From NCBI GenBank assembly GCA_051251855.1, contig JBPOGI010000003.1:541241-605240 (forward strand): DNA of 64,000 bases. Direction: 5' to 3'. A program made the position numbers and the translations under genes. This document shows, in pieces, positions 1-64,000 of this stretch. Each line of letters begins with the position of its first letter. Position 1 is the stretch's first letter. The notes below the pieces were generated by a model that saw only the letters and a list, made by a program, of their open reading frames with translations, did no database searches and was not told where the DNA came from. The stretch is from Roseibacillus sp. GTDB lineage: Bacteria > Verrucomicrobiota > Verrucomicrobiia > Verrucomicrobiales > Akkermansiaceae.

Positions 1-496
1 CAAATCCAACGAGGGTTTCTGCCCAATCGGGGACTTGGTCTCCGTCGGAGTCGGTGGCTGTGGTGGTGCTCACTCGGAAGAAATCAAAACCGCTTCCGGG
101 AAGGCTTGCTTTACTAACGACGAGACTTCTAACAGTCCCGTCTCCGGTGACGGGGCCACCGGTGTTGGTCCAAGTGGTGCCATCGGAAGAGTATTCGACT
201 TGGTAGCCAAGGCCTGCCTTTGAAGGCCATCGCACTGTGAAGGAGGTCTCATCCTCGATCAAAGGCAGACAGCGTAGGCAGTCGGTGGGGCTTTCGGGAT
301 CAGTCAGGGAGGCCGCTTCTTCGGCGTTGGAGAAACCGTCTCCATCGCTGTCAGAGCTCAAGGGTACTTCTAAAATTGAAGGGTAGAGCGCTTCGTAGAG
401 GTCGTCGACTCCATTGCTATTCAAGTCAAGTCCTTGAAGGGGGCTGACTTGCGCTAGGAGTAAAAAAGCAGGGGGGATGATAAAAGCCTTCTTCAC
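1..496 (-). CDS. 5' part of a secreted protein with DSDGDG Ca-binding-type motifs (runs off the window edge; not in ORF track)
   Basis: Hand translation from GTG at 496 is open to the edge: VKKAFIIPPAFLLLAQVSPLQG (signal peptide), LDLNSNGVDD, DSDGDGFSNAEE, YQVEYSSDGTTW, FFRV, DSDGDQVPDWAE. Confidence 0.8.
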   Translation of the reverse strand, partial: MKKAFIIPPAFLLLAQVSPLQGLDLNSNGVDDLYEALYPSILEVPLSSDSDGDGFSNAEEAASLTDPESPTDCLRCLPLIEDETSFTVRWPSKAGLGYQVEYSSDGTTWTNTGGPVTGDGTVRSLVVSKASLPGSGFDFFRVSTTTATDSDGDQVPDWAETLVGF

Positions 497-503
497 TAAC
501 TCT

Positions 504-532
504 ATTTGAGATTAATATGTATTAATTGTCAA
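504..532 (-). promoter_or_regulatory. sigma70-like promoter TTGACA-N17-TCAAAT with a 7-2-7 palindrome (ATTAATA-tg-TATTAAT, 511-526) in the spacer
   Basis: Read directly; places the transcription start next to the GTG at 496. Confidence 0.5.
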
Positions 533-608
533 TTCTGTTGAAGTGATTCTTCGATCCGTACTGACGGCAAGGAGATTGAGGGCAGTTTGCGAATCGGCAC
601 TACGGCTC

Positions 609-1214
609 TTATAAACCCTGCTCAGGACTTGTAAGGGGCTGGGCATCTTCACTTTCGACTAGGTCGTCTTCAGTCCACATCTGCCGATCGGGTCCGGCGG
701 AGCGAACTCCCACGCGATTGATATCAATGGCATGAAAGTAGAGAGGACTTTCCCAGCGGTCTAGGAACTCTCCCTGCTCGCTGATCCAGGGTGAATCCGG
801 TGAGAGGAAGCGAATCAGAAAAGGGTTTTTCCCTAGAAGGGCTGCGGTGGTCTCGCGATTTTCTCCTACAGGCAAGGGGTCGGGAGATTTGACGAGGAGA
901 AAGTAGTTATCGAAGACTCCTGCAATTTCCACCAAGTCTTGTTGAGGGCTCGTGTCTTCGCTCCCGTATTGTTTCAAGTAGTTGCTTGAAAGGTCGTCAA
1001 TTTCCGATTCGGTGGGAACTTCAGACACGGTTGTGGAGGTCTTTGAGTCTTGGGTGACTTCAGTTACTTCTTGGGCTGTTTCGGGGGCGCTGCCTGGCAA
1101 TGTCGACTCCGTATTTTGCGGCTCGATGGACTCGCTGGTCATGGTAGCCCGCCAGATGAGAGCAATGAGAAGAGCGAGAATGACGGCAACTGCAATGGAT
1201 AGCTTGGCCTTCAA
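609..1214 (-). CDS. membrane-anchored protein with a GspG/pseudopilin-like C-terminal motif
   Basis: N-terminal TM, S/T/E-rich linker, C-terminal LDRWESPLYF...SAGPDRQMWTEDDL; start overlaps the stop of the PEP-CTERM gene. Confidence 0.65.
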   Translation of the reverse strand: MKAKLSIAVAVILALLIALIWRATMTSESIEPQNTESTLPGSAPETAQEVTEVTQDSKTSTTVSEVPTESEIDDLSSNYLKQYGSEDTSPQQDLVEIAGVFDNYFLLVKSPDPLPVGENRETTAALLGKNPFLIRFLSPDSPWISEQGEFLDRWESPLYFHAIDINRVGVRSAGPDRQMWTEDDLVESEDAQPLTSPEQGL

Positions 1215-1804
1215 AATCGCCTCCGGTTTCGAGTAAAGAGCATCCCACTAGAAATGATAGCTAGAAGGGTGAATGCCGAGGGTTCGGGGACCGCTTGTGC
1301 TTCGAAATCAAGAATATAGTTCGAAGCAGCGCCAGTCTCGTTGAGCCATCCGGCGTAGTTGCCTTCTTGGAGGGTTGAGACTCCGAAAAAGGGAGGAAGG
1401 CCGGTGAGGCCTGGCAAGGTGATGACGGGCAGGATGTTGCCGCCACTCGTGACGGAGCCTTCAGAAATGCCCGTATATCCAATAGCGTCAGAGAAGGAAT
1501 TCGACGGGGGAGAAGAAAGTTGATCGCCTGGCATCATGAGGAGGTAGCTGGCATCCTTTCCGCCGCTGAAGGAAAGAACCCGAATCCCTGTAATTTCCAA
1601 TCCGGCAGGAACCACGAGGCGGAACATGTCTAGATCAGAAGTGTTCCCTAGAAGAGTGCCTTCCAAGACGTTGGAGCCGTCACCGATCACCAATACGGTC
1701 GGTTTGAGATAATCGTCGGAAAGATCGCCTGAGGTGGCTTCGCTGTAGTTGAAGCCTTGGGCTAACAACCCTCCCGAGGAGAGGGCGAAGAAGATCAATT
1801 TCAT
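1211..1804 (-). CDS. PEP-CTERM sorting domain protein
   Basis: Signal peptide; C-terminal AVPEPS + hydrophobic segment + RNRRRF. Confidence 0.9.
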   Translation of the reverse strand: MKLIFFALSSGGLLAQGFNYSEATSGDLSDDYLKPTVLVIGDGSNVLEGTLLGNTSDLDMFRLVVPAGLEITGIRVLSFSGGKDASYLLMMPGDQLSSPPSNSFSDAIGYTGISEGSVTSGGNILPVITLPGLTGLPPFFGVSTLQEGNYAGWLNETGAASNYILDFEAQAVPEPSAFTLLAIISSGMLFTRNRRRF

Positions 1805-1947
1805 GGCCCCAAAATAGTTTGGGAAAGCTGGAAGTATAGGGCTGAGAATGTCAGGATGTCTTAGTGTCAGTATCCGATTGGTATTCCTTAGAATGCGGAT
1901 TGTCAGATTGACTTTATTTTCTGAAGTTTCAAATCTGTTGGTGCGCT

Positions 1948-2598
1948 ATGAATCTCCCCCCTTCCTTCCCTCTGTGCTCAATCTGTCTATTGAGCTGGAG
2001 TCTACATTTGCCGGCTCAAACGGTGACGGTGAGTGGGGTTGATAAGGTGACAGGTCAATTTTTGAATTCCGGAGGGGCAGGGCTTCAAATGGGTTCTGTG
2101 GTGAGGGTCGGTAGTTTTAACCTCTCAGGAGGAGGTCAATCAGTGCTTCAGTTTTCAAATGACTTCAGCGAAATTGACGCTTTGTTTACTCCTTTGGCTG
2201 AAGGGATTCTGAACGCGGGGACGGTAAATCAATCGCCGACTTCTGGAGACCAATTGGTCATTAACGATTTTTCAAATCCTGGCGATATCTTTGGTAATAT
2301 TACCGATACCGATGGCAGTTATTTGGCGGCTGGGAGCGCTCTTTTCCTCTGGGTATTCAATAGTGAAATCATGGGCGATGCTACTGAGTGGGCAATTGTA
2401 GGTTCGACAGATAGTTCTTGGATGATGCCGGAAGAGGAGGGGTCGACGACGTTGACGCCGCAAGATGTTGATACGATTTTGCGAGGTAGTGGAGCTGGAC
2501 CTAATATCCTATTGGAGACTTATGCGGTTCCGGAACCCAGTGTAGTTCTACTGGGTTGTTTGAGCGCGAGTGTGCTCCTTGGACGCCGGAGAACGTAG
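1948..2598 (+). CDS. PEP-CTERM sorting domain protein
   Basis: Signal peptide; C-terminal AVPEPSVVLLGCLSASVLLGRRRT. Confidence 0.9.
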   Translation: MNLPPSFPLCSICLLSWSLHLPAQTVTVSGVDKVTGQFLNSGGAGLQMGSVVRVGSFNLSGGGQSVLQFSNDFSEIDALFTPLAEGILNAGTVNQSPTSGDQLVINDFSNPGDIFGNITDTDGSYLAAGSALFLWVFNSEIMGDATEWAIVGSTDSSWMMPEEEGSTTLTPQDVDTILRGSGAGPNILLETYAVPEPSVVLLGCLSASVLLGRRRT

Positions 2599-3147
2599 TT
2601 ACTCAACCTTCTCGAAGTAAAGGATGGCGGTCTTGCCGTAGTTCTTGCGCTTGATGAGTTTAAGGCCCTCAAGTTCTTCCGGGCTCGTTCGTTCGGACTC
2701 GACTTCGAGCATCAGAATTCCTCCGGGAGCTAATGGAAGTGGCGCGAGGAGGAGGGGGCCAGCGAGGTCGGGGGCACCATTACGGTGATAGGGTGGATCG
2801 GCAAAGATGAGGTCGAAGAGTTGAGGTCCCCGCGGATTTTCAATGAACTTGACTGCGTCGCCCTCGATGATTTTCCCGTTGGTGAATTTAGTATGGGCGA
2901 GGTTTTGGCGCAGGCAGCGAAGGGCGTTGGAATCGTTTTCGATAAAGAGGCAGCTGGCGGCACCGCGTGATAGGGACTCAAGGCCAAGAGCTCCGGTGCC
3001 CGCAAAGAGGTCGAGGACTTTGGCGTTGGGAACGACGAGACTGAGTACATTGAAGACGGCCTCGCGCACGCGATCGGAGGTAGGACGGGTGACGTCGGCG
3101 GGTTCTTTGAGGCGGGTTCCGCGATGGGTGCCGGCGATGATTCTCAT
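2599..3147 (-). CDS. rsmD: 16S rRNA (guanine966-N2)-methyltransferase
   Basis: MRIIAG, TRPTSDRVREA, LDLFAGTGALGLESLSRGA, DPPY. Confidence 0.95.
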   Translation of the reverse strand: MRIIAGTHRGTRLKEPADVTRPTSDRVREAVFNVLSLVVPNAKVLDLFAGTGALGLESLSRGAASCLFIENDSNALRCLRQNLAHTKFTNGKIIEGDAVKFIENPRGPQLFDLIFADPPYHRNGAPDLAGPLLLAPLPLAPGGILMLEVESERTSPEELEGLKLIKRKNYGKTAILYFEKVE

Positions 3148-4679
3148 GGGTTGCTGGGGCTGCTGGGATTGGAAGTCTGTGGTGGAGGAAGTTCTTCGGC
3201 GACCTCCATACTGGTGAAGGCTTTTAAGGAACTTAGGAGTTCTGGGAAGGGGATAAACTCTCCCCGGCGTCCCGTGTTTACCTGGGCATTGGGGAGAAAG
3301 CCTTCGAAGTGGAGGTCGCGATAGAAGCGATCAGGGGTTTCGAGCGGGGATAGCCAGCGGCGAGTCCACCCTCGGCTGATCAGGCTGCCGATAGCGACAT
3401 TCGTAAACCGATCTGCGAGTTCGGGGTCGGATACGATCCGCAAGACGCCGAGGAGGTATCCTCCTAGGTGGAGTTGACCATTGCCGAGGAGGGAGAGTCT
3501 TTCGGAACGGAGTGAGAAGTCGGGAGCGACAAGAGTGGCGTTGCGGAGGTTTGCGCGCGCACGAGCCGTTTCGAAGTGAAAGTGTTGTTCGCGGAGCTCG
3601 GAGAAAACTTCGATCTCATCGAGAGCAGCGTTCGAATCGAAGCGCCAGGTGTTGGGATTGAGCAGAGCGCCTCGGGCCGCTATGTTCGCAGTGATGGATT
3701 TGGCGCGAAGATGAAAGCGGGAGTCGCGGTGGAGGATGTAGTCTGAAAGTGGTTGTGAAGGAAGAGAGGCCTGGAAGCGAAAGTCGCGACTTGCTCTTCG
3801 GGGCGAGAAGCTTCCTCCGACACGGATGTCAAAGGGGATGGCTGAGAGGGCGTCATCGGCCAGTTGGGGCAAGGTGAGGGGAAGGTCTTGATTGGGGAGA
3901 GTCCAAGTGGGAGATTTCCACTCTATGGGAAGGGTGCTGCTGCTTGCGAGCAAGTGCTTCCCCAAGGTAATTTTCTGCCACGAGAGGGATCCTTTGGTTG
4001 GGGGGCCGCCGAGCGGAAGGTTAGCGTTGAAAGAATGAAAGTTGATGCCCTGACCGAGCTTCATGGAATAGACGCGAATATTCGCGTTGCGGAGTCGGAC
4101 CCAGAAGCGCTTTTCGTCGATAGGCTTTGGCTCTAATTGAGGCTGAGGCTTTGTTTTTTCGGTTCTTTTCGGTTTGGTTTTTTGGGCTGGCTGGTTCTCT
4201 GGGAGTGGTGGTTTCGGCTTTGTGGCAGGGGGTGGGCTGACCTTGGGTTGCAGTACTGTGGTCGGTTTGGTGGGCTCGACGATGAGAAGCATCTCGACGG
4301 GGATGTTAAGCTGAGGCTTATCGAGGATTATTTCACGGAAGAGATTTTTCCCGCGAAGAAGTTGGCCCCAATAGGGTTTGAGTTCGACTTTTTGGAGCTC
4401 GAGAAGGGGGAGGAGGGGTTTCTGGGCCTTTTGGGAAGTAGGAAGGGAAGCTGTTAGTTTTTTGACGGTGATTCCGTTCCAAGGGGACCAACTTGCGCCC
4501 GCGACTTGCCACGAGATGCCATAGGTGCGGCGGTTGAGATTTTTTTGGAGAAAGTTCTGACCGGGCTTTGTGCTCAGAAAGAGGTTGCTGCCGGCGTAGC
4601 CGAGCAGGGTGAGGATGATGATGGTGAGGCCTGCGCGTACAAGCCACCGGAGAGGGTGTCGGGACTTGTGAGAGTTCAC
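3144..4679 (-). CDS. hypothetical AsmA-like envelope protein
   Basis: N-terminal TM anchor, beta-rich body, Pro/Lys linker; stop overlaps the rsmD start. Confidence 0.6.
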   Translation of the reverse strand: MNSHKSRHPLRWLVRAGLTIIILTLLGYAGSNLFLSTKPGQNFLQKNLNRRTYGISWQVAGASWSPWNGITVKKLTASLPTSQKAQKPLLPLLELQKVELKPYWGQLLRGKNLFREIILDKPQLNIPVEMLLIVEPTKPTTVLQPKVSPPPATKPKPPLPENQPAQKTKPKRTEKTKPQPQLEPKPIDEKRFWVRLRNANIRVYSMKLGQGINFHSFNANLPLGGPPTKGSLSWQKITLGKHLLASSSTLPIEWKSPTWTLPNQDLPLTLPQLADDALSAIPFDIRVGGSFSPRRASRDFRFQASLPSQPLSDYILHRDSRFHLRAKSITANIAARGALLNPNTWRFDSNAALDEIEVFSELREQHFHFETARARANLRNATLVAPDFSLRSERLSLLGNGQLHLGGYLLGVLRIVSDPELADRFTNVAIGSLISRGWTRRWLSPLETPDRFYRDLHFEGFLPNAQVNTGRRGEFIPFPELLSSLKAFTSMEVAEELPPPQTSNPSSPSNP

Positions 4680-4691
4680 GAAGGTGAGATG

Positions 4692-5387
4692 CTATGGCCG
4701 CTTAACCGCGAAGCGGATGACCATGCTCTTGTCGAAGAGTCGACGGCCTTTTTCTGAGACTTCTTGGATACGATAGACGAGGAGACCGTAGCTGCCGTCG
4801 GAAAGCTTGCCGATTGCGAGGTTTTCTTTCGTGATGCCAAAGCCATCGTTGGCCTCCATTTTCCATTCTTTGCCAGTCCATTCCCCGAGAATGCTGCGCT
4901 TGTCTGCCTTGATGTCTTCGATGCGGTTGAGGGTGCCGCTGGTGGTGGTGTAGGTGTCGGCTTTGGGATCGTAGAACATGGTGGTGATGTCGGAGCCCTG
5001 TCCGGTCACCCGGATGCGCCACCTTTCACCCGCTTTTTCCAAGCGAACGATGAGTTCGCCTTGGGGAAGGGGCTTCATTTCGCGTTTGTCCCAAAGCTTG
5101 AGATATTCTTCGTATTCGGTTTTGGAGAGGCCGAGCTTTTCGTCATAGGGAAGAGGGATGCCTGGTTTGGCGTTCTTGGAGTATTCCTCGAACCATTCGG
5201 GGTCTGTTTTCCGCACTTCGTCGACTTTGGCGATATACTTCTCGATTTCCTCGGGAGGAACTACCGCCACGATTTCTCCCTTTACCGCTACGTCAGGGAC
5301 GAGGTAGTCGGCAAAGACGGCAGGAGCCTTTTCCTGAGCGGAGGTAGAGAGAGTGAAAAGGAGTGAAAGCAGTAAAAAAGTTTTCAT
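4692..5387 (-). CDS. secreted hypothetical protein
   Basis: Signal peptide MKTFLLLSLLFTLSTSA; 231-aa ORF. Confidence 0.8.
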   Translation of the reverse strand: MKTFLLLSLLFTLSTSAQEKAPAVFADYLVPDVAVKGEIVAVVPPEEIEKYIAKVDEVRKTDPEWFEEYSKNAKPGIPLPYDEKLGLSKTEYEEYLKLWDKREMKPLPQGELIVRLEKAGERWRIRVTGQGSDITTMFYDPKADTYTTTSGTLNRIEDIKADKRSILGEWTGKEWKMEANDGFGITKENLAIGKLSDGSYGLLVYRIQEVSEKGRRLFDKSMVIRFAVKRP

Positions 5388-5483
5388 AGCAGGGTGTGTT
5401 GTGGGGGAAGCTTCGTTGGCTGGCGGAGAATCTCAAGCATATAGCAATGCTTGGTGAGCAATCATTTGGGGTGAGAGGACAAG

Positions 5484-5513
5484 AAAAAGGGATCCTCGCG
5501 AGGATCCCTTTTT
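5484..5513. terminator. intrinsic terminator (symmetric hairpin)
   Basis: AAAAAGGGATCCTC-GC-GAGGATCCCTTTTT, downstream of the 5552-5932 gene. Confidence 0.8.
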
Positions 5514-5551
5514 AATCGGAGTCGGGCACACGGCCCAACGATGAGTTAACG

Positions 5552-5932
5552 TCAGCGGCTAGCGCTGCGGCTACGGGAGGGGGTCACGTAGCGACGATTG
5601 CTGCTGGAGTGATGGCTGCTTCTCGTGCTTCTGCTGGTTGAGTAGCGGGGGCTCACGTAGCGACTGCTGTAGCCGTGGCGAACGACGGGGGCGCGGTAAG
5701 CGGTGCGGCAACCGCAATTGAAGGGCTGGCGGTAATAGCTATAGATGGGGCGGCGGTAACCATCGTAGCCGCGGACGACACGCTTGGTGTAAATGGGGCA
5801 ACCACAGCTGGCACGGCCACTAACGTAGGTGTAACCGGTGCCAATACTGATGTGGACACCGGCTTCTGCGGTGTTGGGAGTGGCGACGAAGCCGACCAAG
5901 ACGGCAGCGATTGTTGTGAGTAGTTTTTTCAT
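5552..5932 (-). CDS. small secreted Arg/Tyr/Ser-rich protein with two CGC motifs
   Basis: Signal peptide ending AEA; ASCGCPIY, NCGCR; AAAGGA upstream. Confidence 0.8.
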   Translation of the reverse strand: MKKLLTTIAAVLVGFVATPNTAEAGVHISIGTGYTYVSGRASCGCPIYTKRVVRGYDGYRRPIYSYYRQPFNCGCRTAYRAPVVRHGYSSRYVSPRYSTSRSTRSSHHSSSNRRYVTPSRSRSASR

Positions 5933-6563
5933 AGTCTGGTTCCTTTCTTTTCAGTTGGGGTTCGCAAGCTAGGACCCTGACGAAGGGGAAAGTATTCACT
6001 GCAAGGGAACGTTTTCGTGATTTGTGCTCGCTCGGGAGAGAAGAGCGGAAACTTGGAATGACGGACGGCGGGGGCACCATCCTCATGCTGTGAGCTAGCC
6101 AAGTTACAACGGACCAGTTTCGATAGAGGATGGGGGGATGTTTCTAAATTTCGCCTATTTTCGCACGCAGATGGAAGAGGGGGGGAAATTGGGTTGAGAG
6201 GGAGCCCGCTGCGCGGTATGGGGGCTACTAAGTCATCGATATCGATTATCGGACTGGCTGTAAATGCGGAGACCGAACGGGAAAGGATTTTCCGGTGAGT
6301 GAGTTCGCGGTGGCTCAGTTTAGAAAACGGGGATTGGAGCCTCCTGAGTTCATACCGGTATCGGTCCCTGTGCCTGCTCGAGATCCACGAGATCGATAGT
6401 CTTGGGGGGGATGCTGGGAGATTCTCGAAATCAATTGGTTCTGGGTCGTTTGCTTCGATTACAAAACTTTGGGGCAATTGTAGTGAGTAAAAGTCGGAAG
6501 ATCGCGTTCAATAGGGCGAACAAAAACAGCGGGCGGAGACGCTTTGCTGAGTAGAACAAAACA

Positions 6564-6944
6564 ATGAACGAAGAATCAAATGATAACAGTACTGCTCCCG
6601 AGCCTAAGCGTTCGTTTGAGCGCGTTGATGATGCGGTGAAGTCTGCGATGGAAGAAGCTACCAAGAAAGCCCGCGAGGCTGCTCCAAAGGTGAAAGAGTC
6701 TTTGGGTGATATTCTCAAGGATATGGCCTATGGGTTGGCTTACGGATCGAGTTTCGCGAGTTCCTTTGCGAACGAATTTGTGCCGGAGTCCGTTAAGGAG
6801 TCGGTGGCGAAGGGGGCGGCAGATGGAAGTAAGGCGGCTGAGGAGGCTTCCGAGCGCTTGAAAGAAGCGGTCGAGCGTCGTTCCAAGCACCCGGATAAGG
6901 CTGGTGACGGTCCGATCGAGGCCATTCAAGCGCCTGCCGGATAA
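6564..6944 (+). CDS. hypothetical protein
   Basis: 126-aa Ala/Lys/Glu-rich ORF followed by a terminator. Confidence 0.75.
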   Translation: MNEESNDNSTAPEPKRSFERVDDAVKSAMEEATKKAREAAPKVKESLGDILKDMAYGLAYGSSFASSFANEFVPESVKESVAKGAADGSKAAEEASERLKEAVERRSKHPDKAGDGPIEAIQAPAG

Positions 6945-6975
6945 CGATTTTTTTGGCTGTAATGTGTGTATGGTG

Positions 6976-7014
6976 AGAACGGTCCTTGGTTTACCAGGGG
7001 CCGTTCTTGTTTTC
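6976..7014 (+). terminator. intrinsic terminator
   Basis: AGAACGGTCCTTGGT-TT-ACCAGGGGCCGTTCT followed by a T-rich tract. Confidence 0.7.
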
Positions 7015-7073
7015 TGGCTCTTTATCAGAAGAGTCGAAAAAATTTAGTGGCGTGACAGGATACTGATTCTTGA

Positions 7074-7160
7074 GGAGCGTTGACTTCAGTCGTCGAGTCT
7101 TGTGGCTGGAGTTATTTTATGAGGGCCGGAAAGTGGGTGGACGACTGAAGTCGACCTTCC
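7074..7160. repeat. inverted pair of REP-like palindromes
   Basis: GTTGACTTCAGTCGTC (7079-7094) and GACGACTGAAGTCGAC (7140-7155) are reverse complements with 1 mismatch; GGA-containing outer ends. Confidence 0.6.
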
Positions 7161-7232
7161 TTTTTGAGAGAGGCATTTTCCTTTGATTTGTTAGGACTGG
7201 TCAAATGTTTAGCTTTCCGGTATAGGGTGGCC

Positions 7233-8162
7233 ATGAGAGTTCTGGTTACTGGCGGAGCGGGTTTTTTGGGTTCGCATTTGATTGATCGCCTTCTGGAGCA
7301 AGGAGATGAAGTCGTTTGCTTGGATAATTACTTCACCGGGCGAAAGGCGAATGTGGCCCATTTACTGGGGAATCCAAACTTCGAGCTGATGCGGCATGAT
7401 GTCATTGAGCCCTTCAAGGCAGAGGTGGACCGTATTTATAATTTGGCGTGCCCAGCGAGTCCTCCGCACTATCAATATAACGCTATCAAGACGATCAAGA
7501 CCTCGGTGATGGGGGCGATCAATTGTTTGGGTTTAGCCAAGCGGACGAATGCGCGGGTTTTTCAAGCTTCGACGTCGGAGGTTTATGGAGATCCGGAGGT
7601 TCACCCGCAGCCAGAGAGCTATTGGGGAAACGTGAATCCGATTGGGATTCGCTCGTGTTACGATGAAGGTAAGCGGTGTGCGGAGACGCTCTTCATGGAT
7701 TATCACCGCCAAAATGGGGTGGATGTGCGCATTGTGCGCATCTTTAACACCTACGGGCCACGCATGAATGCGGAGGATGGGCGGGTGGTTTCGAACTTTA
7801 TTGTGCAGGCCTTAAAAGGGGAGGATATCACCATTTATGGCGACGGAACGCAGACGCGGTCTTTTTGTTATGTGGACGATCTGATTCGAGGCTTTATGGG
7901 CCTGATGGAGAGTGATTATGCGCTCCCGATGAATATTGGGAATCAAGGAGAGTTTACGATGCTGGAGCTGGCCGAGGAGGTGCTCAAGCAAGTAGGGGGA
8001 ACTTCGAAACTAGTTTTTCGAGATCTTCCGCAGGATGATCCTAAGCAGCGCAAGCCGGATATTACGATTGCCCGACGGGAATTGGGATGGGAGCCGAAGG
8101 TGCCCTTGAGCGAAGGGCTAGAGAAGACGATAGCGTTCTTCCGTAAAGACTTGGGGCTTTAG
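7233..8162 (+). CDS. UDP-glucuronic acid decarboxylase (UDP-xylose synthase family SDR)
   Basis: [47 protein letters not shown] 7233 preferred. Confidence 0.93.
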
Positions 8163-8204
8163 GTCGCTGCTTGTATCGTCAGGGCTTTGGGTCATGGTTT
8201 GGTG

Positions 8205-8789
8205 ATGAAGAAAGCGATTGTCTTTTTTGTGCTCACGGCGGTGTGCTGGGTGCTGTCGATTGCGATGGCGGTACGCTTTGTGAAAGCAATTGCTGAGGAG
8301 ACTCATTCGAGCCTAGCGGTGGTGGAGGCTCCTGGGTCGGCGATTTTTGAGATCGAGGAAGCGGGGGTGGTGTCGTTGTGGCACAACTATGAGGTCTTTC
8401 AGGGGGGCAAGACGGTGAGTAACGATTCTCAGCTGCCGGGAGGTTACAGTTTTGAGCTGAGGCCGCTGGGGAGCGCGGCGACTCTGCCGTTCAAGGCCAC
8501 GGGAATGAATACGAATTTTACGAGCCCAAGTGTTTCTAAGACGGGGTTGGGTACTTTTGAGGTTTCTTCGCCGGGGGACTATGAACTCACGGTGACGGCT
8601 CCTGCGGGGCAAAACCGAATCATCTCGCTGAGCGAAGGGACGATGATGTCGGGTTTCGGGAAGATCTTTGGGATTGTGGGGGTGGCGATCGTATTAGGTC
8701 TGATTGGTTTGGTGACTTTAGTGTTAGGAATCGTTTTTATTATCGCCAAGCCCAAGTCTCGGCCTTCTATTCCTTCCGATGCTTCCTGA
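8205..8789 (+). CDS. membrane protein (N- and C-terminal TM, soluble beta domain)
   Basis: Hydrophobic segments at both ends; ATG 8205. Confidence 0.7.
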   Translation: MKKAIVFFVLTAVCWVLSIAMAVRFVKAIAEETHSSLAVVEAPGSAIFEIEEAGVVSLWHNYEVFQGGKTVSNDSQLPGGYSFELRPLGSAATLPFKATGMNTNFTSPSVSKTGLGTFEVSSPGDYELTVTAPAGQNRIISLSEGTMMSGFGKIFGIVGVAIVLGLIGLVTLVLGIVFIIAKPKSRPSIPSDAS

Positions 8790-9426
8790 AGCCCTATTGT
8801 TTGATTTTGATGGCACCTTAGTTGATACCGAGTGGGCGATTTACTCCGCTTGGTTAAGAACGTTCGAGCGCGAGGGGCAGGATTTACCAATTGAGGTCTA
8901 TGTTCAATGTATCGGTTCTGATTTTGCGACTTGGTCACCTCAGACTCATCTGGAGGAGTTGACAGGGAAGTCTTTCGACTGGGCTACGATGGATGCCGAG
9001 CGGCAGGTGGAGATCGAAGCTGATCTGCGTGAAGAAGGTCCGGTGGCGGGAACGCGGGAGCTTTTAACTGCTCTGCAGGGTAAGACTCGGCTGGCGGTGG
9101 TGTCCTCTTCTTCCCATCGTTGGGTGGATGGTTGGCTGGAGCGTTTGGACTTGATGTCGTTTTTCGAGAACGTGACCTGTCGTGGTGATGCGCCACGGAT
9201 TAAGCCGGCGCCTGACCTCTATCTTGCCTCAGCAAAAGCCTTGGAGATTGAGTCTGAACGCTGTGTGGTGATTGAAGACTCGCTTAATGGGGTGCGGTCT
9301 GCAAAATCAGCGGGGATGACGGCCTATGCCATTCCCAATCGCATCACGACCGTGAGTGACTTTTCGGAGTCTGATCAGGTCTTTCAAACGCTGGGTGCGC
9401 TCGGCGACGCTCTTTTTCCTGAATAA
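8779..9426 (+). CDS. HAD-family phosphatase (beta-PGM/CbbY-like)
   Basis: FDFDGTLVDTE, VVSSS, KPAPD, IEDSLNG. Confidence 0.9.
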   Translation: MLPEALLFDFDGTLVDTEWAIYSAWLRTFEREGQDLPIEVYVQCIGSDFATWSPQTHLEELTGKSFDWATMDAERQVEIEADLREEGPVAGTRELLTALQGKTRLAVVSSSSHRWVDGWLERLDLMSFFENVTCRGDAPRIKPAPDLYLASAKALEIESERCVVIEDSLNGVRSAKSAGMTAYAIPNRITTVSDFSESDQVFQTLGALGDALFPE

Positions 9427-9471
9427 GCCCTGTAATAATTCCGCCTCAGGCGGGTAGATCTTCTCAAAATC

Positions 9472-10548
9472 ATGTTGCTCAAACTCCGCTATCAATTCTT
9501 CTGCGTCCTTCCGGTTCTTTTTCTGGCGGCCTGCGGTAACAAGGCACCCAGTAATACGGGATTGGGCCCCTCAAGTGGCCTTCGGGAGCAAAAGTTGGCG
9601 GCGTTGGGTTATACTTCGTTACCACTTAAGAAAATTAGCCGCGATTCTCGCTATTCGGGCAAGTTTTTGGTGAATGGTCAGCCTGTTGAGTTGTTGATTG
9701 ATTCGGGTGCGAATTCTACCGACCTTGATACGAGCCTAGCCCCAAAGTTGAATCTTCGTATCGATGATAGTGCGAAGGTGATTTCTCGGGGAGCCTTGGG
9801 ACGTCCGGTGACTTCGAGCGTGGGACTTGGTGTTCTATCCGCAGGACCGGTGTCGGCATTGCCCTTTCCGTTCATGCTGGCCAATGAGTCCCTTGGGACC
9901 ACGGCGACCTCCCGCTATGACGGGCAGGTTGGGCTAGACGCCTTAGAAGCCTTGGGAGCATTGATTGACCTACGCAATGGTAAGATGTGGGTGCCAGGCA
10001 GGAATGCGCGCACGGCAGGAGCACAGAGTATCCGTCCTTTGGGGGAGATGAGTGATTTGGGTTTCAATATTTTGCATCTTCGTCCCGCCAAGGAACTCCC
10101 GCACCTCGTACTGGAGTCGCAGTGGAATGGTAAGTTGGTGACTTGGATTGTGGATACGGGTGCTGAGGTTTCTGTGCTATCGGCCGAAAGTGCGCGCCAA
10201 CTGGGATTGAAGACAGTGGCGAGCTCGGCGCGGATCATCGATGCGTCAGGGGACAACGCGGCGGCGCGGGCGGGTCTCTTTGAGAATGTGGTTTTTGAGC
10301 AGTTGGTGGTGACGGAGTTTCAAGTGGCGGTCATTCCTTTGCCGGTGGTCCGTAAGAACTTTCGAGATCGCAATGGACGTGTTGTGGACGGGATTATCGG
10401 AATGGACTTTTTGGAGAATAGCGGCGCGCTCTTTGATGCTGGGTCACAACTTCTCTATGTGGGTGATGCTGCGCAGAAGGGGGAGGCAATTCCAGCCCGC
10501 ACGCTGGCGAAGGGCAAGAAAGCTCCCGCGCTGGGTATCAGGTGGTAA
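9472..10548 (+). CDS. lipoprotein with two retropepsin-like aspartyl protease domains
   Basis: Lipobox FLAAC; LLIDSGA...DGQVGLD and WIVDTGA...DGIIGMDF. Confidence 0.85.
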   Translation: MLLKLRYQFFCVLPVLFLAACGNKAPSNTGLGPSSGLREQKLAALGYTSLPLKKISRDSRYSGKFLVNGQPVELLIDSGANSTDLDTSLAPKLNLRIDDSAKVISRGALGRPVTSSVGLGVLSAGPVSALPFPFMLANESLGTTATSRYDGQVGLDALEALGALIDLRNGKMWVPGRNARTAGAQSIRPLGEMSDLGFNILHLRPAKELPHLVLESQWNGKLVTWIVDTGAEVSVLSAESARQLGLKTVASSARIIDASGDNAAARAGLFENVVFEQLVVTEFQVAVIPLPVVRKNFRDRNGRVVDGIIGMDFLENSGALFDAGSQLLYVGDAAQKGEAIPARTLAKGKKAPALGIRW

Positions 10549-10587
10549 GTGAGAACGAATGCGGAGCTGCTGCGCTGCGCTTCTCCT

Positions 10588-11445
10588 CTACTCCTCCGCG
10601 GGTTTCTTGACGTCCCAGGCGGTGAGCCAACGGTGTTCTTGGAGGGTGAAGCCGTCAGCAAGAAGGCGCTTTTCCATATCTGGAAAATGGGCCGCTCCGT
10701 AGAAGACTCCGATGTTGGTGGCCCCTTTCTTTTGCTGTGAGGCAAGGACTTGGAAGCACTTGTCGTTGCGGTCGGTGATGACAAGGTTCTTGCCTGTGAT
10801 GGCCGCTGCGGACTCATCACCTTGGTCCATCATCTTCATGTATTCGAGTTTGAGGCCAGTGCCGTCGCCAGAGAGCATGGCCCTCATAACTAGCCCCATG
10901 TTGAGGCCTCCAAAGGGTTTTCCGGTGATTTCGGTCGATTTTACTGAGGTTTGGAGGGCGAAGGCGAGGAGGTCGCCTTCCTTTCCTTCCGTAACTTCCT
11001 GATACTCGGCCATGGTGAGGTCGGCATGAACGAAGTTGTCTTTGGTGTAGTCGATATACTCAATCTGCTCGACGAGCTGCATCGTAGAGGCAAAAGAGCC
11101 ATAAAGGCCTCGAAGTCCTTCTGCTGGGCGGCCATCGGCTTCTGCTGCTTTGTGCGGCTTCCCGTCTAGGGTTTTAGCGGCTTCCTCTCCACCAATGAGC
11201 TCGAAGAGGAGGACGGGGTATTTGGTAAACTCCTGATTGAGGGCTTGGAAGTAGGCTTCGTCAGCGATGTGGATGGCCCCGATGAGGGTGACGAAATTTT
11301 GGTCTTTTTGGTAGCGGGTGACCGAGGTTTGAAGCCGTGCGTGGCCGTCTTTCTCCTCGATGCGAATGAAGTCTGTGGGCTCGGCAGCAGATAGCGTGGC
11401 GGTCGCTACCAGAAAAGGGAGGGATTTGCTAAGTATTTTAAACAT
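10588..11445 (-). CDS. secreted TraB/GumN-like protein
   Basis: Signal peptide; LIGAIHIA, LFE, RN, FYGAAH motifs. Confidence 0.65.
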   Translation of the reverse strand: MFKILSKSLPFLVATATLSAAEPTDFIRIEEKDGHARLQTSVTRYQKDQNFVTLIGAIHIADEAYFQALNQEFTKYPVLLFELIGGEEAAKTLDGKPHKAAEADGRPAEGLRGLYGSFASTMQLVEQIEYIDYTKDNFVHADLTMAEYQEVTEGKEGDLLAFALQTSVKSTEITGKPFGGLNMGLVMRAMLSGDGTGLKLEYMKMMDQGDESAAAITGKNLVITDRNDKCFQVLASQQKKGATNIGVFYGAAHFPDMEKRLLADGFTLQEHRWLTAWDVKKPAEE

Positions 11446-11546
11446 GCTGGCAAGTAAGCAGTGAATGCCTCCTTTGGCGAGGGAAGTGTTTTGAGGCCAC
11501 GCCTGTTCTTGTCTGTGGGCGCGATTGGTTTAGAGTCCGCCCCTAC

Positions 11547-13337
11547 ATGAGCGAACTTTTGCAGTATTGCCCCGATCTCTTCTCCTACCAGCGCCGCGAG
11601 TCGCGCGAGGTGATGGTGGGGCATGTGGGCATTGGAGGGGACAATCCAATTCGGATTCAGTCGATGATCACGAGTGATACTCGGGATGTGGAGGCGAGTG
11701 TGGGGCAGGTGCTCGACCTCGCGGAAGCGGGCTGTGAAATTGTGCGTATCACGGCTCAGACGAGGAAGTATGCGGAGTTCTTAAAGCCGATTTCGGAACA
11801 AGTGCGGGCGGCAGGGGTGGAGGTGCCTTTGGTTGCCGATATTCACTTCAAGCCAGATGCGGCGATGGAGGCGGCGAAGTGGGTGGAGAAGGTGCGAGTG
11901 AATCCCGGTAACTATGCCGACAAGAAGAAGTTTGAGATCCGCGAATATACTGATGAGCAGTATGCGGCGGAGTTGGAGCGGATTCGCGAGCAGTTTGTGC
12001 CGCTGGTGGACCTTTGCAAAGAAAAGGGGCGGGCGATGCGGATCGGGACCAATCATGGTTCGCTTTCGGATCGGATCATGAACCGTTACGGCGACACTCC
12101 TCTCGGAATGGTGGAGAGCGCGCTGGAGTTTGCTCGTTTGGCTCGGGAGAATGACTATCACAATTTTGTATTTTCGATGAAGGCCTCGAATCCCAAGGTG
12201 ATGATCGAGGCCTATCGTTTGTTGGTGGCGAGACTTTATGCGGAGGGAGTCGATTGGAACTACCCGCTGCACCTTGGTGTGACGGAGGCCGGTGATGGCG
12301 AAGATGGTCGCATCAAGTCGGCGATTGGAATTGGTAGTCTCTTGGCTGATGGAGTGGGAGATACCATTCGCGTGAGCCTCACGGAGGATGCTGTGCATGA
12401 GATTCCAGTGGCAAAGGCTTTGGTGGCTGAGTCTCGCGTGCAAGGGGCTGGTTCGACGAACGAGTGGGCGGGGGTGCCAATGTCTTGGGATCCTTTCAGC
12501 TACGAGCGACGTCGCACGGGGGTGGTGTCTTGTGGTGATGTGCCCGTAGGGCGCACGGAGTTGATGCGAGTGTTCACTTCGCGAGAGAAATTTGATGCGG
12601 TGAAGCATAAGTTGGCAGGGCTGGGCGACTTTCAGCCGGAAGTTGTCTCTGAAGATGCCAACGTGCTTGAGCTCGATCCTCGGAACGATGAGGAGATGGC
12701 GGCGGCGAATGCTCTTTCGGAGCGGCAAATCGTGACGGTGCGCGACGGCCTTGAGATGGAGGTGATTTCGGCGTTCCGACTTTTGGCGGCACGGTTACAG
12801 AAGCAGCACCCGATTTTATTGAAGGATGTTTTGACTCCCTCAGCCGATACGCAGAAAGATTTTCTGGAGACGCTCTTGGAGGGGGCGAAGAATTTGGGTT
12901 CGTTGATTTGTGACGGGATTGGTGATGCCATCCTCGTGCAGGGTGAGGTCGCGCCGGGGCAGTCGCTGCGATTGAGTTATAATATTTTACAGGCGGCCGG
13001 TGCTCGCATCTTTAAGACCGATTATGTGGCGTGCCCCAGTTGTGGTCGGACCCTTTTTGATTTGCAGGATACCACGCAGAATATTCGGGCGGCTACTGGT
13101 CACCTGAAGGGAGTGAGGATTGCGATCATGGGTTGTATTGTGAATGGCCCGGGGGAGATGGCAGATGCGGACTTTGGTTATGTGGGAGGAGCCCCGGGTA
13201 AGATTAATCTCTACGTGGGCAAGCAGCCGGTGAAGTTCAATATTCCGGAGGCCGAGGCGGTCGATCGGCTGGTGGATTTAATTAAAGAGCACGACCGTTG
13301 GGTTGAAGCCCCCGAGCCAGTGGCGGAAGAAGTATGA
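11547..13337 (+). CDS. ispG: HMBPP synthase (GcpE), long form
   Basis: PIRIQSM, PLVADIHF, RVNPGN, RIGTNHGSL, HLGVTEAG, ACPSCGR, MGCIVNGPGE. Confidence 0.97.
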   Translation: MSELLQYCPDLFSYQRRESREVMVGHVGIGGDNPIRIQSMITSDTRDVEASVGQVLDLAEAGCEIVRITAQTRKYAEFLKPISEQVRAAGVEVPLVADIHFKPDAAMEAAKWVEKVRVNPGNYADKKKFEIREYTDEQYAAELERIREQFVPLVDLCKEKGRAMRIGTNHGSLSDRIMNRYGDTPLGMVESALEFARLARENDYHNFVFSMKASNPKVMIEAYRLLVARLYAEGVDWNYPLHLGVTEAGDGEDGRIKSAIGIGSLLADGVGDTIRVSLTEDAVHEIPVAKALVAESRVQGAGSTNEWAGVPMSWDPFSYERRRTGVVSCGDVPVGRTELMRVFTSREKFDAVKHKLAGLGDFQPEVVSEDANVLELDPRNDEEMAAANALSERQIVTVRDGLEMEVISAFRLLAARLQKQHPILLKDVLTPSADTQKDFLETLLEGAKNLGSLICDGIGDAILVQGEVAPGQSLRLSYNILQAAGARIFKTDYVACPSCGRTLFDLQDTTQNIRAATGHLKGVRIAIMGCIVNGPGEMADADFGYVGGAPGKINLYVGKQPVKFNIPEAEAVDRLVDLIKEHDRWVEAPEPVAEEV

Positions 13338-13630
13338 AGTCGGTAACTGTTGATAAGCCGCGCACGAAGTCGAAGACCAAGTCGCGCGAGAAGCTGGATT
13401 TGCCTTGGAAGGTGGTGGTCTACGATGATCCCGTGAATTTGATGGAATACGTGACCAAGGTGTTTCAGAAGGTCTTTGGATACTCGCGAGAGAAGGCGGA
13501 AGTCTTGATGCATCAGGTGCATGATGCCAAGCGGTCGGTGGTGTGGTCAGGCAATCGTGAGAAGGCGGAGTACTACGTGCAGCAGCTTCATGCCTTTCAG
13601 CTTCACGCAGGATTGGAGAAGGACGAATGA
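13334..13630 (+). CDS. clpS: ATP-dependent Clp protease adaptor
   Basis: WKVVVYDDPVNLMEYV...LMHQVH; coupled to ispG. Confidence 0.9.
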   Translation: MKSVTVDKPRTKSKTKSREKLDLPWKVVVYDDPVNLMEYVTKVFQKVFGYSREKAEVLMHQVHDAKRSVVWSGNREKAEYYVQQLHAFQLHAGLEKDE

Positions 13631-14178
13631 GGATTGAGCCAACAGAGGAAGGGGGCCTGAGTCTGGTTCTCACTGAGGAGCGTGAATGGGAGCTCTTTGA
13701 GCTTTTGGTGTCGGACGCGGAAGGCCGAGGGGAAGGATGGCTGGCGAAGCGTCTGGGGGTCTTGATGGACGATGAGGAGTGGGATGAACTGGTGGCTCCG
13801 GGTCTGACTGAGCAATTTCAAAGTGACTTGGGGAAGGTTCGGGAGCACTTGCGGCTTGCCTTTGATGCGTCTTTGAAGGTCTTGGCTAAGAAAAAGATTG
13901 AGGAGAAGGAAGAAGGCTTAGAGCTCCCCTTTGACGATGAGGAAGAGGCGGACTGCGGCGCGATTCTGATCGAGAAGGCGGATAGCAGCACGTGGTATAG
14001 CGTCTTGAATCAAGCGCGCTTGGCTTTGGAGGGGAAGTGGAAGTTAGCGGCGCTGGAAGACGAAGAGGATTTTGGCAGTTTGGAAAAAATTGAGTCGGAA
14101 CGATTGGCTGCTTATTTGAGGAGTCGTTTTTACACTCGTATTCAGGCTATTTTGTTGGATTTCTCGATGGAACTCTAG
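13627..14178 (+). CDS. DUF2017-like protein
   Basis: WYSVLNQARLAL motif; coupled to clpS. Confidence 0.65.
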   Translation: MRIEPTEEGGLSLVLTEEREWELFELLVSDAEGRGEGWLAKRLGVLMDDEEWDELVAPGLTEQFQSDLGKVREHLRLAFDASLKVLAKKKIEEKEEGLELPFDDEEEADCGAILIEKADSSTWYSVLNQARLALEGKWKLAALEDEEDFGSLEKIESERLAAYLRSRFYTRIQAILLDFSMEL

Positions 14179-14237
14179 GTTGCCATATTTGGAAAGCTGG
14201 CAGGGAAAGTGAGTGCGTTGCTCTTGGGGCGGTCGCT

Positions 14238-15557
14238 ATGGTGTCGGTCTTGTTTCGCACTTGGACAGCTCGGATTGTGCTCGCCGCTCTCACTATTGAG
14301 GTGGGGCTGGTTTGTAATTTGTTTACGGAGGAAGTTCCGTTCCTGCGCCGGAGTGAAGAGGGGATTTTTCAGAGTTTCCTTTCTTCGATCAGGGAGATGG
14401 ATTCCAAGAATGTGATTTTGGAAACGAATCCGGAGGGCGATGGATGGAGTCTACGCACTTTGGAAAGTCGTCAGGTGGCTTCTGAGTGGGATTTGGTTGA
14501 AGTGCCGCTTGCGAGTGAGCTCTTTGATGGTAAAGCACCCAAACCCTCGGAATATGCCATTCTATTGGCGAAGCTACATCAGTCAGGAGCTCGTAGGCTG
14601 GCCTTTACTCACCCGCTAACTTGGGATGATGCTGCAGAGTTAGAGTTGCGTGCGCTGGATAGTTCTTTGCGCCCTTTTCAAGAGGTCTTACTGCCCCTCG
14701 ATTTGTCGGAAGTTCCCGAGCCAGTGAGGGCTCCCAGTTGGTTGGTAGGCTCTCGCATCACGAAGGCGCAGGTGGTAGGCGATGCTTCCAGCTTGCCAAT
14801 GATGAATCAGGTGACTGTTCCGCCGTCGGTATCGGGGCGCGATGGGGTGGCGTTTGCCTTTCCTGATTTTGGCGGACGGGACTTGCAATATCGTGCTCCC
14901 AGTCGATTGCCAATTTTGACTCGCTGGGAGGATGGCTTTTTGCCGTCTTGGCCGCTGGCGCTTGCGATGCGCTTGGAAGGGGTGAGTCTTTCTGAATTGG
15001 TGATCAAGTCTGGGCAACATGTGCGCATTGGAGCTGAGGGGCCAGTGGTCCCTTTGGATGACTTTGGTCGAGCTAAGATCGAGACGATAGAGGGAAATGT
15101 AGAAGAGCTAGAGATGATCTCGGCCAAGACGCTGTTTCCACTTGGAGAGGTTGACCTCCCGGAACTGAAGCCCGGGGTCGTGCTGGTTGATGCTACGAGT
15201 CCACAGCGCGCTGAGGAAAGTCGCCGTTTGATAGGGGAGGCACGACGTCTGCTACAATTTCCTCGCCCGGGGCCTCCGGAGGTGTTTCGCCGATTGGGGT
15301 TCGGATGGGAGGTTTTGCTCTATTTGCAAATTGTGCTCGTGGCCTTTGTAGCTCTTTATTTACGGCCATTCCCGCAATTGATTGCGTTAGCAGTGCTTTG
15401 TGCAGGATTGTTCTTGTTGGTGTTGGGGCTTTTGAACTGGCGTGGGGTTTGGACCCCGATATTGCCTTTGGTAGTAGCGACGATTATGTCTTGGTGTTTG
15501 GTGGGGTATCTTCAGCAAATCGCGCATCCAGTGGCTCGTAAGAGGGTTTCGAGCTGA
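14238..15557 (+). CDS. membrane protein with a degenerate CHASE2-like extracytoplasmic domain
   Basis: Pattern RLPIL..W...LPSWPLALA, VPLDDFGRAKI, ISAKTL; three C-terminal TMs; no output domain. Confidence 0.5.
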   Translation: MVSVLFRTWTARIVLAALTIEVGLVCNLFTEEVPFLRRSEEGIFQSFLSSIREMDSKNVILETNPEGDGWSLRTLESRQVASEWDLVEVPLASELFDGKAPKPSEYAILLAKLHQSGARRLAFTHPLTWDDAAELELRALDSSLRPFQEVLLPLDLSEVPEPVRAPSWLVGSRITKAQVVGDASSLPMMNQVTVPPSVSGRDGVAFAFPDFGGRDLQYRAPSRLPILTRWEDGFLPSWPLALAMRLEGVSLSELVIKSGQHVRIGAEGPVVPLDDFGRAKIETIEGNVEELEMISAKTLFPLGEVDLPELKPGVVLVDATSPQRAEESRRLIGEARRLLQFPRPGPPEVFRRLGFGWEVLLYLQIVLVAFVALYLRPFPQLIALAVLCAGLFLLVLGLLNWRGVWTPILPLVVATIMSWCLVGYLQQIAHPVARKRVSS

Positions 15558-15623
15558 GCGGAGATTGGAAGGATCCGTAGGATTGCAGTTGCTCTTGGGG
15601 CCAGAGCTTGATGGAGTAGAAGC

Positions 15624-16757
15624 ATGAAGCGAACTCTTTCGATTGCGTGTCTCCTTGTATCCTCCCTTTTGAGCCCTGCTGCGGAGAAGGTCTATGTGGC
15701 TTGTGGCAAAACTGGAATTAGGGTGGCTGATTTTGATAGTGAGACAGGGAAGCTTTCGCAGCTCAATGAGGCCTTGAGCTTGCCGGGCACTGGTTTCTTG
15801 GCTCTTCATCCGGAAAAGCCACTGATGTATGCTACTTGTTATACTGATGGTAAAAAGGGGGAGAATGGAGCGATAGCGGCCTTGGAAATTCTCGAGAACG
15901 GAACCTTGGACGTTCTGAATCGCTCACTCACGAAGAGTGGAGGAGCTTGTCATGTGTCGTTAGATGCCACAGGCCAAGTTGTTTTCGCGGCGAGTTATGG
16001 AAGTGGTTCGGTCGCATCGTTTCAGGTGAAGGAGGATGGTTCGTTGTCTGAGGCGGTTTCCTTTTTTGAGCATGAGGGTTCCAGTATTCTCCCAGGGCGC
16101 CAGAGCGCGTCTCACGCACACTACTTTTCCGCAGGACCGAAGAATCAGTTCGCTTATGTCCCTGACCTCGGTTTGGACAAGGTGGTCATTTATCGATTTG
16201 ATGATGCTTCTGCGGAGTTGACTGCTGCTGGGGCGGCGGAGTTGGAGGGGGGCGCGGGCCCTCGGCATATGAAGTTTTCGAAGGATGGGAAATTTGCTTA
16301 CGTTCTCAATGAATTGAACATCACGGTAACGACTTTTCGCTACAATGAAGAGGATGGGTCATTGAGTGAAGGCGCTACCATTTCGGCTGTGCCGGAGGGG
16401 ACTGATAAAGAGAAGCTGAGCTGCGCAGAAATTGTGGTGCATCCTAATGGCAAGTTTGTTTACACCTCGCAACGGGATCTTCAGACGCGCGGTGAAAATA
16501 GCCCGGTGGGAAGAAACAGTCTCTCGGTCTATCGGGTGAGCCAAGAAGGAACCATCCAACGGATACAGACGATTTCGGCAGGGGTGAGAATTCCTCGTAA
16601 CTTTAATCTGGATCCAACAGGCAAGTGGTTGTTGGCGGGGGGGCAGTCCTCACAGGATGTGCAGGTCTTTTCCGTTGATGATAAAACAGGGAAGCTGACG
16701 GTATCGGGTGAGCCTGTCGCATGCCCAGGAAATCCGATGTGCTTCGTGTTCCGATAA
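15624..16757 (+). CDS. exported lactonase (6-phosphogluconolactonase/Pgl-type beta-propeller)
   Basis: GGACHVSLD, HAH, PDLGLD, GAGPRH, PRNFNLDPTG. Confidence 0.88.
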   Translation: MKRTLSIACLLVSSLLSPAAEKVYVACGKTGIRVADFDSETGKLSQLNEALSLPGTGFLALHPEKPLMYATCYTDGKKGENGAIAALEILENGTLDVLNRSLTKSGGACHVSLDATGQVVFAASYGSGSVASFQVKEDGSLSEAVSFFEHEGSSILPGRQSASHAHYFSAGPKNQFAYVPDLGLDKVVIYRFDDASAELTAAGAAELEGGAGPRHMKFSKDGKFAYVLNELNITVTTFRYNEEDGSLSEGATISAVPEGTDKEKLSCAEIVVHPNGKFVYTSQRDLQTRGENSPVGRNSLSVYRVSQEGTIQRIQTISAGVRIPRNFNLDPTGKWLLAGGQSSQDVQVFSVDDKTGKLTVSGEPVACPGNPMCFVFR

Positions 16758-16769
16758 GCGCTTTGCGGA

Positions 16770-17546
16770 CTATCGAACGACGCCGCGTTCGGTGGTCTCG
16801 ATGAATTTGATAAGGCGCTGGGCACATTCGTTTTGGGCGTCTTCGTGTTCGAGGAAGACGCTGACTTGAGAGCCAAGGTTGAGGTCTTTCTTAAGGAAGA
16901 GCTTTTTGTAGCCGGTCTTGAGTGCGCGAATATCGTTGTCGGAAAAGCCTCGTCGTTGCAGACCGATAACATTGAGTCCACGGGTTGAGGAGGGGTTGCC
17001 GTCGATGATCATGAAGGGAGGAACGTCCTGGGTGACACGAGCCAAGCCCGCGATCATAGAGTGCTCTCCGACTCGGCAGAATTGATGAACGGCGCTCAGG
17101 CCGGAGATGATAGCATGGTCTCCGACGGTGACATGGCCTGCGATAGTGGCGTTGTTGGAGAAAATGGTGTGGTTGCCAACATGGCACTCGTGGGCGACGT
17201 GGGCGTAGCAAAGGAAAAGGTTGTGGTCTCCGATTTGAGTGGGAGTGTCGGGGGTGGTCCCGCGATGAACGGTGACGTTTTCTCGAAAGGTGTTATCGTT
17301 CCCAATGAGCAACTGGGTTTGCTCGCCTTGGTATTTCAGGTCTTGAGTTCGTCCTCCAAGGGCGGCAAAGGGATAAGCATCGCAACGCTCACCGATGATG
17401 GTGTCACGCTCGATGACGACATGACTGCGCAGGCGAGAATTGGCTCCGAGAGTAACGTTATCTCCGATGACGCAATAAGGTCCGATCTCGCAATCGGCGC
17501 CGATTTCAGCTTTTGAAGAGATGATCGCAGTAGGATGGATGGCCAT
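16770..17546 (-). CDS. lpxA: UDP-N-acetylglucosamine acyltransferase
   Basis: IHPTAII hexapeptide repeats, QDLKY, HVAHEC, VHQFCRVG. Confidence 0.95.
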   Translation of the reverse strand: MAIHPTAIISSKAEIGADCEIGPYCVIGDNVTLGANSRLRSHVVIERDTIIGERCDAYPFAALGGRTQDLKYQGEQTQLLIGNDNTFRENVTVHRGTTPDTPTQIGDHNLFLCYAHVAHECHVGNHTIFSNNATIAGHVTVGDHAIISGLSAVHQFCRVGEHSMIAGLARVTQDVPPFMIIDGNPSSTRGLNVIGLQRRGFSDNDIRALKTGYKKLFLKKDLNLGSQVSVFLEHEDAQNECAQRLIKFIETTERGVVR

Positions 17547-17707
17547 GGACCTTTGATTGCAGCAGGTGAAGAGCGGAGAGGAAAGAGGGGAGTGTGGCGT
17601 GAAAAGGGTTATTTTTACGGAGTAAATAAGAAAGATGTGACTCCGAAACTCCTTGGTAACCTCTTAAGAGTGTGGTTGCTAAGGCTGCCAAACTAAACAA
17701 TAAAACG

Positions 17708-18139
17708 ATGCTCAAAGAATTCAAAGAATTTGCTTTTAAAGGCAACTTAATCGATATGGCTGTAGGATTTATCCTCGGTGGTGCTTTCGGAACTGTGGTC
17801 AAGTCACTTGTTGACAACGTGGTCATGCCCCCTTTGGGTGCGATGCTTGCGGGTGTTGACTTTTCAGCGATGAAAAAGGTGATTCAAACAGGAGTTCCCG
17901 CGGTGGAAGCTTCCGAGGACGGTAGCGTCACTGCTACAGCCGAAGTTGCTGAAGTGGCGATCAATTACGGTCAGTTTATTCAAGACTTCATTTCCTTTGT
18001 CGCTCTTGCATTTGTCGTCTTCATTATTGTGAAGAAGGTGATGGGTGCGATGAATAAAGAGGAAGAAGCACCAGCGGAACCACCGAAGCAGGAAGTTCTG
18101 CTCGAAGAGATTCGCGACGCCCTTCAAAAGAAGGCGTAA
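17708..18139 (+). CDS. mscL: large-conductance mechanosensitive channel
   Basis: MLKEFKEFAFKGNLIDMAVG...LLEEIRDAL; ATG 17708. Confidence 0.97.
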   Translation: MLKEFKEFAFKGNLIDMAVGFILGGAFGTVVKSLVDNVVMPPLGAMLAGVDFSAMKKVIQTGVPAVEASEDGSVTATAEVAEVAINYGQFIQDFISFVALAFVVFIIVKKVMGAMNKEEEAPAEPPKQEVLLEEIRDALQKKA

Positions 18140-18160
18140 CAAACGCAGTTACAATTTTTG

Positions 18161-18195
18161 GAAAGACGGCTTCGGGAGACCGAGGCCGTTTTTTG
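18161..18195 (+). terminator. intrinsic terminator after mscL
   Basis: GACGGCTTCGG-GAGA-CCGAGGCCGTT followed by a T tract. Confidence 0.75.
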
Positions 18196-18239
18196 TGCAC
18201 GAATACGAGAAATTTGTAAGACACAGCAAGACGCGACAC

Positions 18240-19364
18240 CTAATTGCGGAAACTGAGAGTTATGCCATCTTTATGGTAACTGTTAGTCAGCAGTTTCTCA
18301 AGTGTTCGGTAATCACGGCCTGCAAGTAACTTCTTGCGGGCCGTGCTGCTGTTGGCTCCCGCGTTTAAGGCGCGGGCGTATTCGCGGAGGCGGGCACCGT
18401 CACCAGCGCCGTCGGAGTGGGCAAAGTAGTTAAATACGAGGAGAGAGTAGGGATAGCCATTGGGGATGTTCTGAAACCCTCGGTAATCAGACTCCATGAA
18501 CTTCTGCAATGAGGTGAGCTCGATAGTTTTGCCGAGATTGTGACCTCCTCCATTGCGGTAGCCGTAGCCGGTGACGTAGCGACGAATAGATTCGCGATGG
18601 TTTTCGAGAAGGAGGGAGTTCTTTTTCATGGGGATGGTGGCGACATATTCCGCGGCTCCTTCCACGAACCAGCCGTCTTTTAAGAGTGGGCCACGCATCA
18701 TCATGTGGGTGGCTTCGTGCATGAGAGTTTGGTTGCTCCGATCGAGGTCGAGGGCATAGCTGTCGCGTTTCTTTTCGAGCCCAAGTCCTTCGAAGGGAAC
18801 GAGAATGAGATCAGGATCAGTGAGGTAGATGCCTCCTGAGCCGGGGGCGCCGCCTTCGCGCAGATAGTGAGTGTAGTCTTCGATGAGACGTACCTTGAGG
18901 TTTCTATCGTTTCCGTTCTGCAGGCGGTGAAGGCCAATAGGGAGGCGGCTGCAGTAGAGGTGGGTGAGCTCAAAGAGAGCGGTGAACTCTCGCACAACAT
19001 GATCGCGTAGCGGGGCATCTGAAACGAACTCGAAATGCTCGCTGCGGTAGGTCCAGTTTTTCTTCTGCTCGTTAGCGGCGACTTTTTTAATCGTCAGGTT
19101 GAGGGGCAGCGCCATCTGTCTTTGGGTGGGCCAAGTGCGATGAACGGTGGGAGCGACCCTTGGTGGGGTTGGGGGGACTGATGTTCCTAGAAAGGGCTTG
19201 GGGCGTAGAGCGGCCGTGGGAAGTGACGTCTGAGCTACTTTGGTAAGACGGCTTTGAAAGCGCTCGCCAGCTTCAAGTAGAGCGGAGTCGTCCTGCCACG
19301 TTTGTATCTGTCGTCCGAAGAGAACAAGAAACGTCAGCCAAAGGGTGAGTTGGGCGGCTTTCAA
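18240..19364 (-). CDS. putative zinc metallopeptidase (HExxH; DUF1570/peptidase MA-like)
   Basis: MHEATH...WFVEGAAEY; start uncertain (TTG 19364 precedes a hydrophobic segment; ORF open to 19460). Confidence 0.65.
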   Translation of the reverse strand: MKAAQLTLWLTFLVLFGRQIQTWQDDSALLEAGERFQSRLTKVAQTSLPTAALRPKPFLGTSVPPTPPRVAPTVHRTWPTQRQMALPLNLTIKKVAANEQKKNWTYRSEHFEFVSDAPLRDHVVREFTALFELTHLYCSRLPIGLHRLQNGNDRNLKVRLIEDYTHYLREGGAPGSGGIYLTDPDLILVPFEGLGLEKKRDSYALDLDRSNQTLMHEATHMMMRGPLLKDGWFVEGAAEYVATIPMKKNSLLLENHRESIRRYVTGYGYRNGGGHNLGKTIELTSLQKFMESDYRGFQNIPNGYPYSLLVFNYFAHSDGAGDGARLREYARALNAGANSSTARKKLLAGRDYRTLEKLLTNSYHKDGITLSFRN

Positions 19365-19443
19365 AGGGGTGATACTAAGGATGACCAAAATGCTGTCTAG
19401 TCCCTTGTGTTTTCGCTTTATTTTGTCCGGATGTGAGTCGGCC

Positions 19444-19917
19444 TTAAGTAGCGCCACCACCTTGGCTGGAGGCCCTTTGGGAGGATCGCTTCCAGGTGAG
19501 AATCGTTAGCCAAAACGCGAAGGAAACTCCTGTGAAGTCATGACCTGAACCTTTGATGGTTGCCTTTCTGGTAAAGGGATGATTGGGCGAAAGGGTCAGA
19601 TGGGTCTCTGGACCGGAGAGGATCATGGAGCGCCCGAGGCCTGGCGCTTTGAGAATGGTTGTTCCTTCAGGACCCGTAATCTCGAAATGGCGGGTGAAGG
19701 GGTTTGCTTTTACAGCTTGATAGAGGACAGCTCCTTCGCTCTTTATATGCCATTCTCCGCTCCAGATCCCTTGCTTTTCGACCTCGAAACGAGCTCCCTC
19801 TATGGCGATGAACCCATGCTCGCTCATGTGGTTGATGCCGAGTTGGCATTTTCGTTTCCCAAAAAGTAATTCGTATTTGTAGGAGAAGTAGCTTGTTGGG
19901 CGGCAGTCGATGTTCAC
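19444..19917 (-). CDS. hypothetical protein
   Basis: 157-aa beta-rich ORF filling the gap on the same strand as its neighbours. Confidence 0.65.
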   Translation of the reverse strand: MNIDCRPTSYFSYKYELLFGKRKCQLGINHMSEHGFIAIEGARFEVEKQGIWSGEWHIKSEGAVLYQAVKANPFTRHFEITGPEGTTILKAPGLGRSMILSGPETHLTLSPNHPFTRKATIKGSGHDFTGVSFAFWLTILTWKRSSQRASSQGGGAT

Positions 19918-19993
19918 GGATATGACCGTGGAGAACTTCGGATGTTCTTGCTATGGTAGCTTTTGGGGAAAATTACAATAGGCCATCCTATTC

Positions 19994-21346
19994 CTAGCGG
20001 GGCTGGTAGGACGCTTCGAGGTCGATGCGGAAGGACCAGCGCATGGGGAGTTCATACTCGCGGTGGTCTTTGAGGCGCCACTGGACTGAGACTTCACAAG
20101 AAGGAATGCGGAGGGGACGATTCACCTGCCAAGAGAAGGTTTTTTGTTCTTCGTTCCAGACTGCAGGGACTTTTCCAAATCCGGCCACGCGCATGACGAT
20201 AGACTCGGGGTCGACTTCGCTTTCTTGAGAAAGGTCTGCGGCAATGAGGGGGAGGCGGCTGGTGATGATGGCGCCGGGCTCAGGGACGACGGGGTGTTTG
20301 GTGGTTTGGATATTAATTCCGTCCGCATTTAGGCTGGCGGAGGTTTCGCGAAAGGTGGTGGCGAGCTGAAAGACGCCATCGCGATTACCGAGGATGATGT
20401 AGCGAGGGAGGACAAGGTTGTCGGAATCAAGACGAGTCATGCCTGGGTTGACCGTGAAGAGGTATTTGTAACCATGGTCGATGGCGACGGGAAACATGGC
20501 GTCGGTGACGTAGCCGCCGGGATAGGCATAGGTGGGAACAGGTTTGCCAAATTTCTTTTCGAGGAAGACTTTGGACTCACCGAACTCGGTGTTGAGGAAG
20601 GCTAAGTGAGCTTCTTTTCCCTTTTTAGCAGCGGCTTTGAACTTGGAAGGAAAGGGGTGATCGACGGAGTGGGAGCCAATGGTACAAAGGCCCGAGGCGA
20701 GCATTTCCTCGATCATGGGGGTGGTGAGGGCGCGACCGCCGCCATCGACGTAGCGCTTGTAGAGAAAGATGGTGAAGGGGAAGTTGAGCTCTTTGAAGAC
20801 GGGGAAGGCGTCGGTGTAGACTGACTTCCAGCCATCATCGATGGTGATGAGGAAGGATTGGGGTGGGAGGGTACCTTCGCCGCTCTTCCACTTGATGAAG
20901 TCTTCCATCGAGATAATGGGCTTTCCCAAGTCGCGGAGAGCTTCCATTTGCTTGCGAAACTTCTTGGTTTGAATACGCATCGCGGTGTTGGGCAAGCTGG
21001 AGGAAAACTCGTGGTAACCGAGAACGGAGACCCGAATGCCGTCGTCCTTTGGAGGAGTTTTGAGGCTCTCGGGGACGACCTTAGGGGCTCCTTCTTCGAT
21101 CATGCTCTCCTTGGAGGATACGATTTCGTCAAAAGCTGGTTCGCGATTGGGGTTGGGATCGGATGGAATGTAGATTCGGCCCTTGTCGTCACGTTCCACG
21201 ATGGGACGAGAGGGAGGAAGCTCCACAGGCATATTTGGCTCATCGCTATCCGCTGGTGTTGGCAAAGGGGGGACTTCAATGGGGGGAATTTCGTCTTGGC
21301 CACAAAGGAAAGTGGCGAAGAGGAGCAGGAGGGCAAGGGGACGCAT
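19994..21346 (-). CDS. polysaccharide deacetylase (CE4/NodB)
   Basis: Signal peptide from ATG 21346; LGYH, ITIDDGW, IGSHSVDH, YAYPGG. Confidence 0.9.
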   Translation of the reverse strand: MRPLALLLLFATFLCGQDEIPPIEVPPLPTPADSDEPNMPVELPPSRPIVERDDKGRIYIPSDPNPNREPAFDEIVSSKESMIEEGAPKVVPESLKTPPKDDGIRVSVLGYHEFSSSLPNTAMRIQTKKFRKQMEALRDLGKPIISMEDFIKWKSGEGTLPPQSFLITIDDGWKSVYTDAFPVFKELNFPFTIFLYKRYVDGGGRALTTPMIEEMLASGLCTIGSHSVDHPFPSKFKAAAKKGKEAHLAFLNTEFGESKVFLEKKFGKPVPTYAYPGGYVTDAMFPVAIDHGYKYLFTVNPGMTRLDSDNLVLPRYIILGNRDGVFQLATTFRETSASLNADGINIQTTKHPVVPEPGAIITSRLPLIAADLSQESEVDPESIVMRVAGFGKVPAVWNEEQKTFSWQVNRPLRIPSCEVSVQWRLKDHREYELPMRWSFRIDLEASYQPR

Positions 21347-21564
21347 GGCGAAGAGCCTCTTGAATTTAGAGGCGAGAATCAAGGCGGAGTCGGGTTATAG
21401 CCAAACTTTTTTGACCCATACGGATTGGCCTGTCGGTGAAGTAGAATTCGATAGTAGCGACCATACGGGCGTCTTTCTCGAAGCAGCGGGTCTCGCCATT
21501 GGCGCTGCCCCACGTTGGCGATGATTTGACTCGCGTTGAAGAAGCCACTCACCGTGGCTTTGAA

Positions 21565-22515
21565 TTAGTTGCCCGGAAAGGGGTTGGCGGTCAGTCGGAG
21601 CTCGATTTCTTGAGAATCGTAATTTGTGGAAGGGGAGAAGGTGCGCTCGATGGCTGGGCGCAGGGTGGAAAGGGCAAGGGCAGTGCCGACGGTGAGGAGG
21701 AGGGTGGCGATAATGGGGAAAAGAGTGACTGGGCGGCGGGGGGAGAGGAGGTTTTCGACGCGGTCGCGCAGGGTGGACTTGGTGGCCATAGCCATGGCGA
21801 GTGCAGGGGTGCGGCATTCCTTAGGCATGGCGAGGTCGCAAAGGGTGTGGGCGTAGCTTTTGGCGTCGATACCAGTGGCGAGAACGCGGGCGTCGCAGGC
21901 GAATTCGCATTGGGTGAGGAGGCGAGCGCGTAGGATCCAAGCGAGGGGGTTGAACCAGTGCACGAGGCAGGCGAGACGAGCGGCGAGGGCAGCCCAGAGG
22001 TCGCGTCGGACATGATGGCCGAGTTCGTGGAGGATGACCGCTTCGGCAGTGGGGCGTGGCCAGTCGAGGGCGGCTTCGGGAAGGTAGACGGTAGGTTTGA
22101 GGAGACCGCCAGCGACGGGCGAGGCGAGCTTGGAATGAATCCGAATTTGGGCCTTGCGACCCATGGCGAGTTGTTGATGCGAGGAATCTAAGACGTCTTC
22201 TAACAGAGGCGAATCAGTAAGGGGTTGGGAGGATTTTTTCCAACGTGAAAAGGCGAAGAGATCGAATAAGAACTTGATGCCGAAGACGGTCAGGCCAATG
22301 AGATAAATTTTCACGTAGACACTCGCGGAAGCTTCAAGGGCGATGGGGGCAGCGGTGGGTAGCTGAAGATGAATCTTGGGGAGAAAGGCGAAGAGTGGGA
22401 GAGAGAGAAGGGTGGCTAAAGTGATCGCGGTGAGTAGCGGAGTGCGACGTCCCGCGACTTGGACCGCGACCAACCCTAGGGCGGCGATGAGAAGGCTAAT
22501 GAGAGGAGAGGGCAT
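21565..22515 (-). CDS. M56-family (BlaR1/MecR1-like) membrane metallopeptidase without sensor domain
   Basis: ILHELGHHVRRD, HWFNPLAW, EFACD; ATG 22515. Confidence 0.9.
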   Translation of the reverse strand: MPSPLISLLIAALGLVAVQVAGRRTPLLTAITLATLLSLPLFAFLPKIHLQLPTAAPIALEASASVYVKIYLIGLTVFGIKFLFDLFAFSRWKKSSQPLTDSPLLEDVLDSSHQQLAMGRKAQIRIHSKLASPVAGGLLKPTVYLPEAALDWPRPTAEAVILHELGHHVRRDLWAALAARLACLVHWFNPLAWILRARLLTQCEFACDARVLATGIDAKSYAHTLCDLAMPKECRTPALAMAMATKSTLRDRVENLLSPRRPVTLFPIIATLLLTVGTALALSTLRPAIERTFSPSTNYDSQEIELRLTANPFPGN

Positions 22516-22529
22516 TGATTCGCAAAGAG

Positions 22530-23174
22530 TTAGTTTTCGTCGTTTAAAGCGTAGTAAGACATTCCTTGGACAGACCAACCTTTGGACTCGAGAAGGTTCC
22601 CGACTTCTAGCACGCGGGCGGCGTAGATGGGGCTTGTGGGTGACATGAGAGGGGGAGTTTCAATGGCGGCGGTCCCGATGGCGACCCATTCCGTATCTTG
22701 TTTAGTGCGGGTGGGGGCTTGCTCAGAACTTTCAAGGGCGGCGAGGAGGTTAGTAAATCGGGTGAGAACGCCGTCGAGATAGAATTGACCACGTTGGTCG
22801 ACGCGCAGGGTGAGGTTCTTCCCGTTTTCTAGGAGGAGTTCGATAGATTCGACGTCTTGTTCTTCGATGAAGAGGGCGAGTTTCTTCTTGTCTAACAAGA
22901 TTGCGGAGTAGCTGTAACCGCATGTGCAATCGTTGTGGTTGATGGGAAGAATTCCTTCGAGTCTCTTCGGGGTGTTGGGGGAGGTCTTGCGAATCTCTTT
23001 CCACTGTGTTGTTGTGAGGGTGACGGAGTCGAGGGTTTCTATTTCTTCGATCTGAGACTCGTTCAGTGAGATAGTCAGGTGAGGGAAGGCGAGATTGCCA
23101 TCTTCGTCTTTTGGGATGCCTTCTGCAAAAAGTGCGATGGGGAAGAGAGCAAGAGCGAAGAGGATGGCTTTCAT
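22530..23174 (-). CDS. secreted hypothetical protein with an ExbD-like C-terminal segment
   Basis: Signal peptide MKAILFALALFPIALFA at ATG 23174; CTC motif; LTLRVDQRGQFYLDG. Confidence 0.7.
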   Translation of the reverse strand: MKAILFALALFPIALFAEGIPKDEDGNLAFPHLTISLNESQIEEIETLDSVTLTTTQWKEIRKTSPNTPKRLEGILPINHNDCTCGYSYSAILLDKKKLALFIEEQDVESIELLLENGKNLTLRVDQRGQFYLDGVLTRFTNLLAALESSEQAPTRTKQDTEWVAIGTAAIETPPLMSPTSPIYAARVLEVGNLLESKGWSVQGMSYYALNDEN

Positions 23175-23190
23175 GGCAAGGAGTGACTTT

Positions 23191-23565
23191 CTATTTGTCG
23201 TCAATGAGACCGCGGATGGTCTCGATTTCTTCAGCGGAAAGTTTCTGATCCTTAGGGTCGAGGAGGGCGGCCACAAGGTTCTCGGGTTTTCCTTGGAAAA
23301 AGGTGCCGAGGAGGTTTTTGAGGGCGGAACGTTTGGCGGAGTCCTCGGCGATAGCGGGCTGGTAGAGGTAGCGACGACCGGATTTGGTATGCTTGACCAT
23401 TTCCTTGTTTTCCAAAGTGACAAGCAAAGCGCGTACTGCCGAGTAGCTGGGAGGATCGGGCAAGTTGTCTTGCACGTCCTGCGCGGTCGCTTCGCCGAGG
23501 CGATAAATGATGTCGAGAATTTGACGCTCCCGGCGTGAGAGATGGCCTTTTTCCAATCGGTTCAT
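23191..23565 (-). CDS. BlaI/MecI/CopY-family repressor
   Basis: LSRRERQILDIIY, PPSYSAVRALL..LE.K, RYLYQP. Confidence 0.93.
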   Translation of the reverse strand: MNRLEKGHLSRRERQILDIIYRLGEATAQDVQDNLPDPPSYSAVRALLVTLENKEMVKHTKSGRRYLYQPAIAEDSAKRSALKNLLGTFFQGKPENLVAALLDPKDQKLSAEEIETIRGLIDDK

Positions 23566-23571
23566 GTCGTT

Positions 23572-23621
23572 AATTTAGCGGGTGCTGGATTTTTGGCAAT
23601 TTAAATGTTGTTTTTTTGGCA
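23572..23621 (-). promoter_or_regulatory. blaI-like promoter with two imperfect palindromic operators
   Basis: TGCTGGATTTTTGGCA (23583-23598) and TGTTGTTTTTTTGGCA (23606-23621); the first overlaps TTGCCA-N16-TAAATT. Confidence 0.55.
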
Positions 23622-23689
23622 ATCAGATGTTCGAAGGCTCGAATCAATCGAGAAAAGTCCTGCTTGGAGTGGTTCCGCCGTGGGGCTTA

Positions 23690-23974
23690 TCCCATTTGAG
23701 CGGTTAACTTGGTGTAGTGGATTGTTTTTTGGTCCGAAAGAATGCGCGTCACGACGGACGAGGAGGTTGGGCTAGCCTTCCCCAAAACACCGTTGTTTGC
23801 TGCTCCCCTCCAGTCGCCCCTTCGGGTTGCCTTTGCAGGCAAGCTATTTCGCTCTGCTCGGTTCTCGGTCCGAGCGCACCCACGGGGGATACCACTCGCA
23901 CTGCTCCCTCGGCGCGACTTGGCCTTGGAGAATCTGACCTCGACCATTACACCAAGTTAACTGCTCAGATGGTA
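23690..23974. mobile_element. MITE-like non-autonomous element, 285 bp
   Basis: 31-bp terminal inverted repeats with 4 mismatches (23690-23720 and 23944-23974); TTA on both flanks (23687-23689, 23975-23977); no transposase. Confidence 0.75.
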
Positions 23975-23982
23975 TTAAGCTA

Positions 23983-26900
23983 TTAGTCTGGAGTATTTGA
24001 GAAAGGAGTTCGCAGCACTGCCCGATAGCGTAAGAAGAAGGGGGATGCGAGATCGGCGCCAAGAGTGGCGATGCCATTGTCCATGGTGACAAGAGTAGGA
24101 ACGAGTATTGTAGCGCCAAGGTCTTCTTCCCAAGCGACAACCGGGTTCCAATTCACAAGTGGGGTTCCGATCTGTGAATTGCTGACCTCCAGATAGAGAT
24201 CGACGTCGCTCGGCACATTGGCGGGCAATAGGATTTGGCCCGTGCCACTGGGATTTCCTCCAATGGCTTCGATGCTTGCAGAGCCAAAGACATAGGTGAT
24301 CCCGTTGGAGATGCCCGTGGGGAGGGAGACAGCATCGAAGGAGCGGTCTAAACCAGAAGCGATACTAGCTTCGGCCCAGTTGGCATAGAGGCTGTTTGCT
24401 CCGAGGAGCACCTGGTCAATCCAGGTCGAGTCCTGTCCTCCGTCAACTGTGCCGTCCTTGTCATATGTCCAGCTAAGGTTGTGAGGACCTGGGCCCAGAA
24501 GATAAGTTTCAAAATAGGTCCAGTCATTTTCACCGGATTGTCTCATGATTTCGACTCCATTTATTGTGAAAATGAGGTGGTCAAAGTTCGCTTCGGTAGA
24601 GGTCTTCCACCAGAAGGAGAGAAAGTCTTCTCCCGAAATGGTTGTTGTCATTGTCGAACTTTGGGAATGGTTGATGTTCCCGCTCTGGGCCGAGTCAACC
24701 CCGTCAAAGGTATTGCCGTTTGCTTGATCCTGAACGATGGCCCAGTTGGCCTCCCCAGAGTTTACAAGGGCCAAGCCGGAGTTATCTACTGCGAGGAGAA
24801 GCTGATTAAAATCAACTTGGTCTACCCACCCCATAATTTCTTCATCTTCAAAGGCCTCTTTCGTTAGTATCCATTCGAGAGCATGAGTTCCTGGAGGGAT
24901 GGGAATAATGACTTGTTGCCAGTCGACGTCTCCCGAGATTTCTGGTGCAGCGACATGCTCGACATCGTTGAGATAGAAGCGCAAGGAGTCCTCGTTTTCA
25001 TTAGAGAGGGTCTTCCACCAGAAAGAGAGGGTGCCTTCTCCAGTCACGGTGGTCTCCAATGATGATGAGAAAGAGTAACCTACGCCAAGGGTGGCCTGAG
25101 CGGCATCAAAACCGTCGGAGTTCGTTGAGGTTTGCCCGACCCAGAATTCGCTACCCGAGGTTGACCAAATGAAGTTCGTTGTGTCGAGGGCTGTGGGAAG
25201 ATCGACTGTGTCACTGAATTGAATATCATCGACCCAAGCTGCATCTTGACCATTGCTTACTGAAAAGTCCTTTTCATAGCTCCAGCGTAGGGTATGGGTG
25301 CCGACTGGAATGGAGATGGTAACAAGCTGCCAATCGATTTCGCCTGAAATTGCAGGGGCACCGACTTGTTCTTGCCCATCAAGATAGAACTTCAGAAAGT
25401 CATAGTTTGCTTCGGAGGAAGTTTTCGCTCGGTAGCTCAATGCTATTGGCCCCTCGACGGTAGTAGTCATTGAGGCGGACTGGTTGTTTACCAAATAGGG
25501 ACTTCGGGCGGCATCTGAGCTATCGAAAGTCACTGATGCCTGACCGAACCAATTGCTGTCTCCTAAAGTAGAAAAGCTGAGCTCGGTTGCATCCACAGAC
25601 TCGGGAAGCGGGATCGGGGTGACCACTTCAAAAGTGATGGCCAAATCAGCTTCACCGCCCGGGTTTGTCGCGGTGAGGGTGAAGGGATAAGAACTAGAGC
25701 CTGTTGGGGTGCCGCTAATAATGCCTGTTGTCTCATCTAGGCTCATCCCTGTAGGAAGAGTGCCTGCGGAAATGGTAAGTTCTGACGATCCGGTGACGTT
25801 GGGAACGTAAGTCAGGGGCTGGTTTTCTGGTGCGACTACTGAGGTTAGGCCAGAGAGAGTGGGAGGAGTGACCACGACTTGCACCTTGTCGACCAAGAGG
25901 CGTTCTCCATTCGAGTTGCTTTGCATGGCGATTCGGAGTTGAAAGCTTTCGGTTGACGGAAGAGGGAAGGCGAATTCTCGGAAGGTGTTGTCGAGGATGG
26001 TGCTGTTGAGTTCGCCAAAGCCATCGAGATTGAAGTCTTGGGAGATGGTCACGCTGGAAACCGTTGGGCTCGTTCCGTCGGAAGTGGCGTGAAAGGCTCC
26101 AACGGTGGTCCAGGTGCTGCCATCAACACTCGTTTGAGCTTCGATGAAGTCGCCTGAGTCGTAGTTGGCGCCATCAGGTGCGGCAGCGAGAAATCTGACT
26201 TCGATCGGATAAGTTGTTGGGGTGTTTAGGTTGAAGTAAATGGCCTCTGGCTCTGAAGCTGCTTCGATGACCGCGTCTTCGATGGCGAAAGCCCAAGAGC
26301 CATCGGTTGCAGCGAGGCCGGGTTCGGTGCGTCCAAAGATATTGTCGTCCGCTGGTTCTCCGAAGGCTCCGTCCGCAAAGTAGCGTACTCCTTGACCATC
26401 TGTTTCAAAGGACTCCATGTAGGGGAGGGTCGTGATGGTCTCTATGACGTTGTTGATCTCAATTTCTCGAATGGCACTCGCGATGTTGTTTTGGTCATCC
26501 GTGATAGTGAAGGTGATTTGTCGGGTGGTGGTGTCAGGATTTGTGGTGTTGGTATTTGTGTATTTGAAGGTCTGAAGCACCGCCATAAACTCGGCTAGGG
26601 TGGCCGGTCCAGAAATCGTGAGAGAATTACCGCTAAAGCTAAGATCGTCGCTGCCAATTGCTGAATTACCAAAGGTGGAGATGCCTTTAGTATCTTCAGA
26701 TGAATTATACCCCGAGCTAATGGTAATGGTTGCAGAGTTGAGCGTTGTGGAGTCGAGATCTGTGATCGAGAGAGTAGGAGCAACGACTTGAGAGCCGCTG
26801 CCTTCCTCATAGGTGAGGGGAGTCGGATCCACCCCCGTGATGACGGGGGCCGCCGTGGTGGAGGCGTCTCCCAAAAAGTAAATGGAATCGATGGCAAAGA

Positions 26901-27591
26901 ACTCGCCTGAGCCGTTGGTCTGCATCTTGATGCGAACTTGGGCATTGGGTCCCGGGACCACGGGGAACCTGACTTCCGAGAAGTTGCTACTACCGATTCC
27001 AGGGAAGACGGAAACGTTTGCAAAGGTGTCCGAACGCGTGAGGACTTGGTTCGATGTGACCGCAGCGGTAGAACTCGGGGCGAAGCGGACGACCTCTGAG
27101 AAGTTGGTGCCATCCGAAGAGTATTCAACAATCAGTTGATCAGTCAGGAAGTCGTCTGGCGAGTAATCGTATTCGGTATTATCCACGAAGGCGGTGTTGT
27201 CACCGTTGGAATCGCCAGGTGCGGCTATGAGGATACGAACGGTTGTATTGGTAAGACCCGTTAAGTTGACCGAAGCCGTTGTGAGCTCCCCTAAACTTTG
27301 AGGAAGGTTGAGGATAGGGTTAGCAGAGGAGTCAATATCTTCCGCCGCGAAGACCTGGGTCCCATCACCCCCTCCAATGGAGGCAAAGCGGGTTTGGTCA
27401 TTGGGGAGAACCTGGAAGAAATCAGTTTCCAAGTTATCGAAGAGATGTGGGTTCGTGGTGTAGCCGAGATCCTCAGTGGGGCTGTCTCCAAAAGTTTCGC
27501 AGGCAACGACCTCGGGGTCGACCACTCCGGCGAGCGAGTGGGATAGAAGAAGGCCGCTGGCGACAGCGCTGATTAGAAAGGGATTCCTCAT
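23983..27591 (-). CDS. 1202-aa secreted multidomain surface protein (two related beta-sandwiches, cadherin-like and He_PIG Ig-like domains, three tandem ~135-aa repeats)
   Basis: Signal peptide; TYEEG..SITDLDS..TRQITFTITD; LPTGMSLDETTGIISGTPT; three repeats with D.L.F...G...SG..DW...H.L.W..K...W.D; C-terminal YANWA...FFLRYR. Confidence 0.88.
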   Translation of the reverse strand: MRNPFLISAVASGLLLSHSLAGVVDPEVVACETFGDSPTEDLGYTTNPHLFDNLETDFFQVLPNDQTRFASIGGGDGTQVFAAEDIDSSANPILNLPQSLGELTTASVNLTGLTNTTVRILIAAPGDSNGDNTAFVDNTEYDYSPDDFLTDQLIVEYSSDGTNFSEVVRFAPSSTAAVTSNQVLTRSDTFANVSVFPGIGSSNFSEVRFPVVPGPNAQVRIKMQTNGSGEFFAIDSIYFLGDASTTAAPVITGVDPTPLTYEEGSGSQVVAPTLSITDLDSTTLNSATITISSGYNSSEDTKGISTFGNSAIGSDDLSFSGNSLTISGPATLAEFMAVLQTFKYTNTNTTNPDTTTRQITFTITDDQNNIASAIREIEINNVIETITTLPYMESFETDGQGVRYFADGAFGEPADDNIFGRTEPGLAATDGSWAFAIEDAVIEAASEPEAIYFNLNTPTTYPIEVRFLAAAPDGANYDSGDFIEAQTSVDGSTWTTVGAFHATSDGTSPTVSSVTISQDFNLDGFGELNSTILDNTFREFAFPLPSTESFQLRIAMQSNSNGERLLVDKVQVVVTPPTLSGLTSVVAPENQPLTYVPNVTGSSELTISAGTLPTGMSLDETTGIISGTPTGSSSYPFTLTATNPGGEADLAITFEVVTPIPLPESVDATELSFSTLGDSNWFGQASVTFDSSDAARSPYLVNNQSASMTTTVEGPIALSYRAKTSSEANYDFLKFYLDGQEQVGAPAISGEIDWQLVTISIPVGTHTLRWSYEKDFSVSNGQDAAWVDDIQFSDTVDLPTALDTTNFIWSTSGSEFWVGQTSTNSDGFDAAQATLGVGYSFSSSLETTVTGEGTLSFWWKTLSNENEDSLRFYLNDVEHVAAPEISGDVDWQQVIIPIPPGTHALEWILTKEAFEDEEIMGWVDQVDFNQLLLAVDNSGLALVNSGEANWAIVQDQANGNTFDGVDSAQSGNINHSQSSTMTTTISGEDFLSFWWKTSTEANFDHLIFTINGVEIMRQSGENDWTYFETYLLGPGPHNLSWTYDKDGTVDGGQDSTWIDQVLLGANSLYANWAEASIASGLDRSFDAVSLPTGISNGITYVFGSASIEAIGGNPSGTGQILLPANVPSDVDLYLEVSNSQIGTPLVNWNPVVAWEEDLGATILVPTLVTMDNGIATLGADLASPFFLRYRAVLRTPFSNTPD

Positions 27592-27617
27592 TTCGATAAA
27601 TTATGAAGTTAGGAGGC

Positions 27618-28154
27618 TTAGTTGCGGGACGGAAAGATGCCGATAAGAGCAATACACCAGTTGATGACGAGGTAGGGCTGCATGTTGGTGTGAGCCAAGC
27701 CGCCGCCGGCACTCCCAACGGTGACACTAACGCCTTGAGACGCCATGTTCTCATTGGTGGAGCTGCTGTAGTTTTCGTCGCCTGCGTGAGCCGCTGAATA
27801 GTGATTTTGGGGGCTATCTTCGTCACCTGCGTTAGTGCTGCACTTGATGGTGCCGTTGGCCGAATGACTGTGAGAAGGAATCTGGGGTGTTGTCAAAGTG
27901 ACGTTTTCGAGGCCGCTCTTTTGCCCGATCGAGCGAGGAGTTAATCCCGCTCCACTTCCCATGTGAATCGGAGCGCGCCCACGGAGGTCCGGAAGGGCGA
28001 AGGTAGTTCTGCCGTCACCTCCATAGATCGTTCCCAAAAGAGAAAAGAGGGCTGAATTGGAAGAGATGGCAATCAGTTGCCCGTCGCAGTGTGCCCAACC
28101 ACGCGGTGCGAAGTTGAATCCGAAGGGTTGTATTTGTCCGATGAATGGTTCCAT
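27618..28154 (-). CDS. phage tail-collar domain protein ('microcystin-dependent protein'-like)
   Basis: FIGQIQPFGFNFAPRGWAHCDGQ, LFSLLGTIYGGDGRTTFALPDLRGR, HTNMQPYL...IFPSRN. Confidence 0.93.
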   Translation of the reverse strand: MEPFIGQIQPFGFNFAPRGWAHCDGQLIAISSNSALFSLLGTIYGGDGRTTFALPDLRGRAPIHMGSGAGLTPRSIGQKSGLENVTLTTPQIPSHSHSANGTIKCSTNAGDEDSPQNHYSAAHAGDENYSSSTNENMASQGVSVTVGSAGGGLAHTNMQPYLVINWCIALIGIFPSRN

Positions 28155-28171
28155 AATTTTTTAGGTTGAGG

Positions 28172-28669
28172 TTAGTTTTGGTGAGAGGCCGCTAGGTTGG
28201 CTGTTGCTGACTCCGTTCGGAGCCAAGGGAGAAGGGAGGGATAGTTTTCACTCATTCCAAAGTAAGAGAGCAGAGGGATGCCGGGTCCTACTCCCGAGTG
28301 ATAAGCTTGGATGAGATCACGACTTTGACCATGGTATCCAGAAGGATGAAAAACGAGCTCGGGCTCAATTCCGGCTTCCTTTGCGGCCGCGAAGGCCCAA
28401 GCCATCGCCGCCATTTCGAGGGCTGGTTCCAGAGTCGCACGATCATCGAGGTGCTGTCGGTCTTCTGGGAGCGACACTGCGATGCGACCGGCCACGTAGT
28501 AGAGGTCGCCAGGAAATTCGAGTTGCTCTCGGTCAAAGCTGACTACGCCCCCTGCACAAGAAACACCCGGGACACAAGAGCTTTGCCCTTCGGAAAAGGT
28601 TATCTCTAGTACCTTGATTCCGATCTTCTCGAAAAAGGAAAAGGTAGCTTGGAATTGTGGTTGAGTCAT
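28172..28669 (-). CDS. hypothetical protein, zincin-like with a degenerate metal motif
   Basis: FFEKIGI...PG...PGDLYYVAGRIAV...EMAAMAWAFAA...VFHPSGY...GIPLL. Confidence 0.75.
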   Translation of the reverse strand: MTQPQFQATFSFFEKIGIKVLEITFSEGQSSCVPGVSCAGGVVSFDREQLEFPGDLYYVAGRIAVSLPEDRQHLDDRATLEPALEMAAMAWAFAAAKEAGIEPELVFHPSGYHGQSRDLIQAYHSGVGPGIPLLSYFGMSENYPSLLPWLRTESATANLAASHQN

Positions 28670-28690
28670 GGCCTCCGATTTTCTCGATTT

Positions 28691-28984
28691 TTAAGAAAAG
28701 AGAGAGAGGGTCACTTGCTTTCCTGCTTCTTCAAATGTGAGCTGATTACCGTCTGCTTTCACTCGAGAAGGGGAGAGTTGATGGCCTTTTGCTAAAAAAC
28801 TTTGGAAGTCTAAGAGTGAGACTTTGGCATGGAGAGCTGAGTTGGTCTCCCGAAGGACGGAAAAGCTTCGCAGGTGCGAAATATTGAGCTGGGAAGAGAA
28901 GTTACTGAGATCAGCCCTGAGCGGAAGAGCCAATGCTGCGGCAGCAGCAGACCCCATGAGAATAAAGTCACGGCGAGAGTTCAT
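28691..28984 (-). CDS. small Tat-exported protein
   Basis: MNSRRDFILMGSAAAAALALPLRA twin-arginine signal. Confidence 0.75.
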   Translation of the reverse strand: MNSRRDFILMGSAAAAALALPLRADLSNFSSQLNISHLRSFSVLRETNSALHAKVSLLDFQSFLAKGHQLSPSRVKADGNQLTFEEAGKQVTLSLFS

Positions 28985-29255
28985 AGTTTTGTTGTTCCAC
29001 CTGCGCTTGAGAAAGAGAAAAGGCCCAATCCTTTATCTTAGAGCAGGCCTAAATCACTAAAGATAGCCTCTGATTTGTCAATTCAATTCAGTAATCCAAT
29101 CATGATGATTTCATTGGGAGGTTATGAATGACTCTGTAGAAGTATGCTAAAAGACTTCTTTTAAAGGAGGTTGATACTATCAATTTAATGGACCCGCAGT
29201 TTTTGTGTAGAAGAATGGATTTCGTTGTTACCATATTGCTAATATTGAAACCGTA

Positions 29256-29507
29256 ATGTCACAGAACTTGGATAAACTGAGAGAGGCTGTAGAGAACGAT
29301 CCGCAAAATCCGAATCTACGCCTCGAGCTGGGAAAGGCTTTGGCAGGAGGTTCACTGAACGATGCCAAGGAAGCCATCAGTCATCTTCAGCAGGCCACCC
29401 GCAATCCGCATATTCGTGAGGAAGTCCTGACGGTGATGCGGCAGGTGTCTTCTAAACTAGGACTGGATGACATGGGACCACCGACGACTCCGCCCTTTAT
29501 GAATTGA
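29256..29507 (+). CDS. small TPR-like protein
   Basis: DPQNPNLRLELGKAL...EAISHLQQA. Confidence 0.6.
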   Translation: MSQNLDKLREAVENDPQNPNLRLELGKALAGGSLNDAKEAISHLQQATRNPHIREEVLTVMRQVSSKLGLDDMGPPTTPPFMN

Positions 29508-29618
29508 TAGAGAGAGAGGGATGGATGGTGGTCTCGGTGGTAAGAACCGTCCTAATTCTGGCACAGAAAAATCTGCGAGGCTATCTTATCAAGACGACTC
29601 TCTCCCGACCTTAGGTAA

Positions 29619-31100
29619 TTAATCCTTTTTCTTTAAAAGAGGGAACAAGACGACGTCTCTAATCGTGGGGGCGCCGGTAAGCATCATGATAAGGCGGTCG
29701 ATGCCAATACCGATGCCTCCTGCAGGGGGCATGCCGTGTTCGAGAGTCTCGATGAAGTCGTAGTCCACGAGTTGTTCTTCTTCGCCACCGGCTTGGTGTT
29801 CGAGGCGTTGGCGTTGGACGTCGGGGTCGTTGAGTTCGGAGTAACCAGGGGAAATTTCTTGGCCGTTGATAATGAGCTCGTAGACCTCGACGGTTTTGCC
29901 ACCGGGGGTGACTTTGGCGAGGGGAATCAGTTCGCTCGGAACGCGAGTCACAAAGCAGGGATCGAAGGTGTGTTCCTCGACCTTCTTTTCGAAGACTTGT
30001 TGCACTACCTCGTAGTCCTCCATCCCTTCGGAGATTTGCACGCCGAGTTCGGCGCACTTGGCGCGGCGGGCCTCGGGAGTGATGTCGAAGAAATCGTCAC
30101 CGGCTACTTCCTTGACGAGGTCGTGGTAGGCGGCGCGCTTCCAAGGGCGCGCGAGATTGATAGTTCGGGTGACTTCGCCTTCTTCGTTCTTGTGTTCGAT
30201 CTGAAGACCACCGCAGAACTTTTCGGCAAGATGGCAGGTCATCTCTTCCACCATCTCGGCCATGATCTCGAAGTCGGCAAAAGCTTGGTAGGCCTCGAGC
30301 ATAGTGAACTCGGGATTGTGACGCCGGGAGATGCCTTCGTTGCGGAAGTTACGGTTGAGTTCGAAGATTTTAGTAAAGCCACCGACGAGCATGCGCTTGA
30401 GGAAGAGTTCGGGCGCAATACGGAGGGTCAGCGCCATATTGAGGGCGTTATGATGGGTCTCGAAGGGGCGGGCGGCGGCGCCACCAGCGACGGATTGCAG
30501 CATGGGGGTTTCGACTTCGAGGTAGTCGCGCTCGTGCAGGAAATTGCGAATCTCGGCCACCATGCGGGAGCGAGTGACGAAGACTTCGGCACTGTCGGCA
30601 TTGGACATGAGGTCGAGGTGGCGCTTGCGATACTTTGTCTCGCGGTCAGTCAACCCTTGCCACTTGTCGGGCATGGGACGGAGAGCCTTGGAAAGGACGG
30701 TAACGTTCTCTACCTGGAGGGAAGGTTCGCCTTTTCCGGTGGTGAAGGTTTTGCCGGAAACACCGATCCAGTCGCCCATGTCGAGGCATTGGTAAACCTC
30801 CCACTGCTCTTCGCTGAGCTGCTTCTTGTTGAGGTAAATTTGAATGCGACCTTCAGCGTTGCCCAAGGTGCAGAAGACGCTTTTGCCGAAATCACGAATC
30901 GCTTCCACGCGGCCGGCGATGGTGGCGGGGAGGTCGTTCTCGAAATTTGCTTTTAATTGGCCTGGGGTATGGGTGGTCTCAAAGGCTTGACCATAAGGGT
31001 CATGGCCCATCTCACGGAGTTTGCCGAGTTTCTCGCGGCGAACAGCGATCAGTTCTTCGACGGTGGACTTCGGTTGGTTGGATGGGGCGTCTGCGCTCAT
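29619..31100 (-). CDS. lysS: lysine--tRNA ligase (class II)
   Basis: OB-fold anticodon domain, EVETPML, GGAAARPF.THHN, RNEG, HNPEFT, GMPPAGGIGIGIDRL. Confidence 0.98.
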   Translation of the reverse strand: MSADAPSNQPKSTVEELIAVRREKLGKLREMGHDPYGQAFETTHTPGQLKANFENDLPATIAGRVEAIRDFGKSVFCTLGNAEGRIQIYLNKKQLSEEQWEVYQCLDMGDWIGVSGKTFTTGKGEPSLQVENVTVLSKALRPMPDKWQGLTDRETKYRKRHLDLMSNADSAEVFVTRSRMVAEIRNFLHERDYLEVETPMLQSVAGGAAARPFETHHNALNMALTLRIAPELFLKRMLVGGFTKIFELNRNFRNEGISRRHNPEFTMLEAYQAFADFEIMAEMVEEMTCHLAEKFCGGLQIEHKNEEGEVTRTINLARPWKRAAYHDLVKEVAGDDFFDITPEARRAKCAELGVQISEGMEDYEVVQQVFEKKVEEHTFDPCFVTRVPSELIPLAKVTPGGKTVEVYELIINGQEISPGYSELNDPDVQRQRLEHQAGGEEEQLVDYDFIETLEHGMPPAGGIGIGIDRLIMMLTGAPTIRDVVLFPLLKKKD

Positions 31101-31220
31101 GAATTTGAAGGGAGGTTTATGGAAGAGGTTTGGGCGAATGAACAGGGAAAATAAAACGGAAATGAAGCTTGGTTCAAATAGGTTACTTCCTATGCTGCTG
31201 GGGTCTTTTTGGGGGGAATT

Positions 31221-31259
31221 GTAGTCCCGCAGGACCCGTTGCGAGTCCTGCGGGATTAC
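31221..31259. repeat. 15-bp GC-rich hairpin (REP-like or RNA-stabilising) between the EamA gene and lysS
   Basis: GTAGTCCCGCAGGAC-N9-GTCCTGCGGGATTAC; no U tract on the minus strand. Confidence 0.55.
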
Positions 31260-31264
31260 TACGT

Positions 31265-32149
31265 CTAGACGGAGGGTTTCGCCGGAAGGGCCGGGGTGAT
31301 GGAGATGCGCCAGGTGGCGAAGAGGGTCAGCACGGCACCCACGAGCTCAATGGGGGAGAATCTTTCTTGGAAAAAGAAGAAGGCCCCCGCGCTGGTCAGG
31401 AGGGGAATGAGCATTTGAATGGCCGAACCTTGAGCGACATCGAGATGGTAAAAGCCCTTTGTGATGAGGATTTGGCCATAAGCCACGATCGTGCCGCCGA
31501 ACATCAGCAATACCCAGGCGAAGGCAGAGGTGTCCCCGAAGCTGGGTGCGGCCAAGGGGACGGTCACTAACAAGGTGATGAGGCATTGCCCGGAATAAAT
31601 AGTGGCTGCGGTTTCGGTTCGGGTGAGCTTTCGAATGACGACCACGGTTGCACCCGCGAGGACTGCGCCGAGAAGACCTAACAAGTCATAGAGTCCAAAA
31701 GTGGAACCGACAAAGCTCTCCGAGAAAAAGAGTCCCAAGCCAACCATAGCGATCACGAGTAAGGCCATCGTTCTAGGACGAAGCTTTTCTTTGAGGACAA
31801 AGGCGGCAATGAGAGAGCCAAAGAGGGGATAGGTCAGATTAATGACCAATGCGCGGGCAGCTCCGAGCTCGATGACGGTAAAGTAGAGGAGGGAAATGGT
31901 GACGACGCCCAAGACCCCTCGCAGGAGGAGCATGGGCTTCACCAAATGACTGAGGTGTAAGCCTCTCCCTCCCGAGTACATTACTAATACGAAAATGGTG
32001 CCCGCCAAGCCGCGAGTAAAAGAGGACATCCAACCGTCCACCGATGCAATGAGTCCCAACCAGCGAATGATGAGCACATTCGCTGAGAAGAGGACAACAG
32101 AAAAGAGCATCATTAAGACGCCTTTGCGAGTGGATACGGGTTCGGTCAT
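31265..32149 (-). CDS. DMT/EamA-family transporter
   Basis: About 10 TMs in two repeats; LLLRG, PLF...LKEK, FQERFS. Confidence 0.9.
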   Translation of the reverse strand: MTEPVSTRKGVLMMLFSVVLFSANVLIIRWLGLIASVDGWMSSFTRGLAGTIFVLVMYSGGRGLHLSHLVKPMLLLRGVLGVVTISLLYFTVIELGAARALVINLTYPLFGSLIAAFVLKEKLRPRTMALLVIAMVGLGLFFSESFVGSTFGLYDLLGLLGAVLAGATVVVIRKLTRTETAATIYSGQCLITLLVTVPLAAPSFGDTSAFAWVLLMFGGTIVAYGQILITKGFYHLDVAQGSAIQMLIPLLTSAGAFFFFQERFSPIELVGAVLTLFATWRISITPALPAKPSV

Positions 32150-32207
32150 GGTCGTAGGTCAGAACCAAGCTGGGGACCGAACGGGAGAGGGACTCTGGGA
32201 AGACCTG

Positions 32208-32388
32208 CACTCCGGTTCGGCCATTGGGCGAGGCTCCGGAGTGTTGAGGTTGCAAAAATGCTAATGCGTTCAACTCATCACGACGGGTGCCTCGCACGGC
32301 CACATAATGGCTAGGCGTTTGGCAATCGTTTTGACGAGGAGAAGATTCACAGCGGCGGGGTCATGCCCTTGCTAAAAGATTTTGTCAA
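32208..32388 (-). promoter_or_regulatory. candidate promoter, 26-aa leader peptide (32350-32270) and alternative hairpins
   Basis: TTGACA at 32388-32383; uORF (GTG)NLLLVKTIAKRLAIMWPCEAPVVMS; hairpin 32208-32243; 7-nt complementarity between 32289-32295 and 32228-32234. Confidence 0.4.
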
Positions 32389-32537
32389 GGTTTTGAAGAC
32401 AAGAGCTTTGATTCCTGGCCGTGTTCTCCCCTCTCCTAGGATTCATGTTCTTTGCCGAGGTCTCTCGCGTGCCTGGTAGTCTGGAGCTACTTTCTGCTTT
32501 CTACGAGCTGGGAAAAGGTCTTCTCTCTATCAGCTCC

Positions 32538-32840
32538 ATGACTACTCAGGAAATTCAAGAATACATCGAGGCCGCTATGAGTTCGAAATTTGACGGCTAC
32601 ACCACGGAGTCGGCTGAGATGATGACGAGTGAAGGCGGAGACGGACGTTTTTTCGGCAAGGTATTTGCGACGAGATATGCTGGGCTTCCGAAGGGACAGA
32701 TGTTGTTTCTGGTAGTCGGTGAGACTGAAAAGAAGATTCAGATTGTCAAATTTGGAAACACCGAAAGCCTTACGCCGAGCGAGACCGACTTGGACCTCCT
32801 TCTTCTCAAAGAGCTCGGGGTGGAGATTGATGAGGAGTGA
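32538..32840 (+). CDS. small acidic hypothetical protein
   Basis: ATG 32538 MTTQEIQEYIEA...; globular composition. Confidence 0.7.
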   Translation: MTTQEIQEYIEAAMSSKFDGYTTESAEMMTSEGGDGRFFGKVFATRYAGLPKGQMLFLVVGETEKKIQIVKFGNTESLTPSETDLDLLLLKELGVEIDEE

Positions 32841-32855
32841 ACTGCATCTCGCGGT

Positions 32856-35159
32856 CTATTTCTTTTTGGCGTTTTTCAGAGCCATGGAGAACCAGTCGTC
32901 GTTGTTCTGAGCCGCCTTGCGGTTGCCGCCTGGCCTGCGATCGGAGCGCTGATTGCGGCCGCCACCTGGGTTGCGAGGGGCGGGGCTGTTGCGGTTGTTC
33001 GAAGTCTTCCGCTCGGACTCAAGTTCGGGTTGAGCTTTCATCGAAAGAGAGATGCGGTTGCGCTTGAGGTCGACTTCGGTGACGGTGACGTGGACCTTTT
33101 GGCCCACTTTGACAATCTCGGCAGGGTCGCTGACGAACTTGTCGGCGAGTTGGCTCACGTGCACTAGTCCGTCTTGATGAACCCCGACGTCGACGAAGGC
33201 TCCGAAGGCGGTGACGTTGGTAACGAGGCCGGGAAGCTTCATCCCTGCGACGAGGTCGGTGGGTTTTTCGACTCCTTCGGCAAAGGAGAAAATCTCGAAC
33301 TGCTTGCGCGGGTCGCGGCCGGGCTTGGCGAGTTCGGTGACGATGTCTTCGAGAGTGGGGAGGCCCACTTCTTCGCTGACGTATTTCCGGAGGTCGATTT
33401 TTTTGCGTGCAGCGGGATTGTTCAGGAGTTCTGGAAGTTCGCAGCCGACGTCCTTGGCCATTTGCTCGACAAGTTGGTAGCGCTCAGGATGAACCGCGGA
33501 GGAGTCGAGAAGATGTTTGCCGCCACGCACGCGCAGGAATCCTGCTGCTTGCTCGAAGGCTTTGGGCCCTAGGCGAGGGACTTTGTTGAGCTCGGTTCGT
33601 GATTGAAAGGGTCCGTTGCTATCGCGGTAAGAGACGATGTTCTGAGCGAGGGTGGCATTGAGGCCGGAGACGTAGGAGAGGAGTTGCTTGGAGGCGGTAT
33701 TTACTTCCACTCCCACTGCGTTCACGCTGGAGACCACGGTGTCGTCGAGGCTCTTTTTCAAAGCGCGTTCATCGACGTCGTGTTGGTATTGTCCGACCCC
33801 GATGGACTTGGGATCGATTTTGACCAACTCGGCCAAGGGGTCCATGAGGCGACGACCGATAGAGACAGCGCCGCGCACGGTGAGGTCTTCGTTGGGGAAT
33901 TCTTCCCGAGCCACTTCGGAGGCTGAGTAGATGGAGGCTCCGCTCTCGTTGACCATGACGATGGGGATGGTGACCTTGAGTTTGCGGATGAAGGCTTCGG
34001 TTTCGCGCGAGGCGGTGCCGTTGCCGATGGCGACAGCTTCGATTTGGTATTTTTTGAGGAGCTTGGAGACCTCTTCTGCTGCAGCGAGGATTTGTCCCTG
34101 AGAGCCAGCGGTGCAGTAGAGTACGGTGTGGTGCAGCAACTTGCCGGAGGGGTCGAGGACCACGGTTTTGCAGCCGGTGCGGAAGCCGGGGTCGATGGCG
34201 AGGAGACGCTTTTCGCCTAGCGGGGAAGCGAGCAGGAGTTCGCGCAGGTTGTCGGCAAAGACCGTGATGGCGGTCTCGTCGGCACGTCGCTTGGATTGCA
34301 GACGCGCCTCGGTCTCCATGGAAGACATGAGGAGACGCTTGCAGCCGTCCTCGACAGCTTTGACGATTTCCTCGCTAGAGGGACCGTTGCCAGTGACCCA
34401 CTCGGGGATGGCGAGGGCAGCGATTTGTTCGGGTGGCACGTTGACGCGCATGAAGAGAAAGCCTTCTTTTTCGCCTCGACGAATAGCGAGGAGGCGGTGA
34501 GAGGGGGTCTTTGTCAAAGGCTCGCTCCAGTCGAAGTAGTCGCGGAACTTTTGAGCATCGGCTTCTTCCTCTTTTCCATAGAGAACCTTGGAGGCGAGGA
34601 TGGCGTCGGTCTGGTAGACTTTTCGGGCGCGGCCACGGAGGTCGGCGTCTTCGGCGACTCGTTCCGCAATCACGTCACGTGCTCCCGCAAGGGCGTCTTC
34701 GACGGTGGCGACGTCTTTTTCCTCGGAGACGAACTTAGTCGCTTCGGCGGTGACTTCGGCGTTTTGGTTCTCTAACAGCCAGTCGGCGAGGGGTTCGAGT
34801 CCGCGCTCGATAGCTTTGGTGGCGCGTGTTTGGCGTTTGGGCCGGAAAGGGGCGAAGACGTCTTCGAGCGCGCTGAGGGTCTTGGCGGCGAGGACCTTTT
34901 TTTTGAGGTCTTCAGTGAGGATTTTGCGTTCGTCGAGGGACTTGAGGATGGCCTCGCGGCGCTTGTCGAGTTCGGCCAATTGGTTCAGCCGGTCGCGAAT
35001 GGTGGTGATTTGGACCTCATCGAGGGAACCTGTCTGTTCTTTGCGATAACGGGAGATGAAGGGGACGGTGCCACCTTCTTCGAGGAGCTTGGCAGTGGCG
35101 GCGACGGAACTGAGCTTGAGGCCAGTTTCTTGGGCGATGATCTCGATGTGCGAACTCAT
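32856..35159 (-). CDS. tex: Tex-family RNA-binding transcriptional accessory protein
   Basis: GGTVPFISRYRKE, IDPGFRTGCK, ESGASIYSAS, DPLAELVKIDPKSIGVGQYQHD, C-terminal S1 domain. Confidence 0.96.
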   Translation of the reverse strand: MSSHIEIIAQETGLKLSSVAATAKLLEEGGTVPFISRYRKEQTGSLDEVQITTIRDRLNQLAELDKRREAILKSLDERKILTEDLKKKVLAAKTLSALEDVFAPFRPKRQTRATKAIERGLEPLADWLLENQNAEVTAEATKFVSEEKDVATVEDALAGARDVIAERVAEDADLRGRARKVYQTDAILASKVLYGKEEEADAQKFRDYFDWSEPLTKTPSHRLLAIRRGEKEGFLFMRVNVPPEQIAALAIPEWVTGNGPSSEEIVKAVEDGCKRLLMSSMETEARLQSKRRADETAITVFADNLRELLLASPLGEKRLLAIDPGFRTGCKTVVLDPSGKLLHHTVLYCTAGSQGQILAAAEEVSKLLKKYQIEAVAIGNGTASRETEAFIRKLKVTIPIVMVNESGASIYSASEVAREEFPNEDLTVRGAVSIGRRLMDPLAELVKIDPKSIGVGQYQHDVDERALKKSLDDTVVSSVNAVGVEVNTASKQLLSYVSGLNATLAQNIVSYRDSNGPFQSRTELNKVPRLGPKAFEQAAGFLRVRGGKHLLDSSAVHPERYQLVEQMAKDVGCELPELLNNPAARKKIDLRKYVSEEVGLPTLEDIVTELAKPGRDPRKQFEIFSFAEGVEKPTDLVAGMKLPGLVTNVTAFGAFVDVGVHQDGLVHVSQLADKFVSDPAEIVKVGQKVHVTVTEVDLKRNRISLSMKAQPELESERKTSNNRNSPAPRNPGGGRNQRSDRRPGGNRKAAQNNDDWFSMALKNAKKK

Positions 35160-35246
35160 GAAAATGCGGTCGCGAAGAAGAGCATTTTTCGGGAATTGAG
35201 CAAGCGGTGAGAAGGTCTTTTCGCCTGTTGGGGAGGCGTCGCCCTC

Positions 35247-35990
35247 TTATTTGAGAATCCGAGTGAAAAAGGCGAGAGTGAGAGACCAGACTTGGGTGGC
35301 GATTTCGGGGTCGTGGCGATGGCCGATATCGCGCATGAAGGCGTGTTGGCCATTGAACTCGTGCCACGAAAGAGTGAGATCGGCGTCGGTCATGGTGTCG
35401 TAGATCTCGCGGCGGCCTTCGCGGGAAATGTGGGGGTCTTGGCGACCCCAAATCATGAGCATCTCGGCCTGGATCTCAGCGGCGCGATCGAGGGTGCCGT
35501 CGTTCTTGCCTTTTCCGAGTGAGCGCTGGGGGAGGTCGGTGCCGTAGAAGCTGGCGCCGGCAGAGATTTCGGGTTGGGTGACGCAGGCGCGGAAGCTGAG
35601 GTGGCCGCCGAGACAGATGCCGAGGGCTCCGATTTTTCCTGAGCAGGCTTCGTGGCATTGGAGGAACTTGACGAGGGCAGCGGCATCGTCATCGAAGGAG
35701 GAGACTTCCTTGGTAACCTTGAGCTCGTTGCCGCGATCGGTGCCCTGTTTGTCGTATTCGAAGACGGTGCCGAGCTCTTCGAATTCATGATAGACCTCGG
35801 GAGCGACCACAAGGAACCCGTGACCAGCCAAGTATTCTGCCGCACGCCGAATGGGAGCGGTGACCTGATAGATTTCGGAGTAGAGAATGATGGCGGGGTA
35901 TTTACCTTCCGCGACAGGGCGAAAGATATGGGTGCGCATGAGTCCCCGTGGGGTAGGAATATCATCGTGCTCGTCGTTGCGGTAAATCAT
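35247..35990 (-). CDS. dienelactone hydrolase family protein
   Basis: YSEIYQV, GICLGG, D, HAF triad; ATG 35990. Confidence 0.9.
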   Translation of the reverse strand: MIYRNDEHDDIPTPRGLMRTHIFRPVAEGKYPAIILYSEIYQVTAPIRRAAEYLAGHGFLVVAPEVYHEFEELGTVFEYDKQGTDRGNELKVTKEVSSFDDDAAALVKFLQCHEACSGKIGALGICLGGHLSFRACVTQPEISAGASFYGTDLPQRSLGKGKNDGTLDRAAEIQAEMLMIWGRQDPHISREGRREIYDTMTDADLTLSWHEFNGQHAFMRDIGHRHDPEIATQVWSLTLAFFTRILK

Positions 35991-36299
35991 AGGGTGAGGG
36001 GATGAAATTGTGACGAGGAGAGCAAGGGGGAACCTAGGGGTGAGTCTGCAAATTGCATGTCGCTGCGAATGGAGGCCGTTCAATCTGCACTTGAATGTGG
36101 TGAGAGGGGGGCAGAGGGCGAAGGTGAGAGGCCTGAAAGGGCTAGAGAATCATTACTCACAATGGTTTTGGCTCAGCAACTGCCGGAGAGAACTCAACAA
36201 TATGGCGAGATCTCGAAAAATCTTTTATCTCCAGCTTCAGGGTCTATCAGCCCCGGAAGAGCGCGTCGAGGACTCCAAAACGAGAACCAACCAATCAGC

Positions 36300-37418
36300 A
36301 TGAAACTTCCTTCTTCAAATAAAACCTCCACTCCGAGTGTCATCGACCAACCGACCGAGAACGGGGTCTTTCATAGAACTCTCCTTCGACTGGAGCGAAT
36401 CATTCATAGAATTCGAGGTGAACGTGTGCCCGATGAGAAATCGTTTGTTCGGTGCTTCCACGGGTATGGAATGGGTGAGGAAGTTATTCTCAGGGGGCGC
36501 GTCGAGCGTAAAAAAGAGCTTCGTCCCTCTGATGTCGACGACTCCAAACGGCGAAACTTTCTCAATATGGCCGCTCACTTTTTTACTAAAGAGATCCCTT
36601 ATGCTCGCGTGGAAGGCCGAGTCGGAGAAAAGACTTTTGAAACAGTCTGTGACGGCGAGGGCTACTTTTCCTATTGTCTGAACTTAGGCGAGACGTCATT
36701 GGCTGAGCCAGAGGTAGAATTTACCGCTCACGTTCTCCTTAGTGAAGATTCGGAAGAGGCCACCACTGTTTCCACAAAAGGAACGCTCTCGATATGTCCT
36801 GACTCGGCTCAAAGAATCATCATTAGCGACATCGATGATACTGTGATGGAGAGCGGTGCAGCTAAGCTCTGGCAACTCCTGCGCAATACTCTGTTAGAAA
36901 ACGTCCATACTCGGAGAGTCTTCCCCGGTGTTTCAAGATTCTACCGCGACCTTCAGGGAGGGGCTTGTGGGGGAGAAGCCAATCCGATCTTTTACGTGAC
37001 CAGTTCTCCTTGGAACTTGCGGGACTTCATCTTGAAGGTCTTCGAATTGCGTGGGACTCCTTCAGGACCTCTTTTCATGACCGATTGGGGAATCGACGAA
37101 ACTAAGGTTCTCAAGGCGGGGCACTCCGATCACAAACTCGAAGCGATCCGACATCTTCTCGATTTCCACCAGCCCTTGCCCGCTGTTCTGATTGGTGACA
37201 GTGGCGAAAAGGATCCTGAAATTTACTCTCAAGTCGTTGCCGATTATCCGGGAAGAATTAGCGCCATCTTTATTCGCCACGTTTCAGATTCTGCCCGCGA
37301 AAAAGAGGTGACTCGTCTGGGGGAGGTTTGCCAAGCAAGCGAGGTTCCCTTTCATCTCGTGAGCGACACCGATCAGGCGGAGGCTCTTTCTCGTTCTCTA
37401 GGCCTCGTGGCGAGGTAG
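36300..37418 (+). CDS. App1-family phosphatidate phosphatase (DUF2183)
   Basis: IISDIDDT, FYVTSSPWNL, LIGDSGEKDPEIY, IFIR; ATG 36300. Confidence 0.88.
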   Translation: MKLPSSNKTSTPSVIDQPTENGVFHRTLLRLERIIHRIRGERVPDEKSFVRCFHGYGMGEEVILRGRVERKKELRPSDVDDSKRRNFLNMAAHFFTKEIPYARVEGRVGEKTFETVCDGEGYFSYCLNLGETSLAEPEVEFTAHVLLSEDSEEATTVSTKGTLSICPDSAQRIIISDIDDTVMESGAAKLWQLLRNTLLENVHTRRVFPGVSRFYRDLQGGACGGEANPIFYVTSSPWNLRDFILKVFELRGTPSGPLFMTDWGIDETKVLKAGHSDHKLEAIRHLLDFHQPLPAVLIGDSGEKDPEIYSQVVADYPGRISAIFIRHVSDSAREKEVTRLGEVCQASEVPFHLVSDTDQAEALSRSLGLVAR

Positions 37419-37430
37419 ATCAGAAGGCGC

Positions 37431-39353
37431 TTATTTACTGGTATTGACCAAAGCGAGGACGGTCATGGAAGATGCCAACATGAGCAGAGCTGCGGCGACG
37501 GGGTGGAGGAGGCCAGTGGAGGCAAGGGTGATGCCGATGGCATTGTAGCCAAGGCTGAAAGCGAGGAGGCGGGTGAGTCGCTGGCGAGTGGAGCGGGCGA
37601 GGTCGATGGCGACGGGCAGGATGGCGAGGTCGTCGTGGCTGAGGGTGGCGTGAGCGGTGGAGGCCGCGGCTTGGGAGCCGGAGCTAAGCGCGATTCCAAC
37701 GTGGGCGGTGCACAGGGCTTGGGTGTCGTTAAGCCCATCGCCGAGATAGAGGGTTTTGTGTCCTTTTTCTTGTTCGGAATGAATGATGTCCGCTTTCTGA
37801 ATGGTGGTGAGCCCGGTGCGGGCATCGAGGAGCTGACGATAGGATTCGGGGCAGGAAGTGTCGCCGGTGAGGAGTTGTAGGCGCAGATTGCGATTGGCGA
37901 GGTCGGTAAGGGTCTGCAGGGACGAGTCGCGGGGTGATTCGCTGAGGTAGGCGGTGGCTACGGGAACGCCGTCGAGGATGAGGTGAAGAGTGCGGGTGGT
38001 GTCTTCGGTGGCCTGGCCAGTGGTCTCGGTGAGGAGTTGATGGTTGCCGAGGAGGAGGCTGTGCGCCTTTCCTTTCCAAGTGAAGGTGGCTCGAATGCCG
38101 CGAGCAGGGAGGGGGTGAATCTTGAGGTCGGGGAATTTGGCAGGCTCTTCGAGTTTCCAGAATGGGCGTGCTACGGGATGGGTGGACTGTCGTTGAATGG
38201 CGGCCAACCAGGAAGTGAGTTCGGCGGGAGCGGCAGCTGTTAGAGAGAGTTTGTCGAGAGTGAGGCGGGGATGGGAGAGGGTGCCGGTTTTGTCAAATGC
38301 GACGGTGTCGATGGTGGCAAGGCGCTCGGCGAGGTCGGGTTGATGGGGGATGAGACCGAGAAGGCGAAAGTTGAGGAGGGCCTTGCGGGCTGCGAGCGGA
38401 ATGGCCAGTCCAAGCGCGCAGGGGCAGGCGACGATGGTGACTGCGAGGGCGTTGAAGAGGGCCTGCGAAGGGTTGTGGAAAAGGAAGGTCCAGACCGCGG
38501 CGGTGAGGAGGGTGATAGCAATGACGGTGGGGACGAAGTAGGTGAGAATGCGTTGCGCGAGATTCTCAGCCGGAGTCGGTGGGGTGTTTTCGCAGGCGGC
38601 CAAGAGGCGGTCGAGTTCGCGGTTTTTCCCCGAAGAGGTGGTGGTGAGGTCGATGGTGCCGTCGAGGACTTTCGAGCCTGCGAGGAGAGAGTCGCCGGGA
38701 CTTTTAGCTGCGGGAAAGGGCTCGCCTGTATGGGCAAGCTCTTCCACGAAGGCAGAGCCCGATGCGATGATGCCATCGGCAGGGATGAGTTCGCCGGGGG
38801 CGATGCGGAGGATTTGGTCGGGCTGGATCTCAGAGGTAGGAAGGGCGCGGGTTCCTCTTTCTTCCACAAGAGTGGCCGTAGTGGCGAGGCCGGGAATATG
38901 TTGGGCGAGGTCGGTGGCCTTTTGAGTCTGATTGTGAAGAACGAGTTGACCGAGGTGGTAGATGGCGAGGAGGATCAGAACGACTTCGTAGTAGATGTGG
39001 CCGATGCCAGTGAAGGAGGAATAGAGGGAAGCCGCATACGCTCCCGCAAGGCCGAGGAGGTAGAGATGCTCGAGGGTGAGGCGAGGAACGAGGGCGTTTT
39101 TTAGAATGGGCCAGGCCAGAAAAAGAAGACCAGCCCCTGTGATGGCTGCAAGAACAGTGTGGAGGATGGTGCGGGCGGGCTCGTCGGGTGGATCGAGGTT
39201 GATGGCCAGCGAAAGATACATGCTGAGTCCTGCCAGTAAGATGGAGAGACCCAATCTTAGCCAGCGTAGGAGCGGGAAAGAAGGGCTCGTCGGGGTGGTT
39301 GAACAGCAAGCGGGTTCAACCTTCTTGGGGGCAGCGGAACAGCAACAGGACAT
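37431..39353 (-). CDS. ccoI: P1B Cu-type ATPase, CcoI/FixI-like
   Basis: TGE, CPC, FDKTGT, HP, GDGLND, YN and MxxSS; last gene of the cco cluster; Cys-rich N-terminus. Confidence 0.8.
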   Translation of the reverse strand: MSCCCSAAPKKVEPACCSTTPTSPSFPLLRWLRLGLSILLAGLSMYLSLAINLDPPDEPARTILHTVLAAITGAGLLFLAWPILKNALVPRLTLEHLYLLGLAGAYAASLYSSFTGIGHIYYEVVLILLAIYHLGQLVLHNQTQKATDLAQHIPGLATTATLVEERGTRALPTSEIQPDQILRIAPGELIPADGIIASGSAFVEELAHTGEPFPAAKSPGDSLLAGSKVLDGTIDLTTTSSGKNRELDRLLAACENTPPTPAENLAQRILTYFVPTVIAITLLTAAVWTFLFHNPSQALFNALAVTIVACPCALGLAIPLAARKALLNFRLLGLIPHQPDLAERLATIDTVAFDKTGTLSHPRLTLDKLSLTAAAPAELTSWLAAIQRQSTHPVARPFWKLEEPAKFPDLKIHPLPARGIRATFTWKGKAHSLLLGNHQLLTETTGQATEDTTRTLHLILDGVPVATAYLSESPRDSSLQTLTDLANRNLRLQLLTGDTSCPESYRQLLDARTGLTTIQKADIIHSEQEKGHKTLYLGDGLNDTQALCTAHVGIALSSGSQAAASTAHATLSHDDLAILPVAIDLARSTRQRLTRLLAFSLGYNAIGITLASTGLLHPVAAALLMLASSMTVLALVNTSK

Positions 39354-39356
39354 CAC

Positions 39357-40004
39357 TTAAAGATTGTCAAGATCGGCTTGGGTCCAGGGGGCGTGACCTT
39401 CGAATTCGCCACGAAGAGATTGCACGGTTTCAAGTTCAACCGGGGGAGCGTCATTGCCCCAGCTGGCGCGGATATAGGTCAGGACGTCAGCGATTTGGCG
39501 GTCATTGAGGGTCGCCCCTTGGGGAGGCATGACGCTATTCCAAGACTGCCCATTGACGGTGATTTCTCCCATCAAGCCATGGAGGACGAGGAGAGCGAGA
39601 CGCTTTTCATCGCCTTGGACCCAATCGGAATCTGCGAGGGGAGGAAAGGCGCCCGGGAGACCTTTGCCATCGGGTTGGTGACAGGTTGAACAGACCAAGT
39701 TGTAGACCGTTGCACCCTCGGCGACCGCGTCACGGGCTTGAGGAGCAGCGTCTGCGATGGACTCTTCTTTGGGAAGTTGAGTGGCGGAGACGCCTTCGAT
39801 GTATTCGTCCCAGCGGAAGCCGCCAGAAGCGACGAGAAGATACCAAATCGCCCACATCGTGAGCGGAGCGTAGATGAGATGTTTGAGCCACCAAGGAAGG
39901 CGTCGATTGAGTTCATGAGGCTCGGCGTTTTCGCGCCAAATTTGTCCATGCACCTCGCGGACATTGAGGTCCTCGCCGGGTTCGTTACCAGGGGTGTTTT
40001 TCAT
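39357..40004 (-). CDS. monoheme cytochrome c, CcoP-like subunit
   Basis: N-terminal E.NRRLPWWL + TM; single CSTCH; Met ligand in VMPP. Confidence 0.8.
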   Translation of the reverse strand: MKNTPGNEPGEDLNVREVHGQIWRENAEPHELNRRLPWWLKHLIYAPLTMWAIWYLLVASGGFRWDEYIEGVSATQLPKEESIADAAPQARDAVAEGATVYNLVCSTCHQPDGKGLPGAFPPLADSDWVQGDEKRLALLVLHGLMGEITVNGQSWNSVMPPQGATLNDRQIADVLTYIRASWGNDAPPVELETVQSLRGEFEGHAPWTQADLDNL

Positions 40005-40009
40005 CGGGC

Positions 40010-40651
40010 TTACTTTTCGGATTCAAGGCGGGCTTTGGCGGCTTCCGGCACTTCGTAGGCTGAGAGCTTGAGAGATTGCAGGTAGGCCACGAGAGCGAGA
40101 GCGTCCTGCGTGGGGATGACCTCCTGCCCAGCGGGGGGAGCGAAGGCTTCCCCGAGATTGAGAGCGTTCTCCGAGGGGCCCGAGGTGGGGACCGGCTGAG
40201 TTTTGAATAAGAAACGGAAGGGCGGCATGTTCGAGCCCTTGGATGTGATCTGAGGATCGTAGAGATGGAGCAGGTGCCAAGTCTCGGAAGGATTGCGCAC
40301 GCCGATATTGGCAAGGTCGGGTCCAGTGCGCATCGTACCCATCTGGGCGATCCCGTGGTTCATGTAGTCTCGGGCCACGGTGCGGCGCTCGCCCCAACCG
40401 CGCTCCAGGTCGGTGCGCGAACGGGCGGGGTGGACCTGTTGTGAATGGCAGTAGATGCAACCGTTGGCGATGTAGACGTTACGACCTTGCTTCTCCAAAG
40501 TGCTGAGGAGAGGAGGAATCATTTCACCGGTTTTGGGGTCTTCGACTTGCTCGAAGTTTCCGAGTCCCCAGACCGGCATGATGACGAGCCCGCACCAGGC
40601 GGAGAGAAAGGTCAGCATGAAGCCAATAAAGATGTAGCGGAATTTGTTCAT
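40010..40651 (-). CDS. ccoO: cbb3-type cytochrome c oxidase subunit II
   Basis: GR.VYI.NGCIYCHSQQV, GTMRTGPDL, WH..HL..P, SNMP; ATGA-coupled to ccoN. Confidence 0.92.
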   Translation of the reverse strand: MNKFRYIFIGFMLTFLSAWCGLVIMPVWGLGNFEQVEDPKTGEMIPPLLSTLEKQGRNVYIANGCIYCHSQQVHPARSRTDLERGWGERRTVARDYMNHGIAQMGTMRTGPDLANIGVRNPSETWHLLHLYDPQITSKGSNMPPFRFLFKTQPVPTSGPSENALNLGEAFAPPAGQEVIPTQDALALVAYLQSLKLSAYEVPEAAKARLESEK

Positions 40652-42087
40652 GAGTTGGCGGAGGAAGGTTTGCGTTTGGTGAAAAGGGTGGGCTCGGTGG
40701 CATCCTTGCGGTGAGCGACGAGCATCCAGACGAAGGAGATGGCGAAGCAAAGGTGGCCAAAGGTCATCAGCATTCCGGCATGAGTTCGACTTTTCAGATA
40801 CGGGATGGTGAGTTGAACAATCTCAAGGAAGGGGGTGGTTTCCTTATTGAGTTCGAGGCCTTGCAGCCATCCTCCATAGCTGAGGACGGTCCAATAGAGA
40901 ATGATGCCAATAGCGCAGGGCCAAAAGTGCAGCCGGATGAGCCAGCGCGAAGGCCACTCACGCTCGAGGAGTCGTGGCATCATGTAGTAGATGGAACCGA
41001 AAAAGGTCATGGAGGCAAAGGCGTAGGCTCCGAGGTGGGCGTGCGCGATGGTGTAGTGAGTGAAGTGGCTAATGTGATTGACCGCGCGAATGGCCATGAG
41101 TGACCCTTGGAATGAGACGAGGGTGTAGCTCATCGCTCCAAAGACTACGAAACGGAGGGTCGGGGAGTAGATGAGCTTTTTAAAGTGCCCCACCATGGTG
41201 AAGTGGTGATTGATAGCGACGGTGATCACGGGCACGAACATCATCACGCTGGCGACCACGGAGGCGGTGATGAGCCAAGCGGGATAAGGGCCGCCAATGA
41301 GGTGGTGCATCCCGTTCCACGCATAGAAAAAGGCGAGGGTCCAAAAGCCGATCGCGGAGAGATAGTAGGAGTGGATGGGTTTGCCGATGATTTTGGGAAT
41401 CAGGTAGTAAGCCGCACCAAGTCCAATGGGAGTGAACCAGAGACCGAGGGCATTGTGGGCAAACCACCAGTTGATGGGAGGTTGCGCTGGCGCTTGCACG
41501 GGGGCGAGAACGAGCAGGCCGTGGGCGGTGAAGAACAACATGGGAAACCAAAAGAAGGCGGCCATGATATACCACTGCGAAATGTAAATGTGGCCTGGTT
41601 CCCGTCGTCGGATGAGGTTAACGGCGGCGAGCATCACGAAGGTGAAAGAGACGAGGAGAAAGGGGGCTGCGTAGGTGGGATACTCCAGCCATTCAACCGC
41701 AGTGGAATCCCCGCGTAGAATGCCCCAGGTGCCGACCGCGTTACCAACGTTCCAGAGAATGGCCGCAAGAGTCAGGGAACGGCTGTCTTGGATGGGAGCG
41801 CGACACAGTCTGGAAAGAATCCAAAGGCCGATTCCGATGCCTGCAGTGGAGAGCCATCCGTAGGCCACGGTGTTGAGGTGGGCAGGTCGGACACGACCAA
41901 AGGTGAGCCAAGGATTGTTGGCGAGAAATTCCGGATCGTGGAGCTTCACGGACGCCGCGATGGCGAGGGCGGAACCCAAGAGGAGCCAAAAGATGGAGGT
42001 GCCGATAAAGACACCACACGGCCAGCGCGCGGCTCGGTCGATCTCCAGCCTTTGTTGGCGCGAATGTTCGAGGTTGTCTTGGTTCAT
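40648..42087 (-). CDS. ccoN: cbb3-type cytochrome c oxidase subunit I
   Basis: FGRVRPAHLN, WWFAHNALG, FYAWNGMHH (C-family Tyr), HFTHYTIAHAH. Confidence 0.93.
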   Translation of the reverse strand: MNQDNLEHSRQQRLEIDRAARWPCGVFIGTSIFWLLLGSALAIAASVKLHDPEFLANNPWLTFGRVRPAHLNTVAYGWLSTAGIGIGLWILSRLCRAPIQDSRSLTLAAILWNVGNAVGTWGILRGDSTAVEWLEYPTYAAPFLLVSFTFVMLAAVNLIRRREPGHIYISQWYIMAAFFWFPMLFFTAHGLLVLAPVQAPAQPPINWWFAHNALGLWFTPIGLGAAYYLIPKIIGKPIHSYYLSAIGFWTLAFFYAWNGMHHLIGGPYPAWLITASVVASVMMFVPVITVAINHHFTMVGHFKKLIYSPTLRFVVFGAMSYTLVSFQGSLMAIRAVNHISHFTHYTIAHAHLGAYAFASMTFFGSIYYMMPRLLEREWPSRWLIRLHFWPCAIGIILYWTVLSYGGWLQGLELNKETTPFLEIVQLTIPYLKSRTHAGMLMTFGHLCFAISFVWMLVAHRKDATEPTLFTKRKPSSANS

Positions 42088-42281
42088 GAGTGAGTGTGTT
42101 GGGAATGGGAGAGAGGCGTATCCGTGGGTTGGCCGATGGGTTCGTCTTCGTCGAAGATGACGCGGGAGGCGTCCTCCAGATTTTCGAATTGCTTGTTAGA
42201 GGCCGCCCAGCAAAAGGCTCCGACGGTGAGAACAGCGAGAGCGATCATGACAACGAGGATGATGAGTGAGGCGGCGAGCAT
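42084..42281 (-). CDS. ccoS: cbb3 oxidase maturation protein
   Basis: TM then F.WA...QFENLEDASRVIFDED. Confidence 0.88.
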   Translation of the reverse strand: MLAASLIILVVMIALAVLTVGAFCWAASNKQFENLEDASRVIFDEDEPIGQPTDTPLSHSQHTHS

Positions 42282-42325
42282 AATAGAAAATCGTGATGAT
42301 TAAGGGAGAGGAGGGCGTTTTCGTC

Positions 42326-42988
42326 CTAGCTTAGCGTACGTTTGCAAAAATACCAATCGGTGTAGTCATGACCTTCCTCAGCACGCTTCTCTGCTTCTTC
42401 GTAGGTGGCTGGTGGACTTACGATTACGGGATCGCCGGGCTGCCAATCTTCGGGGGTAGCGATCCCACTTTGGCTGCTGGTGGTCTGGAGCGCCTGCAAG
42501 AGCCGGACAAATTCTTTGATGCTGCGGCCATTGCTCATGGGGTAGTAGACCATCGCCCGGAGGTGACCTTCGGGGTCGATGAGGAAGGTGGCGCGCACGG
42601 CGGAAGTATCGTCGGCTCCGGGTTGAATCATACCGTAAGCATGGGCGACCTTCATGGAGAGGTCGTCAATGATAGGAAAGGGAATGCGCACGCCGAAGTT
42701 CGTCTCGATAGAGCGCATCCAGGCGATGTGCGAGTAGGTGCTGTCGATGGAGAGTCCTAGCAGGTCACAGTTCAGTTCCTGAAATTGGTCGTGCGCTTTG
42801 GCAAAGGCCATAAACTCGGTGGTGCAGACGGGAGTGAAATCTGCTGGGTGTGAAAAGAGAACGAGCCAGCGACCCTTGTAGTCGTCAAGCGACCGTGGTC
42901 CATGAGTGGTCTGGGCGTTGAAGGCGGGGGCGGGTTCATTCAGACGGGGGAACTGAACGGGTGGGGATGAAGGTTCTGGAGTCGTCAT
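42326..42988 (-). CDS. peroxiredoxin, Prx6 subfamily
   Basis: FSHPADFTPVCTTEF; C-terminal DWYFC. Confidence 0.93.
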   Translation of the reverse strand: MTTPEPSSPPVQFPRLNEPAPAFNAQTTHGPRSLDDYKGRWLVLFSHPADFTPVCTTEFMAFAKAHDQFQELNCDLLGLSIDSTYSHIAWMRSIETNFGVRIPFPIIDDLSMKVAHAYGMIQPGADDTSAVRATFLIDPEGHLRAMVYYPMSNGRSIKEFVRLLQALQTTSSQSGIATPEDWQPGDPVIVSPPATYEEAEKRAEEGHDYTDWYFCKRTLS

Positions 42989-43025
42989 TGTTTGTTTGAA
43001 TTAGGATTGTTAGAGTCGAGAAGGA

Positions 43026-44651
43026 TTAAGAGAGCTGCAAGTGGGCTCCGCCAATGATGGAGTGGGCTTCGAAACCGTTGTTTTGCAGGATGCGGGCGGC
43101 GAAGTAACTGGTCTTTCCCATTTGGCAGATGGTGTAGACGGGCTTGCTTTTGTCCAACTCGTCGAGTCGGCTACGGAGAGTGGGGAGCGGGATGTTCTTG
43201 GCTCCGGGGACGGGCTGGCTGGCAGCCTTGGCCGCGGGCCTAACGTCGATGATTTGTTCTCCGTTGTTAGGAATCTCGTAGGTGGGAAGGAGGGAGCCGT
43301 CGCGCATGTTGCAGGCCGCGAAGCCAGCGATGTTGACGGGGTCTTTGGCGGAGCCGAAGGGGGGAGCGTAGGTGAGTTCGAGATGGCAGAGGTCGTCGAT
43401 GGTCATGCGGGCGCGCAAGGCGGTGGCGAGGATGTCGATGCGCTTGTCGATGCCGTCTTTGCCGACGGCTTGGGCACCGAGGAGCTGACCGGTTTCGGGA
43501 GACCAGAGGATCTTGAGCTTGATGGTTTCCGCCCCGGGAAAGTATCCGGCGTGGGAGTCGGCATTGATGGTGACGGTCTCGTAGGGGACTTCCTTGTGCT
43601 TGAGATAGCGTTCGCCGTGACCGGTGACGGCGGCCACTTGGTCAAAGACTCGCACGATGGCGGTGCCGAGGCTACCGGGATAGGGGAGGGCCTTCTCGCC
43701 TTGAAAAATATGGTCGGCGATGGTGCGGCCTTGTCGGTTGGCTGGGCCGCCGAGGGGAAGGGGGCGAAGCTCGTTGAGGAGGGGGTCGTGGGTCTCGACC
43801 GCATCGCCGGCGGCATAGATATCGGGATCGTTGGTTTGTTGGTGGGGGCTGACTTGAATGTGTCCGCGGGGACCGAGATCGAGTCCGGCAGCTTCCGCGA
43901 GTTGGGATTCGGGACGGACGCCAATGGAGAGAATGACGAGGTCGGTGAGGACGGTTTTTCCGGAGTTGAAAGTGGCAAGGATTCCGCTTCCGCTTTCGCT
44001 TTCTTCAAAAGAGATGACTTGTTCGCCGGTGTGCACGGTCACCCCGTGGGCGGTTAGTTCGTTTTCAAGGTCGCGGGCGAGTTCGGGATCAATGGGAGCG
44101 AGGACTTGGGGTGCCAGTTCGACGAGGGTGATCGCGAGACCTTTGTGGCGAAGTTGTTCCGCCATTTCGAGACCGATGAATCCAGCACCCACGACGAGGG
44201 CGGTCTTCGCCTGCGCGACTTCCTCGCCGATTCGATCCATGTCTTGCAAGGTGCGCAAGGTATGGACGGAGGGGAGGTCGATTCCGGGGAGCGGCGGGCG
44301 AAGGGGGGAGGCACCGGGGGCTAATACGAGTTTATCGTAGGAGAGGGTTTCTTCCTCGTTGGTTTCGAGGTTCTTGAGATGAATGGTCTTGTTGGCACGG
44401 TCAATGGCGAGAGCCTCGGTGCGGGTGCGGACATTGAGGTTGAGAAGAGTGGAGAGAGACTCTGGTGTTTGCACCGCGAGGTCGCTGCGGTTGGGGATTT
44501 CGCCACCGAGGTGATAGGGGAGGCCGCAGTTGGCAAAGGAGACATCGTAGCCTCGCTCGATGATGGTGATAGTAGCGGTTTCGGAATGGCGACGGGCGCG
44601 GGCTGCCGCTGAGGCTCCGCCGGCGACTCCGCCGATGATAACAATGTTCAT
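43026..44651 (-). CDS. CoA-disulfide/persulfide reductase with C-terminal rhodanese (CoADR-RHD/Npsr-like)
   Basis: GGVAGG, SFANCGLPY, GAGFIGLE, YAPPF, rhodanese loop CQMGKTS. Confidence 0.92.
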   Translation of the reverse strand: MNIVIIGGVAGGASAAARARRHSETATITIIERGYDVSFANCGLPYHLGGEIPNRSDLAVQTPESLSTLLNLNVRTRTEALAIDRANKTIHLKNLETNEEETLSYDKLVLAPGASPLRPPLPGIDLPSVHTLRTLQDMDRIGEEVAQAKTALVVGAGFIGLEMAEQLRHKGLAITLVELAPQVLAPIDPELARDLENELTAHGVTVHTGEQVISFEESESGSGILATFNSGKTVLTDLVILSIGVRPESQLAEAAGLDLGPRGHIQVSPHQQTNDPDIYAAGDAVETHDPLLNELRPLPLGGPANRQGRTIADHIFQGEKALPYPGSLGTAIVRVFDQVAAVTGHGERYLKHKEVPYETVTINADSHAGYFPGAETIKLKILWSPETGQLLGAQAVGKDGIDKRIDILATALRARMTIDDLCHLELTYAPPFGSAKDPVNIAGFAACNMRDGSLLPTYEIPNNGEQIIDVRPAAKAASQPVPGAKNIPLPTLRSRLDELDKSKPVYTICQMGKTSYFAARILQNNGFEAHSIIGGAHLQLS

Positions 44652-44693
44652 AGTAAAGTGGGTGAGCCTCTGAATCCAGTCTGCTTCTTTTTG

Positions 44694-45341
44694 TTAGGGT
44701 AGGCTGACTTCGACGCGAAAAACTCCTCGCAGGTCGCCTTCTTTAAACCCAATCGCTTGGTCGTCCGGGTAGGCTTCACTGATTTTGGCCGCCAGAGCGG
44801 GAGAAAAGGTGGAGGGGTCGCCATGACACTTGAGGCAAATCGCCTCGGTGAGAATGGGTTTGTAAAAGAGGGCTTGGTTGGCGCCGTGCCGAACGATTTC
44901 ATTTTCGGGCAGGCTTTGGCCCTCCGCGAGGAGAGTCTGCCAGCGAGAAAGGACCTCTTGGTCATCGGTGCCGGGGGCGTTAGCGGGATTGCGGACCATC
45001 AAAGCGGTGCGGGTGACGGTCGCTGCGGGGAGGTCTTGGCTAGTGGAAGCGGTGAGAGGTTGCGCAACCTGTTGACAGACGTGGAGAGCGTTCTCAGGTC
45101 CGCCGGATTGGAGAGCGGCCTTGAGTTGTCCCCCCAAGGATTTCATGAGGGCCAGAGAAGCTTCAGTTCCAATCTCGGCAGCCGCTTCCGCTTGTTGGGT
45201 CGTCAATGCGGGTGGATCGGTTAGAGAGGCTTCTATTTTGGATTCGGCCTGCTGGCGGCAACTTACTGAGACTGAAAAAACAAGGGCAAAGGCGACTAGG
45301 TAGAGTCCAGTTGATGTCTTGTTGAAAGGGCGAAGTCTCAT
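44694..45341 (-). CDS. DUF3365/Tll0287-like c-type heme lipoprotein
   Basis: Lipobox SVSC; LHVCQQVA, RNPANAP, CLKCHG, YPDDQAIGFKEGDLRG. Confidence 0.88.
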   Translation of the reverse strand: MRLRPFNKTSTGLYLVAFALVFSVSVSCRQQAESKIEASLTDPPALTTQQAEAAAEIGTEASLALMKSLGGQLKAALQSGGPENALHVCQQVAQPLTASTSQDLPAATVTRTALMVRNPANAPGTDDQEVLSRWQTLLAEGQSLPENEIVRHGANQALFYKPILTEAICLKCHGDPSTFSPALAAKISEAYPDDQAIGFKEGDLRGVFRVEVSLP

Positions 45342-45371
45342 CACGGGGAGATAAAAGCCATGCTTAGTAAA

Positions 45372-45414
45372 ATTGCAATAATAATCTATTGCAATATTCT
45401 TAAATAAGAATATT
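45372..45414. promoter_or_regulatory. two adjacent perfect inverted repeats in the divergent promoter
   Basis: ATTGCAATA-N6-TATTGCAAT (45372-45395) and AATATTCTTA-N2-TAAGAATATT (45393-45414), the latter containing ATTC-N8-GAAT. Confidence 0.8.
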
Positions 45415-45484
45415 TAAGAGGTGGAAGAGAGAGAAGTTAGAAAGTTTTTCTAGCGACTTCAAGAAACACAAATCGACCGAAACC

Positions 45485-46918
45485 ATGTATTTAAAACAAA
45501 TTACGGACGCATCCCTTGCTCAGAATGCCTACTTGATTGGATGCCAGCGCACAGGCGAGGCTATTGTCGTGGACCCTGAAAGAGACGTGGACCGCTATCT
45601 TGAATTGGCCGAAGCTGAGGGTCTTCGTATTGTGGCGGTCGCGGACACACACATTCATGCCGACTACTTGAGCGGGGTGCGGGAATTCGTCGAGCACCAT
45701 GGGGCCAAGGCCTATGTGACCGCTGAAGGGGGCCCCGATTGGCAAATGGAATGGGCTAAGGGGGATTCCCGCACTCGGGAAATTCGGAATGGAGATTCTA
45801 TCAAAATCGGTAACATCGAGCTCACCGTCTTATTGACGCCAGGTCATACCCCCGAGCATGTGAGTTTTCTTCTCACAGACCACGGAGGTGGGGCGAGCGA
45901 GCCGATTGCGATCTTGAGTGGAGACTTTATCTTCGTCGGTGACGTGGGTCGTCCCGACTTGTTAGAAAGCGCGGCGGGTCAGGCCGGGGCGATGGAGGCA
46001 TCTGCGAAAGTGCTCTACGATAGCTTGCGCCAGACAGAAGGCTTACCAGATTTCTTGCAGGTCCTCCCCGCGCACGGTGCTGGAAGTGCCTGCGGCAAAG
46101 CGTTGGGCGCGATTCCCACCAGTGTCTTGGGATATGAGCGGAAGTTCAATGGCGCTTTGCACGAGGCCTTGACCGAAAGCCGGGAAGACTTTGTCGACAG
46201 TATTTTGAGCGGTCAACCCGAGCCCCCTGTTTATTTCGCGCGTATGAAGCGCGACAACCGGGACGGTCAGGCTTTGCTGCCAGACGGCAAGCTACCTCAG
46301 CCCGAATGGATGGCTGCGACTGATTTTGCGGCTTTCGTTGCTGATGATAAGAACGTGGTGCTGGACCTGCGGACCGATAAGCCGGCCTTCATGGCCAAGC
46401 ATGTGAAAGGTTCGCTTTGGGCTCCCTTACAGGGCACTGAGTTTCCCGAGATGGCGGGTTCCTTTGTGGAGGAAAAGACGCCCATCGTGCTGCTTGTCAA
46501 CAAGGCCGGCGAGGTCGAGGAAGCAGTTCGCCAACTGGTGCGGATTGGCTACGACGAGGTGGTAGGTTGGCTTCCGGTTGAGGAGGCTTTGGCTAGCAGC
46601 GTGCCTACGGAGTCTATTGAGCGCATCACCACTGCGGAGCTGCCTGAAAGCCTCAGTGCCAAACCGGGTTTTGTTCTCGATGTGCGGCGGGCAGCGGAAT
46701 TCGCAGAGGGTCACTTCGAAGGCGCGAAGCAGATTGCGCACACCCGCTTGATGACTCGCACCGAAGAATTACCGAAAGACGAGGTCATTTATGTGCATTG
46801 TCGTTCCGGGGCTCGCGCGGCTAAGGCGGCCTCGTTTCTAGCCAAGAAGGGCTTCGATGTCGTTCATGTTGATGGGGCGGTGGAGGCTCTGCTCGGTCAA
46901 ACTACTTGTTGCGCCTAA
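45485..46918 (+). CDS. MBL-fold persulfide dioxygenase fused to two rhodanese domains (CstB-like)
   Basis: THIHADY, TPGHTPEH, GDVGRPDL, HGAGSACGK, C-terminal HCRSGARA. Confidence 0.9.
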   Translation: MYLKQITDASLAQNAYLIGCQRTGEAIVVDPERDVDRYLELAEAEGLRIVAVADTHIHADYLSGVREFVEHHGAKAYVTAEGGPDWQMEWAKGDSRTREIRNGDSIKIGNIELTVLLTPGHTPEHVSFLLTDHGGGASEPIAILSGDFIFVGDVGRPDLLESAAGQAGAMEASAKVLYDSLRQTEGLPDFLQVLPAHGAGSACGKALGAIPTSVLGYERKFNGALHEALTESREDFVDSILSGQPEPPVYFARMKRDNRDGQALLPDGKLPQPEWMAATDFAAFVADDKNVVLDLRTDKPAFMAKHVKGSLWAPLQGTEFPEMAGSFVEEKTPIVLLVNKAGEVEEAVRQLVRIGYDEVVGWLPVEEALASSVPTESIERITTAELPESLSAKPGFVLDVRRAAEFAEGHFEGAKQIAHTRLMTRTEELPKDEVIYVHCRSGARAAKAASFLAKKGFDVVHVDGAVEALLGQTTCCA

Positions 46919-46921
46919 ACG

Positions 46922-48106
46922 ATGAGTGCTCCCAAATTACTCATTGTTGGCGGCGGGACAGCCGGCATTAGCGTTGCAGCGAGGGTTCGGCTACGGATGC
47001 CGCAGGTCGAGGTGACGCTGTTGGAGCCTTCCGACAAGCACTTCTATCAGCCGCTGTGGACTCTCGTGGGAGGAGGGGTTTTTCCCAAGGAAAAGTCTAT
47101 GCGCGACGAGGCCAGCGTTGTCCCCGATGGCGTGACTTGGAAGAAAGAGGCGGCTGAAAAAATTGACCCCGCTGCCAAGACCGTAGTGACCAAGGGAGGG
47201 GAAGTTCTCTCGTATGATTACCTTGTGGTTGCGACTGGGCTGGTCTGCAATTGGTCGGCCATTCCTGGTTTGGCGGATTCGCTGGGCACAAAGGGAGTCT
47301 GTTCGAACTACTCCTATCAGCATGTCGATTACACTTGGGAGACGATTAAAAGCTTTAAGGGCGGAAAGGCGCTATTTACCCATCCTGCCGGAGCGGTGAA
47401 GTGTGGGGGAGCGCCCCAGAAAATCATGTGGCTCGCTGAGGACTGGTGGAGACGGGAAGGTGCGCGCTCGAAGATGGATCTTCAGTTCTACATCGCGCTG
47501 CCCAATCTCTTTGCGGTCGAAAAGTATCGCAAGACTCTCGAAGACGAGGTGGCGCGTCGGGACATTCATTGCTCGTTCGAAAAGAACTTGGTTTCTATCG
47601 ACGCTGACAAAAAAGAAGCGGTCTTTGCCGACCTCGCAGGTGGAGAAGAGGAACGGGTGAGCTATGATATGATTCACGTCACCCCCCCCATGGGACCTCC
47701 TCCGTTCTTGAAAGGCTCAGGTCTCGTGAATGCCGATGGTTGGGTTGATGTTGATCAGTATACCCTGCGTCATGGCACCTACGGAGAGGTGTTTGGAATT
47801 GGTGATGTCTCCAGCTTGCCGACCTCGAAGACCGGAGCCGCGATTCGCAAGCAAGCGCCTGTGCTGGTGGATAACCTGGAGTCTGTGATGAATGGTCAGG
47901 AGCCTGTTGCCAAGTATGATGGCTATACCTCCTGCCCTATCGTGACCGCTCGAGGGCGACTGGTGCTTGCCGAGTTCGGCTACGACAAAGAGCCTGCCGA
48001 AACCTTTCCCATCGACCAGTCCAAGCCGCGATACAGCATGTATCTGCTGAAGAAGTGGGCTCTTCCGGTCTTTTATTGGAATGGGATGTTGAAGGGGAAA
48101 ATGTAA
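46922..48106 (+). CDS. sqr: sulfide:quinone oxidoreductase (type II-like)
   Basis: GGGTAG, YQPLWTLVGGG, CSNY, KCGGAPQK, YDGYTSCP, LAEF. Confidence 0.9.
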   Translation: MSAPKLLIVGGGTAGISVAARVRLRMPQVEVTLLEPSDKHFYQPLWTLVGGGVFPKEKSMRDEASVVPDGVTWKKEAAEKIDPAAKTVVTKGGEVLSYDYLVVATGLVCNWSAIPGLADSLGTKGVCSNYSYQHVDYTWETIKSFKGGKALFTHPAGAVKCGGAPQKIMWLAEDWWRREGARSKMDLQFYIALPNLFAVEKYRKTLEDEVARRDIHCSFEKNLVSIDADKKEAVFADLAGGEEERVSYDMIHVTPPMGPPPFLKGSGLVNADGWVDVDQYTLRHGTYGEVFGIGDVSSLPTSKTGAAIRKQAPVLVDNLESVMNGQEPVAKYDGYTSCPIVTARGRLVLAEFGYDKEPAETFPIDQSKPRYSMYLLKKWALPVFYWNGMLKGKM

Positions 48107-48114
48107 CTGCCTGA

Positions 48115-48855
48115 ATGACCATTTTTGCCATATTGGGGGCTCTCCTCATCGGACTAACGCTGGGACTCACCGGAGCGGGAGGAAGCATTATTACGCTGCC
48201 GGTGCTGGTTTACCTCGCCAAGATTCCGCCCATGGAAGCGGTCCCGATGAGCCTTCTGATTGTGGGGGCGGCATCCCTCACTGGGGCGATTCAGCGACTT
48301 TCTAACAGAGAGATTTGTTTGCCGACTGCGGGAGTCTTTGCCGTTTCCGGGATGGTAGGGGCGGTGGGGGGCGCGCGTTTGACGCACTTGGTTTCTCCTC
48401 AAATTTTGATGCTGATTTTTGCAGCCTTGATGTTGTTCGTGGCGATTCAGATGTTTCGCCCGAAACACGAATTGGCGGAAGCGACTGAGAAGAGCTGGTT
48501 CTCCAAAGCGGCCGCAGGTCTAGGAGTTGGCATCTTGACCGGTTTTATCGGAGTGGGGGGAGGCTTTCTTCTGGTGCCCGCTTTGCTGAAGTTCGGAGGC
48601 TTGAAGATGAAGCAGGCGGTGGGATCCTCCCTTGCGATCATCTTTTTCAATTGTATCGCGGGATTTCTCTCGCATCTCGGACAGACGAGCCTGAATTGGT
48701 CTCTGTCGGGAATTTATGCCGGCCTGGCTGTGGTCGGGGTTCTGGTTGGGACCCACTTTTCGACCAAGTTACCCGCGCCCGTCTTGCGGCAGGGTTTTGC
48801 CGCCATGGTGGTGGTCACTGGCGGTTTCGTTCTTTGGAAAAATCTCGGTAATTAG
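48115..48855 (+). CDS. TauE/SafE sulfite/sulfur-compound exporter
   Basis: GLTGAGGSI..P.L and GFIGVGGGFL.VP repeats. Confidence 0.92.
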   Translation: MTIFAILGALLIGLTLGLTGAGGSIITLPVLVYLAKIPPMEAVPMSLLIVGAASLTGAIQRLSNREICLPTAGVFAVSGMVGAVGGARLTHLVSPQILMLIFAALMLFVAIQMFRPKHELAEATEKSWFSKAAAGLGVGILTGFIGVGGGFLLVPALLKFGGLKMKQAVGSSLAIIFFNCIAGFLSHLGQTSLNWSLSGIYAGLAVVGVLVGTHFSTKLPAPVLRQGFAAMVVVTGGFVLWKNLGN

Positions 48856-48871
48856 GTGTTGTTGTTCAAAT

Positions 48872-48912
48872 AAAAGCACCCCCGCGAGATCGAGATCGCG
48901 GGGGTGCATTTT
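48872..48912. terminator. bidirectional terminator between convergent genes
   Basis: AAAA-GCACCCCCGCGA...TCGCGGGGGTGC-ATTTT. Confidence 0.8.
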
Positions 48913-48941
48913 CCAGTTTTCCAGTTCTTCCTGGAAGTTCT

Positions 48942-49490
48942 CTAATTGGTCACACAGCAAGAAGCCTTAGCGGGACTATCGGCCTTGTTCCAAGGCATCT
49001 TGGCAAGGAGAAGGGCTAGTCCGCACCATCCAGTCGACCCAGCCATCGTGAGCCCTGCTCCGAAGAAGGCCGAGCCAAAGGCGAAGGCGGGATTCACAAA
49101 ATAGGCCAGGAGAGAGAAGGTGAGAACACCGAGACCAATCGCGAGTTGAACCTGACGCATGAGAGGCAGGACTTTGCGCTCGGTGCGATTGAGGGGGAGG
49201 CCGGCTTGTTCCCAAGCGCCGACTCCACCTTGGAGAATCGTGAGGTCGCCAAATCCTTTTTCAGCGAGAATCTGATGGGCCCGCTCTGCACGTTTCCCAG
49301 ATTGGCACACGAGGTAATACTTCTTCGAGGGGTCGAGTTGGCCAGATTGATTGGTCAGTTCGTCGACGGGGATGTGTCGAGAGCCGTCGATGTGCTTTTC
49401 TTCGAATTCTACAGGTGTGCGGACATCGAGAGCTATCGCGCTATCTTCTTTGAGGAGATTGTGAATGTCGTTAGAATGGAGAGTTTTCAT
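48942..49490 (-). CDS. membrane rhodanese (YgaP-like, rhodanese + DUF2892)
   Basis: DVRTPVEF, CQSGKR, RQVQL..G, GWCGLA.LLAKMPWN; ATG 49490. Confidence 0.9.
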   Translation of the reverse strand: MKTLHSNDIHNLLKEDSAIALDVRTPVEFEEKHIDGSRHIPVDELTNQSGQLDPSKKYYLVCQSGKRAERAHQILAEKGFGDLTILQGGVGAWEQAGLPLNRTERKVLPLMRQVQLAIGLGVLTFSLLAYFVNPAFAFGSAFFGAGLTMAGSTGWCGLALLLAKMPWNKADSPAKASCCVTN

Positions 49491-49491
49491 T

Positions 49492-50019
49492 TTATTGTTT
49501 CTTTTGAGAGTTGGTTTCTTTCGCCTTTTTGGCGGCTTGTTTTTCGAGATCGACGCTATCGAGATGCTCGCGTTCGACTGAAGCGGATCCCTCCTTTGCA
49601 AAGGTGCTGACAATGCGGGCGTGGTTCTGGGCTACTTTGATGGCTCGCGGGGTCTTTCCTTTGATGATGACTGCGAGTCCCTTTTCAATTGGAGAGATGG
49701 TGGCGTCAATATCATCGTAGTGTTCGACCATCTCGGCGTAGGCCGGATCCCAGCGCCGCACCATGGCTCCAGAGTCGAGCCGCTTTTTCATATAGGCGAC
49801 ATGGGCATGGAGCTTTTTCACCAGTTCTTTGTTCTCGCTGGTGGTAGTGGCAGTGTAGCCGGTCTCGGTTTTGCTGACCTTGCGGACCAACTCTTTGTGA
49901 TGCTCCGCCATGTAGTGAATGAGTTCTCGCTGCTCTTGAGGCAGGGGACCACGGAAGGACTCGGCCGGGGCGCTGATGTTTCCAGCAAGGAGCAGGGGGA
50001 TGAGGAGGGTTGCTTTCAT
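49492..50019 (-). CDS. secreted His-rich hypothetical protein with internal duplication
   Basis: Signal peptide; two halves M.EH...G.....S/T....K....H. Confidence 0.8.
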   Translation of the reverse strand: MKATLLIPLLLAGNISAPAESFRGPLPQEQRELIHYMAEHHKELVRKVSKTETGYTATTTSENKELVKKLHAHVAYMKKRLDSGAMVRRWDPAYAEMVEHYDDIDATISPIEKGLAVIIKGKTPRAIKVAQNHARIVSTFAKEGSASVEREHLDSVDLEKQAAKKAKETNSQKKQ

Positions 50020-50050
50020 AATGAAATTTAGTTGTTGAGTAGTTTTCTTA

Positions 50051-50068
50051 TATTCTCATAAAGTAATA
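50051..50068. promoter_or_regulatory. operator copy 2
   Basis: TATTC-TCATAAAG-TAATA upstream of the 50019 start. Confidence 0.65.
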
Positions 50069-50133
50069 AAAGCAACCGAAAAGATTGCAAGCGGTCCGTT
50101 AAAACCCCTCGCGATTGGAAAAGCTCTGAGACC

Positions 50134-50476
50134 ATGGCAGCTAAAAAATCTTAAATTCGTTTTCTCAATCGGGCTTTCATTGTTGGCGCCGCCACTTGGC
50201 GCGCAGCATCAGACCAGCGACTTGACCTTACCCTATGTCGAGGGGGCGTTGCCCTACACGTTGGAGATTCGGGAAGTCTGGGTAATCACTCCCACAATTA
50301 AAAAATCGTGGCACAAGTCCCTGGAATTGATGGGGGCAAGTGGACTCTCGGGTGAGCAAATCGATAGTCTGTTTGCGGTCAATACCGAGTTCTATCAGGA
50401 TGGGGAAACTCTCGTGATCGTGGGTAGCTATGGTTACTTCGACTTTGCATCCAAGGTCTCGACAAATCCTACTTAG
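50134..50476 (+). pseudogene. frameshifted, truncated remnant of a secreted protein gene
   Basis: ATG 50134 stops after 6 codons; deleting one A from the A6 run (50143-50148) restores signal peptide MAAKNLKFVFSIGLSLLAPPLGA in frame with ORF 50180-50476. Confidence 0.55.
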
Positions 50477-50652
50477 AGAATAAGTGAGCTCGTTTTGGGT
50501 CTGTCAGGTGGATTCTCGGTATGGTTTGCGCTTTGCATCGGCGGGGGAGTGTCGGATAATTACGGAACTGCAGCGTACGCTCAGGATTGGGAAAATCTGG
50601 ATTTGTAATAGAATCTTCGTAAAGAGTTCGGAATATACTTGATTGATTCCAA

Positions 50653-50670
50653 TATTCCGTTAAAAGAATA
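50653..50670. promoter_or_regulatory. operator copy 3 (autoregulatory position)
   Basis: TATTC-CGTTAAAA-GAATA ending 13 bp before the ArsR ATG. Confidence 0.75.
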
Positions 50671-50683
50671 GAGATAATAGAAA

Positions 50684-51031
50684 ATGCCTGCAAAGAAGAA
50701 CAAATCAGTAAAGCTTTCTGACGAGGCGTTGGAGGCCTTGGCTCAGACCTTTCGGCTTCTTGCCGATGAGGTGCGACTTAGCCTTTTGCAAGAATTGAAG
50801 GAGGGCGAGCGCATGGTGGGGGAGCTGGTGGAGGTGACCGGTCATGGGCAGGCGAGTGTGTCCAAGCATCTCAAGGCTCTTTATGAGGGTGGGTTGCTGG
50901 AGAGGCGGAAGGATGGGGTGAAGGTTTACTACGGGGTGAAGGGGGAGTTCGTTTTTTCGCTCTGCAAGATGGTATGCCAGCGGTTGGATGATGAGCAGAA
51001 GGAGAGGGGCCAGATTGAGTTTATGATTTGA
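50684..51031 (+). CDS. ArsR/SmtB-family repressor
   Basis: FRLLADEVRL.LL, VGEL, QASVSKHL..L...GLL.RRKDG.KVYY; C-terminal LCKMVC. Confidence 0.93.
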   Translation: MPAKKNKSVKLSDEALEALAQTFRLLADEVRLSLLQELKEGERMVGELVEVTGHGQASVSKHLKALYEGGLLERRKDGVKVYYGVKGEFVFSLCKMVCQRLDDEQKERGQIEFMI

Positions 51032-51133
51032 GGGGGCTTTCCAAGGGCAGCCGGTAACCCTTATGGGGCGTGATGTGACCTGTCCTCCTTCATGCTTTTC
51101 TCATCCATTGTTTTTGAGTAAGTTAGCCTATCT

Positions 51134-51547
51134 ATGAAAACTGGTGGTCTTTTTCTCGCGGCTCTTTTGTTCTCTCTTTCCTTTGTTTGTGGAGCCGATC
51201 CGATTGAGGGGGTGTGGAAGATGTCAGATGGTAAGGCGACGATGAAGCTGACCATCGAGAAGGGAAAACTGGTGGGCCGTATCACGGATGTGAAGGATAA
51301 GTCGCGGACTCACGACACCAAAAACCCAGACTCTAAGATGCGGGGCCGCAAAATTATTGGGCTGCCCATTGTGTGGGGCTTCTACCGAAAGGGCGATAAG
51401 TGGGAGGGGGGGCGTGTTTATGACTCTTCAGATGGAAAGACTTACAAGGGAAAGATTTGGATGGAGGGAAAGGATAAGATGATCATGCGCGGATTCGTGG
51501 GGGTCTCGCTTTTGGGTAAATCGGCGCAGTGGAATCGAGTGAAATAG
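51134..51547 (+). CDS. DUF2147 secreted protein
   Basis: IEGVWK, D.KNPD...R.R.IIGL, WEGGRVYD..DGKTY, RGFVG. Confidence 0.9.
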   Translation: MKTGGLFLAALLFSLSFVCGADPIEGVWKMSDGKATMKLTIEKGKLVGRITDVKDKSRTHDTKNPDSKMRGRKIIGLPIVWGFYRKGDKWEGGRVYDSSDGKTYKGKIWMEGKDKMIMRGFVGVSLLGKSAQWNRVK

Positions 51548-51694
51548 TCTACTATTTCCCTGATTCTCAGAGGATGAGGTCGTTGAAAAAAGGGGCGGTG
51601 ATTATTCTTTTTTCGTCAAAGGAGGCAAATTCATGGGTCTTCTTGTGATTTGGCATTGGCTCTTGTCGGCATTTCAGCTTAGGAAAGCCCCGAT

Positions 51695-52651
51695 ATGGCA
51701 AGCCAACTAGAGCAATTGAAGCAGTATACCAAGGTCGTGGCCGATACCGGCGACTTTGAGTCAATGAAGGAATACCAGCCCCTGGATGCGACTACCAACC
51801 CGTCGCTCATCCTTCAGGCTGCTGAAAAAGCCGAGTATAAGCACCTCGTCGAGAAGGCGGTCGGTGAATTGAAGGACTCTGGAAAGTCGGGCGACGAGCT
51901 CGTGGAGGCGATCATTGACCGCGTGTTGATTCTTTTCGGCCTTGAGATTCTTAAGATTGTTCCAGGCCGTGTTTCTACTGAGACCGATGCGCGTCTTTCT
52001 TTTGATAAAGATGGCACGGTTGCCAAGGCTCGTCAGCTCATCGAGATGTATGAGGCTGAAGGAATTTCCAAGGACCGGGTCCTTATTAAGATCGCTTCGA
52101 CATGGGAAGGCATCAAGGCGGCGGAAGAGTTGAAGAAGGATGGCATCAATTGCAACCTCACCCTTCTCTTCGCGTTCGCACAGGCAGTGGCTTGTGCTGA
52201 GGCCGAGGTCCAGCTGATTTCACCTTTCGTGGGCCGTATTTACGATTGGTTCAAGAAGGAGAACGGCATCGATTATGTGGGTGCGGATGACCCGGGTGTT
52301 CAGTCGGTTCAGAACATCTACAACTACTACAAGAAGTTCGGTTATAAGACCGAGGTGATGGGCGCTTCTTTCCGCAACAAAGGTCAAATCACGGAATTGA
52401 CCGGTTGCGATCTTTTGACCATTTCTCCCAAGCTTCTGGAAGAGCTGCAGAACGACGACAGCGCTCTTGAGCCACGTTTGACTGCGGAGACTGGTGCTGC
52501 TTACGAGGGCGAAAAGCTTTCCCTCGACGAGAAGGCATTCCGTTTCCTCTTTAACGAAGATGCGATGGCGACTGAGAAAACGGCGCAGGGTATCCGCGCG
52601 TTTTCGGCTGACATCGTCAAGTTGGAGAACTTGATTAAGGAAATGCTGTAA
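51695..52651 (+). CDS. tal: transaldolase
   Basis: [45 protein letters not shown]. Confidence 0.97.
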
Positions 52652-52677
52652 GCAGATTTCTGAGATTCTATTTTTTG

Positions 52678-52709
52678 AACGCCTCGCTTTACGCGGGGCG
52701 TTTTTTTTT
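52678..52709 (+). terminator. intrinsic terminator after tal
   Basis: AACGCCTCGC-TTTAC-GCGGGGCGTT followed by a T tract. Confidence 0.8.
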
Positions 52710-52732
52710 GGGTGGGGAGCCAATGCGAATCA

Positions 52733-53470
52733 CTAGTAATTTTGGAGGTGAATCTCTTCGGCTTCATCTGCGATTTGATGTAGAAAGACGAATTTGACTG
52801 CTCCAGAGAGGAGGATGATGAGAAGGATTCCGATGGGGAAGAGAATGATTTGTTGAGTTCCGAGCAACCCGATGGCGACGATGGTGAGGAGTATCGGAAA
52901 AATAAGGATGTCGCGGAGTTGAAACGTGGCCTCCATCGTTTTTTGGAGCCAGGTAGGCTCGGGAAGGTCTTCGGCAAGCTGCCATTGATAGAGGTGGAAG
53001 GATTGTCCTGAGATGCGAGCAGGCTTGGTGAGTTCGACTTGGGAATTGTGAGTGGTAAGGTATTTTTTAAGAGATTCGGAGGGGGTGATATTGCTAGTTT
53101 TGGCACTTCCCGAGACTCGTATTGTGGATTGAGCGGGCAGGTCGCGAACTTCAAACTCGCTGGTAGCAGCGAGTTCATTTTCTGCGGAGAGGACAAGCCC
53201 TACGAAAATGGTTTCGGCTTGATGATCCCATTCGCGAATGACAACGGTAGATCGTTTTTCTTTTGAACGAATGAAGCCGTTGGCTTCGAAGAGAAATTTG
53301 CTTTGTTCAGCGCTGCTAGTTCCAGCGGGAAAGGTTCGTCCAACCACTCTGCAAGGCTCGGTTCGGAAGGGGCGCACCCAATGATAGAATGATCCGCGAG
53401 ACTTGATTCCGAGCACCCATGCTACGAGAAACAAGCCAAGTAAGAGAATGAGCCAGAAGAGGAAAGTCAT
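52733..53470 (-). CDS. membrane protein with a possible GyrI-like domain
   Basis: N-terminal TM, FVGLVL...FEVRDLPA..TI segment, two C-terminal TMs. Confidence 0.6.
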   Translation of the reverse strand: MTFLFWLILLLGLFLVAWVLGIKSRGSFYHWVRPFRTEPCRVVGRTFPAGTSSAEQSKFLFEANGFIRSKEKRSTVVIREWDHQAETIFVGLVLSAENELAATSEFEVRDLPAQSTIRVSGSAKTSNITPSESLKKYLTTHNSQVELTKPARISGQSFHLYQWQLAEDLPEPTWLQKTMEATFQLRDILIFPILLTIVAIGLLGTQQIILFPIGILLIILLSGAVKFVFLHQIADEAEEIHLQNY

Positions 53471-53558
53471 ACCTTCCGAGGATAGTGAGTGAAGGCTGGC
53501 GAGGAAAGGAATATGAGCGTTCGTGGTAGGAGGCGCTCATCTGAAGACTCTGGCGCCG

Positions 53559-54158
53559 CTATTGCTTCAAGTCCTCGGCCAATTTTTTCCAAAGGATTTT
53601 TAGAACGTCAGTGGTCTGCTGGTTCTCCCACTTGTTGAGTTGCTCGGTAGGAAAGTCTTTATAGAGGCCGAGTTTTTCTTGAGGCCACTTGGCGAGAAAG
53701 GTGCCGCTACTCCACCATTGTGAACCTGACTTGAAGGGGTCTTCAACGGAAGGTTTGGCATGGGCTGAGCGCTGGAAGAGTATTCCAAGGTTCGTCCCCT
53801 TGATAGAGAAGAAGTAGCTTTCTCGGACAAAGCTGGCAAGCCCTCCAGAGCCGCCATTTGCGAAGGGGTCCTGCAAGAGGTGGGTCGTGACGTAGTCTTT
53901 GGGGAGCGGGGTTTGGTTTCGGTCAATGTGCCGCGCGAGTAAGGTAGGCTCGCCAAACCATTTGGTGAGGGTTCTTTTGTCGGCGGTTTCTTCGAGGAAC
54001 TTGCTGAGGGCCTTAAAGCTTTGGGCTTGGGGAAATTGCTCTTCGTTCTCGAGGGTTAAGCGCCGATCAGGGAGTCTCTTGAAGCGCTCTTCGACGATAA
54101 CAGTCTGGCCTTCGCAAAGGGAGGCGAGTGAAAGAACGATGGGGATGAGCCATTTCAT
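53559..54158 (-). CDS. secreted hypothetical protein
   Basis: Signal peptide MKWLIPIVLSLASLCEG. Confidence 0.7.
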   Translation of the reverse strand: MKWLIPIVLSLASLCEGQTVIVEERFKRLPDRRLTLENEEQFPQAQSFKALSKFLEETADKRTLTKWFGEPTLLARHIDRNQTPLPKDYVTTHLLQDPFANGGSGGLASFVRESYFFSIKGTNLGILFQRSAHAKPSVEDPFKSGSQWWSSGTFLAKWPQEKLGLYKDFPTEQLNKWENQQTTDVLKILWKKLAEDLKQ

Positions 54159-54202
54159 CTTGGAGCGAGTGTCTCAGCTGTTTCGATAAGGGGAAGAACT
54201 AT

Positions 54203-54330
54203 CGGGCAGGCTGAATCTTGAGCGAACTTCGCTGGTTTCTCTATTCGAAGTTGTCGTTTCAGGCTGCCCGCGAGAGTCGCTGAACTTTCGATCAATCAAC
54301 ACGGTGCGGCGGGCCGTCCCGACGCTACCG
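54203..54330. repeat. long imperfect hairpin (54203-54270) plus a GTAG-type REP-like palindrome (54302-54330)
   Basis: CGGGCAG.CTGAA..AACTTCG / CGAAGTT..TTCAG.CTGCCCG; minus strand GGTAGCGTCGGG-ACGG-CCCGCCGC. Confidence 0.5.
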
Positions 54331-54390
54331 ATTCAATGACTGCTAAAGCCCGATTTGGACTCATCTTTGCCACCGTTGTAGGAATGTGGC

Positions 54391-55239
54391 TCAGGTCTTG
54401 AAGTCGCGCATCTGGAAAATCACGCAGGCGATGGCGAAGAGACTGAGGTCGAGGCCGATGAGGAAGACGAAGTTGTCGGCGAGTTTGGCCCAAGGGAAGT
54501 GCGTTTCAAAGGCGAAGAGCCAGGTGCTCATTTTGTAGGTGATGAAGTTGGCTTCGTAGGGTTTGAAGATGGGAAACTCCTGTAAAACCATGTCGAGGAA
54601 GAGAACGCTGAGCGCCATGATGGTGGCGGTGGCAGGCTTCATTTTCATACAGGAGAAGAGGAAGCCTACGGCGGAAATGGTGCACATGCTGACCCCGATG
54701 AGGAGGGCGGCGATAACGAGGCGCAACATGCCAGGGCCCCATTCGGGATAGACGGCAAAGAGCCGCATCTTGGGGGAGAAGGCCATCATTCCTCCGTCCC
54801 ATCCGAGGGCGATGACGGCCATACCGTAGCCGGTGATGCCGACAAAAATCACGAAGGTGATGGTGTAAATGCAGACGGAGATGAATTTGAGGAGAAGAAT
54901 GCGAAAGCGCGAAACGGGCCGTGCGAGCACCATGCGCATGTTGCCGTCCTCGACCTCTTTGGCCACGATGTCTCCTGAGATGAGGGCAAAGTAGATGGAG
55001 CCTAACAGAAAGAGGCTGAAGGCCATCACCATGAAGGTAACGGTGAGAGAGCTGAAGTATTCGTCAGCGGCGAGGCCGTTCTGGACCATGAACTCTTCTT
55101 GGCGCGAGCGCACGGAGTCGATCTGGAAGGTGACGAGCAGAATGAGTTCGAAGACGAGGAAGACGCCGTAGCCAACATAGGTGCGGCGGCGGGCGAAGAG
55201 TTTGGTGAGTTCACCACGGAGTTGGGTTAGAAACATCAT
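54391..55239 (-). CDS. ABC-2-type transporter permease
   Basis: GELTKL..RRR, GDIVAKEVEDGNMRMVLARPVSR..ILLLKF; ATGA-coupled to the ATPase. Confidence 0.9.
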   Translation of the reverse strand: MMFLTQLRGELTKLFARRRTYVGYGVFLVFELILLVTFQIDSVRSRQEEFMVQNGLAADEYFSSLTVTFMVMAFSLFLLGSIYFALISGDIVAKEVEDGNMRMVLARPVSRFRILLLKFISVCIYTITFVIFVGITGYGMAVIALGWDGGMMAFSPKMRLFAVYPEWGPGMLRLVIAALLIGVSMCTISAVGFLFSCMKMKPATATIMALSVLFLDMVLQEFPIFKPYEANFITYKMSTWLFAFETHFPWAKLADNFVFLIGLDLSLFAIACVIFQMRDFKT

Positions 55240-56126
55240 CGGGAGACTTTGCGTGAGAATTCGAGGTAGAGGTCTTCGAGCGAGCGTTTGACTTGGCGAA
55301 CTTCGCGCACTTGGGCGCCTTTTTCGACCGCTCGTTTGACGGCGAGGGCGGGGTCGAATTCTTTGGGAAGGACGAGATTGTTGTCGCGCACGGTGCCGCC
55401 AAATTCGTTGGCGAGTTCGTCGCGGAGTTCGGGTGGGGTCACTTCGAAGCAGAGGACAAGATGCTCTTCTTCCAAGTCGGCATTGCCACCTTCGAAGACT
55501 TTTTGTCCTTCTTGTAGGATGACCACGCGGTCGCACATTTGTTCGACCTCGACGAGAAGGTGACTGTTGAAAAGGACGGTCATGCCGCGGTCTTTGCGGA
55601 GGCCGAGGATGAAGTCGCGGAACCATTTGATGCCCTCGGGATCGAGGCCGTCGGTAGGCTCGTCTAACAGAAGGACTTTGGGTTCGGGGAGAAGGGCTTG
55701 CGCAAGAGCGAGACGTTGGCGCATGCCGTGGGAGTAGGTTCCCACTTTAGAGTGAATGCGGTCGTCCATCTCGACGCGGCGGACGACGTCGTCTATGTCG
55801 GCCTTGGAGACGCCGCCGGAGTAGCTGGTGAGGAGCTTGAGGTTTTGGTAACCGCTCAGGTAGTCGTAGAAGCCGGGGCTTTCGAAGATGGCGCCGACGC
55901 GTTTGAGGGCTTCAGCGCGATTTTTTTGAACGGAAATGCCGTCGATTTTGGTTTCGCCAACACTAGGAGCAACCATCCCTAACAGAATGCCAAGGGTGGT
56001 GCTTTTACCGGCACCATTGTGACCAAGGAGGCCGAAGATTTCGCCCTCTTTGACCGAGAAGCTGACGTCTTTGAGAGCAGGTTTTCCTGCGAACTTCTTT
56101 TGCAATCCCTCTATTTCCAGCATCAT
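55236..56126 (-). CDS. ABC transporter ATP-binding protein
   Basis: GHNGAGKST, YSHGMRQRL, LLLDEPT, SH. Confidence 0.95.
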   Translation of the reverse strand: MMLEIEGLQKKFAGKPALKDVSFSVKEGEIFGLLGHNGAGKSTTLGILLGMVAPSVGETKIDGISVQKNRAEALKRVGAIFESPGFYDYLSGYQNLKLLTSYSGGVSKADIDDVVRRVEMDDRIHSKVGTYSHGMRQRLALAQALLPEPKVLLLDEPTDGLDPEGIKWFRDFILGLRKDRGMTVLFNSHLLVEVEQMCDRVVILQEGQKVFEGGNADLEEEHLVLCFEVTPPELRDELANEFGGTVRDNNLVLPKEFDPALAVKRAVEKGAQVREVRQVKRSLEDLYLEFSRKVSR

Positions 56127-56132
56127 CCTCGT

Positions 56133-56663
56133 TTATTTTGCGTGTCCCAAAGCGCCTCCTCCGACGGAAAACTTGACTTCGTCAGCGGTTCGGAAGTCTC
56201 CGTAGAGGAGGTTGGTTCCGTTCTCTTCGCCGTGGAAGTCTTCCTTGTCGCCGACGAGCGGTATTTTGGATGCTTGGTTGCCGCCAAAGAAGTTCATGGC
56301 TTCGCGGGGAGTGTCGCTAACGACATTATTCCAAGCGTAGCTGGAGCCCGACTTTTTAAAGAACTCTTTGTCGGCAGGACAACGAAAGACCTCGGGGTTG
56401 GAGATATATTTGCGCAGCACCGTTTCGAGGACGGGAACATCGGAATTGCGGCTGGAACGCATGGACATGAGGTCTGGTAGGCGCCCATTGTTGTCTTTGC
56501 AGGCTAGGTCGAGGGCAAAGCCAATCTCACGTAGGTTGGATTGGCAGCGCACTTTTTGAGACTTCATGATCACGCCGCGAGTGACTGGAAAGAGAACCGC
56601 TCCCAGCACGGTAATGATGCCGAATACTATCAGCATCTCGGGAAGGGTGAAACCTCGCTTCAC
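56133..56663 (-). CDS. prepilin-type N-terminal cleavage protein (PVC H-X9-DG class)
   Basis: KRG|FTLPEML class III signal; CQSNLREIG, FRCPAD, FHG....NLLYGD. Confidence 0.88.
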   Translation of the reverse strand: MKRGFTLPEMLIVFGIITVLGAVLFPVTRGVIMKSQKVRCQSNLREIGFALDLACKDNNGRLPDLMSMRSSRNSDVPVLETVLRKYISNPEVFRCPADKEFFKKSGSSYAWNNVVSDTPREAMNFFGGNQASKIPLVGDKEDFHGEENGTNLLYGDFRTADEVKFSVGGGALGHAK

Positions 56664-57283
56664 ATGCCACCTCCTTGAAAAGGTTGGCCGCGGATGCCTT
56701 GCATCACTTCGTTGGTCGCTTTGAGGAAAGGGGCGAGTTCCATCTTGGTCTCGGCGCTCGCGTTCTGGAAGTAGGCCTTCATGCCATTTTGCGCGATGCG
56801 TTCCATAATCTCGGGGTCCTTCGAGAGCACGCTTTTCATTCGATCCTCGGTGGTGCCGTCTTCGAGTTCACGAAAACCGCGTTCGATGAAGTCGCGGCGC
56901 GCTTCGGGGGTCAGGGCATCGAGGGCATCGAAGAAGCGGGTAAATGACTCGGCGGTGAGGTCAACGAATTGGCGGCGCTCGCTGGCGGAGAGTTTGTCGA
57001 AGAAGCCTTCGAGAGTGTCGCGGGAGTCTTCTTGGCCAGTAAGGTCGAGCCGATTTACGACGGAGGCTACTTGCTCCATAGCCTCATAACGTTGACGAGT
57101 GGTGTCGTCGTCGGGGAGGTCGCCGAACTTGGAAAAGTCTTCGAGATTGGCTTCGGTGACGAGTTCTTCGATGCGCTCGGGTGTGGCTTGATGAGGAGCG
57201 AGAAGGGCCTTGGCTCCGAAGACGAGCAGCCAGACTGCAACTAAGCCTCCAGCGACCTTTGCGATAAGTGCCCAACGATTCAT
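56660..57283 (-). CDS. membrane-anchored helical hypothetical protein
   Basis: N-terminal TM; FFDKLSASERRQF / LDALTPEARRDF repeats; coupled to the prepilin gene. Confidence 0.8.
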   Translation of the reverse strand: MNRWALIAKVAGGLVAVWLLVFGAKALLAPHQATPERIEELVTEANLEDFSKFGDLPDDDTTRQRYEAMEQVASVVNRLDLTGQEDSRDTLEGFFDKLSASERRQFVDLTAESFTRFFDALDALTPEARRDFIERGFRELEDGTTEDRMKSVLSKDPEIMERIAQNGMKAYFQNASAETKMELAPFLKATNEVMQGIRGQPFQGGGM

Positions 57284-57412
57284 GGGCGCAACTTACCCTG
57301 ATCCGGTGACCGCGCAACTGGTGAAATGAAGGGTTGTTTGGAATGGTTTGGTAGGAGGGCCGTTTGGTGAAGGAAGGGATGATTGATGAGAGTGAGAAGA
57401 GTGGTGGCACTT

Positions 57413-57435
57413 TGACGGCTGCAGCCGTCACTCCG
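57413..57435 (-). repeat. GGAG-type REP-like palindrome
   Basis: Minus strand CGGAGTGACGGCTGCAGCCGTCA, related to the 7074-7160 pair. Confidence 0.55.
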
Positions 57436-57671
57436 TACTGACTATTTGGGCTGATGCGTTCTCAAAGTTGCACCTTATTCTGAGAATTCTGGAAGTCTCG
57501 ATCGAGCGATAATTAGGGTTAAATTATTATTAACGTGATATCAGATTTTTCATAAGGTCTTCATCCTTAATTTTTTAAAAAGAGACGATTCTCAAGGTCT
57601 GGAGACCATTCAGGTCTAAAAAATTCATCCGATTGACCCCTCACAATCAACCTGTTGTGACTGGTGGCGTC

Positions 57672-58097
57672 ATGAAGACCACCCTTACTGTTCTGTTCAC
57701 CAGTTTGATCGCTCTCGCCTCTGTGGCTCAGGGAGATACCTACCGCACCCTTAATGGATACCAAGATTCGGTCCAAATCCCCGCCGGGCAAACCGCTTTT
57801 GTGGTGAGCGCGACTTCGCGTGTTGTCTTGGGAGTGGAAAGCTCTGGTAAGAGAGAGCTGCAATATCGTTTCGCCGATGCGCAAAAGAGCTGCCGTTGCG
57901 AGTCGAGTTATTCAACCTATCGCAATCGCAGTCAGAACCTTTTTCCGACTCCGAGTGTGAATAGCCCGGTGCCGATTGCTGGACCTGCCAAGCTGGTTCT
58001 GCGCTCCAGCGGAATGCTTACTATCTCGATGCCTCAGACTGTTCGTCGTGCTTCGACGAGTTCGTCGACATCCGTTCGTCGTTTCGCGAAGAACTAG
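57672..58097 (+). CDS. secreted hypothetical protein
   Basis: Signal peptide from ATG 57672; PIAGPAKL; downstream terminator. Confidence 0.75.
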   Translation: MKTTLTVLFTSLIALASVAQGDTYRTLNGYQDSVQIPAGQTAFVVSATSRVVLGVESSGKRELQYRFADAQKSCRCESSYSTYRNRSQNLFPTPSVNSPVPIAGPAKLVLRSSGMLTISMPQTVRRASTSSSTSVRRFAKN

Positions 58098-58157
58098 GTC
58101 TTAATGTGGCGGCGGTTTTTTATGGCCGTTGAATTCTGTCGCAGAGTTTATTTTTTT

Positions 58158-58184
58158 AGGCGCCGAAAGGCGCCTTTCTCTTTT
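58158..58184 (+). terminator. intrinsic terminator
   Basis: AGGCGCC-GAAA-GGCGCCT-TTCTCTTTT. Confidence 0.7.
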
Positions 58185-58250
58185 GAAGGCATCCTCGCTT
58201 AAGGGTTGCGCTTTGGACAAAAGGCAGGAACGGTCTCGCTCGTTCTTGTA

Positions 58251-59834
58251 ATGAATTTCAGTCGCTTACTTGCGGGTCGCTACCTCAATCCCGCCCGCTC
58301 TCATATTTCTGCTATCACGCTCATTTCTCTCGTAGGTGTGATGCTGGGGGTGGCGGTTTTGATCGTGGTGCTTTCGGTTCATGCTGGGTTTGAGCGAGAG
58401 GTCAAAAAGCTTCTGCTGGGATTTGCGCCTCATGTCGCCGTCCAAGAAGCCGATGGCTTTGTCGAGGATTGGCAGGGATTGAAGGAGCGTCTCGAAAAAG
58501 TGGAGGGGGTGGCAGGGAGCTACGCCCTGATTCAGGATATCGTCCTAGTCGATGCGCCGGGTTATCGTAAGCCAGTTGGCTTTCGAGCGATTGATACAGA
58601 GGACGAGGGGCAGATCGAGGCCTTGGAACAGTTGTTAGACAAAAAGGGCTATCCGGATAGTCGAGCTGACCTCGGGCTTGATGAATACGCAGTAATTTCG
58701 CGACAGCTGGCACATGAGCTCTACCTGTCTGTAGGAGACACTCTTGAGGTCTACGCCTCGCGGAATTTTGATGTCGTTAAGGATGCCTTCGAGCGCACCA
58801 ATATGGATCCTCTTCAGCTTCGTATGCCTGGGGAATTGGCTCGTCTGCGGACGATCGCAGTTGCTGGGAAAGAACGGGATGAGATCCCGCAGGCAGAGTT
58901 GCAACAATTCTATCAAGAGGTTGATTCTCTTATCGCTCAAGACGCACGCGAAGCCGAGGTTGAGTTTATCAATCGGGCATTGATGGCCTTGGGGTCAGTG
59001 GATCGCAATGAGGCTGGTGATGGCTATCCGGTCCCAGCGAAGGTCTGGCAAGAGGTGGATGATTCCCTTGCGGCGATTGAAACGTTGGATGCCGAAGCCG
59101 CTGATATGGTCACCTTGAAAAATTTGCGCGAAATTGTGCTTCCGAAGCAGTTGAAGGTATGGGGGGTATATGGGGATTCCCAGCGAACTCCCGGTCCTCA
59201 AATGTTTATTCCCTTGCCTATCGGGCAGGAGTTGAGGGGGCTAACGAGCGGGGTTCAAGCGGTGGCAGTGAGGCTGGAAGATCCGTATCTATCAGGTCAA
59301 GCGGTGGTGGATATTAAGGCTGATTTGGGGCCAGACTATTCGGTGGTCCCGTGGACAAAAACCCATGAAGTTCAGTTCTCTCTCATGCGGTTAGAGAAAG
59401 TGATGTTGACTCTGTCGATGTCACTCATCGGAATCATCTCCAGCTTTTCCATCATGGCGGTGATGTATACTTTTGCGATTCAGAAGAAGCAGGAAATCGG
59501 AGTGATGAAGGCTTTGGGGGCGAGCCGGAATCAGATTTCTTGGGTCTTTATCTACCAGGGTTTGGTTGTGGGATTTTTTGGGGCTGTAGGTGGCGTTCTA
59601 TTGGCTCTGCTCATTCTGTGGCAGCGTGAGAAGGTGCAGATTGTGATCGGTTTTTTTGGTTATCAGCCTTTTAAGGAGGAGTTTCATGGAACGAGTGAAA
59701 TTCCAGTGACTTACCTTCCGGGATTTATGGTGGGAGTGGCGATTTCCGCTTGGATTCTCTGTGGATTGGCGGCTCTTCTTCCCGCGCTCAAGGCTTCCAA
59801 AAATGATGCTGCGAAGTCGCTACGGAATCTTTAG
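58251..59834 (+). CDS. LolC/LolE-type (MacB/FtsX family) lipoprotein-releasing permease with an enlarged periplasmic domain
   Basis: RYL...ISLVGVMLGVAVLIVVLSV..GF, EK, QKKQEIGVMKALGAS, PALKAS. Confidence 0.85.
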   Translation: MNFSRLLAGRYLNPARSHISAITLISLVGVMLGVAVLIVVLSVHAGFEREVKKLLLGFAPHVAVQEADGFVEDWQGLKERLEKVEGVAGSYALIQDIVLVDAPGYRKPVGFRAIDTEDEGQIEALEQLLDKKGYPDSRADLGLDEYAVISRQLAHELYLSVGDTLEVYASRNFDVVKDAFERTNMDPLQLRMPGELARLRTIAVAGKERDEIPQAELQQFYQEVDSLIAQDAREAEVEFINRALMALGSVDRNEAGDGYPVPAKVWQEVDDSLAAIETLDAEAADMVTLKNLREIVLPKQLKVWGVYGDSQRTPGPQMFIPLPIGQELRGLTSGVQAVAVRLEDPYLSGQAVVDIKADLGPDYSVVPWTKTHEVQFSLMRLEKVMLTLSMSLIGIISSFSIMAVMYTFAIQKKQEIGVMKALGASRNQISWVFIYQGLVVGFFGAVGGVLLALLILWQREKVQIVIGFFGYQPFKEEFHGTSEIPVTYLPGFMVGVAISAWILCGLAALLPALKASKNDAAKSLRNL

Positions 59835-59849
59835 TAGCAAATTATAACG

Positions 59850-60689
59850 ATGGAATTTTGGGTTGTCAGAGAAGGTGAAAAAGAAGGGCCGATGCTCGAC
59901 TTTGACCTGCGTTCGCGCATTCGTGAAGGTGAAGTCACCGCAGAGCAGAAGATTTGGTATTCCGATTTGGAGGAGTGGACTCCCATTGGTGAGGTCGAGT
60001 TGTTTGTGAATGAGTTCGTGGTCACGACGGTCACGGAGGAAAATGTGGAGGGTTATCTTTCGAAGCTCGATGAGGAGGAACGGGCGATGGCAAAGCCGCC
60101 ACCAATTCCAACGGAACTTCATATTTGGCGACGATTTGGGGCGAGATGGTTCGACTACTTGGCCTACATGGCAGTGTTCTTTACCTTGGTATCGGTCATG
60201 AATCTCGATTTGATTGGGCTGCAACAGAAGGCGCTCTTTCCGTTCGTTCTCGTCTTGCCGTGGATTTTCTTGGAAGCTGCCTCATTGCATTTTTGGGGGA
60301 CGACCCCTGGTAAATGGTTGTCGGGTCTGAAGGTTAGGGGACCCGATCAGCAGAGATTGAGTGCAGGAGCTTCGATGTTGCGAACGATGCGCGTGATGAT
60401 CTTAGGGATGGGCTTTGCTCAGCCGATTTTGCGGGAAATTTGTCAGGCCTTAGCATTTTGGTTTGCGACCAAGAAGAAGGTCGTGCTTTGGGATACGCCA
60501 GTGGGCACCCGTTTGGAGCGAATTAAGGATGTGCCGCAAAAGTGGGTGGCCTTTGGGGTAGGGATGGCAATTTTTTTGATGATCATCATGGCGGCAGCCT
60601 ATCAGATCGGGCTTTCGCAAATGAGTCCTGAAGATCTCAAGGAGATGGAAGAGAAGATTGAGCGAATTTTGATGCCTCAGGCGAAGTAG
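59850..60689 (+). CDS. GYF_2 + RDD domain membrane protein
   Basis: KEGP...IW..DLEEWTP; WRRFGARWFD, GTTPGKWL.GLKV. Confidence 0.88.
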   Translation: MEFWVVREGEKEGPMLDFDLRSRIREGEVTAEQKIWYSDLEEWTPIGEVELFVNEFVVTTVTEENVEGYLSKLDEEERAMAKPPPIPTELHIWRRFGARWFDYLAYMAVFFTLVSVMNLDLIGLQQKALFPFVLVLPWIFLEAASLHFWGTTPGKWLSGLKVRGPDQQRLSAGASMLRTMRVMILGMGFAQPILREICQALAFWFATKKKVVLWDTPVGTRLERIKDVPQKWVAFGVGMAIFLMIIMAAAYQIGLSQMSPEDLKEMEEKIERILMPQAK

Positions 60690-60762
60690 TTCGGCTTTTT
60701 TTGCCAAACCAAGCCACAGAGGTGGCTTGCCAGCAGGGCCCGTTATCGCCCAGCCTTACTGT

Positions 60763-61323
60763 GTGCGCGATATCGTCTATTTCGACCTCGAAACCCAGCG
60801 AAGCTTCAACGACGTGAAGAGTGATAAGTCGAAGATGGGGGTCTCGGTTGCGGTGACCTATTCGACGAAGGCGGGGAAGTACTTTATCTACGGCGAGGAT
60901 GAGATGGATGCCTTGGTGGATCAGTTGCGGAAAGCGGACCTAGTGGTTGGGCACAATCACCTCGATTTCGACTATCCGGTATTGCAAAAATATACCGTCC
61001 TCGAGCTCAAGGAGCAGACTGTAAATTTGGATACCATGGTCGATTTAGCTGGAATCACTGGTCGCCGTTGGAAGTTGGATGCTGTGGCATCAGGGTCATT
61101 GGGGATAGGCAAGAGTGCCTCTGGGGTTGACGCTTTGAAGTGGTGGCAAGAGTATCTCAAGACGGGCGACAACAAGCCCCTAATTGATATCGCTGAATAC
61201 TGCGCGGTCGACGTGAAGGTGACTAAGTGTGTCTACGAATACGGTGTCAAGTATGGCCACGTAAAGATTGATGATGGTTCGGCTGTTCCTGTGGAGGTTG
61301 AGGTCAATTGGGCGGGAGAGTAG
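60763..61323 (+). CDS. stand-alone RNase H-like/DEDD exonuclease domain protein (YprB-like)
   Basis: FDLETQ, VVGHN..FDYP.L, KLD.VA, YC..DV; GTG 60763 likely start (ORF open from 60727). Confidence 0.82.
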   Translation: MRDIVYFDLETQRSFNDVKSDKSKMGVSVAVTYSTKAGKYFIYGEDEMDALVDQLRKADLVVGHNHLDFDYPVLQKYTVLELKEQTVNLDTMVDLAGITGRRWKLDAVASGSLGIGKSASGVDALKWWQEYLKTGDNKPLIDIAEYCAVDVKVTKCVYEYGVKYGHVKIDDGSAVPVEVEVNWAGE

Positions 61324-61366
61324 CCAGAGTGCGAGGAGGCCGTGAGCCCTTGAGATGGTCTTGGGG

Positions 61367-62374
61367 TTACTCTTGGGGAGCTGGGACTCGTCGCACGCGA
61401 GGTAAACGTGGCTGGGGAGTGCTTGGCTTCGTCTTTGTTGGGGGCGAATGAGGGACGCGAGGTGTGGTGACCTGAGGTTTTTTTGGGGGGGCTTTCTTTT
61501 GAGGCGGAGCTGGGGCCAGTTCAGGGTCAAGAGGAACGGTTTTGATTTTGTATCTGGGGTCTAGCTCGGCAACTGCTTTCTCAAGACCTTTGAAAAGAAG
61601 GGGATTTGAGTAGAAGGGGCCGCTCCCGGAGCCACCGCCGGTGTGGGTTTCTATGAGGACGAGTTCGCCCCCTATTAACAAAAAGCTGGGATGGCCCGAG
61701 TCTCCTTTGATGAGATTTTTGTAGAGGCTTTGCGGAACATGCTCATTCTTTCCAAAGGAAACTGACTTCATGAATTGGCGTCTCACTTTGTGGATAAAGG
61801 CACGTCGTCCTTGCTCTGTAATAATCACTGGGTTGCCGACTAAGGCATGGCCATAGTCCGATCTTGGAGGAAGGAGGCGGTAGGTCTTAATTGAAGGAGG
61901 AAGTGGTCGGTCCAATAGTGCAACCGCGATATCGCTGCGATGTTCTTCTGCTACCTGTTTACCTCTGAAGGAGATGACTTTTTCAATCTTACGGCTGTGC
62001 ACTGCTCCACTACGATCGTGAAAAGTGATCGTTCTGCCGGTTTTTAGAAGGTAGTGAGCAGCAAAGACGATGTGTCGTGGAGTAATGGCAGTTCCTGCTT
62101 GGCGATGGGTCCAAGAAACCCCCGTGAAATCTAATCGTCTTGTCCAACCGCTGTTCCACTGGGAGGTTGTTTTGGGGCGGTAGGCAGTGAAGAGGGAGTT
62201 GTTCTGAAGGTCCGTTTGGTTGGCAAGAATACTCAGGCGTTGCTGAGCATCGTTTGCAAGTTCGGCTGTTTTCAGGGCTTTTGTTGCGGGTGGTCCTAGT
62301 GTGACCTGTTCCCCTTGAGGATTACATGAACTCAAGAGTCCTGAAAAAATGAGAAAAGCGATTGGGAGGCGCAT
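61367..62374 (-). CDS. trypsin-like serine protease lipoprotein with a Pro/Lys-rich tail
   Basis: Lipobox LLSSC; AAHY, SDIAV, GDSG triad motifs. Confidence 0.8.
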   Translation of the reverse strand: MRLPIAFLIFSGLLSSCNPQGEQVTLGPPATKALKTAELANDAQQRLSILANQTDLQNNSLFTAYRPKTTSQWNSGWTRRLDFTGVSWTHRQAGTAITPRHIVFAAHYLLKTGRTITFHDRSGAVHSRKIEKVISFRGKQVAEEHRSDIAVALLDRPLPPSIKTYRLLPPRSDYGHALVGNPVIITEQGRRAFIHKVRRQFMKSVSFGKNEHVPQSLYKNLIKGDSGHPSFLLIGGELVLIETHTGGGSGSGPFYSNPLLFKGLEKAVAELDPRYKIKTVPLDPELAPAPPQKKAPPKKPQVTTPRVPHSPPTKTKPSTPQPRLPRVRRVPAPQE

Positions 62375-62389
62375 AGGAGTAAACTAGCC

Positions 62390-63673
62390 TTATTTGCCGA
62401 TTTTCGCGAGAGCTTCCATCGTTCGTGCGGTTGCTCCACGATGGGCCTCGAGGGCTCGTAGGGCCTGTTCGATTTGTTTCTCCCGCTTTGTAGAGTTGCT
62501 CACAAGCAATGACAGAGCCTTCGCGAGTTCTTCCTCGCTGTGAACCGTCCTGAGCCCGCCGCAGTCTACGAGTTGGGTGGTCAGAGGTTCAAAGTTGCTC
62601 ATGGATGGACCCGCTAATATAGCGACTCTGGCTGCGATGGCCTCGCAGGGATTTTGGCCCCCTTCTGCAGTAAGTGTTTTACCAATGAAAGCCACTTGAG
62701 CGTGTTTGGTGAAGGTGGGCATTTCGCCCGTCGAATCAACTACGAGAACTTTAGTAGCAGAGGAAGCTAGAGAGGGGAAAGTGTTGGAAGAGCGAAGAAT
62801 GACCTCGAAGTTGTTTCGAGAAAGTTCCTGTGAAATTTCTTCACGACGTTCCATATGGCGAGGGATGATGACAATACGAGCGCCGGGGATTCCAGCAGCA
62901 GCTTTGGCAAAGAGAAGTTCTTCTCCTTCGTGGGTCGAGAGCGCCATGAGAATGGGACCATTGCCTAAAGAGGAAAGAAGGGTGGACGGGTCGAACGCGG
63001 TCGTTGCTGGGGTCTCTGCCGCTGGGTCGAATTTCACTGAACCAATGATGTGGAGCGCTTCCTCAGGAATGCCAATGTTGATAAGTCGAGGTTTATCTTC
63101 ATTGGTTTGTGCTCCTACCCAAGAGAGTTTCCGATACATGCCGCCAAGCAAAGGTCGAAGCTTCATAAGTCGTCTCCCAGACCGTTGCGAAAGGCGTGCA
63201 TTGGCGAGGGTCACTGGGACACCTTGTTTCTGGGCGATGTGCATCATGTTTGGCCAGACTTCGTGTTCGATAAGGACGATCAAGCAAGGACGATAGCGGG
63301 CAAAGAGCTCGTTAATGAATATCGGAAAATCTAGGGGGGCATACATGACCTCTGTTCGCGGCGGAGGAGCCTTGCTCGCAAGATCGAAGCCTGTCGAGGT
63401 GCTCACCGCCAGGAGGAAGCGCTCTTCGGGATGTCGTTCAGACCAGAGAGTGATGAGTTTGCGAGCGATATTGGCTTCACCAACACTGACGGCGTGAAGG
63501 TAGATGGGTTGCTTACGCTTAGCTGTTTCATCCGGACTGTCTGCATCGTAGCGGGCGATTTTTTCCAGAATTCGGGTCGAGAGGCCTCCTCGTTTGTGGG
63601 TCCTAAGAAGCCAAAATGGAGTGGCCACCATGGCTACGGGAGGGAGGAGGAAGTTGTAAAGCAATCGGAACAC
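62390..63673 (-). CDS. waaA: 3-deoxy-D-manno-octulosonic acid (Kdo) transferase
   Basis: HAVSVGE, YAPLD, E.EVWPN, NARLS, KFD, STHEGEE, IPRH.ER, DSTGE, GGQNPCE. Confidence 0.95.
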   Translation of the reverse strand: MFRLLYNFLLPPVAMVATPFWLLRTHKRGGLSTRILEKIARYDADSPDETAKRKQPIYLHAVSVGEANIARKLITLWSERHPEERFLLAVSTSTGFDLASKAPPPRTEVMYAPLDFPIFINELFARYRPCLIVLIEHEVWPNMMHIAQKQGVPVTLANARLSQRSGRRLMKLRPLLGGMYRKLSWVGAQTNEDKPRLINIGIPEEALHIIGSVKFDPAAETPATTAFDPSTLLSSLGNGPILMALSTHEGEELLFAKAAAGIPGARIVIIPRHMERREEISQELSRNNFEVILRSSNTFPSLASSATKVLVVDSTGEMPTFTKHAQVAFIGKTLTAEGGQNPCEAIAARVAILAGPSMSNFEPLTTQLVDCGGLRTVHSEEELAKALSLLVSNSTKREKQIEQALRALEAHRGATARTMEALAKIGK

Positions 63674-63855
63674 GGTCGTCTGGCTGAGAGCTTGCCTAAT
63701 TCCATGAAATTTTCGAGTGGTGATTTGGACACGCTGGGTGAACCGGCTTTAAGGAAAAGACTGCTACTAAGGGGCTTGTTGGGAGTGTGGAACGACTCCC
63801 GAATTCCGTTCCTCAAAGAGCTGTCAAAATAAGTCAGAAATAACCCCGAAAGAGA

Positions 63856-63985
63856 TTGACGCATCGTGGTCTCGTGACTAGGTTCCCGCCCCGCCGCGAG
63901 ATGTGGCCCACGAGAAACCAACTAAGCCGGTTACGACCAGAGTGTCCGACCGGCTAATTAGTCTCCGTGTGAATGTTCCTTTACA
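63856..63985 (+). promoter_or_regulatory. probable stable-RNA (rrn) promoter and leader
   Basis: TTGACG(63856)-N17-TAGGTT(63879), GC-rich discriminator CCCGCCCCGCC, boxA-like TGTTCCTTTACA (63974-63985). Confidence 0.55.
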
Positions 63986-64000
63986 GTGCGAATTTTTAGA

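Follow-up and report, generated by a model that had tools for sequence, protein, structure and literature searches.

Does a bacterium with genes for sulfide oxidation keep an oxygen reductase behind the same switch as its sulfide enzymes? The escapes from sulfide inhibition of respiration known to us are bd oxidases and one ba3 enzyme. Heme-copper oxidases, cbb3 among them, have been reported to be inhibited by sulfide (PMC13467558; PMC9774590). According to the parts of two reports drawn on here, sulfide induces sulfide:quinone oxidoreductase (SQR) together with a ba3 oxidase in Methylacidiphilum (PMC10205796) and together with cydAB in Acinetobacter (PMC7315123). The question is raised anew by a locus in a 64,000-nucleotide stretch of a Roseibacillus sp. 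contig (the window), where a preliminary description had placed a cbb3 oxidase in one regulon with SQR, as a self-contained module.

Organization of the locus

All genes, gaps and the divergent promoter named in that description were found in place (Table 1). The left arm spans about 7.9 kb (37431–45344) with successive gaps of 42, 37, 44, −4, −4, 5 and 0 bp; in the right arm the gaps measure 3 and 8 bp. Between the arms lies a divergent spacer of 140 bp with 33% GC, against about 54% for the contig. The ccoO start is most likely ATG 40651, giving a protein of 213 aa and an overlap with the ccoN stop; for the DUF3365 gene, ATG 45341 is the likely start, as the GTG is altered in a related contig; and the ygaP start is corrected to 49490. 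The prx–ccoS spacer, where a separate promoter or terminator would have divided the left arm, yielded neither call, the sigma-70 promoter scan being of little power because it gave nothing above chance, with six promoter-like sites where 5.2 were expected. GC and GC3 of the island carry no foreign signature: GC3 of its genes (0.58–0.72) lies inside the range of six flanking genes (0.50–0.79), and the term island therefore rests on patchy distribution and not on composition.

Table 1 Features of the locus in window coordinates
Feature	Position	Strand	Basis or remark
CcoI-like P1B ATPase	37431..39356	-	PF00122; TIGR01525 below cut-off
Monoheme cytochrome c with membrane anchor, at the CcoP position	39357..40004	-	PF00034, one CxxCH
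CcoO-like monoheme subunit	40010..40651	-	PF02433, one CxxCH
CcoN, atypical C-family oxidase subunit I	40648..42087	-	PDB alignment, residue table, model
CcoS maturation protein	42084..42281	-	PF03597
1-Cys/Prx6-type peroxiredoxin (prx)	42326..42988	-	PF10417, NF009668 above cut-off
CoA disulfide/persulfide reductase (CoADR)-rhodanese fusion (cdr)	43026..44651	-	PDB 3nta, 3icr, 8a56
DUF3365/Tll0287-like heme c protein	44694..45341	-	PF11845; PDB 5b82
Operator palindrome TATTC-N8-GAATA, divergent promoter	45395..45412		predicted ArsR site
Persulfide dioxygenase (PDO)-rhodanese fusion, CstB type	45485..46918	+	PDB 3tp9, 3r2u
SQR, type II-like	46922..48106	+	mitochondrial SQR match
TauE/SafE exporter	48115..48855	+	PF01925
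12-bp hairpin, terminator-like, between convergent tauE and ygaP	48876..48907
Rhodanese-YgaP membrane sulfurtransferase	48942..49490	-	PF00581 + PF11127
Exported protein, no family match	49492..50019	-	88 homologues
Near-perfect operator (9/10), precedes exported protein-ygaP pair	50051..50068
Operator palindrome, 13 bp 5' of arsR	50653..50670		predicted autoregulation
ArsR-family repressor, C94-x3-C98 in helix 5	50684..51031	+	PF01022

The right arm has the gene content of a cst-type operon, with PDO-rhodanese, SQR and TauE together. The best solved relative of the SQR is a mitochondrial SQR (E 1.6e-120), and both catalytic cysteines align, as in type II enzymes. The CoADR-rhodanese matches its three structures over the full length at E<1e-140. 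The exported protein found no family in a profile search, and its database clusters bear only automatic 'hypothetical' labels. Its 88 homologues have conserved His and Met residues (H41, H73, M77 and H133 invariant), and its model is confident but finds no fold match above Z 4.8. It occurs in 0/129 ccoN loci, and its one genomic homologue in 300 genomes of the phylum has no island gene adjoining; it is probably a late addition to the island.

An atypical C-family oxidase

The oxidase had been described as a cbb3 enzyme; we found instead a C-family subtype that lacks CcoP and is distinct from canonical cbb3. Aligned to PDB 9g6b and 8smr, CcoN keeps H70, H211, Y255, H261, H262, H349 and H351, and thus has the six His ligands and the helix-VII cross-link Tyr of C-family heme-copper oxidases. 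Its model (pLDDT 85.7) superimposes on cbb3 CcoN with TM 0.83–0.86, ahead of NOR and ba3, and the fold is accompanied by a CcoO monoheme partner. An identity as NOR was rejected, since the cross-link Tyr is retained and NORs score far below cbb3. Fold, six His, cross-link Tyr, CcoO, CcoS and CcoI are thus shared with cbb3 CcoNOQP (PDB 3mk7, 8smr, 9g6b), and the CcoI-like ATPase likely delivers copper to the oxidase. However, CcoN is only about 27–28% identical to those enzymes and scores 226 bits against TIGR00780 (cut-off 583); Gln327 replaces the conserved Glu (Glu324 of 9g6b) and Gly247 replaces His244. The Thr, Tyr, Ser and Tyr of the K-type channel are retained, and the channel as a whole is not complete. 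We take the conserved Glu close to heme b3 and the K-type proton channel to have their accepted roles. Where canonical enzymes have a diheme CcoP, the island has a single monoheme cytochrome, which reaches 50 bits against TIGR00782 (cut-off 180). Atypical CcoP-less cbb3 enzymes are reportedly mentioned in older phylogenetic papers.

Unlike canonical cbb3, this subtype is linked to alternative complex III (ACIII) in other Verrucomicrobiota, where it is encoded within ACIII operons; the Verrucomicrobiales ACIII-operon copy lacks the metal ligands in 21/21 cases. SQR reduces quinone, and the electron donor of a C-family oxidase is cytochrome c. The module therefore depends on an ACIII encoded elsewhere, and its description as self-contained is not supported. 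The genome does encode ACIII, and it also has a canonical cbb3 and an aa3 oxidase; neither bc1 nor bd was found in it.

Operator boxes and the ArsR repressor

The preliminary description located the divergent promoter correctly but overlooked the operator palindromes. Two perfect copies of TATTC-N8-GAATA lie in island promoters (45395 and 50653), against a chance expectation of 0.006 for the island. A third perfect genomic box (C6:295147) was not counted, as it lies inside a long ORF and chance alone gives about two per genome. The divergent-promoter box recurs in genome G004 (L011) and in contig X5, where its arms are identical and 4/8 spacer bases differ. Directly 5' of divergent arsR genes in relatives, 6/23 rows have all ten bases, and 9/23 have at least nine, compared with 10/3000 random windows.

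The island encodes ArsR as its only regulator, with no CstR (CsoR-family) or FisR. Both C94 and C98, in helix 5, and the helix-2 residue Gln36 are invariant in 25/25 aligned homologues, and the protein scores 36 bits against NF040642 (cut-off 155). In the part of PMC10054925 used here, a helix-2/helix-5 Cys pair marks the known ArsR persulfide sensors. The island protein resembles SqrR, BigR and HlyU (SSN cluster 4 of that report) in its ArsR fold, its rhodanese and YgaP neighbours and its box, but it lacks the helix-2 Cys and has the helix-5 CxxxC in place of the pair. Its box fits the SqrR operator core ATTC-x8-GAAT, as given in the portion of bioRxiv 10.64898/2026.05.15.721447 considered here. 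This likeness may be convergent, because the consensus box of the family is mostly TATGC-N8-GCATA. Across the phylum, the family stands opposite YgaP-type, PDO, CoADR or DUF3365 genes.

Synteny in relatives

In relatives, the cassette ccoS-ccoN-ccoO-cytc-ccoI is directly preceded by arsR, its box and persulfide genes that differ from locus to locus, with ccoI after cytc in most stand-alone loci. After dereplication, 53 stand-alone clusters had 2 kb or more of upstream sequence; in 20 of these the cassette has arsR, persulfide genes or both as neighbours, and in 27 it has neither. Weak 'sulfur' labels at L068, L069 and L083 and an SQR-like match at L026 were not counted, being partial generic matches, and the cdr of L101 lies 5.9 kb upstream, beyond the cut used. 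The loci linked to arsR or persulfide genes are spread over several distinct sublineages within the stand-alone clade of 61 rows, and in seven (L016, L017, L019, L049, L084, L103 and L142) only 4–17 bp separate ccoS from cdr or ygaP.

SQR is a different matter, with 0/129 ccoN loci containing it; among 300 family genomes, island-type ccoN occurs in seven and a close SQR in one, never in the same genome. The juxtaposition is nevertheless not unique to this genome, as ccoN, prx, DUF3365, PDO, SQR, TauE and ygaP stand together on one macroalgal metagenome contig that belongs to another organism. Two small-share marine runs (X9, X11) gave short pieces only, and a search for RNA runs covering the locus returned none. 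The earlier claim of one regulon for SQR and cco is thus likely right, given the common operator, tight junctions and recurrence, but what accompanies the oxidase conservedly across loci is the ArsR/persulfide module and not SQR. A search of the open-access PMC and bioRxiv literature found no description of the gene combination, the oxidase subtype or the ArsR motif.

Discussion

On balance we favour the reading that the cluster is one repressor-controlled sulfur-stress regulon with a spare oxygen reductase. ArsR would bind the boxes until reactive sulfur modifies its two conserved cysteines; release would switch on sulfide oxidation and the spare oxidase jointly, with the left arm predicted to be co-transcribed. 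Electrons from sulfide would enter the quinone pool through SQR, while sulfane sulfur and sulfite would be removed by PDO, the rhodaneses, the CoA persulfide reductase, the peroxiredoxin and TauE. Chromosomal ACIII would reoxidise the quinol, and the monoheme cytochrome, CcoO and atypical CcoN of the island, assembled by its own CcoS and CcoI, would carry the electrons on to O2. A sulfide-tolerant oxidase of this kind would maintain electron flow during inhibition of aa3 and canonical cbb3, the role that cytochrome bd has in other heterotrophs. The absence of bd here is weak support, because bd is rare in the family outside one bd-rich genus (13/248 genomes); mutual exclusion of island ccoN and bd was rejected as evidence (1/7 of the island-ccoN genomes against 13/248). 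Several findings weigh against the favoured reading: 27 of the 53 stand-alone clusters have neither arsR nor persulfide genes, SQR is missing from all 129 ccoN loci, some relatives retain arsR before cco with decayed or no persulfide genes, G004 retains sulfur genes without the oxidase, heme-copper oxidases including cbb3 have been reported as sulfide-inhibited, and ArsR has no helix-2/helix-5 Cys pair.

It is possible, if rather doubtful, that ArsR controls the oxidase in response to a shortage of oxygen or to thiol-redox stress in general. The oxidase would then be an additional enzyme that binds oxygen with high affinity or scavenges it, and the sulfur genes would be interchangeable cargo under one operator with it. 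At L018, L087 and L111, arsR and its box remain before cco although the persulfide genes have decayed or disappeared; cdr has internal deletions in G004 and in contig X5; and more than half of the stand-alone loci have no sulfur gene. The uncharacterised ArsR clusters 2 and 3 also contain hypoxia-linked members, in the excerpt of PMC10054925 used here. Yet the ArsR family faces YgaP, rhodanese, PDO or CoADR genes even where no oxidase is present, and the canonical cbb3 for low oxygen is already in the genome.

The short gaps to differing upstream sulfur genes, the linkage in several sublineages and the conserved operator arms make it improbable that the cassette is a passenger beside the sulfur operon with its own promoter. 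That view draws on the clusters where the cassette stands alone, on its patchy distribution and on identity to contig X5, about 95% in the sulfur arm versus 84–87% in the cco arm, which points to separate histories. We give still less credence to a direct periplasmic route, in which the Tll0287-like protein, a putative lipoprotein by its signal, would hand sulfide or polysulfide electrons straight on to the monoheme cytochrome and oxidase, with no part for quinone or ACIII. Its gene heads the cco operon in the island, L017, L084 and L107 and follows cco in L037, these four relatives having no SQR, and its CxxCH and upstream Cys align with those of Tll0287, which reportedly has a sulfide link and a low potential. 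But few clusters have DUF3365, the copies in L085 and L112 are truncated, and that in G004 persists without the oxidase; we know of no catalytic activity in the family.

The sulfur-stress regulon that we favour is a variant of a known strategy, the sulfide response with an alternative oxidase. As described in the sections of PMC10205796 cited here, Methylacidiphilum fumariolicum SolV is likewise a Verrucomicrobium with ACIII, several oxidases, SQR and an alternative heme-copper oxidase. Its oxidase is a B-family, sulfide-insensitive ba3 and its SQR is type III, whereas the island has a C-family oxidase and a type II SQR; co-induction is described there with no common operon or operator, whereas here both stand behind the same predicted operator. 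The cst/sqr-pdo-tauE operons (Staphylococcus CstR, Acinetobacter FisR) also combine PDO-rhodanese, SQR and TauE, and Acinetobacter also has an alternative oxidase, the sulfide-induced cydAB; in the account of PMC7315123 used here, their regulators are CsoR- or sigma54-type and the bd oxidase is encoded elsewhere. More speculatively, this could be the first sulfide-tolerant C-family oxygen reductase, wired to a new helix-5 CxxxC class of ArsR persulfide sensors: in Verrucomicrobiales, where the ACIII-linked copy lost its active site, a mobile intact copy might be induced by sulfide and dock on ACIII in place of poisoned oxidases, taking the part that bd plays elsewhere.

The basis of sulfide tolerance in heme-copper oxidases is an open question, and the locus pinpoints an uncharacterised C-family subtype, a substitution near heme b3, an uncharacterised ArsR Cys motif and an exact operator. 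Our results suggest that 'cbb3' annotations in the phylum cover three things: canonical, atypical intact and ligand-less enzymes. With the sulfur enzymes and the oxidase behind what is probably one switch, the cell would likely bring a spare oxidase into play once sulfide endangers normal respiration, and the locus suggests sulfide oxidation as a possible trait of heterotrophic Verrucomicrobia from marine and algal habitats.

Gene content of the island

All genes of the preliminary description, with their orientations and gaps, are present in the sequence. By match to solved relatives, the PDO-rhodanese is of the CstB type, the SQR is type II-like with both catalytic cysteines present, the cdr product is a CoA persulfide reductase-rhodanese, and the DUF3365 product is a Tll0287-like heme protein. 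Beyond the top few sequence matches, the nearest named relatives of the SQR are Planctomycetota (56–61% identity). The gap 5' of arsR looks rearranged, because arsR directly faces the operon in relatives; the ORF within it gave no match in a family search. The APP1-type gene next to the island was found in only one of five congeneric genomes.

Positions of features in the window, the source genome (G000), relatives' genomes (other G numbers) and loci extracted around homologues (L numbers)
Feature	Position	Remark
APP1-type phosphatidate phosphatase gene	36057–37418 (window)	Adjoins island; low GC3 (0.50)
Two ATTGCAAT palindromes	45372–45395 (window)	8 bp apart, abutting operator
Perfect box	Divergent promoter	Island
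Perfect box	13 bp 5' of arsR	Island
9-of-10 box copy	5' of unknown-ygaP pair	Island
Gap 5' of arsR	50020–50683 (window)	664 bp
98-codon ORF	50180–50476 (window)	Within the gap
COX1 family, aa3 oxidase	G000	Within ACIII operon
COX1 family, CcoN-like paralogue	L006:9175–10668 (C1), G000	Within ACIII operon, between ACIII and aa3; full-length
COX1 family, canonical fused ccoNO	G000	With ccoP
COX1 family, island ccoN	G000	
ccoN match in G308	C1:2610734	Residues 176–476 only
cdr in G004	L010/L011, C3:298–304 kb	Deletion fuses first ~72 codons to last ~20
Intact-type ccoN in two frames	L049:10001–11427; L077	
DUF442/Blh-phosphatase-like lipoprotein gene	L017:14688–15272; L019:14679–15260	3' of ccoI

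An atypical oxidase and its relatives

Alignment to solved cbb3 enzymes shows that every metal ligand is retained in island CcoN, along with the cross-link tyrosine, and the predicted structure of the protein has a fold like that of cbb3 subunit I; in a profile search it scores far below the canonical cbb3 subunit I model. Gln327 lies at the position of a Glu in solved enzymes, Gly247 replaces the channel His, and a monoheme cytochrome stands in for the absent CcoP. In the ACIII-linked intact oxidases of Opitutales type, the conserved Glu is replaced by Ile, Leu, Phe or Thr (L063–L067, L069, L071–L073, L082, L138, L140, L144).

We collected 129 loci with ccoN relatives, 68 from genomes and 61 from metagenomes. 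The more distant ones (Opitutales, Limisphaerales and one planctomycete; 23 loci) lie in ACIII operons with ligands intact. The closer ones have a stand-alone ccoS-N-O-cytc-I cassette and group in a 61-row clade (SH-aLRT 100) of a quick tree, which was built from 105 rows after exclusion of those that were frameshifted, partial or duplicate. The stand-alone cassette is rare (7/300 family genomes); a bd oxidase accompanies it in G308 only, a single case. The CcoN paralogue of Verrucomicrobiales ACIII operons lacks the cross-link Tyr and most metal ligands, including both helix X heme ligands, at 21/21 loci, namely that of the source genome and 20 selected from the matches (L145–L164). It is probably a scaffold without catalytic function that has been mis-annotated as cbb3. 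The CcoO and cytochrome c beside it have intact CxxCH motifs in the source genome.

Respiratory chain of the source genome

The genome (4.96 Mb, 95% complete) contains four COX1-family genes. A second cco locus and a quinol:cytochrome c reductase, whose presence the preliminary description had left to be checked, are both found, as canonical ccoNO/ccoP and ACIII; bd oxidase and bc1 were looked for in this same assembly and not found. SQR electrons pass via quinone and a quinol:cytochrome c reductase to a cytochrome c oxidase. Here they would have to run from SQR through quinone and ACIII to cytochrome c oxidase, and the island is therefore not the self-contained sulfide-to-O2 module at first envisaged.

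Predicted operator box and ArsR family

Three copies of the predicted operator, TATTC-N8-GAATA, are present in the genome, two of them inside the island, against a chance expectation of ~2 per genome and 0.006 per 13.6 kb. In relatives with arsR facing the cassette, the box lies immediately 5' of arsR, perfect in 6 and matching at least 9 of 10 bases in 9 of 23 arsR rows (two rows unusable); 10 of 3000 random windows score at least 9 of 10. Chthoniobacterales-type loci have a weaker or different box. On contig X5, from a macroalgal metagenome, the ten arm bases are identical and 4/8 spacer bases are changed. The ATTGCAAT palindromes may belong to a promoter or form another binding site; TTGCAA is retained at their position in G004.

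The box core is that of the SqrR box (bioRxiv 10.64898/2026.05.15.721447). Despite this shared core, the island ArsR does not belong to the SqrR-type cluster-4 sensors as defined in PMC10054925. Its Gln36, Cys94 and Cys98 do not vary across an alignment of 25 homologues. The family occurs in 33/400 phylum genomes, and at 29 inspected loci it mostly faces YgaP-type genes and efflux adaptors, or rhodanese-YgaP with PDO, CoADR or DUF3365 (six neighbours verified by Pfam); 18 of the 29 have a related box, usually TATGC-N8-GCATA. This ArsR family, with CxxxC in helix 5, is frequent within a single family of the class (23/35 genomes; L173–L201); there it faces an efflux adaptor and a small gene of YgaP type, and has a strong TATGC-N8-GCATA operator.

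Linkage of sulfur and oxidase genes

An arsR or persulfide gene lies beside the cassette at 24 of 88 loci of at least 57.5% identity; SQR was found in none of the 129 ccoN loci. Once ACIII loci were removed and the remainder clustered at 95% DNA identity, 53 clusters comprised 20 linked (one through a partial arsR match), 27 unlinked and 6 too short to judge. The gap from cdr or ygaP to ccoS is 4–17 bp in seven loci and 140–671 bp in eight others. Linked loci are spread across several sublineages of the stand-alone clade in the quick tree, which would fit an old association repeatedly lost; repeated gain is a possible alternative.

A close SQR occurs in 1/300 family genomes, G004, where the sulfur arm and box lie near the same tex gene as in the source genome, cdr is internally deleted, and the locus has no prx or cco genes. 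Similar cdr erosion is seen at L017, L103 and X5. The DUF442/Blh-phosphatase-like domain is one more sulfur-transfer-type domain at cassette loci. Contig X5 (7,075 bp) carries the 5' part of ccoN, prx, deleted cdr, DUF3365, PDO, SQR, TauE and ygaP, at about 87% (ccoN) to 95% (sulfur arm) identity to the island, and X6, from the same study, has identical gene joints. At the level of DNA contigs, the full arrangement is therefore shared by one or more further organisms, all sampled in a single study, and the juxtaposition is not unique to this genome.

Discussion

It is already known that SQR can be paired with an alternative oxidase when cells meet sulfide (PMC10205796; PMC7315123). In Hyphomicrobium, cbb3 transcripts drop on loss of sulfane-sulfur repressors (bioRxiv 10.1101/2025.02.17.638619), a response opposite in sign to the regulation proposed here. 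PMC13274419 and PMC8780969 contribute nothing specific. A search of main texts in the open-access literature found no description of the island gene combination. What is new is the linkage at operon level, together with the oxidase subtype and the cysteine motif of the ArsR.

Co-regulation of the island genes is the best supported step and is quite probable. Next comes reactive sulfur as the inducer, which we consider reasonably likely. The main rival reading places low oxygen or a general redox signal in that role and treats the sulfur genes as exchangeable cargo. Sulfide tolerance of the island oxidase is the weakest step and a doubtful one, since reviews report that cbb3 and other heme-copper oxidases are sulfide-inhibited (PMC13467558; PMC9774590). 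Taken as a whole, the reading that we somewhat favour is that the island would be a repressor-controlled sulfur-stress regulon including a spare oxidase.
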